DNA of 36,014 bases, from positions 1 through 36,014 of the forward strand of contig VMGG01000002.1 of the NCBI GenBank assembly GCA_007376425.1. Direction: 5' to 3'. The translations under genes and the position numbers were made by a program. Numbering within the stretch: the stretch's first letter is position 1; each line of letters begins with the position of its first letter. The stretch comes from Parcubacteria group bacterium Gr01-1014_2 (GTDB taxonomy: Bacteria > Patescibacteriota > Minisyncoccia > 2-02-FULL-40-12). Under the pieces are notes generated by a model, which searched no databases, was not told where the DNA came from, and saw only the letters and a list, made by a program, of their open reading frames with translations. Of this stretch, positions 1-36,014 are shown in pieces.

Positions 1-80
1 GTCGGCTCGACTTAGCGCGGGGGTGAAGAAGCTCCCAAGCGTTGGACTGTTCGTCCATTAAAAAGTTACGTGAGCTGGGT
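1..80 (+). rRNA. rrl: 23S rRNA exon (domain V, E. coli ~2505-2584), truncated by window start
   Basis: GTCGGCTC...CTGTTCG...GAGCTGGGT matches the conserved peptidyl-transferase-centre sequence. Confidence 0.97.
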
Positions 81-903
81 AAGTTAAAAAGATGAGCCCA
101 GCATAAACTGACTCATAACGGTAGAGTTCATTATGAAAATTTGATAAAATTATAGTAATGGATAATATCGTGGGAAGACTGAAATCTTTAATTCCGTCAG
201 ATCAGTTTCAACTGATCATAGGTTCATTGATGGGTGATGCTCGTTTAGAGTGTCGTTCAAAGAGTATAAGAGCGAAACATACTGCTCGTTTAAGGATTCA
301 TCAATCCGATAAGCAAAAGGATTATGTGTTTTGGAAGTACCAAATATTGAAAAGTCTTGTCATAAGAGGACCCAGATTTACCAAAGTCTGGCATGACAAG
401 AAAAGAAATAAAAATCATTATTCCTGGTATTTTCATACAATAAGTTCGGAAACATTGGGATTGTTTCATAGATTTTTTTATCGGAACGGAATAAAAATTG
501 TACCGATTGAATTGCTAAAGGAATTAAATCCTTTAGGGTTAGCGATTTGGTACATGGATGATGGATCAAATAATGGCGGCAGCATAACTCTTAATACTCA
601 TTGTTTCTCTGAACAAGAACAGATAGTAATTCAAGATTTATTGAAAAATAAGTTTGGAGTTGTTGCTACTATAGTGAAAGACAGAAACAAATTGAAAATT
701 TGAATCGGCTCTCGCGAGTATCAAAAATTTATTGATCTCGTAAGGCCATATATTCCAGAATCAATGAACTATAAGATTTCAAGTCCCCGTAACGACTTGT
801 CGCTAAATCAGCGGCAGGCGGTGGTTATTTAATCGCCGCAACACGTCAGCTCCGGTGTTCGGAAAAATCGGAGAAGGTATAGTCTAATACACAAATAGTA
901 TTG
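81..903 (+). ncRNA. Group I intron in 23S rRNA at L2584, carrying a LAGLIDADG ORF
   Basis: Exon ends in U80 and pairs with internal guide GCCCAGC (P1 with U.G); R-like CCCGTAACGACT ~786-797; S-like GAAGGTATAGTCT ~873-885; terminal G903; rRNA resumes TCAAACCGT. Confidence 0.9.
158..832 (+). pseudogene. Double-motif LAGLIDADG homing endonuclease (LAGLIDADG_2 type) with in-frame TGA at 701-703
   Basis: Motifs IIGSLMGDA and LAIWYMDDGS; the frame continues after TGA as IGSREYQKFIDLVRPYIPESMNYKI, the usual C-terminus of this family, to TAA 830-832. Confidence 0.85.
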
Positions 904-912
904 TCAAACCGT
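904..912 (+). rRNA. rrl: 9-nt 23S rRNA micro-exon (E. coli 2585-2593)
   Basis: TCAAACCGT fills the gap exactly between GAGCTGGGT and CGTGAGACAG. Confidence 0.9.
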
Positions 913-1039
913 CAATTGAGGCGGCTACACCGAGTAATCGGTGTTAGCAAAATCGACTCATATCGGGGAAATCCTACTTAAATACAACCTGTTTAAGAGG
1001 ATAATCCCGAGGGAAGTCAAAAGTTGTAGATTAAGATAG

Positions 1040-1070
1040 AAAAAGCCCTACACATTTTATGTGAAGGGCT
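1040..1070 (-). terminator. Minus-strand intrinsic terminator inside intron L2593
   Basis: AGCCCT-A-CACAT/ATGTG-A-AGGGCT stem next to A5 (U-tract on minus strand). Confidence 0.55.
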
Positions 1071-1129
1071 ACGACCGGGGCATCAGGTGGCCTGAACTGG
1101 CTACCATATAGCTTGCCGTGTCTAAATAC

Positions 1130-1158
1130 ATGTTAGCATGTAGATAATTTTCTGTCAA
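1130..1158 (-). promoter_or_regulatory. Antisense sigma70-type promoter inside intron L2593
   Basis: Minus strand TTGACA-N17-TAACAT with extended TGn. Confidence 0.55.
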
Positions 1159-1319
1159 TAGATTGCTAAAAAAGCTAGAAAAATCAAGCAATTTTGACCC
1201 CGTAGAGACTCAATCTTTTTTAAAGGATTGGACGAAACAAAAAGTTTCGTAACATGTCGGTCTTCCACATTAGTGGAAGGTGGTATAGTCCATACAACGA
1301 GTAATCGTTGAGAAATATG

Positions 1320-1540
1320 CGTGAGACAGGTTGGTCCTTATCTGGTGTGGGCGCAAAAAGACCTGAGTGGGGTCGCTCCTAGTACGAGAGGACCGGAGTG
1401 AGCGTACCTCTGGTGTACCAGTAGTCCTGCCAAGGGCGTCGCTGGGTAGCTAAGTACGTCAGTGATAAGCGCTGAAAGCATCTAAGCGCGAAGTAAGCGG
1501 GGCAACCCGTTTAGCCGAGAACTACTAATAGACCGATTTT
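1320..1540 (+). rRNA. rrl: 23S rRNA 3' exon (from E. coli 2594), apparently missing ~80 nt of domain VI
   Basis: CGTGAGACAG, sarcin-ricin loop AGTACGAGAGGACC, GCTGAAAGCATCTAAG, TACTAAT; 3' end approximate. Confidence 0.92.
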
Positions 1541-1585
1541 ATTCCCGCACTTTATCTGTTTTCAGTAGAATTAAAAACCAGTGAT

Positions 1586-1700
1586 TTGGTGGTAATACCG
1601 GCGTTGCCCCACCCGTTTCCATTCCGAACACGGAAGTGAAAGACGCCAAGGCCGATGATAGTTTCCCGCTAAGCTGGGTGCGAAAGTAGGTCGCCGCCAA
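1586..1700 (+). rRNA. rrf: 5S rRNA
   Basis: CCATTCCGAACACGGAAGTGAA, GCCGATGATAGT, GAAAGTAGGTCGCCGCC; flanked by 14-bp inverted repeat 1571-1584/1702-1715 (processing stem). Confidence 0.95.
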
Positions 1701-1765
1701 TTCACTGGTTTTTAAATTTGGCGATTATTTGCTCTGTCTTTTCTTTTCTTTTATGATGAAGAAAA

Positions 1766-2521
1766 ATGAAGCGTCTCTTAAAACAAATAGTGGTCGCCGC
1801 CGTATTTTTTATCATAATTGGCTCTGCTATTTATTTTTCTTTTATAAAGGAGACTGCTACTGGACCGACTCTAACGCCGTCGGTTTTTATTCAGCCATTA
1901 GAAATTATTTCTCAAAATATTTTCAAAGTAGCCGATTTGGATTATGATTTTTTAGTTAAAATAAAAAACCCGAATACCGATTTCGGCGCTAGCAATGTTT
2001 CATATGAAGCAGATATTTTTGATCAGGCCGGCAGTTTAATTGTCAGCATTCGAGATTCAATCAGTCTATTGCCCGGCCAGACAAGATATGAAATCATTTC
2101 TCCGATAGAAACCAATCAGGAGATTGCCGATATTATTTTTAAAGTTACTAATGTTGATTGGCAAAAATTAAAAGAATATATTCCCCAGACCCTTTTTTTG
2201 GTTAAAAATCAGGAATACTTTAAATCGGGCCAGGGGTTTCCGAGATTGAAGGTAACTTTATTCAATGACTCTAATTTTGATTTTGACCGGGTCGATGTTT
2301 ATATAGTTTTATTTGGCGAGAATGATAAGATTTTGGCAGTCAATAAAACAGACATAAGGACTTTTTTATCTAGAACCGACAGGTTTTTTGAAGTCAGGTG
2401 GCTAAAATTTTTTGAGGGTGAAGTTAAACGAGTGGAAATTAATGCTTATACCGATGTTTTTAAAAATGAAAATTTCATAAAACAATATGGAATTCAGGAA
2501 AACTTCCAGAAATTTTACTAA
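1766..2521 (+). CDS. Hypothetical membrane-anchored protein with two beta-rich (FxLYD/Ig-like) repeats
   Basis: 251-aa ORF, single N-terminal TM segment, repeated K/N-x-N...V-x-L/F-D/G-x-x-G pattern. Confidence 0.7.
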   Translation: MKRLLKQIVVAAVFFIIIGSAIYFSFIKETATGPTLTPSVFIQPLEIISQNIFKVADLDYDFLVKIKNPNTDFGASNVSYEADIFDQAGSLIVSIRDSISLLPGQTRYEIISPIETNQEIADIIFKVTNVDWQKLKEYIPQTLFLVKNQEYFKSGQGFPRLKVTLFNDSNFDFDRVDVYIVLFGENDKILAVNKTDIRTFLSRTDRFFEVRWLKFFEGEVKRVEINAYTDVFKNENFIKQYGIQENFQKFY

Positions 2522-3620
2522 CCCGGCCAAATCCCTTCAAGGAAGATTTGACTGGGTAAAATTCGACTTCCCTCTTTTCATAGCCATTCTGGGGTTATCT
2601 GTTTTTAGCCTTTTGAATTTGGCCGGCATTTCCGGAATTGAAAGTACTTTTTTTCAAAAGCAGCTCACCTTTTTTATTATTGGGGCAGCCATTTTACTGG
2701 CCAATCCTTTGATTGATTACAGAATTTTTAAAAACTACTCTTTGCCGTCAACAATCTTTTTTATAGCGAGCATTTTGCTTTTGATTATGACTTTGCAAGC
2801 CGCGCCGGTCCGGGGAGTAACGGCTTGGCTTCACTTGCCTTTCGGAGTTTCATTTGAAACATCCGAGTTTGCTAAGCTGGCCATGGTTTTATTTTTGGCC
2901 AGGTATTTCTCTTCAAGAATTTATCTAAATAATATTTCTGCGATTTTAGTCTCCGGCATTTATACTTTCTTAGTTATTTTTTTAGTTTTTCTCCAACCGG
3001 ATTTTGGTTCGGCTATCATTTTATTCTTAATTTGGCTGGGAGGCTTATTTTTATTTGGCTTGACCAAGAGGCAAGTTTTAATAGCGGCTAATTTTTTGAT
3101 CATTACTGTTTTGATTCTCGGCACTTTTGTTCTTGAGCCTTATCAAAAATCAAGGGTTACCTCTTTTTTAGTGAGTTCACTTGGCCAAGGCAGAGAGAGT
3201 TATAATGTTTTACAATCTAAAATAGCTATTGGTTCCGGAGGTTTTTGGGGTTTGGGATTGGGTTCGGGTTCACAGGCTAAATTTGGAATATTGCCGGAAG
3301 CAAATACTGATTTTGCTTTAGCCTCTTTGATAGAGCAATTTGGACTTTTCGCCTTGATTATTATTTTAATACTTTATTTTGTTATTTTGAGCCGTTTATT
3401 TTCTATTGCCGTAAAAGCCAGGGACGGTTTCTCAAAATTTTTCATTTTTATGTTTTCAGTTTATTTTTTTTCCCATGTGGTGATAAATCTTGGAATGAAT
3501 TTAGGCCTTGTTCCAGTTGCTGGCTTACCCCTGCCTTTTATTAGTTATGGAGGTAGTTTTTTAATTAGTTTGATGATTGGTTTTTCTATTTTAGAGAATA
3601 TACGAATAAGGAATCTTTAA
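2487..3620 (+). CDS. rodA: SEDS family peptidoglycan glycosyltransferase RodA/FtsW
   Basis: Polytopic; SEFAKL, LQPDFGS, QSKIAIGSGG, LPEANTDF, LPFISYGGS. Confidence 0.9.
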   Translation: MEFRKTSRNFTNPAKSLQGRFDWVKFDFPLFIAILGLSVFSLLNLAGISGIESTFFQKQLTFFIIGAAILLANPLIDYRIFKNYSLPSTIFFIASILLLIMTLQAAPVRGVTAWLHLPFGVSFETSEFAKLAMVLFLARYFSSRIYLNNISAILVSGIYTFLVIFLVFLQPDFGSAIILFLIWLGGLFLFGLTKRQVLIAANFLIITVLILGTFVLEPYQKSRVTSFLVSSLGQGRESYNVLQSKIAIGSGGFWGLGLGSGSQAKFGILPEANTDFALASLIEQFGLFALIIILILYFVILSRLFSIAVKARDGFSKFFIFMFSVYFFSHVVINLGMNLGLVPVAGLPLPFISYGGSFLISLMIGFSILENIRIRNL

Positions 3621-3636
3621 AGCCTTCGGTAAATGG

Positions 3637-3700
3637 TTATCCACAAATAGGTGCGGGGCGTGGATAAGGCCCTTGACAACTTTTCTTTTACTAATATACT
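3637..3700 (+). promoter_or_regulatory. rpoBC promoter with two inverted DnaA-box-like sites
   Basis: TTATCCACA 3637-3645; TTATCCACG (minus) 3659-3667; TTGACA 3673-3678, N16, TATACT 3695-3700. Confidence 0.65.
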
Positions 3701-3706
3701 TGCAGA

Positions 3707-3935
3707 TGCAGACTTTTTAGTCTTTTTTGATAATATATGCCTTTTCCTTGGATTTTGCCAGCCGAGGAGCCGCTGCACTGAGGATAGGCAAAATCGGGGG
3801 AGGAATCGGAAGGGGGTGCCTCACCCCCTCCGAGAATATAGCCTTGGAGATTACGAGGCAATCCAACAATTAAATAGAGAAAAATCCCTTTAACCCTTCA
3901 AAAAGAAGGGTAGGTCTTTTTTTGTTCGTTGCATA
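3707..3935 (+). ncRNA. Structured 5' leader of rpoB ending in a terminator-like hairpin
   Basis: Stems GATTTTGCC/GGCAAAATC, TCGGA-GGGGGTG/CACCCCC-TCCGA, GCCTTG/CGAGGC, ACCCTTC/GAAGGGT then a T-run. Confidence 0.55.
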
Positions 3936-3969
3936 TCATTTTTGCAGCTTGTCGAATTTATCCAAAAAT

Positions 3970-6900
3970 ATGCTTCAAGAAAAAGTATTCTCAAAATATA
4001 AAACAGATTCGGCCCTGCCTTTGAATTTGATTAAGATGCAGCTCGATTCTTATAATGATTTTTTGGCTAAAGGGTTGAAAAATATTTTTAGGGAAGCATC
4101 GCCGATTAGCGATTGGACTGGGAAAGAAGCCAATCTTAATTTTGTCGATTTCAAAATTGAACAGCCAAGATTTGATGACCAAATCGCCAAAGAAAAAAAC
4201 ATAACTTACGAAGCTCCATTACGGGTTAAACTGCTTTTTGAAAATAAAAAAACCGGCCAGAAAAAAGAACAGGAAGTCTACTTTGCCGATATTCCCCTTA
4301 TGACCAAAAGGGGAACTTTTGTTATTAATGGCATTGAACGAGTGGTTGTTTCTCAGCTCATAAGGAGCCCGGGCGTATTTTTTACTCTTTCCAAATCGAG
4401 CCGCTATAAGAATCTTTTCGGAGCGAAAATTATTCCTTCGCGGGGTGCCTGGCTGGAGCTTGAAACTGAGCAAAGCGGAGTGATATCAGTCAGGATCGAC
4501 CGCAAAAGAAAGGTTCCGGTAACCACCTTGCTTCGCGCTTTTGGTTATTCGACTGATAAGCAGATTCAGGACCTCTTTAAAGAAGCCGATACAGACCAAG
4601 CAATGAAATATATTGCCGCTACTTTAGTTCAAGACCCATCTTCTAATCAAGAAGAAGGCTTAATAGAAGTTTATAGACGTCTTAGGCCGGGTGATTTTGC
4701 TACACCAGATAATGCCAAACAGATGATTTTCAATATGTTTTTTAATTTTTCTCGGTACGACTTGTCTGAAGTTGGCCGTCACAGAATTAATCAGCGATTC
4801 AATCAAAAATATCATTTGACTGAAGAACATCGCTTTTTAAAACCAGAAGATATTGTTTTTATAGTTAAAGAAATCATTAAGTTGAATAATAATCCTTTGG
4901 CTCAACCTGATAATATTGACCATTTGGGGAATCGCCGAGTAAAAACAGTCGGCGAGCAGCTTCAGGAAAAATTAAGATTAGCCCTGAACCGGATGGAGAG
5001 AATAATAAAAGACAGGATGAGCACAGCCGAGCTGGAAATAGCGTTACCTTCCCAATTAATTAACTCAAGACCTTTTATCGCCGCCCTGAAAGAATTTTTT
5101 GCTTCAAGCCAGCTTTCCCAGTTTATGGATCAGACTAACCCGCTTTCGGAACTGGAACACAAAAGAAGGCTTTCAGCCATGGGCCCAGGCGGTTTGACTC
5201 GTGAAAGAGCCAGTTTTGAAGTCAGAGATGTCCACCCAAGCCATTACGGTAGAATTTGTCCAATTCAAACATCGGAAGGGCCAAACATTGGCTTAGTCGG
5301 ACACTTAGCCGTTTTTGGAAAAGTTTCGCCGCTGGGTTTTATTCTTTCTCCTTATCAGAAAGTAAAAAATAGCAAACTTACCGATGAAATAGTATTTTTG
5401 GATGCGGCCGAGGAAGAAAAATATATTATTGCCCAAGCTGGTTCGAACATAGATGAAAATGGAAAATTAATAGACAAGAAAGTTGAGGCCAGGATTAAAG
5501 GTGAGCCGGGCGAAGTCGAAACTTCGGAAGTTGAGCTTATTGATATTTCGCCGAAGCAGCCGTTTTCGGCGGCGACGGCTTTGATTCCTTTCTTAGAGCA
5601 TAACGATGCTAACCGAGCACTAATGGGGTCAAACATGCAGCGTCAAGCCGTTCCATTGATTAAGACAGAGGCGCCTTATGTAATGACGGGCATGGAAAAA
5701 AATGTAGCTTATGATTCTGGTTCAGCCCTGATTTCGGAAACCGAAGGCACAGTTGATTTTTCAGACGGCTCATTAATAAAAATCAGAGGAAAAAATGGAG
5801 AAGCTAAAGAATACAAACTTTCAAAATTCTCCCGTTCCAATGCATATACTTCCATAAATCAAAAACCGATAGTCAGAAAGGGCGATAAAGTGAAAGGAGG
5901 CCAGGTGATTGCTGACGGCCCGGCCATGGATCAGGGGCAACTGGCTTTGGGCAAGAACTTATTAGTTGCTTTTATGTCTTTTGAAGGGGCTAATTTTGAA
6001 GATGCCGTCATTATTTCCGAACGGCTGGTAAAAGAGGATACTTTGACCTCGATTCATATTGAAGATTATTCAGCTGACATTAGAGAAACAAAGCTGGGGC
6101 CAGAATTAACCACGGCCGATATTCCTAATGTCGGAGAAGAAAGACTTAAAAATTTGGATATAGAGGGTATTATCAGGATTGGAGCGGAAGTAAGGAGCCA
6201 GGATATTTTAGTCGGTAAAATTTCACCGAAAGGCGAAACCGATTTAACTCCCGAAGAAAAACTTTTAAGGGCAATATTCGGAGAAAAATCCAGAGATATT
6301 AAAGATACTTCTTTAAGATTGCCTTTTGGGAAGCAGGGCCGGGTGGTGGGAGTCAAGATTTTTTCCCGTGACCAGGGCGACAAGTTACCCAGCGGCGTCA
6401 TGAGGACAATCCAAATTTCAATTGCCCAAACCCGCAAAATCCAAGTGGGCGATAAAATGGCTGGCCGGCACGGCAACAAAGGCGTCATTTCAGTGATTTT
6501 GCCGGAAGAAGAGATGCCATTTTTAGAGGATGGCACTCCGATCGACATTGTTCTAAATCCACTCGGTATTATTTCCAGAATGAATATCGGCCAAATCTTA
6601 GAAACTCATTTGGGCTTAGCGGCCAAGGAGCTTAATTATCGAGCCGTGGTTCCGGCAATGTCCGGGCCGAGCGAACAAGTCGTTATGGAAGAATTAAAAA
6701 AAGCAAAACTGCCCGAAGATGGCAAAGTTATTTTATATGATGGCAAGACTGGCCGGCCCTTCAAGCAAAAAGTCACCGTCGGGATAATTTATTTCATGAA
6801 ATTGCTTCATATGGTTGAAGATAAACTTCATATGCGTTCAGTGGGACCGTATTCTTTGATTACCCAACAGCCCCTTGGCGGGAAAGCTCAAGGCGGAGGC

Positions 6901-7128
6901 CAGAGGTTTGGAGAGATGGAAGTCTGGGCTTTAGAGGGTTATGGCGCGGCTTATACTTTGCAGGAAATGCTGACGATTAAATCGGATGATGTTATAGGCC
7001 GGGCAAAAACATATGAGGCCATCGTTAATGGAGAAGAGATTAAGGCGCCCCATGTGCCCGAGTCATTTAAAGTGCTTTTGTCAGAAATTAAAGGATTGGG
7101 GTTGAATGTGGAGTTGTTAGAAAGATAA
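3970..7128 (+). CDS. rpoB: RNA polymerase beta subunit
   Basis: SQFMDQTNPLSEL, GSNMQRQAVP, GDKMAGRHGNKG, GGQRFGEMEVWALE; ATG 3970 preferred to TTG 3922. Confidence 0.98.
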   Translation: MLQEKVFSKYKTDSALPLNLIKMQLDSYNDFLAKGLKNIFREASPISDWTGKEANLNFVDFKIEQPRFDDQIAKEKNITYEAPLRVKLLFENKKTGQKKEQEVYFADIPLMTKRGTFVINGIERVVVSQLIRSPGVFFTLSKSSRYKNLFGAKIIPSRGAWLELETEQSGVISVRIDRKRKVPVTTLLRAFGYSTDKQIQDLFKEADTDQAMKYIAATLVQDPSSNQEEGLIEVYRRLRPGDFATPDNAKQMIFNMFFNFSRYDLSEVGRHRINQRFNQKYHLTEEHRFLKPEDIVFIVKEIIKLNNNPLAQPDNIDHLGNRRVKTVGEQLQEKLRLALNRMERIIKDRMSTAELEIALPSQLINSRPFIAALKEFFASSQLSQFMDQTNPLSELEHKRRLSAMGPGGLTRERASFEVRDVHPSHYGRICPIQTSEGPNIGLVGHLAVFGKVSPLGFILSPYQKVKNSKLTDEIVFLDAAEEEKYIIAQAGSNIDENGKLIDKKVEARIKGEPGEVETSEVELIDISPKQPFSAATALIPFLEHNDANRALMGSNMQRQAVPLIKTEAPYVMTGMEKNVAYDSGSALISETEGTVDFSDGSLIKIRGKNGEAKEYKLSKFSRSNAYTSINQKPIVRKGDKVKGGQVIADGPAMDQGQLALGKNLLVAFMSFEGANFEDAVIISERLVKEDTLTSIHIEDYSADIRETKLGPELTTADIPNVGEERLKNLDIEGIIRIGAEVRSQDILVGKISPKGETDLTPEEKLLRAIFGEKSRDIKDTSLRLPFGKQGRVVGVKIFSRDQGDKLPSGVMRTIQISIAQTRKIQVGDKMAGRHGNKGVISVILPEEEMPFLEDGTPIDIVLNPLGIISRMNIGQILETHLGLAAKELNYRAVVPAMSGPSEQVVMEELKKAKLPEDGKVILYDGKTGRPFKQKVTVGIIYFMKLLHMVEDKLHMRSVGPYSLITQQPLGGKAQGGGQRFGEMEVWALEGYGAAYTLQEMLTIKSDDVIGRAKTYEAIVNGEEIKAPHVPESFKVLLSEIKGLGLNVELLER

Positions 7129-7134
7129 TAATTC

Positions 7135-10100
7135 ATGGATTTTAATTCAATCAGATTACGTTTAGCCTCGCCAGACGAAATCTTAAGCTGGTCGCATGGC
7201 GAAGTGCTTAAACCAGAGACAATAAATTACCGGACTCAAAGACCAGAGCCGGAGGGTTTGTTTTCGGAAAAAATCTACGGACCGGAAAGAGATTTTGAAT
7301 GCTACTGCGGCAAATACCGAAAAATCCGCTACAAGGGAATAATTTGTGACCGTTGCGGAGTAGAGGTCACTCGTTCCATTGTCAGGCGGGAGAGATTCGG
7401 CCATATAAAGCTTGCTTCGCCGGTTTCCCATATTTGGTTTTTGCGCGGCGTCCCGAGCAGGATGGCCATGATTTTAGATGTGTCTTTGCCTAATCTTGAA
7501 AAAGTGATTTATTTTTCAAGCTACATAATTACTCAGGTCAATGAAGAAGCAAAAACTGAAGCGATGAAGAAAATCGATCAGGAATTCAGGAGTAAATTAA
7601 AAGAATCTAAAAATGAGGAAGAAAAAGAAAAATTCAAAGTTCTCAAAGAAAAAGAGAGGATAATCCTAAAAGAAATCAAGAAATATAAAATTATTTCTGA
7701 ATTGGAATTCAGGGAATTGTCTTTGAAATATGGTGAAGTTTTTGAAGTCGGAATCGGCGCCGAAGCCATCAAGAAAATTTTTGAAGGAATCGATTTGGAC
7801 AATATTGTTAAAGAATTAGAACGAGATTTAAGTATTGCCGGAAATCCACTTCAAATTAAAAAATTGACCCGTCGTTTAAGGCTGATTAAAGGTTTTAGCG
7901 TTTCTAATTCCAGGCCGGAGTGGATGTTTCTTGATGTAATTCCGGTTATTCCGCCAGCCTTAAGGCCGATGGTCCAATTAGACGGCGGACGTTATGCCAC
8001 TTCAGACTTAAATGATTTGTATCGCCGGGTGATTAATCGAAATAATCGATTAAAACATTTATTGGAACTTAAAGCCCCTGAAGTAATCACGAGAAATGAA
8101 AAAAGGATGCTTCAAGAGGCAGTTGACGCCTTGATTGATAATGGCATGAGAAAAGGCCAGGCCCTAACTCAAGCCACGGTCGGCCAAAAAAGAAGCTTAA
8201 AGTCTCTTTCAGATATTTTAAAGGGCAAGCAGGGAAGGTTTAGACAGAATCTTTTAGGTAAAAGAGTAGATTATTCTGGAAGAAGCGTCATCGTTATCGG
8301 GCCAGAACTTAAAATTGACGAATGCGGCTTGCCCAAATACATGGCTTTGGAACTTTTCCGGCCTTTTGTGATTAACCGGTTGATTTCCAAGGGGTTAGTA
8401 AATAATATTCGGGCCGCCGGAAAATTTATTGAAACCGAATCTTCTGAAGTTTGGGAAGCCTTGGAAGAGGTAATTAAGGATAAACTTGTATTGTTAAACC
8501 GGGCGCCGACTTTGCATCGACTCGGAGTCCAGGCATTTCATCCTCGACTGCACGAAGGCAAGGCCATAAGAATTCCGGCTTTGCCAACTCATGCTTTCAA
8601 TGCTGACTTTGACGGCGACCAAATGGCTGTGCATTTGCCTTTGTCTGAAGATGCCCAAGCTGAAGCAAGGAATTTAATGTTGGCCTCCCGGGGGATTCTA
8701 AAACCGGCTACTGGCGAACCAGTTGCTGTGCCGACCAATGACATAGTTTTGGGCTGCTACTGGCTAACAATGATGGTTGATGACTTAAAGGGAGAGGGTA
8801 AAATTTTTTCATCTAAAGAAGAATGCTTGAACGCTTTTGAAAATGAGGTGATTGATTTGCAGGCTAAGATAAAAGTTAGGATGGCTTCAAATAAGAGCGA
8901 AGGGAACAAAGAAGAAATAATTGAGACGAATGCCGGGAGAGTAATTTTTAATGAAATTCTTCCGCCAGATATCAGTTTCGTAAATAAGACCTTAAATAAA
9001 AATGACCTTCAAAAAATAGAAATGGAGGTCTTAGATAAATATGGTTTTAGCGATGAGACCAGTCGGTTTTTAAACGACTTGAAAAATACAGGCTTCAGTT
9101 ATGCTACTCAATCTGGGATTTCCTGGTCAGTTTTCGATTTGAAAATTCCCAAAGAAAAAGAAGAAATTATTAATGCCGCCCAGAAATTGGCTGATGAAAA
9201 CGAAACTCTTTATGAGCAAGGTCTTTTAACTAAATACGAAAGGAGAACTAAAGCAATTGAAATTTGGACTGAAGCTAAATCGAAACTTTCAGACTACGTG
9301 AAAAAGGTGCTTCCTTTGACGAGCCCCGTCAGAATTATGGTTGAATCCAAGGCCAGAGGCTCGTGGTCTGTGATCGACCAGTTAATGGGGATGAGAGGTC
9401 TTTTTACTAATCCAGCCGGAGAAATTATTGAATTGCCGGTCAAAAATTCATTCAAAGAAGGTTTGACTGTTTTGGAATACTTTATTTCAACTCACGGCGC
9501 CAGAAAAGGTTTGGCTGACACTGCTTTAAGGACAGCCACGGCCGGCTATTTAACCCGCCGCTTAGTTGACGTTGTCCAGGATATAACTATTCAGGAAGAA
9601 GATTGTAAAGATAAAGAAGGTTTTATAATTCACGCGAAAGACAGCGAAGCTATTTCTGAAAACCTTGGCAAGCGCGTCATGGGCCGGATCTCTCTCGAAG
9701 AAGTTAAAGATGAAAACGGCAAAGCAGTCATTAAGAAAGGAGACTTAATTTCACGCCATCAAGCTGAGATTGTTGACCATCTTAAACTCGATAGATTAAG
9801 AGTTAGAAGTCTAATCAGCTGTAAATCAAGGAAAGGGGTCTGTCAGATATGCTATGGTTATGATTTGTCAAAAAACCAAATCGTTGAATTGGGCGAGGCA
9901 GTCGGAATCATTACCGCTCAAGCCATTGGGGAACCGGGGACTCAGATGACGATGAGAACTTTTCATACCGGAGGCGTAGCTGGCGGAGACGATATCACTC
10001 TTGGTTTGCCTAGAGTTGAGGAAATTTTTGAAGCCAGATCGCCGTCTTCCAAAGGATTAATTTGCGATGTTGAAGGGCAGGTTAAATCTGTCGAACATAA

Positions 10101-10713
10101 AGAAAATCAAAAAATTATTAAGATAGAAACCGCCGACACCAAAGAAATAAGAGAGTATATTTTGCCGCCTTTGACTTCAGAGATTGTTGCTGAAGGAGAG
10201 TTGGTGGTGAGAGGCCAGCAGTTGTCAGAGGGCAGCTTGGATTTAGGTGAACTTTTCCGGCTTGGCGATAAACCTGAAGTCAGCCGCTATATTATCCGGG
10301 AAATTAAGAATGTTTATTTCACTTCAGGAGAATCAATTAATGATAAACATATCGAAATGATCATTCGTCAGATGTTTTCAAGGGCCAGGATTTTAGATGG
10401 CGGAGACTCGGCTTTTATTCCCGGGGAAGTGCTTGAATTAAATAGAGTTTTAAGTGAAAACGATAAACTTAATCAAGCCGGTAAGAATTCTGTTAAGTAC
10501 GAGCAAATGCTTTCGGGGATTACCAAAGTGGCTTTGACTACAGAGAGTTTCCTTTCGGCGGCCTCATTCCAAGAAACAGCCAGAGTCTTAATTGATGCGG
10601 CCGTGAGCGGCAAAGCCGATAACTTAAGAGGGTTAAAGGAGAATGTAATTATTGGAAGATTAATTCCGGCTGGGACCGGATTTAGGAGGAGAACAGAGGG
10701 CAGGCCAGTATAA
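7135..10713 (+). CDS. rpoC: RNA polymerase beta' subunit
   Basis: Zn finger CYCGK...[31 protein letters not shown]. Confidence 0.99.
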
Positions 10714-10747
10714 AAAAGAAAAGCTTCCCTCGGGTATATGTCTTCGG

Positions 10748-11002
10748 GCCCTTTCTTGGGCAACGCCTTTCAGGAAACGCTCGGCCTCGTACAGTTTTAT
10801 AATTCTATCATTTTCTGTTTATCAGAATATGAATAAGAATTCATATAATAACTGCGCTCGGTTGAAATGAGTAAATTTATTTACTCATTTCTCCCTCGCT
10901 TGTTATTATAAACCCCTCGCTCATCCATCGCCTCGCTACCTATCTTATCTTCTCTTAACGGCTCGGCTCCGGATGTTCCTGAGAAGGCATCGCCCAACTG
11001 GC
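10748..11002 (-). repeat. MITE-like foldback element, copy A (with ~80-bp internal insert)
   Basis: Imperfect terminal inverted repeats TTGGGCAACGCCTTTCAGGAA / TTCCTGAGAAGGCATCGCCCAA; homologous to 11780-11953 in inverted orientation. Confidence 0.8.
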
Positions 11003-11107
11003 CCTATTTAAAAATTCAGAGAGATCTATACGCCTCACGCTTTTCTTTTTTTATTTCAGTCCAAAAACCCTTGGAAAATCATGGTTTTTAGTTGAGTTTT
11101 TCTGAAT

Positions 11108-11136
11108 TTGACAGAGTGGAGATTTAGAGGTATAAT
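11108..11136 (+). promoter_or_regulatory. Consensus sigma70 promoter
   Basis: TTGACA-N17-TATAAT exact. Confidence 0.85.
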
Positions 11137-11240
11137 TGGGATATAGTCAAATTCCTGTTTGTATAGACAGGTCCTCCGTAAGGAGAAGGGCGTTAGGTTC
11201 CTGCGCCAATCAGGAATCAGTTCTTTCAAAGAGGTGCCGT

Positions 11241-11606
11241 ATGGCAACTGATCAGATTATGAATGGTCCGTCGAAGTGGGATTTGATGCTTTCTCTGTTT
11301 CATGGGAATGCCAATCGACGCGAGAGTGTAAGTTTCGTCATTGGCCATCAGTCGTCAGGACTCTACGTTCCCATCGGTGAGTGTATTGAAAAGGGCAGGG
11401 TGACAGTCCAGATCGACTCCCTGCAGAGAGAAGACGGCTCTGGCGAGACGTGGAACTTCACGGGCTACGAAATTGTCACAGAGTGGAAGACGCACTTTTC
11501 GCAGGCCTATGGTCCCGGGCCTACAACGGGCGGACCGCGTCTGGGAAGACCTGCGAAAGGTTTCTTCTCGACGCGAACCCGCACAGGAACCATCGAGTTC
11601 GATTAG
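11241..11606 (+). CDS. Hypothetical protein (121 aa; GPSKWDLMLSLF...REDGSGE)
   Basis: GAGGTG Shine-Dalgarno before ATG 11241; own promoter and terminator; the track start 11136 overlaps the -10 box. Confidence 0.75.
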   Translation: MATDQIMNGPSKWDLMLSLFHGNANRRESVSFVIGHQSSGLYVPIGECIEKGRVTVQIDSLQREDGSGETWNFTGYEIVTEWKTHFSQAYGPGPTTGGPRLGRPAKGFFSTRTRTGTIEFD

Positions 11607-11700
11607 TAACACCTTCCAGCTAACGGTCAGACACTTCGCGTGTCTGACCGTCCCACCAGAGATTTTTTGAAAAAGAAGTTTCTGGCGGGATTCTAAGAAT

Positions 11701-11733
11701 AAGGCACTGGAGAAATCCGGTGCCTTTTCTTTT
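11701..11733 (+). terminator. Intrinsic terminator
   Basis: AAGGCACTGGA-GAAA-TCCGGTGCCTT followed by T-rich tail; two further hairpins at 11623-11690. Confidence 0.75.
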
Positions 11734-11779
11734 GGGCTTCGCCGGTGCTAGGTTGCTAAGTCCTCGCTATATTCTTTTC

Positions 11780-11953
11780 GCCCGTTGGGCGATGCCTTCT
11801 CAGGAACCTCATGAGCCGAGCCGTTAAGAGAAGATGAGATTTGTAGCGAGGCGAAAGAGGAGCGAGGGTTTATTCTGATAAACAAGAGATAAGATAATTA
11901 TAAAAGTTGTATGGGGCCGAGCGTTTCCTGAAAGGCATTGCCCAAGAAAGGGC
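11780..11953 (+). repeat. MITE-like foldback element, copy B
   Basis: GCCCGTTGGGCGATGCCTTCTCAGGAAC...GTTTCCTGAAAGGCATTGCCCAAGAAAGGGC; reverse complement aligns with copy A. Confidence 0.8.
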
Positions 11954-11974
11954 GAAAATGTTAAGCTATTGGCG

Positions 11975-14194
11975 ATGGGAAGAAAGAAAAAAAAGCTCAA
12001 AAAAGATAGTGACGACGAAAAACCGAAGAAGGGTTCACGGGTAAGTTCTGAAACCCAAAACAGTGTTTTTGCAGTATCCTGCTTTGCGATATCTGTCCTT
12101 ACGGTCTTAAGTTTTTTAGGTCATGGCGGCCGGGCCGGCGATTTATTTAATAATTCTTCTCACACTTTATTCGGCTGGGGCTTTTTTATAATTCCGATTG
12201 CTTTTCTTTTGCTTGGCGTTTCTTTTCTTAGATTTTATAGCCGTGAATCGAAAACCCCCTCAACTTTAGGAGTTGGTATTTTTGTTTTAGCGATTTTGGG
12301 GATATTTTTTATTGTTGGCAATGACCAGATTTTTCAAGACCGAGTCAGTCAAAGCGGTTATCTTGGCGTTATTTTAGGTTACCCCTTGCTTAATCTTTTT
12401 GGCTTTGCCTCCTCCTTGATTATTTTACTGGCCGCGATTTTCATTTCATTCCTGGTTTCAATGGATATACCCTTGCATCGGTTGATTTTTAAGGAAAAAG
12501 AGGAGAATGAAGAAGGGGCTGGCCGAGATTTAAAAGAGGATGAATTGATAATTAGACAAGGAGGCAGTGGAGTTAAGCCGGTTTTTGAAGCGAAAGCTAT
12601 AAAAATGGAGAAAAGGAATGATCCCTCCAACGCTCGAGCTACAGAGGGCGAGGAGGATGAAGAGCCGGAATTCAATATTAAAATTACAAGCCGGAAATGG
12701 AAATTGCCGCCGCTTGATCTATTAAGGAGCGACAGCGATGTCCCCAGGGCCGGTGATGTTGCTGCTTCGGCCGCGGTAATCAGGAAAACGCTTTCAAATT
12801 TTGGAATTGATGTTGAGATGGGCGAGATAAATGTGGGGCCGACTGTAACCCAATACACTTTGCGGCCGGCTGTAGGAGTGAAGCTTTCAAAGATAACTTC
12901 TTTAAACAGCGATCTTGCTTTATCTTTGGCCAGCCATCCTATTCGGATTGAGGCGCCGATCCCGGGCAAATCCTTGGTTGGGATCGAAGTGCCAAACCGA
13001 AAAGCCGCCTTAGTCGGCTTGAAAAATCTTCTTGAGATTGACCAGTTCAAGGAAACCCCTTATTTTCTGCCTTTGGCTTTGGGCCGCGATGTGGCTGGTT
13101 ATCCTGTTTTTGGACCGCTTGAAAAAATGCCCCATCTTTTGATTGCCGGCGCCACGGGCAGCGGCAAGTCAGTGGCTATAAACTCAATTATTTTATCGTT
13201 GCTTTATAAGCATTCGCCTGACCTTTTGAAGTTCATAATGATTGACCCGAAGCGGGTTGAATTAAGTTTATATAACGGCATTCCTCATTTGATCACTCCG
13301 GTAATCGTTGAGAATAAAAAAGCGATCAATGCCCTTCGCTGGATGGTAAAAGAAATGGAAAGAAGATATGAGATGATTTCGCGTTCCCATGCCAGAGATA
13401 TTTTTTCATACAATTCAAAGCAGATTTCCAAGAAGCGGACGTTGATGCCTTTTATTGTTTTGATAATTGATGAACTCGCTGATCTCATGGCTGCTTATGG
13501 GCGAGATTTGGAAGGTTCAGTTGTCCGTCTGGCGCAGATGTCGCGGGCGGTCGGGGTTCATTTAATTGTTTCGACTCAAAGGCCTTCAGTCGAAGTTATC
13601 ACTGGTTTGATTAAAGCAAATATTACCTCGCGGGTCGCTTTTCAGGTGGCGAGCCAGGTTGATTCCAGAACCATTCTGGATATGTCCGGAGCCGAAAAAT
13701 TACTTGGTTCAGGCGATATGCTTTATCTGGCCGGCGATTCTGGCAAGCCTCGGCGGCTCCAAGGGCCTTTTGTTTCAGAAAAGGAAGTCAAGGGCGTGGT
13801 CAAATTCCTCAAGGACCAGGAATATGAAGTCGAGGAGGAAAAAATTGGCGAAACATTAGAAGAATCATTAGCCCAAAGCATTGAAGGCGGTCCGTCTCAA
13901 GCCATTGGTAGAGATTTTTTAGATGATGATGATTTATTATTTGGCGAAGCCAAAGAAACTGTTATTCAAGCTAAAAAAGCTTCCGCCTCTTTACTTCAGA
14001 GGCGATTACGGGTTGGCTATGCCCGGGCGGCTCGTCTTTTAGATATCCTTGAGGAAAAAGGAGTGATTGGTCCTCCTGATGGAGCCAAGCCGAGAGAAGT
14101 ACTGGTTAAAAGTGAAACTAACGAACCAATTATTGACGCTACTGTTGACGAAAAAGTTGACGTGAATGATGAAAACAGCGATACTTTAATATAA
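11975..14194 (+). CDS. ftsK: DNA translocase FtsK/SpoIIIE
   Basis: N-terminal TMs, PHLLIAGATGSGKS, IIDELADLM, gamma domain SLLQRRLRVGYARAAR; start ATG 11975 or TTG 11969. Confidence 0.96.
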   Translation: MGRKKKKLKKDSDDEKPKKGSRVSSETQNSVFAVSCFAISVLTVLSFLGHGGRAGDLFNNSSHTLFGWGFFIIPIAFLLLGVSFLRFYSRESKTPSTLGVGIFVLAILGIFFIVGNDQIFQDRVSQSGYLGVILGYPLLNLFGFASSLIILLAAIFISFLVSMDIPLHRLIFKEKEENEEGAGRDLKEDELIIRQGGSGVKPVFEAKAIKMEKRNDPSNARATEGEEDEEPEFNIKITSRKWKLPPLDLLRSDSDVPRAGDVAASAAVIRKTLSNFGIDVEMGEINVGPTVTQYTLRPAVGVKLSKITSLNSDLALSLASHPIRIEAPIPGKSLVGIEVPNRKAALVGLKNLLEIDQFKETPYFLPLALGRDVAGYPVFGPLEKMPHLLIAGATGSGKSVAINSIILSLLYKHSPDLLKFIMIDPKRVELSLYNGIPHLITPVIVENKKAINALRWMVKEMERRYEMISRSHARDIFSYNSKQISKKRTLMPFIVLIIDELADLMAAYGRDLEGSVVRLAQMSRAVGVHLIVSTQRPSVEVITGLIKANITSRVAFQVASQVDSRTILDMSGAEKLLGSGDMLYLAGDSGKPRRLQGPFVSEKEVKGVVKFLKDQEYEVEEEKIGETLEESLAQSIEGGPSQAIGRDFLDDDDLLFGEAKETVIQAKKASASLLQRRLRVGYARAARLLDILEEKGVIGPPDGAKPREVLVKSETNEPIIDATVDEKVDVNDENSDTLI

Positions 14195-14200
14195 TTTCTT

Positions 14201-14272
14201 AATTCGTATAATTAGTATCCATTAGTATATTAGTATCGATACCAATATACGAATTATACTAATAATACTAAT
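14201..14272. repeat. Inverted arrays of 8-10-mer repeats between ftsK and recA
   Basis: 4x ATT(A/C)GTAT then 4x ATAC(T/G/C)AAT, ending at recA GTG. Confidence 0.8.
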
Positions 14273-15292
14273 GTGATTGTTAAAAAAACCGATTCAAAAA
14301 CTTCAGACCGGGCAAAGCTAGTTGAAACCGCGGTAAAAGAGATTAGAGATAAATACGGCGAAGGGGCGATAATGAAGCTCGGTGAGGCGAGGCGGGTTGA
14401 TGTTGACGTTATTCCGACCGGTTCCATTTCTTTGGATATTGCTCTCGGGGTAATGGGCATGCCTCGGGGAAGAGTTATTGAAATCTACGGACCTGAAAGT
14501 TCTGGAAAGACGACCTTGGCTTTGCATGTTGTGGCTGAAGCCCAGAAGCGGGGAGGGCAAGCAGCTTTTGTTGATGCCGAGCACGCCTTAGATCCGGAGT
14601 ACGCTAAAAAAATCGGAGTCCGAATTGATGACTTATTGATTTCCCAGCCAGATCATGGCGAACAGGCTCTTGAAATAGTAGAGACTTTGATTAAGTCAGG
14701 GACAATGGATGTGATTGTGGTTGATTCAGTGGCGGCCTTGACTCCCAAAGCTGAAATTGAAGGGGATATGGGTCAGCAGCACATTGGGTTGCAAGCTAGG
14801 CTCATGTCTCATGCTCTTCGCAAGCTTACCGCCATAGTCGCTAAATCAAGGACCGTCTTGATTTTTATAAACCAGATTCGTCATCAGATCGGGGTGATGT
14901 TTGGAAACCCCGAAGTTACGCCGGGCGGCAAGGCTCTTAAGTTTTATTCTTCAATAAGAATAGATGTCCGCCGGATTGCCCAAGTCCAGTCAGGAGAAAA
15001 AATTATTGGCGGCCGGCACCGGGCCAAAGTGGTTAAAAACAAAGTTGCCCCGCCCTTCAGGCAGGCTGAATTTGATATTTTGTATAACGAGGGCATTTCC
15101 CGTCTTTCTGATTTGGTTAATTCAGGAGTTAAATACGGAATTTTGGCTCGTTCAGGCGCTTGGTATAATTTTGATAAAATAAAACTTGGGCAAGGTTTGG
15201 AAAGCGCCCGGAGCTTTTTGAAAGACAACGAAAAAATGGCTCAAGAGATTGCAAAAAAAGTGAGAGATTCGGCGTTTAAGGAAGAAGGCTAA
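14273..15292 (+). CDS. recA: Recombinase A
   Basis: [35 protein letters not shown]. Confidence 0.99.
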
Positions 15293-15293
15293 G

Positions 15294-15512
15294 TTAGACT
15301 CCATATTTTCTTTCTTGCTTAGGAGCAGTCGGGAGCAAGGCAAGCTGACGTGCTATTTTTATGGCTTGAGAAATTCGGCGCTGGTGCTTTTTACAGAGAT
15401 TATTATGCCGGCCCTTTTTTATTTCCAACTCTTGATTTAAAAACTGTCTCAATTCTTTTGGATTTTTATAGTCAAACTTATAAGTATTTTTTTGGCAGAC
15501 TAGGCAAGGCAT
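15294..15512 (-). CDS. rpsR: 30S ribosomal protein S18 (Zn-binding type)
   Basis: CLVC...DYKN...CKKHQRRISQAIKIARQLALLP; rpsF-ssb-rpsR synteny. Confidence 0.92.
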   Translation of the reverse strand: MPCLVCQKNTYKFDYKNPKELRQFLNQELEIKKGRHNNLCKKHQRRISQAIKIARQLALLPTAPKQERKYGV

Positions 15513-15513
15513 A

Positions 15514-16083
15514 TCAAAATGGAACATCCTTCAACTGAACTTCATCTTCTTCGACTTCAGAGTCAGACGGCGGCTCGTTTTCATTGACTATTGGTATTTC
15601 TTCCTTGCCCGCCGTAGGGCTTCGACTGAGCTCAGCCGAACGTCCTTCAGCAGAGGCGGGTTTAATCATTTTTGCTCCTTGGTCCTGCATTCCTTCCCGC
15701 CCTTGGCGCACCGTAGCTTCGCCACGAGGCGAGAGCTCGCCTTCAGCGGCTCTCCTCGGCTTTGGTCCAAGCTGTAAGCTTTCAGCTACTATTTCTGTTT
15801 TATATCTTTTCACCCCATCCTGGCCTTCCCAATTCCGAGTCTGCAAACGGCCCTCAATCATTAACATCGAACCTTTATTCAGGTATTGGTTGGCAATTTG
15901 GGCCAAACGGCCCCAGACCACGACATTATGGAATTCCGAAGATTCTTTTCTTTGGCCGGATTGGTCATTCCAGATTCTATTGGTGACCATTCTTAGGCTG
16001 GCTACTTCTTGGCCCGAAGGAGTTGTCCTGAATTCCGGATCGCTGGCTAATCTCCCGATTAAATAAACTTTATTTAAATTCAT
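15514..16083 (-). CDS. ssb: Single-stranded DNA-binding protein
   Basis: NKVYLIGRL, EGRLQTRNW, acidic tail DVPF. Confidence 0.97.
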   Translation of the reverse strand: MNLNKVYLIGRLASDPEFRTTPSGQEVASLRMVTNRIWNDQSGQRKESSEFHNVVVWGRLAQIANQYLNKGSMLMIEGRLQTRNWEGQDGVKRYKTEIVAESLQLGPKPRRAAEGELSPRGEATVRQGREGMQDQGAKMIKPASAEGRSAELSRSPTAGKEEIPIVNENEPPSDSEVEEDEVQLKDVPF

Positions 16084-16113
16084 TAGTATTATTCGGATGG
16101 GCGCATTCGCATT

Positions 16114-16161
16114 GTCCCGACTTTGTCGAGGATCCTCGATTCCGCAAAGCTGAATCGGGAC
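16114..16161. repeat. Compound palindromic (REP-like) element between rpsF and ssb
   Basis: GTCCCGA...TCGAGGATCCTCGA...TCGGGAC; 16126-16161 matches 29651-29686 at 35/36 nt. Confidence 0.8.
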
Positions 16162-16196
16162 CGAAGGACGCAGTCCGAAGGCGCGCTATTCGCATG

Positions 16197-16634
16197 CTAT
16201 AGTTTTTCCAAAATTTCTTCTATTTTTTTATCTAACTCTTCAGTTTCTTTTTTGGTAATTTCCGGCGAGGGGGCTTCTTTCAACGGTTTGGCTGTTTTAA
16301 TTTTTGCCGGTTTTGCGGGTTTGATTTTTTCCTCTTCTTTTTTAATCACCACGAACCTTAATATATTTTCATTAAGCACGAGGTTTTTATTTATTTTTTC
16401 AACTATGTCTCGGGGAGCGAAAAATTCAAGGTAGCCGAAGTTGGAAAACTGCTCCCGTTTAATCGGGTAAGCCAGCCTGATTTTTTTAATTTCTCCGTAG
16501 CGGCCGACAATGCCGCCCGATTTTGAAATTAATTCTTCGATTTCCCGCCTTTTTTCATCAACTTGGGCCTCGGTAAAAGAAGGGAGAAAATGAAAAGCCA
16601 ATTCATATTGCTGTCGCTGGGCCAGTTCTTCCAT
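16197..16634 (-). CDS. rpsF: 30S ribosomal protein S6
   Basis: YELAF, RLAYPIK, ILRFVVIK; ATG 16634 preferred. Confidence 0.92.
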   Translation of the reverse strand: MEELAQRQQYELAFHFLPSFTEAQVDEKRREIEELISKSGGIVGRYGEIKKIRLAYPIKREQFSNFGYLEFFAPRDIVEKINKNLVLNENILRFVVIKKEEEKIKPAKPAKIKTAKPLKEAPSPEITKKETEELDKKIEEILEKL

Positions 16635-16677
16635 GTCCCGTAATTTATCATAACGGATTTGTTGGGTCAACCTTGCT

Positions 16678-17706
16678 TTAAATTTTTACTTCCACCACGT
16701 CGCCATCTTGGATAATATAATCTTTACCGACTGTTTTAAGTAGGCCTTTTGATTTTGCGGCAGTCCAACTGCCGACATTAAGCAAAGTTTTCCAGTTTAT
16801 CACTTCTGCCCGGATAAATAATTTTTCAAAATCAGTATGGATTGCTCTTACTGCTTTTGGGATAAGGTCATCTTTTTTGGCAGTCCAAGCGCGGGTCTCG
16901 TCTTCGCCAGTGGTCAGAAAGGTGATAAGGTCAAGGGTTTTATAAGCGGTCTTGATGAGCGAATCCAGACCACTTTCTTTGATGTTAAATTCTTTCATGT
17001 ATTCGTTCTTTTCTTCCGGATCCGCTTCTGACAATGCCAGTTCAAGTGGAGTTGATAGAATTACGTAGTCTTTCCCGTTCATTGCCTTTAATAATTCTCC
17101 ATCAGGCTTGCCCTCCGAAGTTTTAACGAAGGAGGGTTGCCAGCCATCAATTAATTGTTTTTCAGAAACATTGAGAATGAAGATAACTTTTTTATCAATT
17201 AAAAGTTGAAGTGGCGGAAGATCGCTTTTTCCCCCCGACGCTTTCGGTCGGGGTCCCGACTTTTCTAAACGTCGGGACTTAGTCTGTAGATCAGCTAATT
17301 CAAGCTCGGTCTCAATTACTCCTATGTCATTACTTGGGTCTATTTTATTATGAACATGGGTTATTTTTTCGTCCGGAAAAACTCTGACCACATGAGCAAT
17401 GGCATCAGCCTCTCTTATATTAGCTAAAAATTGGTTGCCTAAACCTTCGCCTTGGGCCGCGCCCTTCACAAGTCCGGCGATATCAATGAATTCAATGGTT
17501 GTGTATATTTTTTTGGCTGATTTAGAAATTTCCGCAAGAGCGTCAACCCTTTCATCCGGCACGGCAACAACACCCACGTTTGGTTCAATAGTAGTGAATG
17601 GATAGTTTTGAATATCAACCTGTTTTTTGGTAATGGCCTTGAAAAGGGTTGATTTTCCGACATTAGGCAGTCCGACGATTCCGACTGATAGTTTTGAATA
17701 TGACAT
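16678..17706 (-). CDS. ychF: Obg-family ATPase YchF
   Basis: GIVGLPNVGKSTLF, NYPFTTIEPN, DIAGLVKGA, TGS domain. Confidence 0.97.
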   Translation of the reverse strand: MSYSKLSVGIVGLPNVGKSTLFKAITKKQVDIQNYPFTTIEPNVGVVAVPDERVDALAEISKSAKKIYTTIEFIDIAGLVKGAAQGEGLGNQFLANIREADAIAHVVRVFPDEKITHVHNKIDPSNDIGVIETELELADLQTKSRRLEKSGPRPKASGGKSDLPPLQLLIDKKVIFILNVSEKQLIDGWQPSFVKTSEGKPDGELLKAMNGKDYVILSTPLELALSEADPEEKNEYMKEFNIKESGLDSLIKTAYKTLDLITFLTTGEDETRAWTAKKDDLIPKAVRAIHTDFEKLFIRAEVINWKTLLNVGSWTAAKSKGLLKTVGKDYIIQDGDVVEVKI

Positions 17707-17894
17707 TGTAAGAATCTATCAATTTATTGTCTTTTTCTCAAGTTTAATATAGCCGTTTTCTGCTTTACGAATGAGAAAAATTAGAAATGATACGATTTTC
17801 TATAGATTTAACCATTTTTTAGATAGTTTATAGTGTTTATGCATAGATTTTGGTGTATATTGCATAGATTTTAGAGATATGATAGGATACAAAA

Positions 17895-18614
17895 ATGGAA
17901 GAAAAATTACTCAAAATTAGTGAAGCCGCCGAGATTTTAGGCGTTTCCATAGATACGCTTCGTCGCTGGGATGAAAGCGGAAAGTTACCAGCGATTAAAA
18001 AGGAGGGCGGTACGCATCGTTATTACCGGGAAAAAGATGTAGAGATTTTTGCAAGCGATCTTTTAAAGTTTGCTTCTGATTGGATTCATCAAGGAGCCGA
18101 ATTCCCCGGCGCTTTTTACTGTTCCACGAGTGCCGTGTTTCAGGCAAGATTAGTAAAAATGGAACGCCTGCTTATGGAAAAACCGGGTTTTGAAAAATTA
18201 TACTCTTTGATTGTTTTGGTGGCCGGAGAAATAGGGGACAATTCATTTGCTCACAACTTGGGGAAATGGCCGGATACTCCGGGAATCTTCTTTGGCTACG
18301 ACGTTAAAAAAGGTATTGTTGTACTTGCTGATCGGGGATTGGGCATTTTAGAAACACTGCGCCGCGTTCGTCCGGATTTATCGACGCATGTAAAGGCGGT
18401 AGAAGTTGCTTTCACTGAATTTATCTCCGGGCGGGCGCCGGAAAAGCGCGGCAATGGTCTTAAGTTGGTTCGAGAAGTGGTTCTTGCCCAGCCGATTGAC
18501 CTGTTTTTTACTAGCGGTGACGCGGAAGTACATATGAAGGGGGATGATAAATCTTTTCGGGTTACTCGCGGTCCAAACATAGTACGCGGTTGTATGGCAA
18601 AAATTGAATTTTAA
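17895..18614 (+). CDS. MerR/Xis-like HTH fused to GHKL (HATPase-like) domain
   Basis: ISEAAEILGVSIDTLRRWD...HRYY; EIGDNSFAH (N box), DRGLGI (G1), RGNGL (G2). Confidence 0.85.
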   Translation: MEEKLLKISEAAEILGVSIDTLRRWDESGKLPAIKKEGGTHRYYREKDVEIFASDLLKFASDWIHQGAEFPGAFYCSTSAVFQARLVKMERLLMEKPGFEKLYSLIVLVAGEIGDNSFAHNLGKWPDTPGIFFGYDVKKGIVVLADRGLGILETLRRVRPDLSTHVKAVEVAFTEFISGRAPEKRGNGLKLVREVVLAQPIDLFFTSGDAEVHMKGDDKSFRVTRGPNIVRGCMAKIEF

Positions 18615-18633
18615 TGTATTCTAAATAAAACAT

Positions 18634-18924
18634 ATGAAAATAAAATTAGAAAAATTCGGCACAACCCTAATATCCCGTGAATTAGGCAGCGAGGCGTTCA
18701 AGGCGTTTCAGCCCACATTATTTGAACTGCCGCCAAATGAAGAATTGGAAATTGATTTTTCGGGTGTATTAACACTGTCATCTTCATGGGCGGATGAATT
18801 TTTAAGCCCTCTCCTTGAACGGTTAGGCGAGCGGTTAGTATTATTGTCCAGCGATAATCTTTCGGTGCAAGCGACCCTAAAGATTCTACAAGAGGCGAAT
18901 AAGAGGCCTTTCAAATTTAGATGA
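18634..18924 (+). CDS. STAS-like protein (DUF4325 type)
   Basis: LISRELG, IDFSGVLTLSSSWADEFL; follows an HATPase gene. Confidence 0.85.
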   Translation: MKIKLEKFGTTLISRELGSEAFKAFQPTLFELPPNEELEIDFSGVLTLSSSWADEFLSPLLERLGERLVLLSSDNLSVQATLKILQEANKRPFKFR

Positions 18925-19124
18925 AAAATGACACAAAAACTAAAATCAAAAAAGAAGTTTACTGGCGGTGCAAAAAATGCGGGGATGAGATTTACTGGAA
19001 TACTCACAAGAAAATGATTATGTGCAAATGCGGAGCCCTCGGAGTCGACGGGTGCGAATTTTATGTGCGGCTTATCGGCAACGAAGCCGATCGGGAAGAA
19101 ATTAAGAAAGAAAGAGAAACATGA
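18921..19124 (+). CDS. Small Zn-ribbon protein
   Basis: CKKCGD...CKCGALGVDG; ATGA overlap with the STAS gene. Confidence 0.7.
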   Translation: MKNDTKTKIKKEVYWRCKKCGDEIYWNTHKKMIMCKCGALGVDGCEFYVRLIGNEADREEIKKERET

Positions 19125-19304
19125 AAATAAAAGATTTATTTGCCCTGAGCCATGTCGAAGGGCCAAAAATAAAATCAATACGCCACCCGCTTGGCGTATT
19201 GCGTAGAAATGGGGTTTAATAGAGGGTATGCAGAGGCGTCTGGAAAATCGGCGTAAAATAGAATATAAGGAGTTTTATTGTGTAAAATCTGATATAGTGT
19301 AATC

Positions 19305-19563
19305 GGAGTAGTGAGAGTTGGTGTTTTTCGGTCTTCGGACTGAAAACAAGGTTGTGCAATAAGTCCGCCATCCGCCTTTGTGCGGTGGATTTGCCCGAAT
19401 AGGGCAGAAGGTGCGGTGAAAAGTAACAGCGGCTTAGCCTACTCCGCCGAAGCAGCTTCGGCTGCGAAGGCCAGGCGGGTGCACCAAGAGTTCAGCCGAG
19501 CATAATTGGAGCAAAATTGAGGGCTGAAAAGCGAAAAAGGATTTTCCTCTCGCTTGCTACTCC
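19305..19563 (+). ncRNA. Candidate ~260-nt structured ncRNA, family not recognised
   Basis: Extended -10 TGATATAGT 19290-19298; 11-bp closing stem GGAGTAGTGAG/CTTGCTACTCC; cUUCGg hairpin; several nested stems; terminator follows. Confidence 0.65.
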
Positions 19564-19570
19564 CGCAAAG

Positions 19571-19593
19571 AACTCCCAACACGGGAGTTTTTT
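19571..19593 (+). terminator. Intrinsic terminator
   Basis: AACTCCC-AACAC-GGGAGTT followed by TTTT. Confidence 0.75.
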
Positions 19594-19856
19594 GTTTCCA
19601 AACAATAATGAGTAGTGCGGTGGAGTAAAGTTAGTCCAGGGTCATTCTGGGGGTATGGCTCGTACTATCCTCCCTTGGCCATTACGGCTCACGATAATGC
19701 GCTCATAGCGAGGCTTCGGCAGTTTTATCGTAAAATGAAGGGGGACTTGTCCTGAGGAATTCGAAGGTATTAGTGTAGTTGCGTTCTGACCATCCCGACT
19801 GATAGAGGCATAATAGTATGTTATGGTATATTAAAAATACCCAGTAGATAAATTAT

Positions 19857-20660
19857 ATGGAGAATTTATTAAATAAAATCGAAAGGGTTCCTAAGGACAA
19901 AAAACTGATTGTTTTTGATTTGGATGGGACTCTTGTTGAAACTAAATCAAGCCTAGATGATGAAACGGCAGAATTGTTCGGGCAGCTTTTAGCACAAAAG
20001 AAGGTGGCTGTGATCGGCGGGGCAAGTTTTGAACGGTTCAGAAAAGATTTAGTTGATAGATTAAATGTCTCGCCGGAATTACTTGGCAACCTGTTTTTGT
20101 TTCCCACAACGGCCTCTTCTTTTTATAGATACGACAATAAGTGGATACAGGTATATTCAGAGGAATTTTCAAAAGAGCAAAAAGAAAAAATTATGGATGC
20201 CTTTGAAAAAGCGTTTAAAGAAATCGATTACGTGAGGCCTGAGAAAACTTACGGAGAAATCATAGAAGATAGAGGTTCACAAATTACTTTCTCGGCCTTG
20301 GGTCAAGACGTTGTTGCCGAACTCGGCGAAGAGGGGATTAAACTTAAGAAAAAATGGCGGGATGAAAACCAAGGTTTAAAACTTAAACTGGCTGGAATTT
20401 TGCAAAGGTATCTTCCCGAGTTTGAAGTCAGGGCTGCTGGCTATACTTCAATCGACATAACTCGCAAGGGGATTGATAAAGAATACGCGATTAGGCAAAT
20501 CCAGAAGCACCTTGGCGTTTCAATTGAAGATATGCTCTTTGTCGGTGATGCTCTTTTTGAGAGAGGCAATGACAATGCGGTATTAAGAACTGGAATAATG
20601 TGTTTTGAAATTAAAGAAGTGGAAGACACTAAAGAACTTATCAGATATCTTGTTAAGTAG
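19857..20660 (+). CDS. HAD-IIB hydrolase (phosphomannomutase-like)
   Basis: FDLDGTL, IEDRGSQITFSALGQ, GIDK, FVGDALFERGND. Confidence 0.9.
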   Translation: MENLLNKIERVPKDKKLIVFDLDGTLVETKSSLDDETAELFGQLLAQKKVAVIGGASFERFRKDLVDRLNVSPELLGNLFLFPTTASSFYRYDNKWIQVYSEEFSKEQKEKIMDAFEKAFKEIDYVRPEKTYGEIIEDRGSQITFSALGQDVVAELGEEGIKLKKKWRDENQGLKLKLAGILQRYLPEFEVRAAGYTSIDITRKGIDKEYAIRQIQKHLGVSIEDMLFVGDALFERGNDNAVLRTGIMCFEIKEVEDTKELIRYLVK

Positions 20661-20674
20661 ATTAAGTTTGAGTT

Positions 20675-20710
20675 ACTATTAATTATATGCGATCGCTTGA
20701 AATTAATAGT
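20675..20710. repeat. 36-bp palindrome, copy 1
   Basis: ACTATTAATT-ATAT-GCGATCGC-TTGA-AATTAATAGT. Confidence 0.9.
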
Positions 20711-21222
20711 AAAAATAAAAAAGAGCAGATTTTTCATAAGTTAGATTCGGCAACCAGTAAGCTACTCGAAGTAATAGAATTTTTAGTCGGTCTTAATTAC
20801 ATAGCTTTTTCAAAAAAAGCCTAGGAACAAAGTTAAATATGGATCCTTATTGGGAAGGGCAAAGATTATTTGGTGCTTTAGGCAATCTCGAAAAGGGGAG
20901 CTTTATTAAAAAAGTCGGAAGCGGTAGCTACAAGCTTACTAAAAAGGGGATTAAAAGAATAAATTTTTCTAAATTTTTTAGACTCTCTTTAGATAAAAAG
21001 GAAAAAGACGGTTTATGGCGGGTAGTGATTTTTGATATACCGGAAAAGCAGAAAGTTAAAAGAGATTTATTAAGACAAAAGTTAAAAGAGCTTGATTTTA
21101 AAATGATTCAGAAAAGTGTTTTCGTATCTCCGTATATTTGTGAAAAAGAAATCTTGGAGCTTTGTAAGATCTTGGGTTTAAAGAAAGAAGTTTCTATTTT
21201 GACTACTAAAACTATTAATTAA
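20687..21222 (+). CDS. PaaX-like protein (wHTH plus Cas2-like ferredoxin domain), split by a -1 frameshift at an A7 run
   Basis: YKLTKKG wing; DGLWRVVIFDIPEK...LKELDFKMIQKSVFVSPY; upstream frame open from ATG 20687 to TAG 20822-20824, joining at 20812-20818 to give ~178 aa. Confidence 0.75.
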
Positions 21223-21246
21223 AAGCGATCGCTTGAAATTAATAGT
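21211..21246. repeat. 36-bp palindrome, copy 2
   Basis: ACTATTAATT-AAAA-GCGATCGC-TTGA-AATTAATAGT; 34/36 identical to copy 1. Confidence 0.9.
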
Positions 21247-22240
21247 CTATCTTCATTGCCTTTTTGACTAAATTTATTGTTTCTTCGGCGCGGGCCAGGG
21301 TTTTTTGAGTTCCTTCGGTCAGGATATTCATTACTTCTGCTGATTTTTTTTCTAGTCCTTTTCTTTTTTCGCGGACTGGTTCTAAAAATTTAATCAAATC
21401 TTCGGCGAGCTTGCTTTTAAAAGATGTATAATTTACACTTCCCATTTCTTTTGCCGCTTCTTGCGGGGTAATGGAGTGGATGAGGCCGTAGATTAAAAGA
21501 AGATTTGAAATTTCAGGCCTTTTTTTAGGGTCATATGACGCTGTTGAAAAAGAATCGGTCTTGGCGGTTTTTATTTTTTCTTTTATTTCTTCTGGGCTGT
21601 CTTTTAAAAAGATTGCGTTATTTAAACTTTTGCTCATTTTGGCATTACCGTCCAAACCCATAATCCGCGGCGCTTGTGATAACTTTGCTTGAGGAAGAGG
21701 GAAAATTTGAGTTTTATAGATACGATGAAATTTCTCTGCTATTTCTCTAGTTAGTTCTATCATCGGTAACTGATCTTGGCCTACCGGTACAACATCAGCT
21801 CTTACGATTGTAATATCAGCGGCCTGACTTACTGGATAGCCAAGAAAACCATAAGTCAGCTTTTCACCTTTGGCCCCGAATAAATCTTTTTTCTCGGTAA
21901 TCTCGTCTTTCACCGTCGGATTTCTTTTGAGCGTGTTAATGGTAACTAAATTGGAAAAAAATACTGTCAGCTCGGCAATTTGAGGTATTTTACTTTGAAT
22001 AAAAAAGGTTGTTTTTTGAGGGTCAAGACCGAAGGCAAGATAGTCGAGAGCGACTTCCATAACATTATCGCGAACCTTCTCCGGTTCTTTAAAGTGATCA
22101 GTAAGCGCTTGAACATCGGCAATCATTACAAATGATTCGTATTCATTTTCCAATTCTTTTCTCGAAACAAGCGAACCAAAATAGTGGCCGATATGAAGCG
22201 GTCCGGTTGGGCGGTCGCCAGTTAGAGATACTTTTTTCAT
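21239..22240 (-). CDS. trpS: Tryptophanyl-tRNA synthetase
   Basis: TGDRPTGPLHIGH, YPVSQAADI, VPVGQDQ, KMSKS. Confidence 0.97.
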   Translation of the reverse strand: MKKVSLTGDRPTGPLHIGHYFGSLVSRKELENEYESFVMIADVQALTDHFKEPEKVRDNVMEVALDYLAFGLDPQKTTFFIQSKIPQIAELTVFFSNLVTINTLKRNPTVKDEITEKKDLFGAKGEKLTYGFLGYPVSQAADITIVRADVVPVGQDQLPMIELTREIAEKFHRIYKTQIFPLPQAKLSQAPRIMGLDGNAKMSKSLNNAIFLKDSPEEIKEKIKTAKTDSFSTASYDPKKRPEISNLLLIYGLIHSITPQEAAKEMGSVNYTSFKSKLAEDLIKFLEPVREKRKGLEKKSAEVMNILTEGTQKTLARAEETINLVKKAMKIDY

Positions 22241-22251
22241 TTTTAACCGTA

Positions 22252-22287
22252 ACTATTAGTTAAAAGCGGTCGCTTTTAACTAATAGT
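22252..22287. repeat. 36-bp palindrome, copy 3
   Basis: ACTATTAGTT-AAAA-GCGGTCGC-TTTT-AACTAATAGT; compensatory arm change. Confidence 0.85.
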
Positions 22288-22294
22288 TACTAGT

Positions 22295-24115
22295 TTATAC
22301 TTCTATAACAACTGGTAAGACCATTGGTCTTCGTTCCGTCTTCTGGAACAAGAACGAGCCGATTTTTTCTTTGATTTCGTCTTTCAAATAGATCCAATTT
22401 ATTGGGCCGCGGCCAGCAGTTTTTCTTTCAACAATGGCCCTGACTCTTTTTCTAACTTCGCCTAAAAGTTCGGTGTTTTCGCGCAAATAGACAAAGCCGC
22501 GGGAGATGATGTCGGGGCTGGTGCGGACTCGGCCAGTCCTTGAGTCAATGGTCGTGACGATGACAAACATTCCGTCTTGGGCTAGAACTTGGCGGTCGCG
22601 CAAGACCACGTTGCCGATGTCGCCGATGCCCAAGCCGTCAACAAAGACATATTGGATTGGAACTTTTTCTTCAGAAACACGAAAGCCCTGCCGGTTCAAA
22701 ACGCCGACGCTGCCGTTATCAAGGATGAATATGTTTTGTTTGGGGAAGCCGTCGGATTGGGCCACTTTGGCTCCTTCGCAAAGCAGATAGTGGTTGGCGT
22801 AAACCGGCAAAAGATATTTTGGTTTGACCTGTCTGATTAAAAGCTTAATGTCTTCCATTAAAGCGTGGCCGCCCGAGTGCACGTCCATAATTTCTTTATG
22901 GATGACGTTGGCGCCCTGCCGATAAAGGTTGTCTTTTAGGCGCTGGATAGTTCGCTCGTTGCCTGGAATGACTGATGAAGAAAAAATAATCGTATCTGAT
23001 TTTTCTACCCTGATTTGGCGGTGGTCCCCGTTGGCAATGCGCATTAAAGCCGCCCGGTCTTCGCCTTGGGCGCCGGTAACGATAGCAATGATCTTATTAG
23101 GCGGGTAGTCGTGGATATTCTTAATGTCAATCATGACATTTGGGTTAAACTTCAGGTAGCCGATCTTTTTCGCGATCTCAATGTTCATTTTCATTGAATA
23201 GCCGTCAAGGGCCACTTTTTTGCCAAGCCCTTCGGCAATACTGATTATTTGGGATACCCGTTCAACCATTGAAGAGAAGGTGGCGATAATGATGCGGGCC
23301 GGCGCGTTTTCTATTATTTTTTTGATGTTTTTGTAGACTTCCGATTCGGATAACTGGCTTCCTTCCTTAGTCGAACCCAGCGATTCCATCATTAAGATTG
23401 ATGGTTTTTCTTGGGTGTTCCAGCGGGACAGATGCGAAAAGTCGGTCGGTTTGCCGTTAACCGGACTCGTATCATAACGCCAATCTCCGGGATGGATAAT
23501 ATTGCCTTGCGGCGTCTGCAAAATTACTCCCAAGGCATCCATGATGCTGTGAGTTACTTCAAAGAGGGCTACTTTGAAATAATCGCCCAAAGCGAATTCT
23601 TCGTCAGCCGAATTAATTTCGTGGGCCACCAGATACTGGGCCAGATTTGATTCTTCAAGTCGCCGGCGAAGCAAGAATAAAGTCAGGCGGCTGGCATAGA
23701 CTGTAGGCCAGCCGAGTTTGGGCAGGATATGCGGGGCAGCGCCGATGTGGTCAAGATGGCCGTGAGAAAGGATCACGCCGCGGATATTTTTTTCTTTTCC
23801 CTCCAGATAGCGGATGTCGGGAATTATATAGTCAATCCCTGGCATATCCTCTTCTGGAAACTGAAGGCCCATGTCCAAAATGACGATGTCGTCTTTGTAT
23901 TCAAAAACGGTCATATTCCGGCCGACTTCTTCCTGCCCTCCCAACGGAATAATCCTGAGTTCGTCGGTTTTCGGCTCAGTCTTTTTTAGACCAACAAAAA
24001 TCCGCCCTTTTTCTTTTTCAGGTTTAAAAATTTTTCTTCTGCTTGTTTTAGTTGTTCTATGACTTCGCAGCGGACCATCGGTTGCTGCAATGTTTGTGAG
24101 TCTTCTTCTCATCAT
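22295..24115 (-). CDS. rnj: Ribonuclease J
   Basis: IIPLGGQEEVGRNM, SHGHLDHIG, VHSGGHA, TERRPMVLPV. Confidence 0.97.
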   Translation of the reverse strand: MMRRRLTNIAATDGPLRSHRTTKTSRRKIFKPEKEKGRIFVGLKKTEPKTDELRIIPLGGQEEVGRNMTVFEYKDDIVILDMGLQFPEEDMPGIDYIIPDIRYLEGKEKNIRGVILSHGHLDHIGAAPHILPKLGWPTVYASRLTLFLLRRRLEESNLAQYLVAHEINSADEEFALGDYFKVALFEVTHSIMDALGVILQTPQGNIIHPGDWRYDTSPVNGKPTDFSHLSRWNTQEKPSILMMESLGSTKEGSQLSESEVYKNIKKIIENAPARIIIATFSSMVERVSQIISIAEGLGKKVALDGYSMKMNIEIAKKIGYLKFNPNVMIDIKNIHDYPPNKIIAIVTGAQGEDRAALMRIANGDHRQIRVEKSDTIIFSSSVIPGNERTIQRLKDNLYRQGANVIHKEIMDVHSGGHALMEDIKLLIRQVKPKYLLPVYANHYLLCEGAKVAQSDGFPKQNIFILDNGSVGVLNRQGFRVSEEKVPIQYVFVDGLGIGDIGNVVLRDRQVLAQDGMFVIVTTIDSRTGRVRTSPDIISRGFVYLRENTELLGEVRKRVRAIVERKTAGRGPINWIYLKDEIKEKIGSFLFQKTERRPMVLPVVIEV

Positions 24116-24126
24116 AAATTTGGTGA

Positions 24127-24210
24127 TGCGCCCGGCAGGGGTTGAACCTGCACGACCTTGCGGTCATACGGCCCTGAACCGTACATGTCTGCCAATTCCA
24201 TCACGGGCGC
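24127..24210 (-). tRNA. tRNA-Leu(CAG)
   Basis: GCGCCCG/CGGGCGC acceptor stem, TACGG-TTCAGGG-CCGTA anticodon arm, long variable arm, GGTTCAA; CCA not directly encoded. Confidence 0.95.
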
Positions 24211-24225
24211 TTTTCTATGAGTCGG

Positions 24226-24561
24226 TTATTTGCCTCGGCTTTCGTACTTTTCAAAAATTGACCAGAAACTTAGAATGCCTTTCCCTTCGTTAAAAACTTT
24301 ATGTAATTTTCCTCCCGGTACGGCAACCACATCGCCTCCCTTAACCGGAATTATTTCTTCTTTAACTTCTATTCTTCCTTTGCCGTCTATAAAAACATAA
24401 ACTTCGTCGGCTTCCTTATGGGAGTGGCCGAGCGTTTCTTTTCCGGGATTTAACTCGGTAAGGGACAAGTTCAGGTCTTTTAAAGTGGAGAGGTCATAAA
24501 CCTTGTAGATTTCATTGTCTCTGATGAGTTTGGCCTGTTCCTTATATTGTTTAATATCCAT
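24226..24561 (-). CDS. Cupin domain protein
   Basis: GHSHKEADEVYVFIDGKG, GDVVAVPGGKLHKVFN. Confidence 0.9.
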   Translation of the reverse strand: MDIKQYKEQAKLIRDNEIYKVYDLSTLKDLNLSLTELNPGKETLGHSHKEADEVYVFIDGKGRIEVKEEIIPVKGGDVVAVPGGKLHKVFNEGKGILSFWSIFEKYESRGK

Positions 24562-24622
24562 TTGATTTTGTCAACGTGTATTACGGGATCAAATTTATTA
24601 GGTCCTAAGCAGGTTCTAAATT

Positions 24623-26419
24623 TTATTTTCTGACCCTCTTTGTTTCAATGTACCATTCAGCGACATTTACGAATCTTTCCGAAGGCAGTCCCATGAGATT
24701 AATTTCGAAGCCTTTTATTTTTTTGGCTTGGGGGTAGATGTAGTAAGGGCTGTATAAAAATATTGCCGGGAGATCCTCGATGACTAAATTCTGAAAATCA
24801 TTATATTTATTTGCCCGGATTACCGGGTTCAGCGATTGCCTTGCTTCTTCTAAAAGTTTATCAGCTCCGCTGGCATCATACAAAGCCAAGTTCAAACCAG
24901 GATCTTTTTTTTGGGAAGAATGCCAAAAGCTGAAAGGGTCTGGTTCAATATTTAAAACTTCGCCGAAAAGAAGCATTTGGTAAGTTCTTGGCTGAATATA
25001 ATTTTGCTGGAGTTCAATGACCGAAGCGGTGATTAAATCAATTTTCATTCCAACTGCTTCCCAATCTTTCTTAAGCTCGCCGCCGATAGCGACAAAGTCT
25101 TTTCTTAAAGGGACAACAAGCTGGATTTCCAACAGCCTATCGTCTTTTTCTCTTATTCCATCTCCATTTTTATCCTGCCAGCCCGAGTTTTCTAAAATTT
25201 GCCTCACAAAATCAGGATTATAATCGTATTTTTTGACGCTGTTTTCAAAGTCATCGAATATTTCAGGAAGAATAGGAGAATCAACCTTGAAACCGCGTCC
25301 ATAGATGCTTTCAATAATTTTATCCTTATTGACGGAATGAGCCAAGGCTAATCGAACATTTTTATCCGAAAGAACTTCGCTTTGGTTTTGGTTGAAAAAT
25401 ACGGCAAAGTATCTTGGAATTTTAAGCTCGTTAATTTTAACTTTTCCCGGAAACCTTAAGCCACTCAAGTTGTTTGGGCTAATTCCGGCTAGACTTTCCA
25501 CCCCGCTTAAATTGAAAGCCTGAATTAAATCTTCTTCACTGGTGTAAAAATTGAAATTTATCGATTCAATAAACGGGCCGTCCAAATAATAATTTTCATT
25601 GGCTGCCAGTTCGTAAGAAGTAATCCGTCCAAGCCTGTCTTTTTTTAATTTGAAAAATTTGTAAGGCCCGGTGCCAATTGGTTTTAGATTCAATTCGGAA
25701 AGAATAAAGTTCCCTGCCTTTATCTCTTTCCATAAATGGCTAGGTATTATTCCCAGGCTTAAGTTATTTATAAATTGGGCGTAAGGATTCTTAAGCCTGA
25801 ATTCAAGAGTCAGATCATCAATTTTTACTGTTTCTACTCCTTGCCAGTTAATTCTTTGGGGACTTGCAAAATCCTGGTTCTGGGCAATTTTCACCGTAAA
25901 AATAATGTCGTCAGCCGAAAAATTAATGCCGTCATGCCATTTTATGTTCTTTCTTAAATTGAAGCGATAGACAAGGCCATCATCGGAGATGCTGAAACTT
26001 TCAGCTAAATCAGAAATGAAATTTCCTTGGCCGTCATTTTTTAAAAGACCCGAGTAAATTAATTGGGCTAAATCTCGGTCAGTGTCAGTCTGTAAAAGCA
26101 AAGGGTTAATGAATCGGGGTTCGCCAATTAACCCTTCAGTGAATTCCCCCCCAAAATCAGGCTTGGCTTCAGTAATATTGAAATAATAACCTATCAGAAT
26201 GGCAAAGATAGAGCCGATAATTACCAGTGAGAGCCCGAGGATGATATATCTTTCTCTTTTAGATAAAAGTTTAGCCAGATATATTATCCGCTTTTTTTCA
26301 GGAAGAAAACTTTTCAGATATTTTTTCAGGAGGTTTTTTGTCTTCTTCCCAAAACTTTCTTTCTTGGAAGGTTTTTGACCCAAGCCTCCGGAATACAAAA
26401 ATTCAAGATCATCAGCCAA
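24623..26419 (-). CDS. Family 5 ABC transporter substrate-binding protein (OppA/DppA-like)
   Basis: LAESFSISDDGLVYRFNLR, WHDG, PIGTGPYK; start uncertain (TTG 26419 preferred because 26488-26420 is a repeat array). Confidence 0.88.
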   Translation of the reverse strand: MADDLEFLYSGGLGQKPSKKESFGKKTKNLLKKYLKSFLPEKKRIIYLAKLLSKRERYIILGLSLVIIGSIFAILIGYYFNITEAKPDFGGEFTEGLIGEPRFINPLLLQTDTDRDLAQLIYSGLLKNDGQGNFISDLAESFSISDDGLVYRFNLRKNIKWHDGINFSADDIIFTVKIAQNQDFASPQRINWQGVETVKIDDLTLEFRLKNPYAQFINNLSLGIIPSHLWKEIKAGNFILSELNLKPIGTGPYKFFKLKKDRLGRITSYELAANENYYLDGPFIESINFNFYTSEEDLIQAFNLSGVESLAGISPNNLSGLRFPGKVKINELKIPRYFAVFFNQNQSEVLSDKNVRLALAHSVNKDKIIESIYGRGFKVDSPILPEIFDDFENSVKKYDYNPDFVRQILENSGWQDKNGDGIREKDDRLLEIQLVVPLRKDFVAIGGELKKDWEAVGMKIDLITASVIELQQNYIQPRTYQMLLFGEVLNIEPDPFSFWHSSQKKDPGLNLALYDASGADKLLEEARQSLNPVIRANKYNDFQNLVIEDLPAIFLYSPYYIYPQAKKIKGFEINLMGLPSERFVNVAEWYIETKRVRK

Positions 26420-26422
26420 AGT

Positions 26423-26488
26423 TAGTAAGTAGAAAGTAGTAAGTAGAAAGTAGAATAAAGACTCTAAATTCCATTTTCTAATTTCCAA
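26423..26488. repeat. Inverted heptamer arrays between secG and the OppA-like gene
   Basis: TAGTAAG/TAGAAAG-type x5 facing TTTCTAA/TTTCCAA-type x4. Confidence 0.75.
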
Positions 26489-26491
26489 TCA

Positions 26492-26704
26492 TCAAATAAA
26501 TAATCTCAAGACCGAGATAAGTATAAAAAGTGCGGCTAAAACTATTGTCGCTACGAAAATTCCTTTTTCAATTCCGCGCCTCGTGGCGTAAACCGAACCT
26601 TCTCCGCCAAAAACACCGGAAAGTCCGCCGCCACGCTGTTGAAGTAAAATTGTGATAATTAAAAGAATTGAGACTAAAATTTGGACAATATCTAGTAGAG
26701 TGAT
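26492..26704 (-). CDS. secG: Preprotein translocase subunit SecG (absent from ORF track; no canonical start)
   Basis: ITLLDIVQILVSILLIITILLQQRGGGLSGVFGGEGSVYATRRGIEKGIFVATIVLAALFILISVLRLFI*. Confidence 0.88.
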   Translation of the reverse strand: MTLLDIVQILVSILLIITILLQQRGGGLSGVFGGEGSVYATRRGIEKGIFVATIVLAALFILISVLRLFI

Positions 26705-26772
26705 GTCGAATGTCTAAGGTCTAAAGTCTAAAGCCTGAACAGCCTTAGTCATTAGACATTAGTCTTTAGTCA
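26704..26772. repeat. Inverted heptamer arrays upstream of secG
   Basis: nGTCTAA-type x5 facing TTAG(T/A)C(A/T) x4. Confidence 0.8.
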
Positions 26773-27113
26773 ATTATTTTGTAAATTATCCCGACGACTA
26801 AATTTATGAATCCTATTATTATTGTTGAAAGCACTAATGCCGTAATTGTTTCGATAGCCATGAAGCCAAAGACATAATCCGTTATCCAAAGCATCAAAGC
26901 ATTTATTACGATTATGAAAAGGCCCAAACTTATTAAAATTATGGGCGCCGACATGAATTTTATAATTGGTTTTAGGGTGAAATTCAAGACGGCTAAAAAA
27001 AGTCCGGCAGTCAGGTAGTTTTGATAACTACCGGAAAAAGCGAAGTTTTGTATTGAATACTGGGCAAAATACAGGCCCAAACTATTGCCCAGTATTGATA
27101 GCAAAATACCCAT
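26766..27113 (-). CDS. YvlD-like 4-TM membrane protein (phage holin family 4)
   Basis: LNFTLKPII...SLGLFIIVINALMLW. Confidence 0.85.
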   Translation of the reverse strand: MGILLSILGNSLGLYFAQYSIQNFAFSGSYQNYLTAGLFLAVLNFTLKPIIKFMSAPIILISLGLFIIVINALMLWITDYVFGFMAIETITALVLSTIIIGFINLVVGIIYKIID

Positions 27114-27128
27114 TTATGAAATGATAAC

Positions 27129-28544
27129 TTAAAAAATAGTTTTTTGCAATGCAGTTTTTCTATGCAGTTTTCTATAATAACTAATTGCAAAACGATGGGC
27201 TTCGGAATCAATCCATTTGATAAAATTTTGGACTTCTGGCGGAAGTTTTTTCATTGGCATAGGTTTTTTTAAAGTTGACCCCAAACGAAGCAAAGATGTC
27301 CTGCGGGCCCTCGCGGCTTCGTACGGGGTGAAAGAAAAAACTTCTTTTTTGCCTTTGGCAAGCGAGATGATTGGAAATCTGCCGGCAGTTGTTTTAATAG
27401 CGATATTCAATTGAGCGATTCCGCCATCAATGAAAATTAAATCAGGATAAGGCCACTCCTTCGCCAAAGGCTTCGGAGTGCGCGGCATTCCGGAATGTCG
27501 GAAGCGGCGAATAAGAACTTCTTTAAGCATGGCCGTATCATCAGGCGTTTTTTTAGTCATGATTTTAAATTTTCGATATTCTTTTTTGTCTGGCCGACCA
27601 TTAGAGAAAACAACCATCGCTCCAACGGCATTTTTGCCCTGAATGTTTGAGATATCATAGCCCTCAATTCTTTTTGGTACCGCCGGTAGTTTAAAAATCT
27701 CGGATAGTTTTTTTAAAACAGATTTAGTATCGCGTATCATGTGTCTTGTATCTTGTATGATTTTTGCGTTTGCAAAAACCTTTTCTAGTTTCTCAACTTT
27801 GTTTCTTAATTCAATTGCTTTCTCGAATTCTTTACTTTCGGCCAGACGATTTAGTTCCTTTTTTAACTTTCTAACCAATGTATCTTTTTTACCGGATAGA
27901 ATATTCTTTATAGCCGTGACATTTTTCTTATATAATTTTGCATTTTGATTTTTGATTTTTAAGTTCGGATTTTGTTGTTTCAAACAACAAAATCCGAGGC
28001 ATTTTCCGATGTGATAATTAAGGCAGAAATTATGATGCGGCTGTTTGCAGGTGCAATAAGGGAAAATCTTTCTTAGCAAGCGCAAAGTAGATTTTAACGC
28101 GTTTCCGTCTGTAAATGGTCCGATAAACTCATTTTGTAAATTTTTGAATTTTGGCTTTTGAGTTTTCGCGGGCTGGTGAGTAATGAAAATTTTCGGAAAA
28201 TTTTCATTACTAAAGCCCACGTAGAAGTACTGCTTGTCGTCGCGAAGCAGGATATTAAATTTCGGCTGTTTTTCTTTTATTAGTTTTGATTCAAGGATAA
28301 GGGCCTCGATCTCTGAACCGGTTATTTTGGTTTCTAATCTTTCAGCTTCATTCAGAAGATGTCCCCCAAAAGGCGAGTCAGTCTTTTTATTTAGATACTG
28401 TCTAAGCCGATTTTTCAGATTTCCAGCCTTGCCGATATATAAAATATTTTTCCAGCCTCCGGCTGGTCCGCCTTTGGCGGAAAATATGTAAATACCCGGC
28501 TTATCAGGCGCTTTTTTAATTTGATCGGTTATTTTTTCATTCAT
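27129..28544 (-). CDS. uvrC: UvrC (GIY-YIG, Cys cluster, UVR, RNase H-like; no C-terminal HhH)
   Basis: PGIYIF...LYIGKAGNLKNRL, RIEGYDISN, PDLIFIDGG, EAHRFAI. Confidence 0.92.
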   Translation of the reverse strand: MNEKITDQIKKAPDKPGIYIFSAKGGPAGGWKNILYIGKAGNLKNRLRQYLNKKTDSPFGGHLLNEAERLETKITGSEIEALILESKLIKEKQPKFNILLRDDKQYFYVGFSNENFPKIFITHQPAKTQKPKFKNLQNEFIGPFTDGNALKSTLRLLRKIFPYCTCKQPHHNFCLNYHIGKCLGFCCLKQQNPNLKIKNQNAKLYKKNVTAIKNILSGKKDTLVRKLKKELNRLAESKEFEKAIELRNKVEKLEKVFANAKIIQDTRHMIRDTKSVLKKLSEIFKLPAVPKRIEGYDISNIQGKNAVGAMVVFSNGRPDKKEYRKFKIMTKKTPDDTAMLKEVLIRRFRHSGMPRTPKPLAKEWPYPDLIFIDGGIAQLNIAIKTTAGRFPIISLAKGKKEVFSFTPYEAARARRTSLLRLGSTLKKPMPMKKLPPEVQNFIKWIDSEAHRFAISYYRKLHRKTALQKTIF

Positions 28545-28581
28545 AACCTCGATATTATATAGTCAACTTTATAAAAACGAA

Positions 28582-28607
28582 AAGATCTGGCCGGGAGACC
28601 AGATCTT
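28582..28607 (-). terminator. Probable terminator of the 28635-28901 gene
   Basis: AAGATCTGG/CCAGATCTT stem beside an A-rich tract. Confidence 0.6.
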
Positions 28608-28634
28608 GAGAGGATTTTGAGGGGAGAGCCTAAT

Positions 28635-28901
28635 TTAAGCTAGGCCGTAGTCTCTGAAATGCGAATTGTCGTGCCGGCGGCGCAAAGTGCGTGGCCCGAC
28701 AATGCCATTGTCGTTCAGCGTTTTGAGCTGTTGGAGCCGGCCTTGAAGTTCTTCGAACCGGGCTGATAGGTATTTGTCTCCCGGCCTTTTTTTCAGGGCC
28801 TCTCTGATGTTCGCCGTCTTTTTTTCCAACTGCAGGATTTCTTTTGTTCTGGCGTCTTTGACTCTCTGCTTTTCTTCTTCTGAGATTTGAGCTTCAGCCA
28901 T
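28635..28901 (-). CDS. Hypothetical coiled-coil protein (88 aa)
   Basis: AAGGAG SD; promoter TTGACA-N17-TATGAT at 28974-28946; terminator downstream. Confidence 0.7.
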   Translation of the reverse strand: MAEAQISEEEKQRVKDARTKEILQLEKKTANIREALKKRPGDKYLSARFEELQGRLQQLKTLNDNGIVGPRTLRRRHDNSHFRDYGLA

Positions 28902-29018
28902 GGTCTCTCCTTCTCAAATTGAAGGTGCTGTCGAAACAAAGATTTATCATAGATTTGCCAAATAAGCGTGTCAATATCACAATGTTCATATCGATAAGAA
29001 TCAATACTGTAAATACAT

Positions 29019-30002
29019 ATGAATAAAGGCATTTTGAAAACCATTGTTTATTATGATTGCTTGGATTATCCGTTGACGGGCGAAGAATTGAAAATTTTTG
29101 CGTTTAAGAATAGCCATGATTTGAAAGACAACGATTTAATCGAAATAGTAGAAGGTTTTCATTTCTTGAAAGGGAGGAGTGATTTAATAAGGATAAGGGA
29201 AAAAAGAAAAGAATTATCCAAAACGAAATGGGAAAAAACTCTTAAAGCAGTCAAATGGCTTGGGGTGATTCCTTATATCAAATTGATTTTCGCATCGGGC
29301 TCCCTGGCTTTGAGCAACACCGATAAAGAAAGCGACTTGGATGTTTTGATTGTGGCAAAGCACGGCCGGATTTGGCTGGCGAGATTTTTAGCCGCATTGT
29401 TACTTGGGTTATTAGGATTAAGGCGAAAAAGACACCAGCGAGTTGCGCCTGATAAAATCTGCTTCAATCATTTCATAACCGATAAATCTTTATATATTCC
29501 TCGAAAAAGCATTTACACGGCCCAGCTTTATGCGCGATTAGTTCCCATCTTGGTTAGCGATGAAAAGCTGATTAACGATTTTTGTGAGGCAAATTCGTGG
29601 ATTAAAGAATATATTCCTAAATTCCAAATTCTCCCGATTCGCAGAGCGAATCGAGGATCCTCGATTCCGCAAAGCGGAATCGGGACAAATTCCAAATTCT
29701 TAAAATTTATAAAAAATATCAGCGAAAAAATTCTGGATACAAAATTAGGCGACTGGCTGGAAAGTGTTTTGCGAAAATATCAGCTCCGGCGGATAAATAG
29801 CTATCATTTAACCCATAAAGTGAGCGGGACGCTAAGCGTCCCAAATAGCCACGCTAAGCGTGGCGGCCGGGTTAAGGCTGATGATGAGAGTTTGGAGTTC
29901 CATCCTGATTCTCCGGAGCTGAAAATTCTTGAAAATTATAATAAAAAAATGATAGAATTAGGATTCGAGGACTTGACAGAAGAGACCTCTTTCGATAAAT
30001 AG
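29019..30002 (+). CDS. Pol-beta-like nucleotidyltransferase domain protein
   Basis: IFASGSLALSNTDKESDLDVLIV (GS...DxD). Confidence 0.8.
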   Translation: MNKGILKTIVYYDCLDYPLTGEELKIFAFKNSHDLKDNDLIEIVEGFHFLKGRSDLIRIREKRKELSKTKWEKTLKAVKWLGVIPYIKLIFASGSLALSNTDKESDLDVLIVAKHGRIWLARFLAALLLGLLGLRRKRHQRVAPDKICFNHFITDKSLYIPRKSIYTAQLYARLVPILVSDEKLINDFCEANSWIKEYIPKFQILPIRRANRGSSIPQSGIGTNSKFLKFIKNISEKILDTKLGDWLESVLRKYQLRRINSYHLTHKVSGTLSVPNSHAKRGGRVKADDESLEFHPDSPELKILENYNKKMIELGFEDLTEETSFDK

Positions 30003-30017
30003 ATTATTGTCCCGATT

Positions 30018-30323
30018 ATGAAAATAAGACCCCTTAGAGACCACGTTTTGATTGAGCCTTTAAAGGAAGAGAAGAAGAAAGGCGGGATTATTTTGCCTGA
30101 TACCGTTGAGAAAGATAGACCCGAGAAGGGCCGGGTTTTGGCGGTGGGGCCTGGGAAAACAGACCAAAATGGTAAAAGGATTGCGATGGAAGTTAAAAAG
30201 GGCGATATAGTTTTATTCACGAAATATGGTCCGAATGAGATTAAGGTTGAAGATAAAAAAAGCGGTAAAGAGGTTGAGTATTTAATTGCAAAGGAAGAAG
30301 ATATATTGGCGGTAATAGAGTAA
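30018..30323 (+). CDS. groES: Co-chaperonin GroES
   Basis: IRPLRDHVLI, GGIILPDT, VLAVGPG. Confidence 0.98.
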   Translation: MKIRPLRDHVLIEPLKEEKKKGGIILPDTVEKDRPEKGRVLAVGPGKTDQNGKRIAMEVKKGDIVLFTKYGPNEIKVEDKKSGKEVEYLIAKEEDILAVIE

Positions 30324-30364
30324 TGTGGGCTTCCGCCTACGCTAAAGCTTCGGCGGATGCTCAT
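30324..30364. repeat. REP-like palindrome between groES and groEL
   Basis: TCCGCC-TACGCTAAAGCTTC-GGCGGA. Confidence 0.65.
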
Positions 30365-30391
30365 TTTTACAGCTATTCGCTGCGCTCATAG

Positions 30392-32026
<1,635 letters not shown>

Positions 32027-32027
32027 A

Positions 32028-32278
32028 AAAGCCTCTCGCCCCCACACTCATATATGAGTGTGGGGGCTCGGGTACAGCCATTTCGGAGAGCGCCGCCACG
32101 GGAACATCCAGCTCGCTCATTCTCGGCTGCTCCAGCGGCAGCCTCCGAGGGCGTCGGCCGTTTTGTCCCGCTTCGCGGGAACCAAGCCAAAACGGCCTCC
32201 GAATCCGCTCACTGGACATTCCCGTGGCGGCTTACCATTTCTTCTATTTCAGAAAATGGCTATACCCTGCGGGCTTTC
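32028..32278. repeat. ~250-bp GC-rich nested foldback element
   Basis: GGGTACAGCCATTT/AAATGGCTATACCC, GCCGCCACGGGAA/TTCCCGTGGCGGC, GGCCGTTTTG/CAAAACGGCC, perfect CCCCCACACTCAT hairpin. Confidence 0.75.
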
Positions 32279-32290
32279 TTTTATTTGTTT

Positions 32291-32349
32291 TTGACATCGG
32301 TTGGTTTTTAAACTATATTCCCGGCAGCAGCACCTTTCATTTTAGGAGG
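32291..32349 (+). promoter_or_regulatory. pyrF promoter and RBS
   Basis: TTGACA-N17-TATATT; CAGCACCTTTCA; AGGAGG. Confidence 0.7.
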
Positions 32350-32357
32350 AAAGTACT

Positions 32358-33095
32358 ATGAATCCAAACGGAATGGTTTTTGTGGCGTTGGATGGGATGG
32401 GGAAGAAAGCGGCTTGCGATTTGGTGGGAAAGTTCACAAGCCTATCAAATCCCTACGTTGGCGTTCTGGCTGGATTCAAGATTCATGATCTTTGGGATCA
32501 AGAAGGCCCGAAGGTTCTCAATGATCTTGAATGCGCCGGCACTGGAGCCGACCTTTGGGTGGATTTGAAGCTTCTTGATGTTCCCCAGACGGTTCAGCTC
32601 CGGGCTCGAGCGGTTCGATACGCCAATGCCCGTTTCCTCACCGTTCATGCTCTTGGTGGGATCGAGATGATGAAGCTGGCGGTTGAATCTGGCCCAAGGA
32701 TCATCGCGATTACTATCCTTACTTCACTTAGCAAAGAAGAAGTGGGGGTGCGTTTCAGAAGGCCGGCGCACGAAGTTGTATCTGAGCTGGCCTGGGAAGC
32801 GAAACAAGCTGGCGTTTGGGGAGTGGTTTGTTCGGCCCACGAGGTCGGAGTTCTTGCGGGCAACTCTAATCTCAAGGGATTGAAATTCATTGTTCCGGGG
32901 ATCAGGCTTGCTGGCAAGGATGCGATTGACCAGAATCAAAAACGGGTTAATACGCCGAGAGCGGCGTTTGAGTCTGGCGCCGATTATATCGTGGTCGGCA
33001 GCGAACTGACCAAAGTGGAAGACCCGATTGCGGTTCTCGGTAAAATCGTGGAGGGGATTTCTGAAGCAGTCGTCAACAAAGGAGTGAGCCGATGA
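32358..33095 (+). CDS. pyrF: Orotidine-5'-phosphate decarboxylase
   Basis: FVALD, DLKLLDVPQT, TVHALGG, VPGIR, DYIVVG. Confidence 0.9.
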   Translation: MNPNGMVFVALDGMGKKAACDLVGKFTSLSNPYVGVLAGFKIHDLWDQEGPKVLNDLECAGTGADLWVDLKLLDVPQTVQLRARAVRYANARFLTVHALGGIEMMKLAVESGPRIIAITILTSLSKEEVGVRFRRPAHEVVSELAWEAKQAGVWGVVCSAHEVGVLAGNSNLKGLKFIVPGIRLAGKDAIDQNQKRVNTPRAAFESGADYIVVGSELTKVEDPIAVLGKIVEGISEAVVNKGVSR

Positions 33096-33739
33096 ATGAA
33101 ACCGAATTGGAAGCCCTAAAGCTTTTCAATAGTTGCGGGGCGATCATCAAGGGTCATTTCGTCTATGCCAGCGGGCGGCACGGGACCATTTATGTCAATA
33201 CAAAAACGCTTTTTTCCGATTCCAAGGCGATTTCAAAACTTTGCCGGCCAATCGCCGAGAGGTTCAAAAATAGCGCCGTAAATTCTGTTACCGGTCCGGC
33301 CAATAACGGGGTAGTGGTCGCTAGCTGGGTAGCAGAACATCTTTCAAATCTATGTTTAAGGAAAGTGACTTTCGTTCCAACCGTCAAGACGCTCGGCAAT
33401 GATTTTTTGATCAGGCGAATTTTCCGCAATCAGATTTTCAACAAAAGAGTTTTGGTGGTGGAAGATGTGTTGACTACGGGCGGTTCGGCCCGAAAGGTGA
33501 TAGACCTTGTTCTGGCGTTGGGCGGAAACGTGGTCGGGCTGGGCGTTTTTTACAACCGGGGCGGAGAGATTTCGAGGGACGGCGTAGATGTCCTGGATTT
33601 TTTCGCCTTGGTCAACGTTCCCCATCAGTCTTGGAGTGAAAGCGAATGCCCGCTTTGCAAAAACGGGATTCCGATCAATCCGGACTTTGGTCGGGGCAAG
33701 GAATTTCTGGCTCGGAAAAGGTCAACCCTGACTGTCTAA
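33092..33739 (+). CDS. pyrE: Orotate phosphoribosyltransferase
   Basis: GHFVYASGRH, VVEDVLTTGGS, CPLC; coupled to pyrF. Confidence 0.88.
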   Translation: MNETELEALKLFNSCGAIIKGHFVYASGRHGTIYVNTKTLFSDSKAISKLCRPIAERFKNSAVNSVTGPANNGVVVASWVAEHLSNLCLRKVTFVPTVKTLGNDFLIRRIFRNQIFNKRVLVVEDVLTTGGSARKVIDLVLALGGNVVGLGVFYNRGGEISRDGVDVLDFFALVNVPHQSWSESECPLCKNGIPINPDFGRGKEFLARKRSTLTV

Positions 33740-33762
33740 AAGCACATTCTGGTTTCTTTCTG

Positions 33763-33803
33763 AAAAGGAGCGTTTGCGGCAATAGCCAAAAGCGCTCTTT
33801 TTT
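33763..33803 (+). terminator. Intrinsic terminator after pyrE
   Basis: GGAGCG...CGCTCT stem followed by a T-run. Confidence 0.7.
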
Positions 33804-33818
33804 GTTAAGATAAATTTA

Positions 33819-34373
33819 ATGGGAATATTAACTGTCGTTTTAATCATCGTCGCAGTTTTAATTGTCTGGCTTATCGGGACTTTTAATGTTTTAGTGGTTC
33901 GCCGGAATAGAGTGAAAGAGTCGTGGTCAGATATTGAGGTTCAGCTAAAGCGGCGATACGATTTGATTCCGAATTTGGTTAATATTGTAAAAGGGTACGC
34001 GGCTCATGAGCGGGGAGTTTTTGAAGAAGTGACTCAAGCTCGTTCGATGGCTATTGGCGCGAAGACTCCGGAAGAACATAGTAAGGCTGAAAATATATTG
34101 ACCGGCGCTTTAAAGCATTTATTTGCCGTGGCCGAAGCCTACCCGCAGCTCCGCGCCTCTGAAAATTTCCGTGAGCTTCAAATGGAACTTTCTGATACGG
34201 AAAATAAAATTCAGGCCGCCCGAAGATTTTATAATTCAACCGTTTTAGATCTCAATACTTCAATTGAGCAGTTCCCGACCAATCTCGTTGCCGGAATGTT
34301 CGGTTTCAAGAAAGGTGAGTTCTTTGACCTGGAAAACGAACTTGAACACCAAAGTGTTAAAGTTCAGTTCTAA
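33819..34373 (+). CDS. lemA: LemA family protein
   Basis: WSDIEVQLKRRYDLIPNLV, AEAYPQLRASENF, ARRFYN. Confidence 0.96.
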   Translation: MGILTVVLIIVAVLIVWLIGTFNVLVVRRNRVKESWSDIEVQLKRRYDLIPNLVNIVKGYAAHERGVFEEVTQARSMAIGAKTPEEHSKAENILTGALKHLFAVAEAYPQLRASENFRELQMELSDTENKIQAARRFYNSTVLDLNTSIEQFPTNLVAGMFGFKKGEFFDLENELEHQSVKVQF

Positions 34374-34408
34374 TTGTTCTAAATGTTCTATCGCTTTGCT
34401 TGTTCTAA
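34365..34408 (+). repeat. Left 9-mer array (TTGTTCTAA-type x4)
   Basis: CAGTTCTAA TTGTTCTAA ATGTTCTAT ... TTGTTCTAA; includes the lemA stop. Confidence 0.85.
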
Positions 34409-34441
34409 TTGTGAAATTGTGAAAGGATTTCAAAGAATTTC

Positions 34442-34819
34442 ATGGAAAATAGGATAGAGTATGGATTTCAAAAACTTGAGGTATGGAAGCTTGCGAGAAA
34501 ACTTGTTAGCGAAATTTATAGAATTACGAAATTATTTCCCAAAGAAGAACAATTTTCTTTATCTTCGCAATTAAGAAGAGCAGCAATATCCGTGCCATTA
34601 AACATAGCTGAAGGCAGTGCTCGCAGAACTAAAAAAGATTTTGCTTCATTTATTAGAATTGCTATGGGTTCTTTACTAGAGGTTTATACTTGTATAGAGA
34701 TAGCAAACGATGAAAAATACATTAATATATCTGATTATAACAAAGTAAAGTCGCAGATTCAGGAAATTTACTTTAAGTTAGTTTCGTTGGATAAGTTTTT
34801 AACTGGTAAAAACAAGTAG
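34442..34819 (+). CDS. Four helix bundle protein (23S rRNA IVS / Avd-like family)
   Basis: FQKLEVWK, FPKEEQFSLSSQLRRAAISVPLNIAEG, FIRIAMGSLLE. Confidence 0.93.
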   Translation: MENRIEYGFQKLEVWKLARKLVSEIYRITKLFPKEEQFSLSSQLRRAAISVPLNIAEGSARRTKKDFASFIRIAMGSLLEVYTCIEIANDEKYINISDYNKVKSQIQEIYFKLVSLDKFLTGKNK

Positions 34820-34851
34820 AACAACTAGAACAAATTGAACAATTAGAACAA
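34816..34851 (-). repeat. Right 9-mer array (TTAGAACAA-type x4), inverse of the left array
   Basis: GTAGAACAA CTAGAACAA ATTGAACAA TTAGAACAA; spans the cargo stop to the A of the htpX ATG. Confidence 0.88.
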
Positions 34852-35735
34852 TGAATATCTATACTCATAAATCTTCCAACATCCGGAAAACATGGCTCTT
34901 AATCAGCCTGTTTTTGGTTTTGATAATTTTTATCGGCTGGGCGGTAAGTTTAGTTTTTGAAAATCCGGTTATTCTTTATGTCGCCGTCTCCTTTGGTTTG
35001 ATAATGAATATGCTTGCTTACTGGTTTTCGGATAAAATCGCTTTATCAATTGCCCGAGCCAAACCGGTTGAGCGCAGAGAACTGTCGGAACTTTATAACA
35101 TCGTAGAAAACTTGAGCATTACCGCTGGCTTACCGATGCCTAAGGTCTATATCATATCGGAGCCGCAGATAAATGCTTTTGCCACGGGCCGGAACCCGAA
35201 GAATTCGGCCGTGGCTGTAACTGCGGGCGCTTTGCAAAAATTAAATCGCAATGAATTAGAAGGGGTTTTAGCTCATGAATTGAGCCATATTGGCAACCGT
35301 GATATCTTAGTTTCCACTATTGCTGTAGTTTTGTCCGGAGTGATAGCAATGATTGCCGACATATTTTTAAGAATGATGTTTTGGTCAAATAATGAAAGAA
35401 AAAGTGGGCCGATGGTTTTAATTATGGCAATTGCCGCGGTGATTCTTGCGCCTTTTGCAGCCATGCTTTTGCGAATGGCAGTTTCCAGAAAAAGAGAATT
35501 CTTGGCTGATGCTTCAGGTGCTTTACTTACCCGCTATCCTGATGGCCTGGCTTCGGCCCTTGAAAAAATTGGTCAAGACAGTAATCTAATGAGGTCAGCT
35601 TCTGATGCCACCGCTCATTTGTACATATCCAATCCGTTTAAAGGGAAGGAAAGAACAAGCTGGTTTGTCCGTTTATTCATGACGCATCCTCCTTTAGAAG
35701 AACGAATAAGAATACTAAGAGGAATGCGTGTATAA
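34851..35735 (+). CDS. htpX: Zn metalloprotease HtpX (M48)
   Basis: NAFATGRNP, AHELSH, SRKREFLADA, THPPLEERI. Confidence 0.97.
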   Translation: MNIYTHKSSNIRKTWLLISLFLVLIIFIGWAVSLVFENPVILYVAVSFGLIMNMLAYWFSDKIALSIARAKPVERRELSELYNIVENLSITAGLPMPKVYIISEPQINAFATGRNPKNSAVAVTAGALQKLNRNELEGVLAHELSHIGNRDILVSTIAVVLSGVIAMIADIFLRMMFWSNNERKSGPMVLIMAIAAVILAPFAAMLLRMAVSRKREFLADASGALLTRYPDGLASALEKIGQDSNLMRSASDATAHLYISNPFKGKERTSWFVRLFMTHPPLEERIRILRGMRV

Positions 35736-35852
35736 CTTTTTACTTGCCCCGTAGTGGAGCCGAAGGCTTCTACTACTGGGGTGACTCATCCGTCATTGGA
35801 AGAGAGGATTAGGATACTGAGGGGGTTAAAGCAAAGTGATTTTTTGCTTTAA
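35736..35852 (+). pseudogene. Diverged duplicate of the htpX 3' end with a palindromic insert
   Basis: Reads LFT[CPVVEPKASTTGV]THPSLEERIRILRGLK vs htpX LFMTHPPLEERIRILRGMR. Confidence 0.75.
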
Positions 35853-35928
35853 CGGGCGATTTAGGTTAGCGTACCGGCTAACCGTAAAATCGCCCCGGGT
35901 TTCGCCAGAAAGCGAAACGAAAATTTAA

Positions 35929-36014
35929 GGAAGGGTGCGAGAGTGGTTTAATCGAACGGCTTGGAAAGCCGTGCCCGTTTTACGGGCTCGTGGGTTCAAA
36001 TCCCACCCCTTCCG
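35929..36014 (+). tRNA. tRNA-Ser(GGA)
   Basis: GGAAGGG/CCCTTCC acceptor stem, ACGGC-TTGGAAA-GCCGT, long variable arm, GGTTCAAATCC. Confidence 0.95.

Follow-up and report, generated by a model that had tools for sequence, protein, structure and literature searches.

A putative antisense transcription unit in the P6 loop of an ORF-less 23S rRNA intron, with related cassettes in other Patescibacteria

Two introns in the 23S rRNA gene

In the usual picture, a group I intron is either empty or bears a homing endonuclease gene on its own strand. The locus analysed here, in the genome of Parcubacteria group bacterium Gr01-1014_2 (uncultured, from groundwater; 545-kb assembly, 40% GC), raises the question of what occupies an intron that holds no such gene and appears instead to contain an independent, backward-facing unit. 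The initial annotation had placed there an antisense small-RNA unit consisting of a promoter, a folded RNA and a terminator. The window, i.e. the whole stretch of 36,014 nt that was analysed, starts in the interior of the 23S rRNA gene, with Rfam matches to the LSU models at 3-78 and 1370-1498 and to 5S rRNA downstream. The 23S rRNA gene is interrupted by two introns, A and B, which flank a mini-exon (Table 1).

In relatives without intron A, the upstream exon joins directly to a 9-nt stretch identical to the mini-exon, followed by an intron homologous to intron B that ends right before the conserved downstream exon. By direct reading, two bases of the mini-exon pair with two altered bases downstream (about 1330-1332), and the changes at both places relative to the common bacterial sequence preserve the pairing in a helix of the peptidyl-transferase region, which we take to be H93. 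Intron A contains a LAGLIDADG_2 endonuclease ORF interrupted by an in-frame TGA at 701-703, after which the frame is open to 832. TGA is a stop codon in the host genome, as seen from long ORFs under translation table 11; the GroEL encoded there shows 78-81% identity to that of MAGs titled Patescibacteria or Saccharibacteria. Since the codon is GGA or GCA in contigs of relatives, and L009 reads through, the endonuclease gene is freshly broken in the window strain.

Table 1 Features of the intron-bearing part of the 23S rRNA gene (window coordinates; features on the minus strand are predicted)
Feature	Position	Strand	Evidence and remarks
23S exon, upstream	to 81	+	
Intron A, group I	82-903	+	Last base G903; absent from relatives L002, L003, L004, L006, L007, L011
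LAGLIDADG_2 endonuclease ORF in intron A	158-700	+	Pfam LAGLIDADG_2, 132.5 bits
23S mini-exon, 9 nt, between both introns	904-912	+	Contiguous with the upstream exon in relatives lacking intron A
Intron B, ORF-less group I with P7.1/P7.2-type extra hairpins	913-1319	+	Boundaries from alignment of relatives; last base G1319
P6 stem, 5' strand	1011-1026	+	Pairs with 1189-1201; forms in fold of 1005-1204
P6 loop insert, putative antisense cassette	1027-1188		Hypervariable among homologous introns
U5 tract of terminator	1040-1044	-	Direct reading
Terminator hairpin	1045-1070	-	-12.7 kcal/mol; 11-pair stem with one mismatch
12-codon ORF and stop	1069-1107	-	No Shine-Dalgarno match upstream
RNA body, long irregular hairpin	1073-1122	-	-17.2 to -18.6 kcal/mol on the minus strand
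Predicted transcription start	1122-1123	-	Purine 7-8 nt past the -10 box; usual sigma-70 geometry
Extended -10: TG (1138-1137), one base, TAACAT (1135-1130)	1130-1138	-	Direct reading and promoter scan
-35 box TTGACA	1153-1158	-	Direct reading and promoter scan; homologous to L088, L212 and L182 modules
P6 stem, 3' strand	1189-1201	+	Fold of 1005-1204 and direct reading
23S exon, downstream	from 1320	+	
5S rRNA	1585-1702		Rfam match

For intron B, the Rfam model RF00028 (group I) gives a match at 903-1311 with 26.4 bits (E 1e-4 to 3e-4), below the gathering score of 50; the relatives bearing comparable cassettes likewise score 25-38 bits. Direct reading reveals a U912.G921 pair at the 5' splice site, the terminal G and a P1-P9 core, as well as two extra hairpins between P7 and P3, whose helix assignments were also made by direct reading. 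Ligation of the exons restores the conserved rRNA, and the boundaries agree with those in relatives carrying the intron B type alone. With its splice-site U.G pair, terminal G and P3-P9 core, intron B reads as a group I intron and is predicted to be self-splicing. Its insertion site is presumably L2593 in E. coli numbering.

The intron B core is conserved in 11 of 60 relatives (BLAST), with matches confined to intron positions 1-125 (mostly 1-106) and 337-407 and the loop between them unmatched. That loop caps P6, just upstream of the R element, and holds the candidate unit on the minus strand, whereas the rRNA lies on the plus strand. The host is thus an ORF-less group I intron and the unit sits in a peripheral region, oriented against the rRNA operon, as the initial annotation had proposed. 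Contigs from two sequencing runs of the study that includes the likely source sample are identical to the window over 949-1210 and 980-1202, with no variation in the unit, and in the contig of a more distant relative the match ends at 1019, where P6 starts.

Promoter, terminator and predicted RNA

The minus-strand promoter described earlier (TTGACA-N17-TAACAT with extended TG) was recovered both by direct reading and by the promoter scanner, which ranks it as the top promoter-like site on both strands of window positions 1-3000. The -35 box matches the consensus at 6/6 positions and the -10 box at 4/6 (10/12 over both hexamers), and the spacer measures 17 nt. With hexamers at 17 ± 1 nt and the TG, 1158-1130 (minus) has the make-up of a sigma-70-type promoter. 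The spacing from the -10 box to the hairpin with its U5 tract is about 83 nt on the minus strand. This stem-and-U5 terminator is also present as first described, and as a GC-containing hairpin directly before a U-run, 1070-1040 (minus) has the form of an intrinsic terminator. The consensus terminator scanner missed the hairpin because its stem has one internal mismatch. Viewed on the plus strand, the A5 run comes ahead of the hairpin and the element therefore cannot stop rRNA transcription.

Both motifs are real and not products of chance. The strict motif, defined as an exact TTGACA, a spacer of 16-18 nt, a -10 box matching at 4/6 positions or more and the TG, occurs at 12 sites in the 545-kb genome against 1.0 ± 0.9 expected from Markov shuffles; dropping the TG requirement gives 57 sites against 19.2 ± 4.9. 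All but one of the 12 strict sites fall outside crude ORFs, and the 11 sites other than that of the window lie upstream of genes (a GTPase, two sigma-factor-like paralogs and small ORFs with ribosome-binding sites) or of tiny promoter-terminator units. In 4000 shuffles of the strand of the 185-nt insert, a promoter of such grade arose 17 times, a terminator once and both together never.

Two further places with such promoters were noted. On contig C10 of the host genome (G000; minus strand, about 25004-25200 of the reverse-complemented contig), outside any intron, there are two tandem consensus promoters, and a hairpin with a T-run lies no more than about 60 nt past either of them, forming tiny promoter-terminator units. 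On contigs C14 (about 4847, plus) and C33 (about 23102, minus, reverse-complemented offset) of the same genome, strict TG promoters precede similar, apparently non-coding sequences, a pair that may represent a duplicated small RNA gene.

The motifs of the initial annotation thus stood, while the fold that it had drawn between them did not. Its three-way junction can be drawn from three short stems and is energetically disfavoured, at -10.6 kcal/mol against -18.6 kcal/mol for a single long irregular hairpin (1122-1073). The minus-strand fold of 1036-1128 is more stable than expected from random sequence (z -3.9).

The plus strand folds better still. The main hairpin reaches -21.7 kcal/mol on the plus and -17.2 kcal/mol on the minus strand, two of its pairs being G.U on the plus strand and mismatches on the minus strand, and the P6 domain as a whole folds at -65.1 kcal/mol (z -5.8) on the plus strand against -54.0 kcal/mol (z -3.1) on the minus strand. 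A 9-bp helix of the plus strand (1033-1041/1148-1156) takes in the A-run and part of the promoter region, whose letters therefore also have a structural reading. The insert could accordingly be a peripheral P6 extension of the ribozyme and nothing else, with the promoter and terminator letters of the opposite strand as by-products. The clearly better plus-strand fold, a compact multi-helix junction closed by the 9-bp helix, speaks for this explanation, as does P6 being the usual site of peripheral helices. It is at odds with the promoter motif, which is 12-fold enriched genome-wide and stands elsewhere ahead of transcription units. Judged from the predicted folds, a structural role of the sense strand and an antisense unit may also coexist.

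The unit does contain the 12-codon ORF pointed out before. It does not make a convincing gene, lacking a Shine-Dalgarno match upstream, and is probably not translated. No toxin-like small hydrophobic ORF was found within the unit, and nothing in the analysis points to the antitoxin-like role that had been suggested.

A search for the segment in other introns and in non-intron loci had been proposed as well. The cargo itself, i.e. the sequence between promoter and terminator, has no homolog in the genomes and metagenomes searched. In a search of both strands of 1027-1188 against Rfam 15 at E values up to 10, the intron model alone matched. A blastn search of the same segment in 105 genomes of the order returned short chance matches only, the best being 25 nt long (E 8.9e-4). 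An exact 27-mer of the cargo was absent from the genome contig collection searched, and metagenome scans for cargo anchors and for the window-type P6 strand gave 0 matches each. A scan for the extended -35 context retrieved only the introns L077, L088 and L248, together with two chance matches. The best blastn match lies in a different genome of the order (L016, G063:C26, 814-838) and is an intergenic promoter of the ordinary kind; it has 23 of 25 bases in common with the -35 region of the window and its flanks, which hints at a strong-promoter context common in these bacteria.

P6 loops and antisense cassettes in related introns

Introns sharing the P5/P4/P6 motif were collected as at least 120 matches, from which 80 loci were taken, 67 of them with a resolvable loop. 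Together with eight relatives and the window, this gave 76 loops, 55 of which are at least 80 nt long. Loop length varies from 13 to 597 nt among the 67 introns sampled from the matches listed. An I-CreI-like endonuclease gene lies on the sense strand in 33 of the 55 longer loops of this sample from the matches listed. Three relatives (L006, L007 and L010) have a LAGLIDADG_1 gene in the very P6 loop. The remaining loops are diverse; besides the endonuclease gene, P6 holds a short hairpin or other cargo in relatives. Yet another type of cargo was observed in L090, L094, L114, L074 and L061, namely small sense-strand ORFs of about 52-89 codons that do not encode endonucleases and lack a dedicated promoter and terminator.

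The prevalence of the endonuclease gene, and its persistence as a C-terminal remnant in L011 (E 3e-5), suggest a different origin for the window insert, as the decayed remnant of such a sense-strand gene. An alignment by eye lent this some substance: one frame of the last 60 nt has three residues and the stop position in common with the end of the gene. That common end overlaps the conserved P6 stem, however, and is hence not independent; a further 12-nt identity concerns a single relative, and tblastn with the L006 endonuclease against the window insert returned nothing even at E 10. The candidate remnant was therefore discarded, and we regard this origin as highly improbable. The initial annotation had also considered the remnant of a lost cargo gene, and on the sense strand that suggestion is not supported.

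In the same unselected sample from the matches listed, a strict promoter-then-terminator unit is found on the minus strand of four of the 55 loops (window, L009, L077 and L088), on the plus strand of none (0/55) and in none of the endonuclease-bearing loops (0/33). In L101, a terminator and a weaker promoter flank an ORF of 26 codons that has a ribosome-binding site. Further cassettes came from a motif-selected scan, namely L248, L188, L212, L185, L172/L227, L159, L182 and L169; these eight were found with a pattern that requires a -35 box near the R element, and their count is therefore uninformative on frequency. This gapped pattern yielded mostly chance matches in unrelated bacteria, and only 14 of the loci retained had an intron core. 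Taken together, at least 12 other introns of uncultured Patescibacteria display, as read from their sequences, an antisense promoter/terminator layout in P6.

This layout is recurrent. In the window and in L009, L077, L088, L248, L188, L212, L172, L159, L182 and L169, a -35 box lies 30-49 nt from the R-proximal edge of the loop (43 nt in the window), and a strong hairpin with a run of 4-8 T adjoins the opposite P6 strand. In most of these cassettes the frame surrounds a Shine-Dalgarno sequence with an ORF of 35-85 codons (26-85 over all cassettes), which from the translations is hydrophobic in L009, L077, L172, L182 and L188, while several other cargos are hydrophilic or non-coding. L248 resembles the window in being ORF-less, with a predicted RNA of about 85 nt, and L088 also lacks a convincing ORF. 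The window cassette has its 12-codon ORF only and, at 185 nt, is the shortest of 13 inserts.

The host sites vary as well and are not all L2593: L088 lies elsewhere in a 23S gene, and L188 and L212 adjoin 16S matches. A LAGLIDADG-like ORF was seen further downstream within the cassette-bearing introns L188, L212 and L185, so that a single intron can hold both an endonuclease gene and an antisense cassette.

The cargos are not recognizably related to each other or to known families. All-against-all blastn of the cargos gave similarity confined to the P6 stems. None of ten cassette ORFs reached the curated cut-off of any Pfam family, PADLOC gave a single weak match among the cassette ORFs (E 0.023), and Rfam recognized no RNA in seven cassette loci beyond the rRNA and intron models. 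The L077 ORF found no credible relative in 401 genomes of the phylum: there were just three weak matches (E above 1e-3), of which two fell within long ORFs, and the third lay in a frame of 70 aa interrupted by a stop.

In contrast to the cargo, the promoter module has relatives. Against L088 the window module scored 32, with a null of 15.1 ± 2.4 and none of 500 shuffles as high. Against L212 it scored 31 (0/500 shuffles), and the match includes the spacer, which is unconstrained by the consensus; against L182 it scored 24 (1/500). For the other 9 of the 12 cassettes compared, similarity to the window promoter was not significant. Across three intron lineages, conservation spans the P6 stem and the -35 box, fails in the cargo and returns at the T-run, and between L088 and L248 it extends through the -10 box; the frame is therefore kept while its content differs. 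Stems retained in homologous introns that had lost the promoter boxes and U-tract had been named beforehand as the pattern speaking against an independent unit. The reverse was seen, promoter and U-tract being shared and the internal stems not. Related introns hold complete antisense mini-genes at the equivalent place, which fits the independent cargo proposed at the outset.

These comparisons bear directly on the purely structural explanation of the window insert. In its favour, neither a promoter nor a terminator was called on the plus or minus strand of one long P6 insert, that of L002, which by direct reading is a GC-rich hairpin. The window promoter, however, is homologous to those of cassettes driving ORFs with ribosome-binding sites, and all strict units lie on the minus strand (4, as opposed to none on the plus strand, in the 55 loops sampled from the matches listed). 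P6 inserts are otherwise free in sequence and length, so folding leaves the conserved promoter unexplained. A role in sense-strand structure alone is on balance quite unlikely.

The scarcity of coding content in the window raises another explanation, a relic. An antisense mini-gene cassette would have lost its ORF while its promoter and terminator survive and may still fire, yielding an RNA without a function of its own; on the antisense strand, the earlier suggestion of a lost cargo gene is thus possible. Where most cassettes hold a ribosome-binding site and an ORF, the window has just 12 codons and no such site, its insert is the shortest of the set, its cargo is an orphan, and the other mobile gene at this locus, the intron A endonuclease, is also broken. 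On the other hand, the RNA body is a stable 50-nt hairpin, unlike the outcome of random ORF decay, the ORF-less L248 provides a second cassette of equal size, and the promoter is still near-consensus. A relic accordingly seems to us possible, if rather unlikely.

We lean, with some reserve, towards reading the P6 loop of this ORF-less L2593 intron as a self-contained antisense transcription unit that belongs to a recurrent class of cassettes in rRNA introns of Patescibacteria. The best reading of the window copy is an antisense cassette predicted to make a cis-antisense RNA, perhaps as a minimal or stripped-down member of the class, since a small ORF and its ribosome-binding site are present in most of its relatives.

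Proposed mechanism and known systems

From the features described above we infer transcription of the unit, its start and end points, duplex formation and a physiological role. The near-consensus sigma-70-type promoter would fire head-on into the rRNA operon, and RNA polymerase would make a product of about 83 nt, from about 1123 to 1040. Transcription would halt at the intrinsic terminator just short of the P6 stem and hence never reach the ribozyme core, while the sense-strand reading of the same element, an A-run followed by a hairpin, would leave rRNA transcription unharmed. The product is predicted to be non-coding and perfectly complementary to the P6 loop of the intron, full complementarity to the intron RNA following from the geometry of the locus. 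Cis action on the pre-23S rRNA or the excised intron RNA is therefore expected, and pairing there would yield a duplex for RNase III, the gene for which the genome contains. Antisense output is expected to be coupled inversely to rRNA transcription, by occlusion of the promoter and titration of the RNA.

A more speculative extension, unlikely as it stands, treats the P6 loops of Patescibacteria as an antisense expression platform, in which the intron RNA, produced as fast as the rRNA itself, would serve as a built-in antisense repressor and the cargo would be released only upon a fall in rRNA synthesis or loss of the intron. If so, a conserved promoter/terminator frame would hold exchangeable cargo, either small membrane peptides or small RNAs like that of the window. 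The platform could then work as a growth-state sensor or as an addiction module akin to type I toxin-antitoxin systems, and would explain how introns without an endonuclease are retained in the one rRNA operon that these bacteria have. In type I pairs such as hok/sok and tisB/istR, an antisense RNA overlaps the mRNA of a small, usually hydrophobic, toxic peptide. The likeness lies in the two fully complementary RNAs predicted for the window locus and in the short ORFs of related cassettes, several of which are hydrophobic; the abundant sense RNA, here the intron within the pre-rRNA, would be a natural repressor. Unlike type I systems, the window unit lacks a toxin-like ORF, and several related cargos are hydrophilic or non-coding. 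In the literature searched, no record returned for 'group I intron' combined with 'type I toxin-antitoxin' had either term in its title or abstract, and the titles were off-topic.

Many uncultured Patescibacteria have the frame in introns at several rRNA sites, enclosing small ORFs or small RNAs that are unrelated to one another, which points to an apparently undescribed way for small genes to travel in rRNA introns. Antisense cargo is a possible reason for the persistence of 'ORF-less' introns, and surveys that label such introns as ORF-less or non-coding would miss part of their content. At this locus, the unit would provide a natural sense/antisense pair linked to the operon that the cell transcribes most heavily.

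Among known systems, the closest are the homing endonuclease genes in P6 of L2593 introns (I-CreI type), which the window unit resembles in the kind of intron that hosts it, in the insertion site and in the loop that holds the cargo. Those genes lie on the sense strand, have no promoter or terminator of their own and encode a protein, whereas the window unit is antisense, has its own putative promoter and terminator and encodes no protein. For the candidate phyla radiation (CPR), position 2593 of the 23S rRNA gene is described as a site of LAGLIDADG_1-bearing insertions, with ORF-less and degenerate insertions at the same sites and 222 ORF-less group I introns counted in 23S genes (Tsurumaki et al. 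2024, PMC11270868); its main text uses neither 'antisense' nor 'promoter'. By title or the beginning of the abstract, none of the literature searched concerns a bacterial antisense promoter/terminator unit in a group I intron, and antisense cassettes in bacterial rRNA introns are, as a class, apparently undescribed so far. Antisense cargo as such has a precedent in the homing endonuclease genes of nuclear rDNA group I introns at L2066 in fungi and protists (PMC9548176), which likewise lie opposite the rRNA strand inside a group I intron. The hosts there are nuclear introns of eukaryotes, the endonuclease is of the His-Cys box type, and expression uses eukaryotic signals. The cassettes considered here are, in contrast, bacterial, with a predicted sigma-70 promoter and intrinsic terminator framing small unrelated ORFs or a non-coding RNA.

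Follow-up and report, generated by a model that had tools for sequence, protein, structure and literature searches.

The window analysed here, a stretch of 36,014 nt from Parcubacteria group bacterium Gr01-1014_2 (GCA_007376425.1), carries an RNA gene that, together with its fold, we judge to be secure. CPR bacteria represent a large share of bacterial diversity, and to our knowledge their noncoding RNAs are almost unexplored. The RNA belongs to a family of ~180-290 nt with strong covariation, a modular build and a core that is near-invariant across records of many CPR lineages. We lean towards regarding it as an independently transcribed, highly structured noncoding RNA outside Rfam 15 that is horizontally mobile and acts in trans as an accessory RNA of conflict or mobile elements.

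The source genome comprises 545 kb on 37 contigs, with a completeness of 90% and a contamination of 7%. The RNA gene (Table 1) is located between two Pfam-supported ORFs in a gap that the first-pass annotation had described as free of ORFs; the gap measures 732 nt, and merely mechanical ORFs of 32-51 aa were found in it. It forms part of a small accessory block consisting of an HTH_17/MerR protein with a mad1-like N-terminus, DUF4325, DUF7695, the RNA, the HAD gene and an orphan Cas2-like PaaX_M protein. The block lies between ychF-rpsF-ssb and a gene for a class I (Trp/Tyr-type) tRNA synthetase. All sequence elements listed in the first-pass annotation were found at the positions given there. 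Its extended -10 box and its terminator, both read from the sequence, also gain from their conserved position in homologs: the box follows TGNTAT in nine of 11 homologs and a TATNNT-type box is present in all 11, 7-9 nt upstream of the closing stem, and a hairpin with a U-run was parsed by regular expression 3' of P1 in 54 of 67 loci. Transcription of the RNA gene presumably starts near the 5' end of the closing stem. Both signals escaped a simple consensus scan of the window, the + strand terminator perhaps because its stem runs into the U-run in the MFE fold. A look-up of RNA sequencing runs listed none that contains the stretch; two runs labelled RNA-Seq, which have few words in common with it, are probably DNA, and the copies in them belong to relatives and are found on contigs as long as 5 kb.

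Table 1 Features of the RNA gene and of the gap around it (positions in the window)
Feature	Position	Strand	Remarks
DUF7695 ORF	18921-19124		upstream side of the 732-nt gap
Extended -10 box, TGATATAGT	19290-19298	+	read from the sequence; ~7 nt upstream of the first base of the closing stem
RNA gene	19305-19593	+	289 nt, ~250 nt without the insert; ends inferred from promoter and terminator
P1 closing stem, 11 bp	19305-19315 with 19553-19563	+	fold and covariation
P2, TTGGTGT/GCACCAA	19318-19324 with 19481-19487	+	7 pairs; comparison
P3 hairpin, C(UUCG)G	19325-19346	+	comparison; UUCG loop limited to the present copy
H4, GUUGU/GUAAC	19351-19355 with 19423-19427	+	RNAalifold, then pair counts
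UAAGUCCGCC segment	19360-19369	+	holds CCGCC and UAAG
P4-like bulged-U strands, TAAGTCCGC/GCGGCTTA	19360-19368 with 19429-19436	+	read from the sequence
UAAG/CUUA, possible pseudoknot across H4	19360-19363 with 19433-19436	+	
CCGCC helix, with GG(U)GCGG	19365-19369 with 19410-19416	+	comparison
Hairpin A, 7 bp, loop UUUGUGC	19370-19390	+	sequence nearly invariant
Hairpin B, TTGCCC/GGGCAG	19391-19407 (19391-19396 with 19402-19407)	+	
Palindromic repeat insert, 39 nt	19437-19475	+	missing from homologs, repeated in the genome
3' module 1, optional, TTCAGCC/GGCTGAA	19491-19529 (19491-19497 with 19523-19529)	+	
3' module 2, optional hairpin	19530-19552	+	short version in the present copy
Intrinsic terminator, ACUCCC-AACAC-GGGAGU and 6 U	19572-19593	+	sequence and fold
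HAD-family hydrolase	19857-20660		downstream of the RNA, same strand

Folding of the + strand between 19300 and 19600 yielded -121.7 kcal/mol with a z of -6.12, a value matched by none of 100 shuffles; z was -3.54 for the - strand of the same region. For the analysis of covariation an alignment of 37 rows was taken from the covariance model (CM), with three weak matches of ~19 bits kept. In this alignment, which was fitted to the helices counted and so favours them, with the contested region left unfitted, 96.8% of the cells are paired, both-side changes occur in 20 of the 37 pairs and none of 500 shuffles reaches any of five measures. When the partner strands were slid by 1-3 columns as a control, pairing fell to 40-47%. 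Both sides have changed in all seven pairs of P3, in all five pairs of H4 (GUUGY with RCAAY), in three of the six pairs of hairpin B and in three of the seven pairs of P2, of which 97.3% of the cells are paired. Position 4 of P1, counted separately, is AU in 21, GC in 25, GU in six and AC in two of 54. Hairpin A features no both-side change in its seven pairs, four of which are invariant, and is 98.5% paired in the 27-28 rows in which it is present. P1, TTGGTGT/GCACCAA, the stem of the UUCG hairpin, TTGCCC/GGGCAG and TTCAGCC/GGCTGAA, all of them proposed by the first-pass annotation, are upheld by the comparison of homologs. Two further supported helices, GUUGU/GUAAC and CCGCC with GG(U)GCGG, had been overlooked. 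In the fold that the covariation supports, P1 joins both ends of the molecule, P2 and P3 follow, and H4 and the CCGCC/GG(U)GCGG helix form a core that encloses the near-invariant hairpin A and the GNRA-type hairpin B, the loop of which reads GAAUA in the present copy and GAAA in most homologs. Up to two optional hairpin modules, the 3' strand of P1, an A-rich linker and the terminator would then complete the 3' part.

The pairing partners of the UAAGUCCGCC segment were contested. The helix with a bulged U that had been noticed earlier (UAAGUCCGC with GCGGCUUA) can pair in 86.3% of the cells, with compensatory changes occurring only as singletons; the last of its eight pairs fails in 22 of 34 cells, and the other seven are mostly kept. 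For CCGCC/GG(U)GCGG, 94.5% of the cells are paired, and in short forms, from which hairpins A and B are absent, compensatory changes to CGGC/GCCG and CCGU/ACGG maintain this pairing; here the CCG covaries with the GG(U)GCGG segment while the partner on the GGCUUA side is unchanged. With the P4-like helix the comparison agrees only in part: GG(U)GCGG is the supported partner of its inner half, and the outer half would have to cross the well-supported H4. Its outer four pairs, UAAG/CUUA, could possibly form a pseudoknot across H4. The L050/L056 type has a 5' strand that is shorter by one A and a partner that reads CUA, by which three of these pairs are kept, and an uncompensated A-C is present in five sequences. 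Two other suggested pairings had to be given up. The GTGCA/TGCAC pseudoknot is 77% paired with zero compensatory pairs, 454 of 500 shuffles were as good, and its columns are already occupied by H4 and P2; AGGTT/AGCCT is lost because AGCCT sits at and in the 39-nt insert and is absent in all homologs.

The RNA is built from modules. From the start of P1 to the U-run, the copies fall into three groups of 181-187, 208-250 and 256-288 nt, and in the shortest forms the 3' strand of P2 runs straight into the 3' strand of P1. Module 1 is a hairpin with a conserved GAGCAU...GGAGCA...UGAGG that is present in many homologs and absent from the forms of 181-187 nt; its stem reads, for example, UCAGCC/GGCUGA, UCGGCC/GGCCGA or UGUGCC/GGCACA across homologs. 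Module 2 has a long version in other genomes, in which a conserved GCGACGAAAUC loop is carried on a covarying stem with an internal loop GAACGAAG / CUUCAAGUAG. Hairpins A and B are missing from some copies (the short forms), and in the copies of two genomes (G034 and G042) everything inside P2 is shrunk to a short hairpin. The only parts shared by every form are P1, the GAGAG junction, the base of P2, the A-rich linker and the terminator.

That the RNA gene tolerates a REP-like insert at ~19437-19475 had been supposed from the present copy, and this is well borne out. The segment is absent from every homolog aligned, and its repeat occurs in four further copies of 95-98% identity in the same genome and also in several relatives. 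Metagenome contigs of the run X1 (depth 36) and of X20 join position 19436 directly to 19476 and by this skip exactly 39 nt. The insertion site is located between the GGCUUA strand and the 3' strand of P2. The insert is a small palindromic repeat that landed at a tolerant junction of the RNA gene.

No known RNA family was recognised at the locus. A search of the whole window against Rfam 15 at the gathering score found pieces of rRNA, 5S and a tRNA and no match at the locus; at E <=10, the region 19100-19900 gave four matches at chance level, the best with 17.2 bits against a gathering score of 224.5, and two insert-free homologs gave zero matches. The earlier call of a novel or highly diverged noncoding RNA is consistent with these searches, which cover the RNA with and without the insert. 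In the window, ARAGORN reported a tRNA-Leu (24127-24210) and a tRNA-Ser (35929-36014) and neither a tRNA nor a tmRNA at the locus, and an identity as tmRNA or tRNA was rejected for this reason. LOOT (RF03000) was rejected as well: its model of 121 positions misses the locus, the best match in the genome reached 11.7 bits on another contig (C33), and LOOT did not appear in the permissive Rfam scan of the region or in those of the insert-free homologs. Those parts of the literature on CPR noncoding RNAs, RNase P RNA and LOOT that were accessible to us hold no description of the present RNA that we could find. As judged from these comparisons, the RNA is a new family without recognisable relatives that is not in Rfam 15; a new mechanism is not implied by this.

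The distribution of the RNA was followed with several approaches; the relatives' genomes and the public records used for this overlap, so that they do not represent independent samples. By BLAST against 60 relatives the RNA was detected in four genomes, one match (G025) having 80% identity over query positions 12-311; the remaining matches covered nothing but the insert repeat or the 3' end. A covariance model (R1) was made of the 5' two-thirds with only the well-supported helices, leaving the contested region unpaired. In the order of the source genome, 11 of 105 genomes (five of the 74 high-quality ones) gave a match, and among 150 other genomes sampled across the phylum one did. These prevalences are lower bounds because of the strict filters applied to large sets and the weighting of R1 to the variable core. 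In a genome of the same genus that is 99% complete (G001), the RNA was not found with R1. An 18-letter motif was searched in 185,579 species genomes; it is too short for a collection of 596 Gb, and we estimate that matches outside the CPR are mostly due to chance. Among the matches listed, 80 loci were compared with the covariance model, which matched 37 (34 at 34-183 bits, three at ~19 bits) and did not match the other 43. The strong matches among those listed include records titled Saccharibacteria, Liptonbacteria, Staskawiczbacteria, Jorgensenbacteria, Sungbacteria, Paceibacterota, Doudnabacteria, Andersenbacteria, Kaiserbacteria, Collierbacteria, Berkelbacteria, Levybacteria, Yanofskybacteria and Komeilibacteria. 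A longer motif of 21 letters gave 66 loci in records that nearly all have CPR titles; six are titled Gammaproteobacteria, Thioploca or Thermodesulfovibrionia or name no taxon, and two of those titled Gammaproteobacteria were confirmed by the covariance model. Two genomes harbour two copies each. Two motif scans of viral contigs yielded 68 loci with a true copy in one only (L166); the 55 viral contigs matched by the 16-mer used in one of these scans have no copy. A phage origin was rejected, given a true copy in just one of the 68 motif-selected viral loci. From these sequence matches the distribution is rare and patchy across many CPR lineages, with a core sequence that is nearly the same in all of them.

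The gene neighbourhood was surveyed at 67 loci over +/-6 kb by crude ORF calling and BLAST clustering. The most frequent family, an HsdS-like protein, is present within 6 kb at ten of the 67 loci, followed by a Met-rich membrane protein with a SHOCT tail (eight), an N6 methylase (seven), an HTH-Panacea antitoxin (six), a GIY-YIG protein (five) and an N6_N4 methylase (four). A protein of ~250 aa with a CxC...CxH motif, which has no Pfam match and which we name SWIM-like by our own reading, accompanies the RNA at seven of the 67 loci and is encoded directly upstream in six of them. No family was found at more than ten of the 67 loci, and in this sense a conserved neighbour or protein partner was not detected. 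Domains that we class as related to conflict or mobility were assigned to 23 of 125 immediate neighbours and comprise TOTE primase-helicase, ResIII, NYN, Fic, Panacea, RVT, recombinases and methylase S; the neighbours in the window include the HTH_17/mad1-like and the orphan Cas2-like protein. Genes of restriction-modification, toxin-antitoxin and other conflict or mobile systems are often found around the RNA, in an apparent association that is loose, because 54 of the 125 immediate neighbours have no Pfam family and many others are ordinary housekeeping proteins such as EF-P, Mur ligase, D-Ala-D-Ala ligase, YceG and MgsA.

Many copies of the RNA are located on short contigs or near contig ends. 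A recurring recombinase was not found within 6 kb of the RNA at the 67 loci. A flanking motif of ~25-40 nt, AATAGTGAGTAGCG.GGT.GGGT, occurs twice in the source genome. In one relative (G007), an orphan copy of the 3' end of the RNA together with the flanking motif is located downstream of a protein gene. Integration at an att site marked by flanking direct repeats was considered and dropped, as such repeats were seen in just 2-3 of ~53 loci and no model emerged. A linkage to tRNA genes was likewise discarded: a tRNA gene is present within 1 kb at eight of 60 loci, which by a rough estimate is about the frequency expected by chance.

A rival reading is that of a drastically reduced paralog or derivative of RNase P RNA with a P1-P2-P3-P4 core, which would act on tRNA or tRNA-like substrates. 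In both RNAs a closing stem joins the 5' and 3' ends and is followed by P2 and the P3 hairpin, by an A-rich strand that ends in AAGUCCG and, later, by an ACAG..CGGCUUA strand that abuts the 3' strand of P2; a bulged U is a possible further likeness. The order P1, P2, P3, A-rich strand with AAGUCCGC, ACAG-CGGCUUA, P2 3' and P1 3' echoes the RNase P core, the motifs resemble GAGGAAAGUCCGG, GGGUGAAA and ACAGAACCCGGCUUA of the Rfam RNase P consensus, and most of the P4-like pairs are kept, as described above. However, a canonical, full-length RNase P RNA of class A is encoded on another contig of the genome; it scores 91.9 bits (E 2.6e-29), covers positions 1-367 of the model and has the expected GGAGGAAAGUCCG and AACAGAAUUCGGCUUACAG strands. 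The genome also has rnpA. RNase P RNAs of CPR bacteria are reported to be diverged and to require lowered thresholds (Lui et al. 2021, PMC8172020), and a score of 91.9 bits, just below the Rfam cut-off of 100, fits that description. When the class A and B models were run over the whole genome at E <=10, the true gene scored 91.9 and 29.2 bits and our locus was not reported; no family of the RNase P clan appeared in the Rfam scans of the locus or of the insert-free homologs. Local alignment of the present RNA with the RNase P RNA of the genome did not surpass shuffled sequences: it scored 22, where shuffles averaged 18.1 and 27 of 300 equalled or exceeded it, and for the G025 copy 162 of 300 did so. 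Where RNase P RNA has GAGGAAAG, the present RNA reads GYAAUAAG; it lacks P15/L15 and the helices of the specificity domain, has two small hairpins between the P4-like strands, and the inner P4-like pairs have another covarying partner, namely the GG(U)GCGG segment with which the CCG of the short forms changes. A P4-like helix would moreover cross H4, all five pairs of which covary, and RNase P RNA is a single essential gene of nearly every genome, whereas the present RNA is rare (11 of 105 and one of 150 genomes). Identity with RNase P RNA was rejected on these grounds, by the silence of the models, the canonical RNA and rnpA elsewhere in the genome, the crossing of H4 and the missing domains, in agreement with the first-pass annotation, which had been reminded of RNase P P4 and had found context and topology not to fit. 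A derivative of RNase P RNA seems very unlikely to us for the same reasons. We have similarly little faith in a related reading, in which an RNase P-like or tRNA-docking mobile RNA would serve as a ribozyme or decoy on tRNAs or tRNA-like RNAs in conflicts between CPR bacteria and phages or mobile elements; AAGUCCG, GGGUGCGGUGAAAAG and CGGCUUA would then be left over from, or have converged on, the core and the elbow-binding region of RNase P. As a practical caution, the AAGUCCG / CGGCUUA pair of motifs is a misleading pointer towards RNase P.

Other explanations concern housekeeping, control of the next gene and a protein partner. A strongly diverged SRP or 6S RNA beyond the reach of the Rfam models would account for the fact that such RNAs are otherwise missing: the small and large SRP models (RF00169, RF01854) and the 6S model (RF00013) found nothing in the genome at E <=10, nor did the small SRP and 6S models at E <=1 in five relatives that are 87-100% complete. 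Yet a housekeeping RNA is hardly expected in so few genomes of the order and the phylum-wide sample, nor to escape detection in the nearly complete genome of the same genus or to occur in two copies in some genomes. The modules common to all forms are, as far as paired elements are concerned, P1 and the base of P2, without a universal element like helix 8, and the fold supported by covariation is multi-branched and no rod with a central bubble. SRP identity was rejected for the lack of a model match, of a helix 8-like module in all forms and of a wide distribution, 6S identity for the lack of a model match and the type of fold; we regard the diverged versions of both as extremely improbable. 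A cis-acting leader or riboswitch-like element for the downstream HAD-family hydrolase hardly deserves more credit. The RNA does precede this gene on the same strand and ends in a terminator, like many riboswitches, but the family of the downstream gene varies from locus to locus and the gene is often on the opposite strand. P1 is closed ahead of the terminator, and a competing anti-terminator is not evident. Between the terminator and the HAD start there are 260 nt, which include a separate promoter-like site and have relatives in genomes where the RNA was not found. A better case, if still an unlikely one, can be made for an RNA that would serve, for instance, as guide, template or bridge in a bipartite mobile or defence system, the protein of which varies or is encoded elsewhere and could be a nuclease, reverse transcriptase or recombinase supplied in trans. 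The patchy occurrence across lineages, the multiple copies in two genomes, the frequent location on short contigs or near contig ends, the SWIM-like protein directly upstream at six of the 67 loci and a TOTE primase-helicase at two would all agree with such a system. Against it, no protein family accompanies the RNA at more than ten of the 67 loci, a reverse transcriptase fragment adjoins it at one locus only, and no variable unpaired guide-like stretch was seen, both ends being conserved and paired. The hallmarks of omega RNA, bridge RNA and retron ncRNA, i.e. an adjacent cognate protein and a variable segment, were not found, and neither was an Rfam match to HEARO or a similar family.

As our best guess we retain an accessory RNA of a mobile or defence gene pool that acts in trans. 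The patchy spread among CPR lineages, the near-invariant core and the lack of fixed neighbours together point to a horizontal movement of the unit, and the same three observations suggest that the RNA acts in trans, on a partner supplied by every CPR host or by its phages. We assume that promoter, RNA and terminator would move as one unit within the flexible gene pool of the CPR. The RNA may then act in trans by presenting its invariant and partly unpaired core to a partner that is encoded elsewhere, presumably a macromolecule of the host or of a phage; alternatively, the RNA itself could be the catalyst. Its role for genetic-conflict or mobile elements would be that of a decoy, a scaffold or a ribozyme. 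That an RNA of extreme sequence conservation is so rarely and patchily distributed among conflict genes suggests a transferable function that needs no protein gene of its own. If a function as ribozyme, decoy or scaffold were found, the RNA would represent a new kind of RNA player in the accessory genome of the symbiotic CPR bacteria.

Among known RNAs, the orphan noncoding RNAs raiA, OLE, ROOL, GOLLD and HEARO offer a comparison: their folds are likewise complex, with many helices and with unpaired nucleotides that are highly conserved, and some of them are tied to mobile elements. We know of no established function for any of the five. The Rfam scans gave no match to these families, and the present RNA was seen here only in CPR-type records. 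OLE, ROOL and GOLLD are larger than the present RNA, and HEARO has a linked ORF, whereas the present RNA has none. With LOOT it shares the character of a stand-alone structured RNA, but it is longer than LOOT and follows another helix plan.

The non-coding RNA recurs as part of a cassette, in which it is accompanied by a SWIM-like protein of 250 amino acids and by a membrane protein that is rich in Met/His and has a SHOCT tail. We found this arrangement at the loci L275, L295, L296, L239, L242 and L255 (~800 nt upstream of the RNA) and also at L040 in the related genome G074; the titles of the records name Magasanikiibacteriota, Giovannonibacteria, Yanofskybacteria and others. Judged by eye, the cassette proteins appear very similar across the loci, and this similarity suggests that the cassette was recently transferred. 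At two further loci, L236 and L276, whose records carry the titles Levybacteria and Saccharibacteria, genes for tRNA-Phe and tRNA-Arg(tct) lie on the same strand within ~100-130 nt downstream of the RNA, and at L243 a tRNA-Arg(tct) gene lies ~100 nt downstream of it.

The source genome (G000) carries at least five copies, the one in the window included, of the palindromic repeat element of ~40 nt that is located within the RNA gene; the element occurs also in the relatives G004, G005, G006, G007, G009, G016, G050 and G056. One part of the RNA is found on its own: on contig C1 of G007 an orphan RNA 3' end, consisting of the 3' strand of the closing stem P1, the linker and the terminator together with the motif CAAACAATAGTGAGTAGCGGGGTGGGGT, directly adjoins the end of a protein gene and is devoid of the RNA body. 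In G000, G005 and G025 the same motif lies downstream of the RNA terminator, and in G005 it also stands upstream of the promoter.

Past the terminator, the spacer of the window shows no strong fold (z +1.66) and has relatives of 73-82% identity in G005, G006, G007 and G012, all away from RNA copies. Its minus strand holds a frame of ~35 codons that remains open and is similar at the protein level in G006, G012 and G007 and that lacks an ATG, GTG or TTG start in the window; a 26-nt block of the spacer, with 92% identity in G016, overlaps a promoter-like site. Further downstream an orphan protein of 127 amino acids with a Cas2-like PaaX_M domain is encoded, and the window revealed neither a CRISPR array nor a further cas gene. 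At the window start, the 23S rRNA gene is interrupted by a 1.25-kb insertion that carries a LAGLIDADG homing-endonuclease frame.

Coordinates of features in the window, the source genome and a relative
Feature	Location	Remark
23S rRNA gene, interrupted	window 1-1514	LSU matches stop at 109, restart at 1363
LAGLIDADG frame	window 158-703
5S rRNA	window 1585-1702	downstream of interrupted 23S rRNA gene
Palindromic repeat copy	window 19434-19476	within RNA gene
Other palindromic repeat copies	C18:1232-1274; C10:16909-16951; C30:15023-15062; C29:12309-12348	contigs of G000
Spacer	window 19642-19807
26-nt block	window ~19773-19798	in spacer
PaaX_M-domain protein	window 20839-21222
Orphan RNA 3' end	G007:C1 (L034 906-985)	minus strand
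RNase P RNA	C2:16-410	G000, minus strand

The models for small SRP RNA (RF00169) and 6S RNA (RF00013) found no match in G000 at E values up to 10, nor in the relatives G001, G005, G025, G026 and G040, two of which are 99-100% complete, at E values up to 1. The large SRP model (RF01854), for which G000 was the sole genome searched, gave no match there. In this order the SRP RNA may have diverged too far for the Rfam models to detect it. The RNase P RNA of G000 was detected with 91.9 bits, slightly below the Rfam gathering score of 100, which fits the diverged RNase P RNAs reported for CPR bacteria (PMC8172020).

Follow-up and report, generated by a model that had tools for sequence, protein, structure and literature searches.

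Single genes enclosed by imperfect palindromes are found in integrons, as attC cassettes, and in pdif/Xer modules; in both, all cassettes depend on a single recombinase and a core sequence is common to the sites. In CRISPR systems, spacer integration duplicates the repeat. The repressor of phenylacetate catabolism, PaaX, binds palindromic operators. A fourth point of reference is the REPIN-RAYT system: published reports on it (PMC2817692, PMC3116915, PMC3337134, bioRxiv 10.1101/2022.05.22.493013) describe a single-copy gene between cognate palindromes with dispersed copies, a separate repeat family for each gene lineage, and mostly vertical inheritance, with REP copies often numbering more than 100 per genome (PMC2817692).

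Here, we describe a locus of Parcubacteria group bacterium Gr01-1014_2 in which a gene for a winged-helix/Cas2-like protein lies between two copies of a palindrome. The window, that is, the whole stretch of DNA analysed, comprises 36,014 nucleotides (contig VMGG01000002.1, positions 1 to 36,014). This layout is found again and again across a whole phylum of tiny-genome bacteria, each gene with another palindrome, and points to an undescribed protein-and-site unit. A full-text literature search, judged from listings and the beginnings of abstracts, returned no description of this bracket architecture, nor, as far as that search reaches, of a two-palindrome bracket as a feature of PaaX.

Three palindromes of 36 bp each punctuate the locus, none with an assigned strand. 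Copy 1 (20675..20710; family A) has the sequence ACTATTAATTATATGCGATCGCTTGAAATTAATAGT with the core GCGATCGC, contains the ATG of the gene at 20687, and is identical in L137, a metagenome relative. Copy 2 (21211..21246) matches copy 1 at 34 of 36 positions; its left arm contains the TAA of the PaaX_M gene (21220-21222) and its right arm the stop codon of the convergent trpS gene, which encodes a class I W/Y tRNA synthetase (21239..22240, minus strand) and in turn lies between copies 2 and 3. Copy 3 (22252..22287), with the centre GCGGTCGC and 81% identity to copy 1, is situated 7 nt past the stop of the RNase J gene rnj (22295..24115, minus strand) and 11 nt before the trpS ATG (start at 22240). 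Its 20-nt arms are 100% complementary, it is conserved at the matching site in the related genome G002, and its changes A8>G and T29>C fall at paired positions and are thus compensatory. The first-pass annotation had described these three palindromes, the codons that they contain and the covarying third copy, all of which we could confirm. When copy 2 was used as a query with up to 3 mismatches, copies 1 and 2 were recovered, and such a match occurred in none of 100 dinucleotide-preserving shuffles. Upstream lies a gene for a HAD-family hydrolase (19857..20660, plus strand), and the order HAD hydrolase, PaaX-like gene, trpS is common to the window genome, G002 and G014. Since G002 and G014 retain the order with different palindromes, gene and sites appear to have co-evolved in place.

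In the window, the bracketed gene is split. An N-terminal piece (20687..20824, plus strand) of 45 codons, which aligns with residues 1-45 of the intact ortholog in G002, ends at a premature TAG, and a C-terminal reading frame (20797..21222, plus strand) supplies the end of the winged helix and the Cas2-like PaaX_M domain. Alignment with L137 and G002, close relatives in which the gene is intact, places the frameshift at a run of seven A residues (20812..20818, plus strand) that is one base shorter than its counterpart. An assembly error was dismissed, as the A7 run is identical in contigs of three sequencing runs from one study, one of them possibly the source sample. Programmed -1 frameshifting or transcriptional slippage at A_AAA_AAA was likewise discarded, given that no A run occupies this position in the intact relatives. 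We read the frameshift as a mutation, and the window gene as a family member whose protein was apparently just lost to a 1-base deletion while its sites are still intact.

Members of the family are proteins of ~170-200 residues in which a MarR/PadR-like winged helix at the N terminus is followed by a Cas2-like (PaaX_M) domain at the C terminus. In a structure model, residues 10-102 match the winged helices of MarR, MepR and PadR (Z ~11). The C-terminal frame matches PaaX_M (PF20803) at 3.3e-20 and 72.4 bits, above the cut-off of 24. The arrangement of a winged helix followed by a PF20803 Cas2-like central domain is that of E. coli PaaX (PDB 8a39) and its relative Rv0674 (PDB 3kfw). Unlike PaaX, the protein has ~180 rather than roughly 300 residues, lacks the PaaX_C domain (no match at E <= 0.01 in the window protein), and scores 22.8 bits against the PaaX equivalog TIGR02277, whose cut-off is 264.55. 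Nor are paa genes found nearby: none occurs among the neighbours of 59 homologs, those in the window being the HAD hydrolase, trpS and rnj.

The same domain also scores above the Cas2 cut-offs of Pfam (PF09827; 2.6e-07, 31.2 bits, cut-off 23.8) and NCBIfam (TIGR01573; 26.2 bits, cut-off 24.5). All 30 aligned proteins share the Asp of its FD(I/V)P motif, which aligns to the FD motif of Cas2 at the end of strand 1. These matches support, at the level of profile HMMs, the earlier suggestion of a link to the Cas2/VapD fold. Together with this Asp, which occupies the Cas2 catalytic position, an Arg, a Gln and a Ser are invariant in the domain, suggesting a role beyond dimerisation. Two direct, partly palindromic copies of ~36 bp flanking an insert likewise recall CRISPR repeats and their duplication. 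In contrast to Cas2 in CRISPR systems, the domain shares a polypeptide with a DNA-binding domain, the insert is a gene, Cas1 (PF01867) has no match anywhere in the genome (assembly 90% complete), and the repeats of the window include no CRISPR-like array. The domain search of the protein returned PaaX_M and Cas2 matches only, with no transposase, HUH or integrase domain, and the sole tyrosine recombinase match in the genome is on another contig, C28. The first-pass annotation had noted that cas1, a CRISPR array and an integrase were missing from the window, and this is borne out. A PADLOC search gave weak Cas2 matches and two weak LmuC matches, indicating no defence system.

The flanks of start and stop codons were scored for shared repeats. 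Of 474 open frames in this genome (at least 100 codons), five have a flank score of at least 18: its two PaaX_M genes, the adjacent trpS, a gene of the Trp-repressor family and one repetitive ORF. The second PaaX_M gene is flanked by a different palindrome, of 40 bp. The similar bracketing of the Trp-repressor-like gene would fit a general property of DNA-binding proteins, not of Cas2-like proteins in particular. Among relatives, a private flanking pair (score of at least 15) is present at 21 of the 31 loci analysed at the order level and at 18 of the 28 at the phylum level, compared with 7/914 and 8/756 (~1%) for mismatched cross-genome controls at the same threshold. Family-specific flanking palindromes, anticipated from the window alone, are thus the rule. 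The shuffles, the scan of 474 frames and these controls together rule out a chance origin of the palindrome pairs. In eight genomes with two cassettes, 14 of 16 own-flank comparisons score 13-42, and all 16 comparisons across cassettes score 7-12. All six genes in G105 have a private pair; in G289, from which 12 regions were taken, the gene was located by its motif pattern in seven, three of which score at least 15, and the remaining five regions were left out. By this test, about a third of family members have no flanking pair.

The geometry of the bracket is regular. Across 39 flanked genes, the first ATG is a median of 14 nt past the upstream repeat, and the downstream repeat begins a median of 17 nt past the stop codon; the 500-700 bp between repeats are the gene itself, and the private palindromes measure 36-46 bp. 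A profile search yielded 5058 cluster representatives at E <= 1e-10. Of 301 genomes sampled from the phylum, 75 encode family members, as many as 12 in a single genome. Existing labels for its members read only 'PaaX-like' or 'putative Cas2'. An apparent enrichment of aminoacyl-tRNA synthetase genes among neighbours (7/115 neighbour proteins, several of the loci orthologous) was too weak to claim.

Palindromes and genes also co-occur. Of 41 related genomes, the three with family B palindromes are precisely the three that carry a B-type gene. Family A palindromes occur in the two genomes that have the A-type gene and, as a single decayed relic, in G007. Copies per genome number 6, 4 and 1 for family A and 4, 4 and 3 for family B. 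Each family comprises 2-6 palindromes per genome, including 1-4 solo copies at other gene boundaries, with one copy within a coding sequence; CGGCCG-core palindromes in G063 total 10. The window palindrome has three further copies elsewhere in its genome. Its solo sites are located upstream of trpS, at the beginning of an M23 peptidase gene that follows gltX, and in the interval from pth to dprA. A genome-wide scatter of the palindrome independent of the gene, which would have spoken against a dedicated pairing, was not observed: apart from the relic, extra copies reside in genomes that have the cognate gene. Syntenic homologs, too, have kept their repeats.

These findings make it very improbable that the palindromes are terminators, insulators or restriction-site-like repeats that are independent of any protein and kept alike by gene conversion. 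The cores do resemble restriction sites, and palindrome families tied to no gene, with an ATCGAT core, a GGATCC core or a G+C-rich stem, exist in the same genome. Such repeats do not account for a private palindrome at each gene, for the rarity of flanking pairs at other genes, or for the confinement of families to genomes with the cognate gene, and most copies are not followed by a T run.

An alternative that we consider improbable, if less so, operates on RNA: hairpins in the transcript would be bound or cut by the Cas2-like domain, which has a ferredoxin fold and is related to RNases, much as Cas6 acts on CRISPR repeats, and a monocistronic mRNA would be released from the host operon or stabilised. 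In 18 of 21 loci, the cassette is co-directional with the upstream gene across a gap too short for a separate promoter, the arms stay paired through compensatory changes, and a terminator-like scan detects copy 3. Against this idea, the N-terminal domain is of the MarR/PadR type that binds DNA, and the symmetry extends through the exact centre of the site (CGATCG, CACGTG, CGGCCG), a feature unnecessary for a hairpin loop. In addition, arm mismatches on the sense strand comprise 19 G-T and 21 A-C, with no G-T excess, so a sense-strand RNA hairpin does not account for the symmetry. In family B, the triplets of the inner spacer are frequently non-complementary, and Rfam has no family at the palindromes or within the 320-nt stretch before thrS.

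The explanation we favour, to which we assign about an even chance of being right, is that the protein binds DNA sequence-specifically and controls its own gene by way of its cognate palindromes. Binding, dimerisation and repression are what we infer beyond the architecture, specificity, generality, gene-palindrome co-occurrence and domain folds set out above. In the proposed mechanism, the protein would form a symmetric dimer specific for a single private 36-46 bp palindrome; with one copy at or over its own start codon and a second at or over its stop codon, it would bracket and repress its own gene. The few extra copies at other gene boundaries may then serve as roadblocks or make up a very small regulon, and protein and sites would co-evolve in place, giving each paralog its own palindrome. 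As in autoregulated repressors, a winged helix is paired with a dyad site at its own start, the ATG being inside the site or a short distance from it. The family B sites further contain the promoter-like hexamers TTGACT-16-GATAAT (10/12 matches), with the ATG 7 nt past the -10 box.

Several observations sit poorly with autoregulation. A plain repressor needs no second site at its own 3' end, and at the 8 of 21 loci where the downstream neighbour is convergent, the downstream copy cannot be the promoter of that neighbour. Several flank pairs show 100% identity across 35-46 nt, symmetry-breaking positions included, although the paralogs are 40-74% identical, an outcome that selection for binding alone does not predict. 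Also unfavourable are the unflanked third of the family, the invariant Asp, Arg, Gln and Ser of the Cas2-like domain, and a family A copy inserted in frame, as ~11 codons, in a PMT-family glycosyltransferase gene; this insert is present in G000, G007 and G004 and missing from G001 and G002. It is reminiscent of Rickettsia palindromic elements, from which it differs in being a single case and in its length of 36 bp. Finally, at pair 8-29, A-T and G-C states coexist in one genome and are nearly always symmetrical. The covariation of 0.219, compared with 0.122 in shuffles (0/500 as high), also weighs against simple autoregulation and could reflect copying or a constraint imposed by a hairpin or cruciform.

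Cassettes are present at some matching sites and absent from others. At the dnaE-thrS junction, G007 has a single palindrome without the gene and both G000 and G006 have the full cassette; an empty single-palindrome site, which the first-pass annotation had proposed to look for in relatives, is thus on hand. The closest homolog in G007 is relocated, between a helicase gene and rsmA and with two palindromes, and the two genes abut in G000 with no palindrome between them. Its nucleotide identity of 79% equals that of flanking housekeeping genes. One cassette of G063, its palindromes included, is missing from the matching site in G161, of the same genus, and present in G181, of another. Solo copies vary as well: that after gltX is found in G000 and not at the matching junction in G002, and the insert in the PMT-family gene is similarly variable. 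Cassettes lie between unrelated housekeeping genes, even within the conserved KH-trmD operon.

These patterns raise the main rival possibility, which we regard as real but doubtful, of a selfish or domesticated unit akin to REP/RAYT, whose protein binds and nicks the palindrome or directs recombination there. Such a cassette could leave its site, insert again at a solo palindrome or a new site, seed solo copies and homogenise its flanks. The last of these would suit the perfectly identical flank pairs, which occur in direct as well as inverted orientation, and the right half of window copy 2, which matches copy 1 and not the L137 ortholog, as gene conversion would predict. The invariant Asp and the up to 12 cassettes per genome also speak for such a unit. 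Like REP/RAYT, the locus combines a single gene between cognate palindromes with dispersed copies; as there, every lineage of the gene has a repeat family to itself and is inherited mostly vertically. Unlike it, the protein has a winged helix and a Cas2-like domain in place of an HUH/Y1 (IS200-like) transposase, the repeats abut or overlap start and stop codons, and each family has few copies per genome where REPs number tens to hundreds. Near-identical paralogs are not found, the closest pairs, in G105 and G289, being 74% identical; the window locus has the same place across genera; and each case of gain or loss can also be explained as differential loss by recombination between repeats. No deletion or circle joints were present in the locus contigs of four sequencing runs, a type of assembly that drops rare variants. 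The single genes between imperfect palindromes and the empty and occupied sites also bring to mind integron and pdif/Xer cassettes, from which the present ones differ in that the site is private to each cassette and no integrase is linked.

A more specific proposal, and an unlikely one in our judgement, is that the Cas2-domain protein, acting without Cas1, pairs, nicks or recombines its private repeat of ~36-46 bp, with the gene riding between two copies and seeding solos. The original notion of a minimal unit that is either mobile or self-regulating gains support, as that either/or, from the family-wide private flanks and the empty site.

Whichever reading applies, the layout provides a testable sequence rule, namely that each gene lies between two copies of its own palindrome, and it supplies dozens of natural candidate protein-site pairs in which the evolution of winged-helix specificity can be studied. 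Neither Cas2 nor PaaX is a fitting name for these genes in annotation. For the CPR, in which few regulators are known, the sequence rule offers a likely handle on gene regulation. Should the Cas2-like domain act on the repeats, the cassettes would represent a new kind of repeat system, mobile or domesticated, that bears on the origins of Cas2 and CRISPR repeats. An active Cas2-domain partner, if real, would define a new class of repeat-protein symbionts, the CPR counterpart of the proteobacterial REPIN-RAYT niche, and might be an extant relative of the repeat-plus-Cas2 module behind CRISPR adaptation.

The PaaX_M gene of the window, which encodes a winged helix and a Cas2-like domain, is bracketed by the first two of three 36-bp palindromes (family A) that the first-pass annotation had described; they lie at 20675-20710, 21211-21246 and 22252-22287, and all three are borne out. 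Copy 1 contains the gene's ATG, at 20687. Copy 2 contains its TAA (21220-21222) in the left arm and, in the right arm, the stop codon of the convergent trpS (21239..22240, minus strand; Pfam tRNA-synt_1b, 1.2e-61). Copy 3 lies 7 nt past the stop of rnj, recognized by its Pfam RNase J domains, and 11 nt ahead of the trpS ATG; the compensatory change ascribed to it is genuine, as A8>G and T29>C occupy paired arm positions. A search with copy 2 as query and up to 3 mismatches allowed recovered copies 1 and 2, and 0 of 100 shuffles matched. The gene upstream of the bracketed gene has a Pfam HAD hydrolase domain.

The frame that begins at ATG 20687 runs for 45 codons to a TAG, and the PaaX_M part is encoded in a different frame, open from 20797. 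Alignment with the ortholog of a compared genome, G002 (intact, 179 residues), and with a closer metagenome relative (L137) places one absent base in an A run at 20812-20818. This A7 run is identical, without indel, in contigs from three runs of a single study, one of which may be the source sample. On these comparisons the frameshift is real, and we read it as a recent inactivating mutation. Programmed slippage is unlikely because the corresponding position lacks an A run in the intact relatives.

The bracketed gene matches Pfam PaaX_M (3.3e-20) and CRISPR_Cas2 (2.6e-07). Assignment to PaaX proper was rejected, since the score (22.8 bits) falls below the cut-off of 264.55 and a PaaX_C domain is absent. 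A CRISPR Cas2 was rejected by context: Cas1 has no match anywhere in the genome of Parcubacteria group bacterium Gr01-1014_2 (G000; 545 kb, 37 contigs, 90% complete), and the repeats of the window include no CRISPR-like array. The single tyrosine recombinase of the genome is on a contig other than the window's. These results agree with the earlier statement that the window holds no cas1, CRISPR array or integrase. Invariant residues in an alignment of thirty homologs (A1) are the Asp of WD(G), an Arg, the Asp of FD(I/V)P, and the Gln and Ser of a QxS motif. In an AlphaFold model of the G002 ortholog (mean pLDDT 86), residues 10-102 superpose on the winged helices of MarR, MepR and PadR (Z about 11; rmsd 1.5-2.5 Å over 72-82 residues). 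The best Foldseek match is the PaaX relative Rv0674 (3kfw), with E. coli PaaX (8a39) and a Cas2 (5zyf) further down the list, and E-values are weak throughout. The only solved relatives found by sequence are Cas2 proteins, aligned across the FD...QKSV stretch. A profile search returned 5058 representatives at E ≤ 1e-10, which makes this a large family, and related clusters, from CPR phyla, bear the Atlas labels 'PaaX-like central Cas2-like domain' or 'putative Cas2'.

A different palindrome, 40 bp long and with CACGTG at its core (family B), flanks the second, intact PaaX_M gene of G000 (195 residues, contig C35) on both sides, one copy containing the ATG and the other the TAA. We scored the flanks of further family members by the best ungapped match between start and stop regions in either orientation (match +1, mismatch -2). 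Scores of at least 15 were obtained at 21 of 31 loci at the order level (31 analysed of 43 places listed) and 18 of 28 further loci at the phylum level, versus 7/914 and 8/756 cross-genome control pairs; the loci are the best-scoring matches returned, and the counts are not independent because some loci are orthologous. The family-specific flanking palindromes that the annotation had suggested looking for are thus present. Each of the six G105 genes has a private pair, and in four of these pairs the copies are 100% identical across 35-41 nt; pairs flank 3 of the 7 genes analysed in G289 (five of its 12 regions fall outside the analysis). The complete genome G063 has a CGGCCG-type core in 10 of 40 census palindromes, seven adjoining its five PaaX_M genes and three solo. 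An 87-residue ORF in G063 (9051-9397; L089) comprises the Cas2-like part only, overlaps the end of a neighbouring ORF that we take to be cysS-like, and retains the downstream palindrome alone; it looks like a decayed cassette. Judged from these loci, the palindrome bracket is a rule of the PaaX_M family and not peculiar to the window; no description of the architecture was found in the literature text reached by full-text search.

Within G000, 5 of 474 open frames of at least 100 codons have flank scores of at least 18: the two PaaX_M genes, trpS (between copies 2 and 3), a repetitive ORF, and a Trp-repressor-family gene. The last (C33:19085-19600; L054:786-1300; 145 residues; PF01371, 1.9e-18) has two copies of its own palindrome, with 13-nt arms around ATGA and an included TATAAT, the downstream copy lying ahead of the next gene. 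The bracket layout therefore extends beyond PaaX_M genes.

The palindromes are specific to their genes. In eight genomes with two cassettes, own-flank scores were 13-42 in 14 of 16 cases, and flanks of different cassettes scored 7-12 in 16 of 16. In a survey of 41 related genomes, matches to the family B pattern came only from G000 (4 copies), G006 (4) and G007 (3), exactly those with the B-type gene. The family A pattern is confined to G000 (6 copies) and G002 (4), apart from a single decayed copy in G007. The order HAD, PaaX_M gene, trpS persists in two relatives: G002 still has all three palindromes at their positions, and G014 has a diverged palindrome whose core is CGTACG. Protein and sites thus co-evolve at a fixed locus. 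Because of this specificity, co-occurrence and co-evolution, and the DNA-binding fold, each PaaX_M protein probably recognizes its own palindrome. In G006 (contigs C2 and C5), CATATG replaces CACGTG in three of four family B copies, the change to be expected if a methylated central CpG were deaminated on both strands, or if specificity had shifted.

Across 39 flanked genes, the first in-frame ATG lies a median of 14 nt past the upstream repeat (IQR 2.5 to 28.5), the downstream repeat starts a median of 17 nt past the stop (IQR -0.5 to 24.5), and 503-768 nt separate the flanking copies. The adjoining genes are unrelated housekeeping genes, co-directional upstream in 18 of 21 loci and convergent downstream in 8 of 21. 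Promoter-like hexamers occur within family B palindromes, where the ATG follows the -10 box by 7 nt; a promoter scan found none in family A. Across twelve family A copies, complementarity holds for 91% of arm cells, and both-side changes number 15 cells against 7.3 ± 1.8 in shuffles (0/500 as high), a test in which relatedness of the sequences can by itself raise the value above that of shuffles, even where no structure exists. At pair 8-29, six copies have G-C and five have A-T, with both states within one genome. Sense-strand arm mismatches are G-T in 19 cases and A-C in 21, and thus do not point to an RNA hairpin of the sense strand. The symmetry extends through the exact site centre, which fits a predicted dimer bound to duplex DNA, or else a cruciform or hairpin formed by the DNA.

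Solo family A copies in G000 lie at the start of an M23 peptidase gene immediately 3' of gltX, a copy missing from the matching G002 junction, and across the pth stop just ahead of dprA. An extra copy forms an in-frame insert of ~11 codons in a PMT-family glycosyltransferase gene; G000 shares the insert with G007, where it is decayed, and with G004, which has a related form, and G001 and G002 lack it. The dnaE-thrS junction holds a cassette in G000 and G006 and one palindrome without the gene in G007, an empty site of the kind the annotation had anticipated. The closest G007 homolog, with two palindromes, lies between a helicase gene and rsmA, which adjoin directly in G000; its 79% nucleotide identity equals that of the flanking genes. 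One G063 cassette, palindromes included, is missing at the matching site of the congener G161 and present in G181. Turnover, with at least one relocation, is evident in these cases, and differential loss could also account for each of them. A selfish unit analogous to REP/RAYT as characterized in published abstracts, with putative activity on the palindromes, would suit these gains and losses and the in-frame insert, as well as flanks that are perfectly identical although the paralogs they surround are old, a site at the gene's 3' end even where the adjoining gene is convergent, and the invariant Asp at the Cas2 catalytic position; we regard this reading as possible but less likely than a regulatory one.

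A non-coding stretch of ~320 nt (L002:1792-2114, on C35) separates the downstream family B palindrome from thrS, with matching stretches in G001, G006 and G007. It has no Rfam match, a 35-nt segment of it recurs elsewhere in relatives (91-94% matches), and it may be an unrecognised leader. An ATCGAT-core repeat, within a longer composite of ATTAGTAT-like units, has six G000 copies, all intergenic, with no linked gene found for any; the window copy (14220-14255) is just 5' of an ORF (14273..15292) that is presumably recA-like, and the others are on five other contigs. A G+C-rich stem palindrome, CCCCCACACTCAT(GC/AT)ATGAGTGTGGGGG, occurs at about eight places in G000 (window 32035-32070 and seven others) and resembles a shared terminator or a further repeat family. 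Within 1-1702, the match to the 3' part of 23S rRNA is split into two segments (1-109 and 1363-1514) separated by ~1.25 kb, with 5S rRNA next (1585-1702); the split suggests an insertion within the 23S gene. Inverted repeats at 10748-11953, with 92-nt arms (88% complementary, 777 nt apart) nested in 51-nt arms (90%), delimit a segment of ~1.2 kb that may be a mobile element or an invertible segment. A 36-nt direct repeat (16126-16161 and 29651-29686) is 97% identical across 13.5 kb.

The winged helix, the position of sites over start codons and promoters, the low palindrome copy number, the stable synteny and the same layout at the Trp-repressor-like gene favour regulation as the role of the bracket. 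With roughly even odds in our estimation, the PaaX_M protein would be a putative self-bracketing repressor with a tiny regulon.

Follow-up and report, generated by a model that had tools for sequence, protein, structure and literature searches.

The window analysed here is the whole 36,014-nucleotide stretch of contig VMGG01000002.1 of Parcubacteria group bacterium Gr01-1014_2. Towards its end, a small gene of the 23S_rRNA_IVP (IVP) family, hereafter the cargo gene, lies between lemA and htpX and is closed on both sides by inverted arrays of 9-nt units (Table 1). This arrangement, which had been proposed in an earlier sequence-only reading, was confirmed to the base, between the lemA stop and the first base of htpX. 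The last three codons of lemA, stop included, double as unit 1 of the left array (CAGTTCTAA, 34365-34373), and the LemA C-terminus, ...KVQF*, agrees with the ...KV.F* of its relatives. Units 2 (TTGTTCTAA, 34374-34382) and 3 (ATGTTCTAT, 34383-34391) follow directly and, after an 8-nt break, TTGTTCTAA is found again at 34400-34408. The interruption, read as ATCGCTTYGCTTGTTC, is also present in the loci L064 and L071. The right array comprises, in order, GTAGAACAA (34816-34824), which holds the cargo stop, CTAGAACAA, ATTGAACAA and TTAGAACAA (34843-34851), whose final A opens the htpX ATG.

Table 1. Features of the lemA-htpX locus and cargo-free hairpins elsewhere in the window
Feature	Position	Strand	Evidence or remark
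Cargo-free 9-mer-array hairpin	14195..14272	.	occupies the whole junction of ORF 11969-14194 with ORF 14273-15292
Cargo-free 7-mer-array hairpin (GTCTAAA / TTAGTCA types)	26703..26772	.	fold z = -3.5 / -3.4
lemA (184 aa)	33819..34373	+	PF04011, 5.9e-61; stop TAA 34371-34373
Left arm, four 9-mer units, TTGTTCTAA type	34365..34408	+	interrupted by CGCTTTGC (34392-34399)
Spacer, left arm to cargo start	34409..34441	+	two TTGTGAAA units, then purine-rich AAAGGA stretch
Cargo, 125-aa four-helix-bundle protein, 23S_rRNA_IVP family	34442..34819	+	PF05635, 9e-38; stop TAG 34817-34819
Right arm, four 9-mer units, TTAGAACAA type	34811..34851	+	repeat search and TRF
htpX (294 aa, M48 peptidase)	34851..35735	+	PF01435, 2.6e-34

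In the spacer that precedes the cargo, TRF detected the TTGTGAAA repeat with a period of 8 and 2.2 copies (34407-34424), and the AAAGGA stretch is a possible ribosome-binding site. Matches to promoter and terminator consensus sequences within the cassette do not exceed chance. The sequencing runs listed for this stretch are three DNA runs from a single groundwater study. A tRNA was the sole match in an Rfam search of the locus, PADLOC gave no match, and a viral-contig scan found no relative. A comparison of N-termini shows that HtpX lacks here the Ala codon 2 that is present in the six same-family relatives.

The cargo protein

The PF05635/TIGR02436 family is very widespread, has been crystallised twice and is related to Avd, the accessory protein of diversity-generating retroelements (DGRs), but has no known function; to our knowledge, IVPs carry no catalytic motif. 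The cargo is a clear member, with 129.2 bits for PF05635 (curated cut-off 33.8) and 119.2 bits for TIGR02436 (cut-off 24). Its structural model (pLDDT 94.9) exhibits four long helices in an up-down bundle like those of 2GSC (Xcc0516; TM 0.90/0.97, rmsd 0.7, profile match 2.5e-36) and 2RLD (BT_0352; TM 0.78). Both of these entries contain five chains, and solved IVP relatives are described as ring-shaped pentamers (PMC4990558, PMC3936711). The family motif R-x3-S-x3-N-x2-E, written GxxRxxxSxxxNxxE (PMC3936711), is retained: across 28 sequences, R46, S50 and N54 do not vary and E57 hardly does. The consensus G position is occupied by Q43 in the cargo. With dN/dS values of 0.00-0.22 in 12 pairs, the IVP ORF is kept by purifying selection.

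The sequence-only reading had also noted a resemblance to Avd. This stands at the level of fold, with query-normalised TM scores of 0.74-0.80 against the Avd structures 4DWL, 8UB7, 8UBB and 8UBE, but not at that of family assignment, as the matches to Avd HMMs are weak and remain below the cut-offs (NF033474, 26.6 bits vs an equivalog cut-off of 80; PF22296, bAvd, 25.3 vs 40).

Insertion at the lemA-htpX junction

The cargo gene has been inserted between lemA and htpX, as had been suspected from the sequence. The IVP is missing from this junction in all 29 lemA loci of relatives. In all six same-family genomes, the junction is tight or holds a short spacer without IVP: the spacer measures -1 to 6 nt in five of the six and ~57 nt in the same-genus genome, against 477 nt here. 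More distant lineages do exhibit an IVP at the same htpX junction, with 55-68% identity to the cargo. The LemA and HtpX of these genomes are 59-66% and 50-59% identical to those of the present genome, whereas the relatives of the order that lack the IVP are closer (LemA 67-87%, HtpX 59-88%). As an IVP is found at this junction in distant lineages too, ancient presence followed by repeated precise loss may be an alternative. No donor recombination tract was found in the 3' end of lemA or the 5' end of htpX, both of which resemble same-family relatives. Recent transposition was not seen either; paralogues within a genome are only 24-56% identical, and each has its own arrays. Neither exact ends and target duplications nor a mobility enzyme could be defined for the cassette.

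The arms and their predicted pairing

The repeat search found four 9-nt-spaced copies in the right array and three in the left, and TRF reported a period of 9 with 5.2 and 4.7 copies. The core of the inverted repeat pairs 34367-34390 with 34826-34849 (24 nt, 88%). The flank inverted-repeat score of the cassette, 32, compares with a maximum of 20 across 90 shifted positions of the same locus and ranks third or fourth (tie at 32) among the 542 ORF-genes of the genome. The 9-mer alone, with at most one mismatch, is not enriched across the window (20 matches vs 15.6 expected, a count attained by 14 of 100 shuffles).

Pairing of the arms is predicted, which would put the lemA stop and the htpX start at the base of a stem, as the sequence-only reading had supposed. 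Folding of the 511-nt region gave z = -3.4, with none of 100 shuffles equally good. The predicted arm-arm RNA duplex, with paired spans of 34361-34405 for the left arm and 34810-34857 for the right arm, reaches -37.3 kcal/mol vs -15.9 +/- 3.4 in shuffles, none of 500 attaining it. When the comparison is made with unshuffled positional controls from the window (n = 220, minimum -48.7), however, its energy is only ~2 sd better. As an asymmetry test for a helix at the RNA level, we compared G:U with A:C mismatches in the arms. The excess of the former is weak (83 vs 63, p = 0.12; 26 vs 12 by locus), and Watson-Crick pairs make up only 81% of the aligned positions of the arms, so the data do not demonstrate selection for an RNA helix.

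Architecture across the family

A survey of the family showed that closure of the ORF by inverted arrays is usual for its members outside rRNA too, in many bacterial phyla, in agreement with what had been anticipated for its flanks. When a locus was counted if its flank inverted repeat exceeded all its shifted controls, 23/31 loci of the order, 55/76 loci across phyla and 34/54 metagenome loci were positive. The baseline for the genome is 6 of 542 genes (1.1%) with a score of at least 24, and arms made of tandem arrays are found around the IVP alone; the other high scorers (trpS-like, YerC/TrpR-like, C35 and GIY-YIG ORFs) were set aside as palindromic operators or terminators or simple repeats. 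The two arms of a locus pair far better with each other (27.6) than with arms of other loci (14.3 +/- 3.8).

The geometry recurs in 82 loci and matches that predicted for the lemA-htpX transcript. Measured from the last base of the upstream stop, the left arm begins at a median of -1 nt, and a median spacer of 22 nt separates it from the IVP; the right arm begins a median of 2 nt past the IVP stop and is followed, at a median distance of 9 nt, by the downstream start. The IVP is in sense orientation in 73 of 82 co-directional neighbourhoods. Arms typically comprise 3-5 units with a period of mostly 7 nt, and the units are permuted between arms rather than strictly mirrored. The unit sequences are extremely diverse among loci. 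The pattern is present in GC-rich phyla too, and locus L110 carries an array-flanked IVP within a 16S rRNA gene, in its 5' portion. About 30% of the family members have no clear arms, including the second copy in this genome (L002), and no array-flank pattern was found at the four loci in genomes labelled DPANN archaea. We found no paper describing such an architecture outside rRNA.

Arrays travelling with the gene, and cargo-free hairpins

Arrays and gene are co-inherited and move together to new junctions. Among pairs of loci at different junctions, arrays are shared by 28% of those with IVPs at least 65% identical (n = 25), vs 0.1-0.2% of those below 45% identity. Within one genus, the same junction holds IVPs that are only 46% identical and have different arrays. 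Decay is also observed: the 30 loci at the dnaX junction include two full cassettes, one pair of arrays with a 27-aa IVP remnant, about five array-only junctions and seven tight ones, and in the relative locus L179 the cassette has decayed to arrays. Cargo-free lemA-htpX hairpins in the genomes G028, G037 and G043 match IVP arrays found elsewhere (45-54 vs 24-27 for the reversed control), and the units of the G037 hairpin are also found in an IVP cassette of G037 itself. Of the nine cargo-free junction hairpins of relatives, only four are clearly above the reversed control (L022, L023, L028, L179), with L174 moderately so.

The cargo-free arrays of the window had been read as footprints of this cassette, but they look more like independent hairpin elements. 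The hairpin at 14195..14272, the units of which differ from those of the cassette, is a member of a 78-nt family with seven genome copies in both orientations, and is itself an insertion missing from the same junction in 5/5 family relatives. Copies similar to the hairpin at 26703..26772 are found at C1:2015 and C30:7674. The genome contains 139 short-period arrays. None of its cargo-free hairpins has the cassette unit type. A unit repertoire shared between the cargo-free arrays of this genome and IVP arms elsewhere was also considered; since these arrays do not go beyond the reversed control (mean 35.1 vs 31.5, better in 11/17), that claim was dropped.

Proposed mechanism and alternatives

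Based on these results, we consider it probable that the locus carries a laterally acquired IVS-type cassette, whose arms would stem out the cargo from the lemA-htpX transcript and which would be accommodated by RNase III cutting or translational coupling. The cassette would consist, in order, of a left tandem-unit arm, a short spacer with a ribosome-binding site, the IVP ORF and an inverted right arm running from the ORF stop, and would be seated sense-wise in the lemA-htpX transcription unit, exactly between the lemA stop and the htpX start. The arms would be part of the element and mobile with the gene, rather than copies of the target site. In the transcript, they would pair into a ~45-nt stem, which would loop out the cargo and join the stop and start of the neighbours at its base. 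RNase III, the gene of which is present in the genome (C5:9277-9666), could cut this stem, as it does in rRNA IVSs; alternatively, the ribosome finishing lemA could melt the stem base over the htpX start and thereby couple translation. Cassettes could also shed their ORF, array-only hairpins remaining. That the arms pair in vivo, that RNase III cuts the stem or translation is coupled, and how the cassette moves are all matters of inference.

The arms may instead work as DNA hairpins or cruciforms that serve as the substrate for movement, the RNA stem being a by-product; the cassette would then spread by recombination between hairpins with the same units, that is, by exchange into existing cargo-free hairpins, or through an unknown host enzyme. 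We regard this as unlikely, but it accounts for several observations: the cargo-free 78-nt family multiplies alone (seven copies, the insertion missing in 5/5 relatives), the hairpins of G028, G037 and G043 carry units of IVP cassettes elsewhere, IVPs sharing just 46% identity, with dissimilar arrays, occupy the same junction within a single genus, the units are permuted rather than strictly mirrored, and the G:U excess is not significant. However, the strong sense bias (73/82) and the precise closure at the stop and start of the neighbours suggest that the arms act in the transcript, a search of the genome (90% complete) found no Y1/HUH transposase, and no cargo-free hairpin of this genome has cassette units. 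It is less likely still that the tandem units are binding sites of the IVP, on DNA or RNA, which would act as two operator sets in self-regulation or transcript protection. The 3-5 units per arm with a period of mostly 7 nt, the pentameric structures 2GSC and 2RLD, the correlation of array type with IVP similarity, and the membership of the fold relative Avd in an RNA-protein complex, according to PDB titles, would all be consistent with such sites. The extreme diversity of the units, combined with the invariance of the conserved residues of the protein, is nevertheless a poor fit to sequence-specific recognition, and common descent explains the correlation equally well.

Two further explanations appear very improbable to us. 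In a retro-mobility scenario, the Avd-like IVP and the DGR reverse transcriptases (RTs) of the genome would copy and re-insert the stem-bounded transcript. The Avd-like fold (query-normalised TM 0.74-0.80), the weak bAvd and Avd HMM matches and three RVT_1 genes in the genome, one of which adjoins an Avd-like ORF, are in line with it, but the score of 26.6 bits is below the equivalog cut-off of 80, there is no RT on the contig of the window, and no recent within-genome copies are seen. The gene could also be an ordinary resident, with repeats that arose by replication slippage in AT-rich spacers and are neither mobile nor functional. Short-period arrays are indeed common in this genome (139), and heptamer repeats are described as over-represented in many bacteria (PMC4692102, PMC4679880). 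Against such an origin, the gene is missing at the site in all 29 loci of relatives, the arms are complementary within a locus and not across loci, similar IVPs have the same arrays even where their junctions differ, the pattern extends to GC-rich phyla, and the baseline for other genes is 1.1%.

The reading of the locus as a laterally acquired IVS-type cassette can be extended, tentatively and with more doubt than belief, to the family as a whole. IVP and arrays would form the autonomous version of a universal prokaryotic element, which settles where the RNA tolerates it, in rRNA helices and operon junctions. Heptamer arrays and paired convergent arrays that have been on record for decades without explanation, such as STRR, GGGAATC and TAACTGA, would be cargo-free derivatives of it, as would the numerous hairpin arrays in small genomes of CPR type; the IVP ring would recognise the arrays and mediate maintenance or movement, perhaps with DGR-type RTs. 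The data point to an undescribed kind of mobile gene cassette, a systematic feature that programs for gene calling, for operon prediction and for finding CRISPRs or repeats currently pass over. They recast a vague selfish element as a defined cassette with testable parts, and suggest a candidate origin for intergenic heptamer arrays and hairpins. The presence of IVS-type anatomy outside rRNA also bears on the origin of rRNA IVSs, a question that dates from the early 1990s.

Comparison with known systems

The cassette had been called IVS-like on first reading, and its closest counterparts are the 23S IVSs of Leptospira and Coxiella. These exhibit the same protein family and fold, and likewise an ORF in the loop of a stem formed by terminal inverted repeats. 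In Coxiella, the 28-bp terminal stem is cut by RNase III, and two to three tandem heptamers, variable in copy number, adjoin the ORF (PMC4990558). The 23S IVS lies in an rRNA helix, whereas the cassette lies in an mRNA, between the protein-coding genes lemA and htpX, and its arms consist of arrays on both sides, unlike those of the 23S IVS. The cassette ORF is under purifying selection, whereas that of the Coxiella IVS has been described as in decay. Cutting by RNase III, shown for the 23S IVS, would apply to the cassette by analogy. 23S IVSs are sporadic in distribution and have been called selfish.

REPIN-RAYT systems comprise a single gene between inverted palindromic repeats, with cargo-free hairpin copies at gene ends elsewhere. 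The cassette is also one gene bracketed by inverted repeats, but the flanked gene is an IVP, and the REPIN-RAYT transposase (Y1/HUH, PF01797) has no match in the 90% complete genome. Moreover, the cassette arms are tandem arrays of 7-9-nt units, unlike those of REPIN-RAYT, and the dispersed hairpins and the IVP arms of this genome use different units.

Short-unit tandem arrays in intergenic DNA, which the cassette arms resemble, include the cyanobacterial STRR, a heptameric intergenic repeat array. The heptamers GGGAATC in Xanthomonas and TAACTGA in Beggiatoaceae form intergenic arrays, often directly 5' of start codons, with lengths that differ between close relatives and, in Xanthomonas, 70-75 convergent pairs (PMC4692102, PMC4679880). 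The excerpted text of these two sources reports no cargo gene and contains no mention of four helix, S23 or intervening.

The fold of the cargo brings it close to Avd, from which its score below the Avd model cut-off sets it apart. The absence of a transposase or RT near the cassette, part of the sequence-only reading, holds for the contig of the window (C20) but not for the genome, which carries three RVT_1 genes on contigs C2, C5 and C30. We know of no Avd genes that are array-flanked, and the Avd-like locus of this genome (L003) is not.

Finally, MITEs and integron cassettes are likewise small insertions between genes, which have inverted repeats that fold and either lack a promoter or do not code for protein, and the cargo-free 78-nt family is MITE-like in its seven copies and insertion polymorphism. 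The cassette differs from both in having no identified transposase or integrase partner and in its internally repetitive arms. It carries inverted repeats on both sides of a single ORF, whereas integrons have one attC per cassette.

The lemA–htpX cassette and its cargo

Re-analysis of the lemA–htpX junction returned exactly the anatomy and coordinates that the sequence-only reading had proposed for the lemA end, the arrays, the cargo and the htpX start (see table). The right arm opens at the TAG of the cargo and closes with the A of the htpX start codon, and the best inverted pair between the two arms is 24 nt long (88%). The bare 9-mer of the arms is not enriched across the whole window. The RNA duplex predicted for 34361-34405 and 34810-34857 reaches -37.3 kcal/mol, against -15.9 +/- 3.4 for shuffled arms (0/500 as low), with unshuffled positional controls in the window going down to -48.7 kcal/mol, beyond the value of the cassette. 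The 511-nt RNA fold has a z of -3.4.

Features of the lemA–htpX junction and of other elements in the window and in the genome G000 (C, contigs of G000; L, loci; plain coordinates refer to the window)
Feature	Position	Description
lemA	3' end TTC TAA at 34368-34373	PF04011, 5.9e-61
Left arm	34365-34408	units CAGTTCTAA, TTGTTCTAA, ATGTTCTAT, 8-nt break, TTGTTCTAA
IVP ORF (cargo), 125 aa	34442-34819	PF05635 at 9e-38
Right arm	34816-34851	units GTAGAACAA, CTAGAACAA, ATTGAACAA, TTAGAACAA
htpX	start 34851	PF01435
tRNA gene	35929-36014	contig end, 3' of htpX; Rfam tRNA, 54.4 bits
78-nt palindromic element	14195-14272; C6:17703, C12:4676, C19:10962, C21:29146, C26:519, C28:19917	both orientations
Cargo-free hairpin	26703-26772	at least two relatives elsewhere in G000
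Heptamer array	26418-26455	AAAGTAG/TAAGTAG, 5 copies, at 5' end of minus-strand ORF 24623-26488; no inverted partner nearby
Short-period arrays (examples)	C2:6599, C10:18351, C28:14076, C28:43894	
rplV-like ORF	C6:7988-8700	ATTTAAA-type arrays on both sides
pilM/N/O-like block, four ORFs	C29:1050-3650	surrounding inverted repeat of ~70 nt
GIY-YIG-like ORF, 82 aa	C2:395-643	short inverted repeat flanks, flank score 28
RVT_1 reverse-transcriptase genes	C2:9260-9868, C5:11975-12583, C30:638-1234	
Avd-like ORF, weak, without arrays	L003 1443-1787	adjoins C30 RVT_1 gene
IVP ORF with flanking arrays	L110 1501-1875	inside 5' part of 16S rRNA gene; SSU_rRNA_bacteria match 1835-2115, 35.7 bits (under gathering score), E = 3e-8

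The cargo belongs to the IVP family (TIGR02436, 119 bits, cut-off 24). Its AlphaFold model (pLDDT 94.9) superposes on Xcc0516 (2GSC, TM 0.90/0.97) and also on BT_0352 (2RLD). Assignment as the Avd protein of diversity-generating retroelements was rejected, as the cargo scores just 26.6 bits on the Avd equivalog model (cut-off 80) and superposes more loosely on DGR Avd (query-normalised TM 0.74-0.80). IVP ORFs are under purifying selection, with dN/dS of 0.00-0.22 in 12 pairs; two further pairs were saturated. The three reverse-transcriptase genes of G000 all lie outside the surroundings of the cassette, and the one on C30, together with the adjoining Avd-like ORF, is probably a diversity-generating retroelement. 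No Y1 transposase was found in G000.

Origin of the insertion

G000 comprises 545 kb in 37 contigs, and the sequencing runs matching the stretch are groundwater metagenomes. LemA is present in 57 of 61 related genomes, and none of the 29 relatives' loci examined carries an IVP between lemA and htpX. The two genes abut in six genomes of the same family (spacer of -1 to 6 nt in five); the sixth, which is of the same genus as G000 and has no PF05635 match, exhibits a spacer of ~57 nt with a GC hairpin, against 477 nt in G000. The LemA C-terminus and HtpX N-terminus of G000 are still family-like, the sole difference being the loss of htpX codon 2. Comparison with relatives thus identifies the cassette as an insertion. 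Four relatives exhibit IVP-free inserts of 190-1065 nt without obvious arrays at this junction (L019, L021, L025, L032); that of L019 (602 nt) begins with an ATG-led reading frame.

IVPs 55-68% identical to the cargo, with similar units, occupy the htpX junction in more distant Patescibacteria-labelled genomes and in metagenome contigs; three such loci have a gene other than lemA upstream. These distant loci share 59-66% (LemA) and 50-59% (HtpX) identity with G000, compared with 67-87% and 59-88% for the order relatives without the cassette. As the IVP is present in distant lineages and missing in nearer ones, either it arrived laterally at the same junction or it was precisely lost several times; from these sequence comparisons, lateral arrival is favoured.

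Inverted arrays across the IVP family

Of the order's 105 genomes, 71 contain PF05635 matches, with up to eight per genome. For each gene, we scored the strongest local inverted repeat linking its two flanks and compared it with controls measured after shifting the position within the locus. The true position scored above every control in 23/31 loci of the order, in 55/76 loci from many phyla (Patescibacteria, Bacteroidota, Gemmatimonadota, Planctomycetota, Chloroflexota, Armatimonadota, Melainabacteria-type and others) and in 34/54 further metagenome loci, seven loci with ORFs identical to earlier ones having been dropped from the last set. A flank score of at least 24 was reached by 21 of the order's 31 IVP loci versus 6 of 542 ORF-genes of G000, where other high scorers were palindromic operators or terminators and none had tandem arrays. 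The second IVP copy of G000 (L002) and its Avd-like ORF (L003) are among the clear misses, and controls were not exceeded at four loci from genomes labelled DPANN archaea. This family-wide enrichment supports the core of the sequence-only reading, an IVS-like cassette lying between two genes.

Among the 82 loci with clear arms, the median arm length is 28 nt. Median distances are -1 nt between the upstream stop codon's end and the start of the left arm, 22 nt between the left arm and the IVP ATG, 2 nt between the IVP stop and the right arm, and 9 nt between the right arm and the downstream start codon. The IVP is sense-oriented in 73/82 cases with both neighbours co-directional. A period of 7 nt dominates, followed by 8 and 9 nt. 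Unit sequences vary between loci (109 loci): own arms match with a score of 27.6, versus 14.3 +/- 3.8 for the arms of other loci.

Among 5,564 locus pairs at different junctions, arm similarity increases with IVP identity: 28% of the 25 pairs with at least 65% identity share arrays, compared with 0.1-0.2% of pairs below 45%. For example, L185 and L195, from different families, share arrays around IVPs 67% identical, and the arms of the window are seen again, break ATCGCTTYGCTTGTTC included, beside a 48% identical IVP of a Nitrospira-labelled genome. As the arrays follow IVP similarity at different junctions, these alignments indicate that they belong to the IVP gene and are not copied from the target; a better explanation of the resemblance to the TTCTAA end of lemA is that the array provides the stop codon or overlaps it. 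IVP copies inside one genome are merely 24-56% identical and have their own arrays, so movement appears to be rare or to come from outside.

Arrays can also bracket ordinary genes at successive junctions, as around the rplV-like ORF and the pilM/N/O-like block of G000. The GIY-YIG-like ORF might itself be a small mobile gene, distinct from the cassette.

Junction states and cargo-free arrays

We classified by eye the junction upstream of dnaX in 30 loci of one family. Two carry a full cassette, seven are tight (spacer of at most 15 nt), about five have array-only hairpins and four have GC-rich terminator-like hairpins; L179 has arrays around a 27-aa IVP N-terminal remnant (tblastn E = 0.003, 48% identity). 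The other 11 comprise five plain spacers of 24-35 nt, five inserts of 309-838 nt and one unclear 66-nt spacer. The arrays of L179 match the ones around a full cassette of this junction (41 vs 26 for the reversed control). The two full cassettes (L047/L055, also numbered L153/L155) come from one genus, with DnaX 85% and IVPs 46% identical and different arrays, which suggests independent occupation or replacement. Cargo-free lemA–htpX hairpins in three genomes match arrays around IVPs elsewhere (45-54 vs 24-27 for the control).

The cargo-free arrays of the window had been proposed as footprints of the cassette, an idea that the comparison does not support: the units of both hairpins differ from those of the cassette, and similarity to IVP arms elsewhere is not above the reversed-sequence control. 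The 78-nt element, built from 9-mer units of the ATTAGTATC and TATACGAAT types, has seven near-identical copies in G000, including that of the window, all at gene ends; the window copy is missing from the same junction in 5/5 family relatives. The two cargo-free hairpins of the window are best regarded as MITE-like elements in their own right, constructed along the same general lines as the cassette. A scan of G000 yielded 139 short-period (6-10 nt) arrays, many comprising four perfect heptamers (AAAATCC, AATTGAA, AATTTTC, AGTAAGT); ~17 give cargo-free hairpins whose arms are separated by 9-103 nt.

Possible fate of the transcript

Promoter and terminator signals inside the cassette do not exceed chance, and an RNase III gene is present in G000. 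We infer that the arms would pair in the lemA–IVP–htpX transcript. RNase III could then release the cargo RNA from the paired arms, or a ribosome finishing at the lemA stop could unwind the stem at its base and expose the htpX start. The latter would maintain the lemA–htpX coupling that relatives obtain from an overlapping TAATG. Arm mismatches are suggestive at most of selection on an RNA helix (G:U 83 vs A:C 63, p = 0.12).

Comparison with known systems

In the full-text literature covered, which includes few subscription journals and no supplements, no link between non-rRNA IVP or four-helix-bundle genes and flanking inverted arrays was found. IVP genes occur within cas operons, e.g. between cmr3 and cmr2 (PMC3936711), and rRNA insertions of CPR bacteria have been reported to contain IVP ORFs (PMC11270868). 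GGGAATC heptamer arrays form convergent pairs in Xanthomonas (PMC4692102) and TAACTGA arrays occur in Beggiatoaceae (PMC4679880); the accessible passages of neither paper mention the IVP family. The Coxiella 23S IVS also carries an ORF of this kind, together with a 28-bp terminal stem that RNase III cuts and 2-3 tandem heptamers of strain-variable number (PMC4990558). The rRNA IVS with an IVP ORF was already known; what appears new here is an IVS-like cassette at a protein-gene junction, with inverted arrays family-wide.
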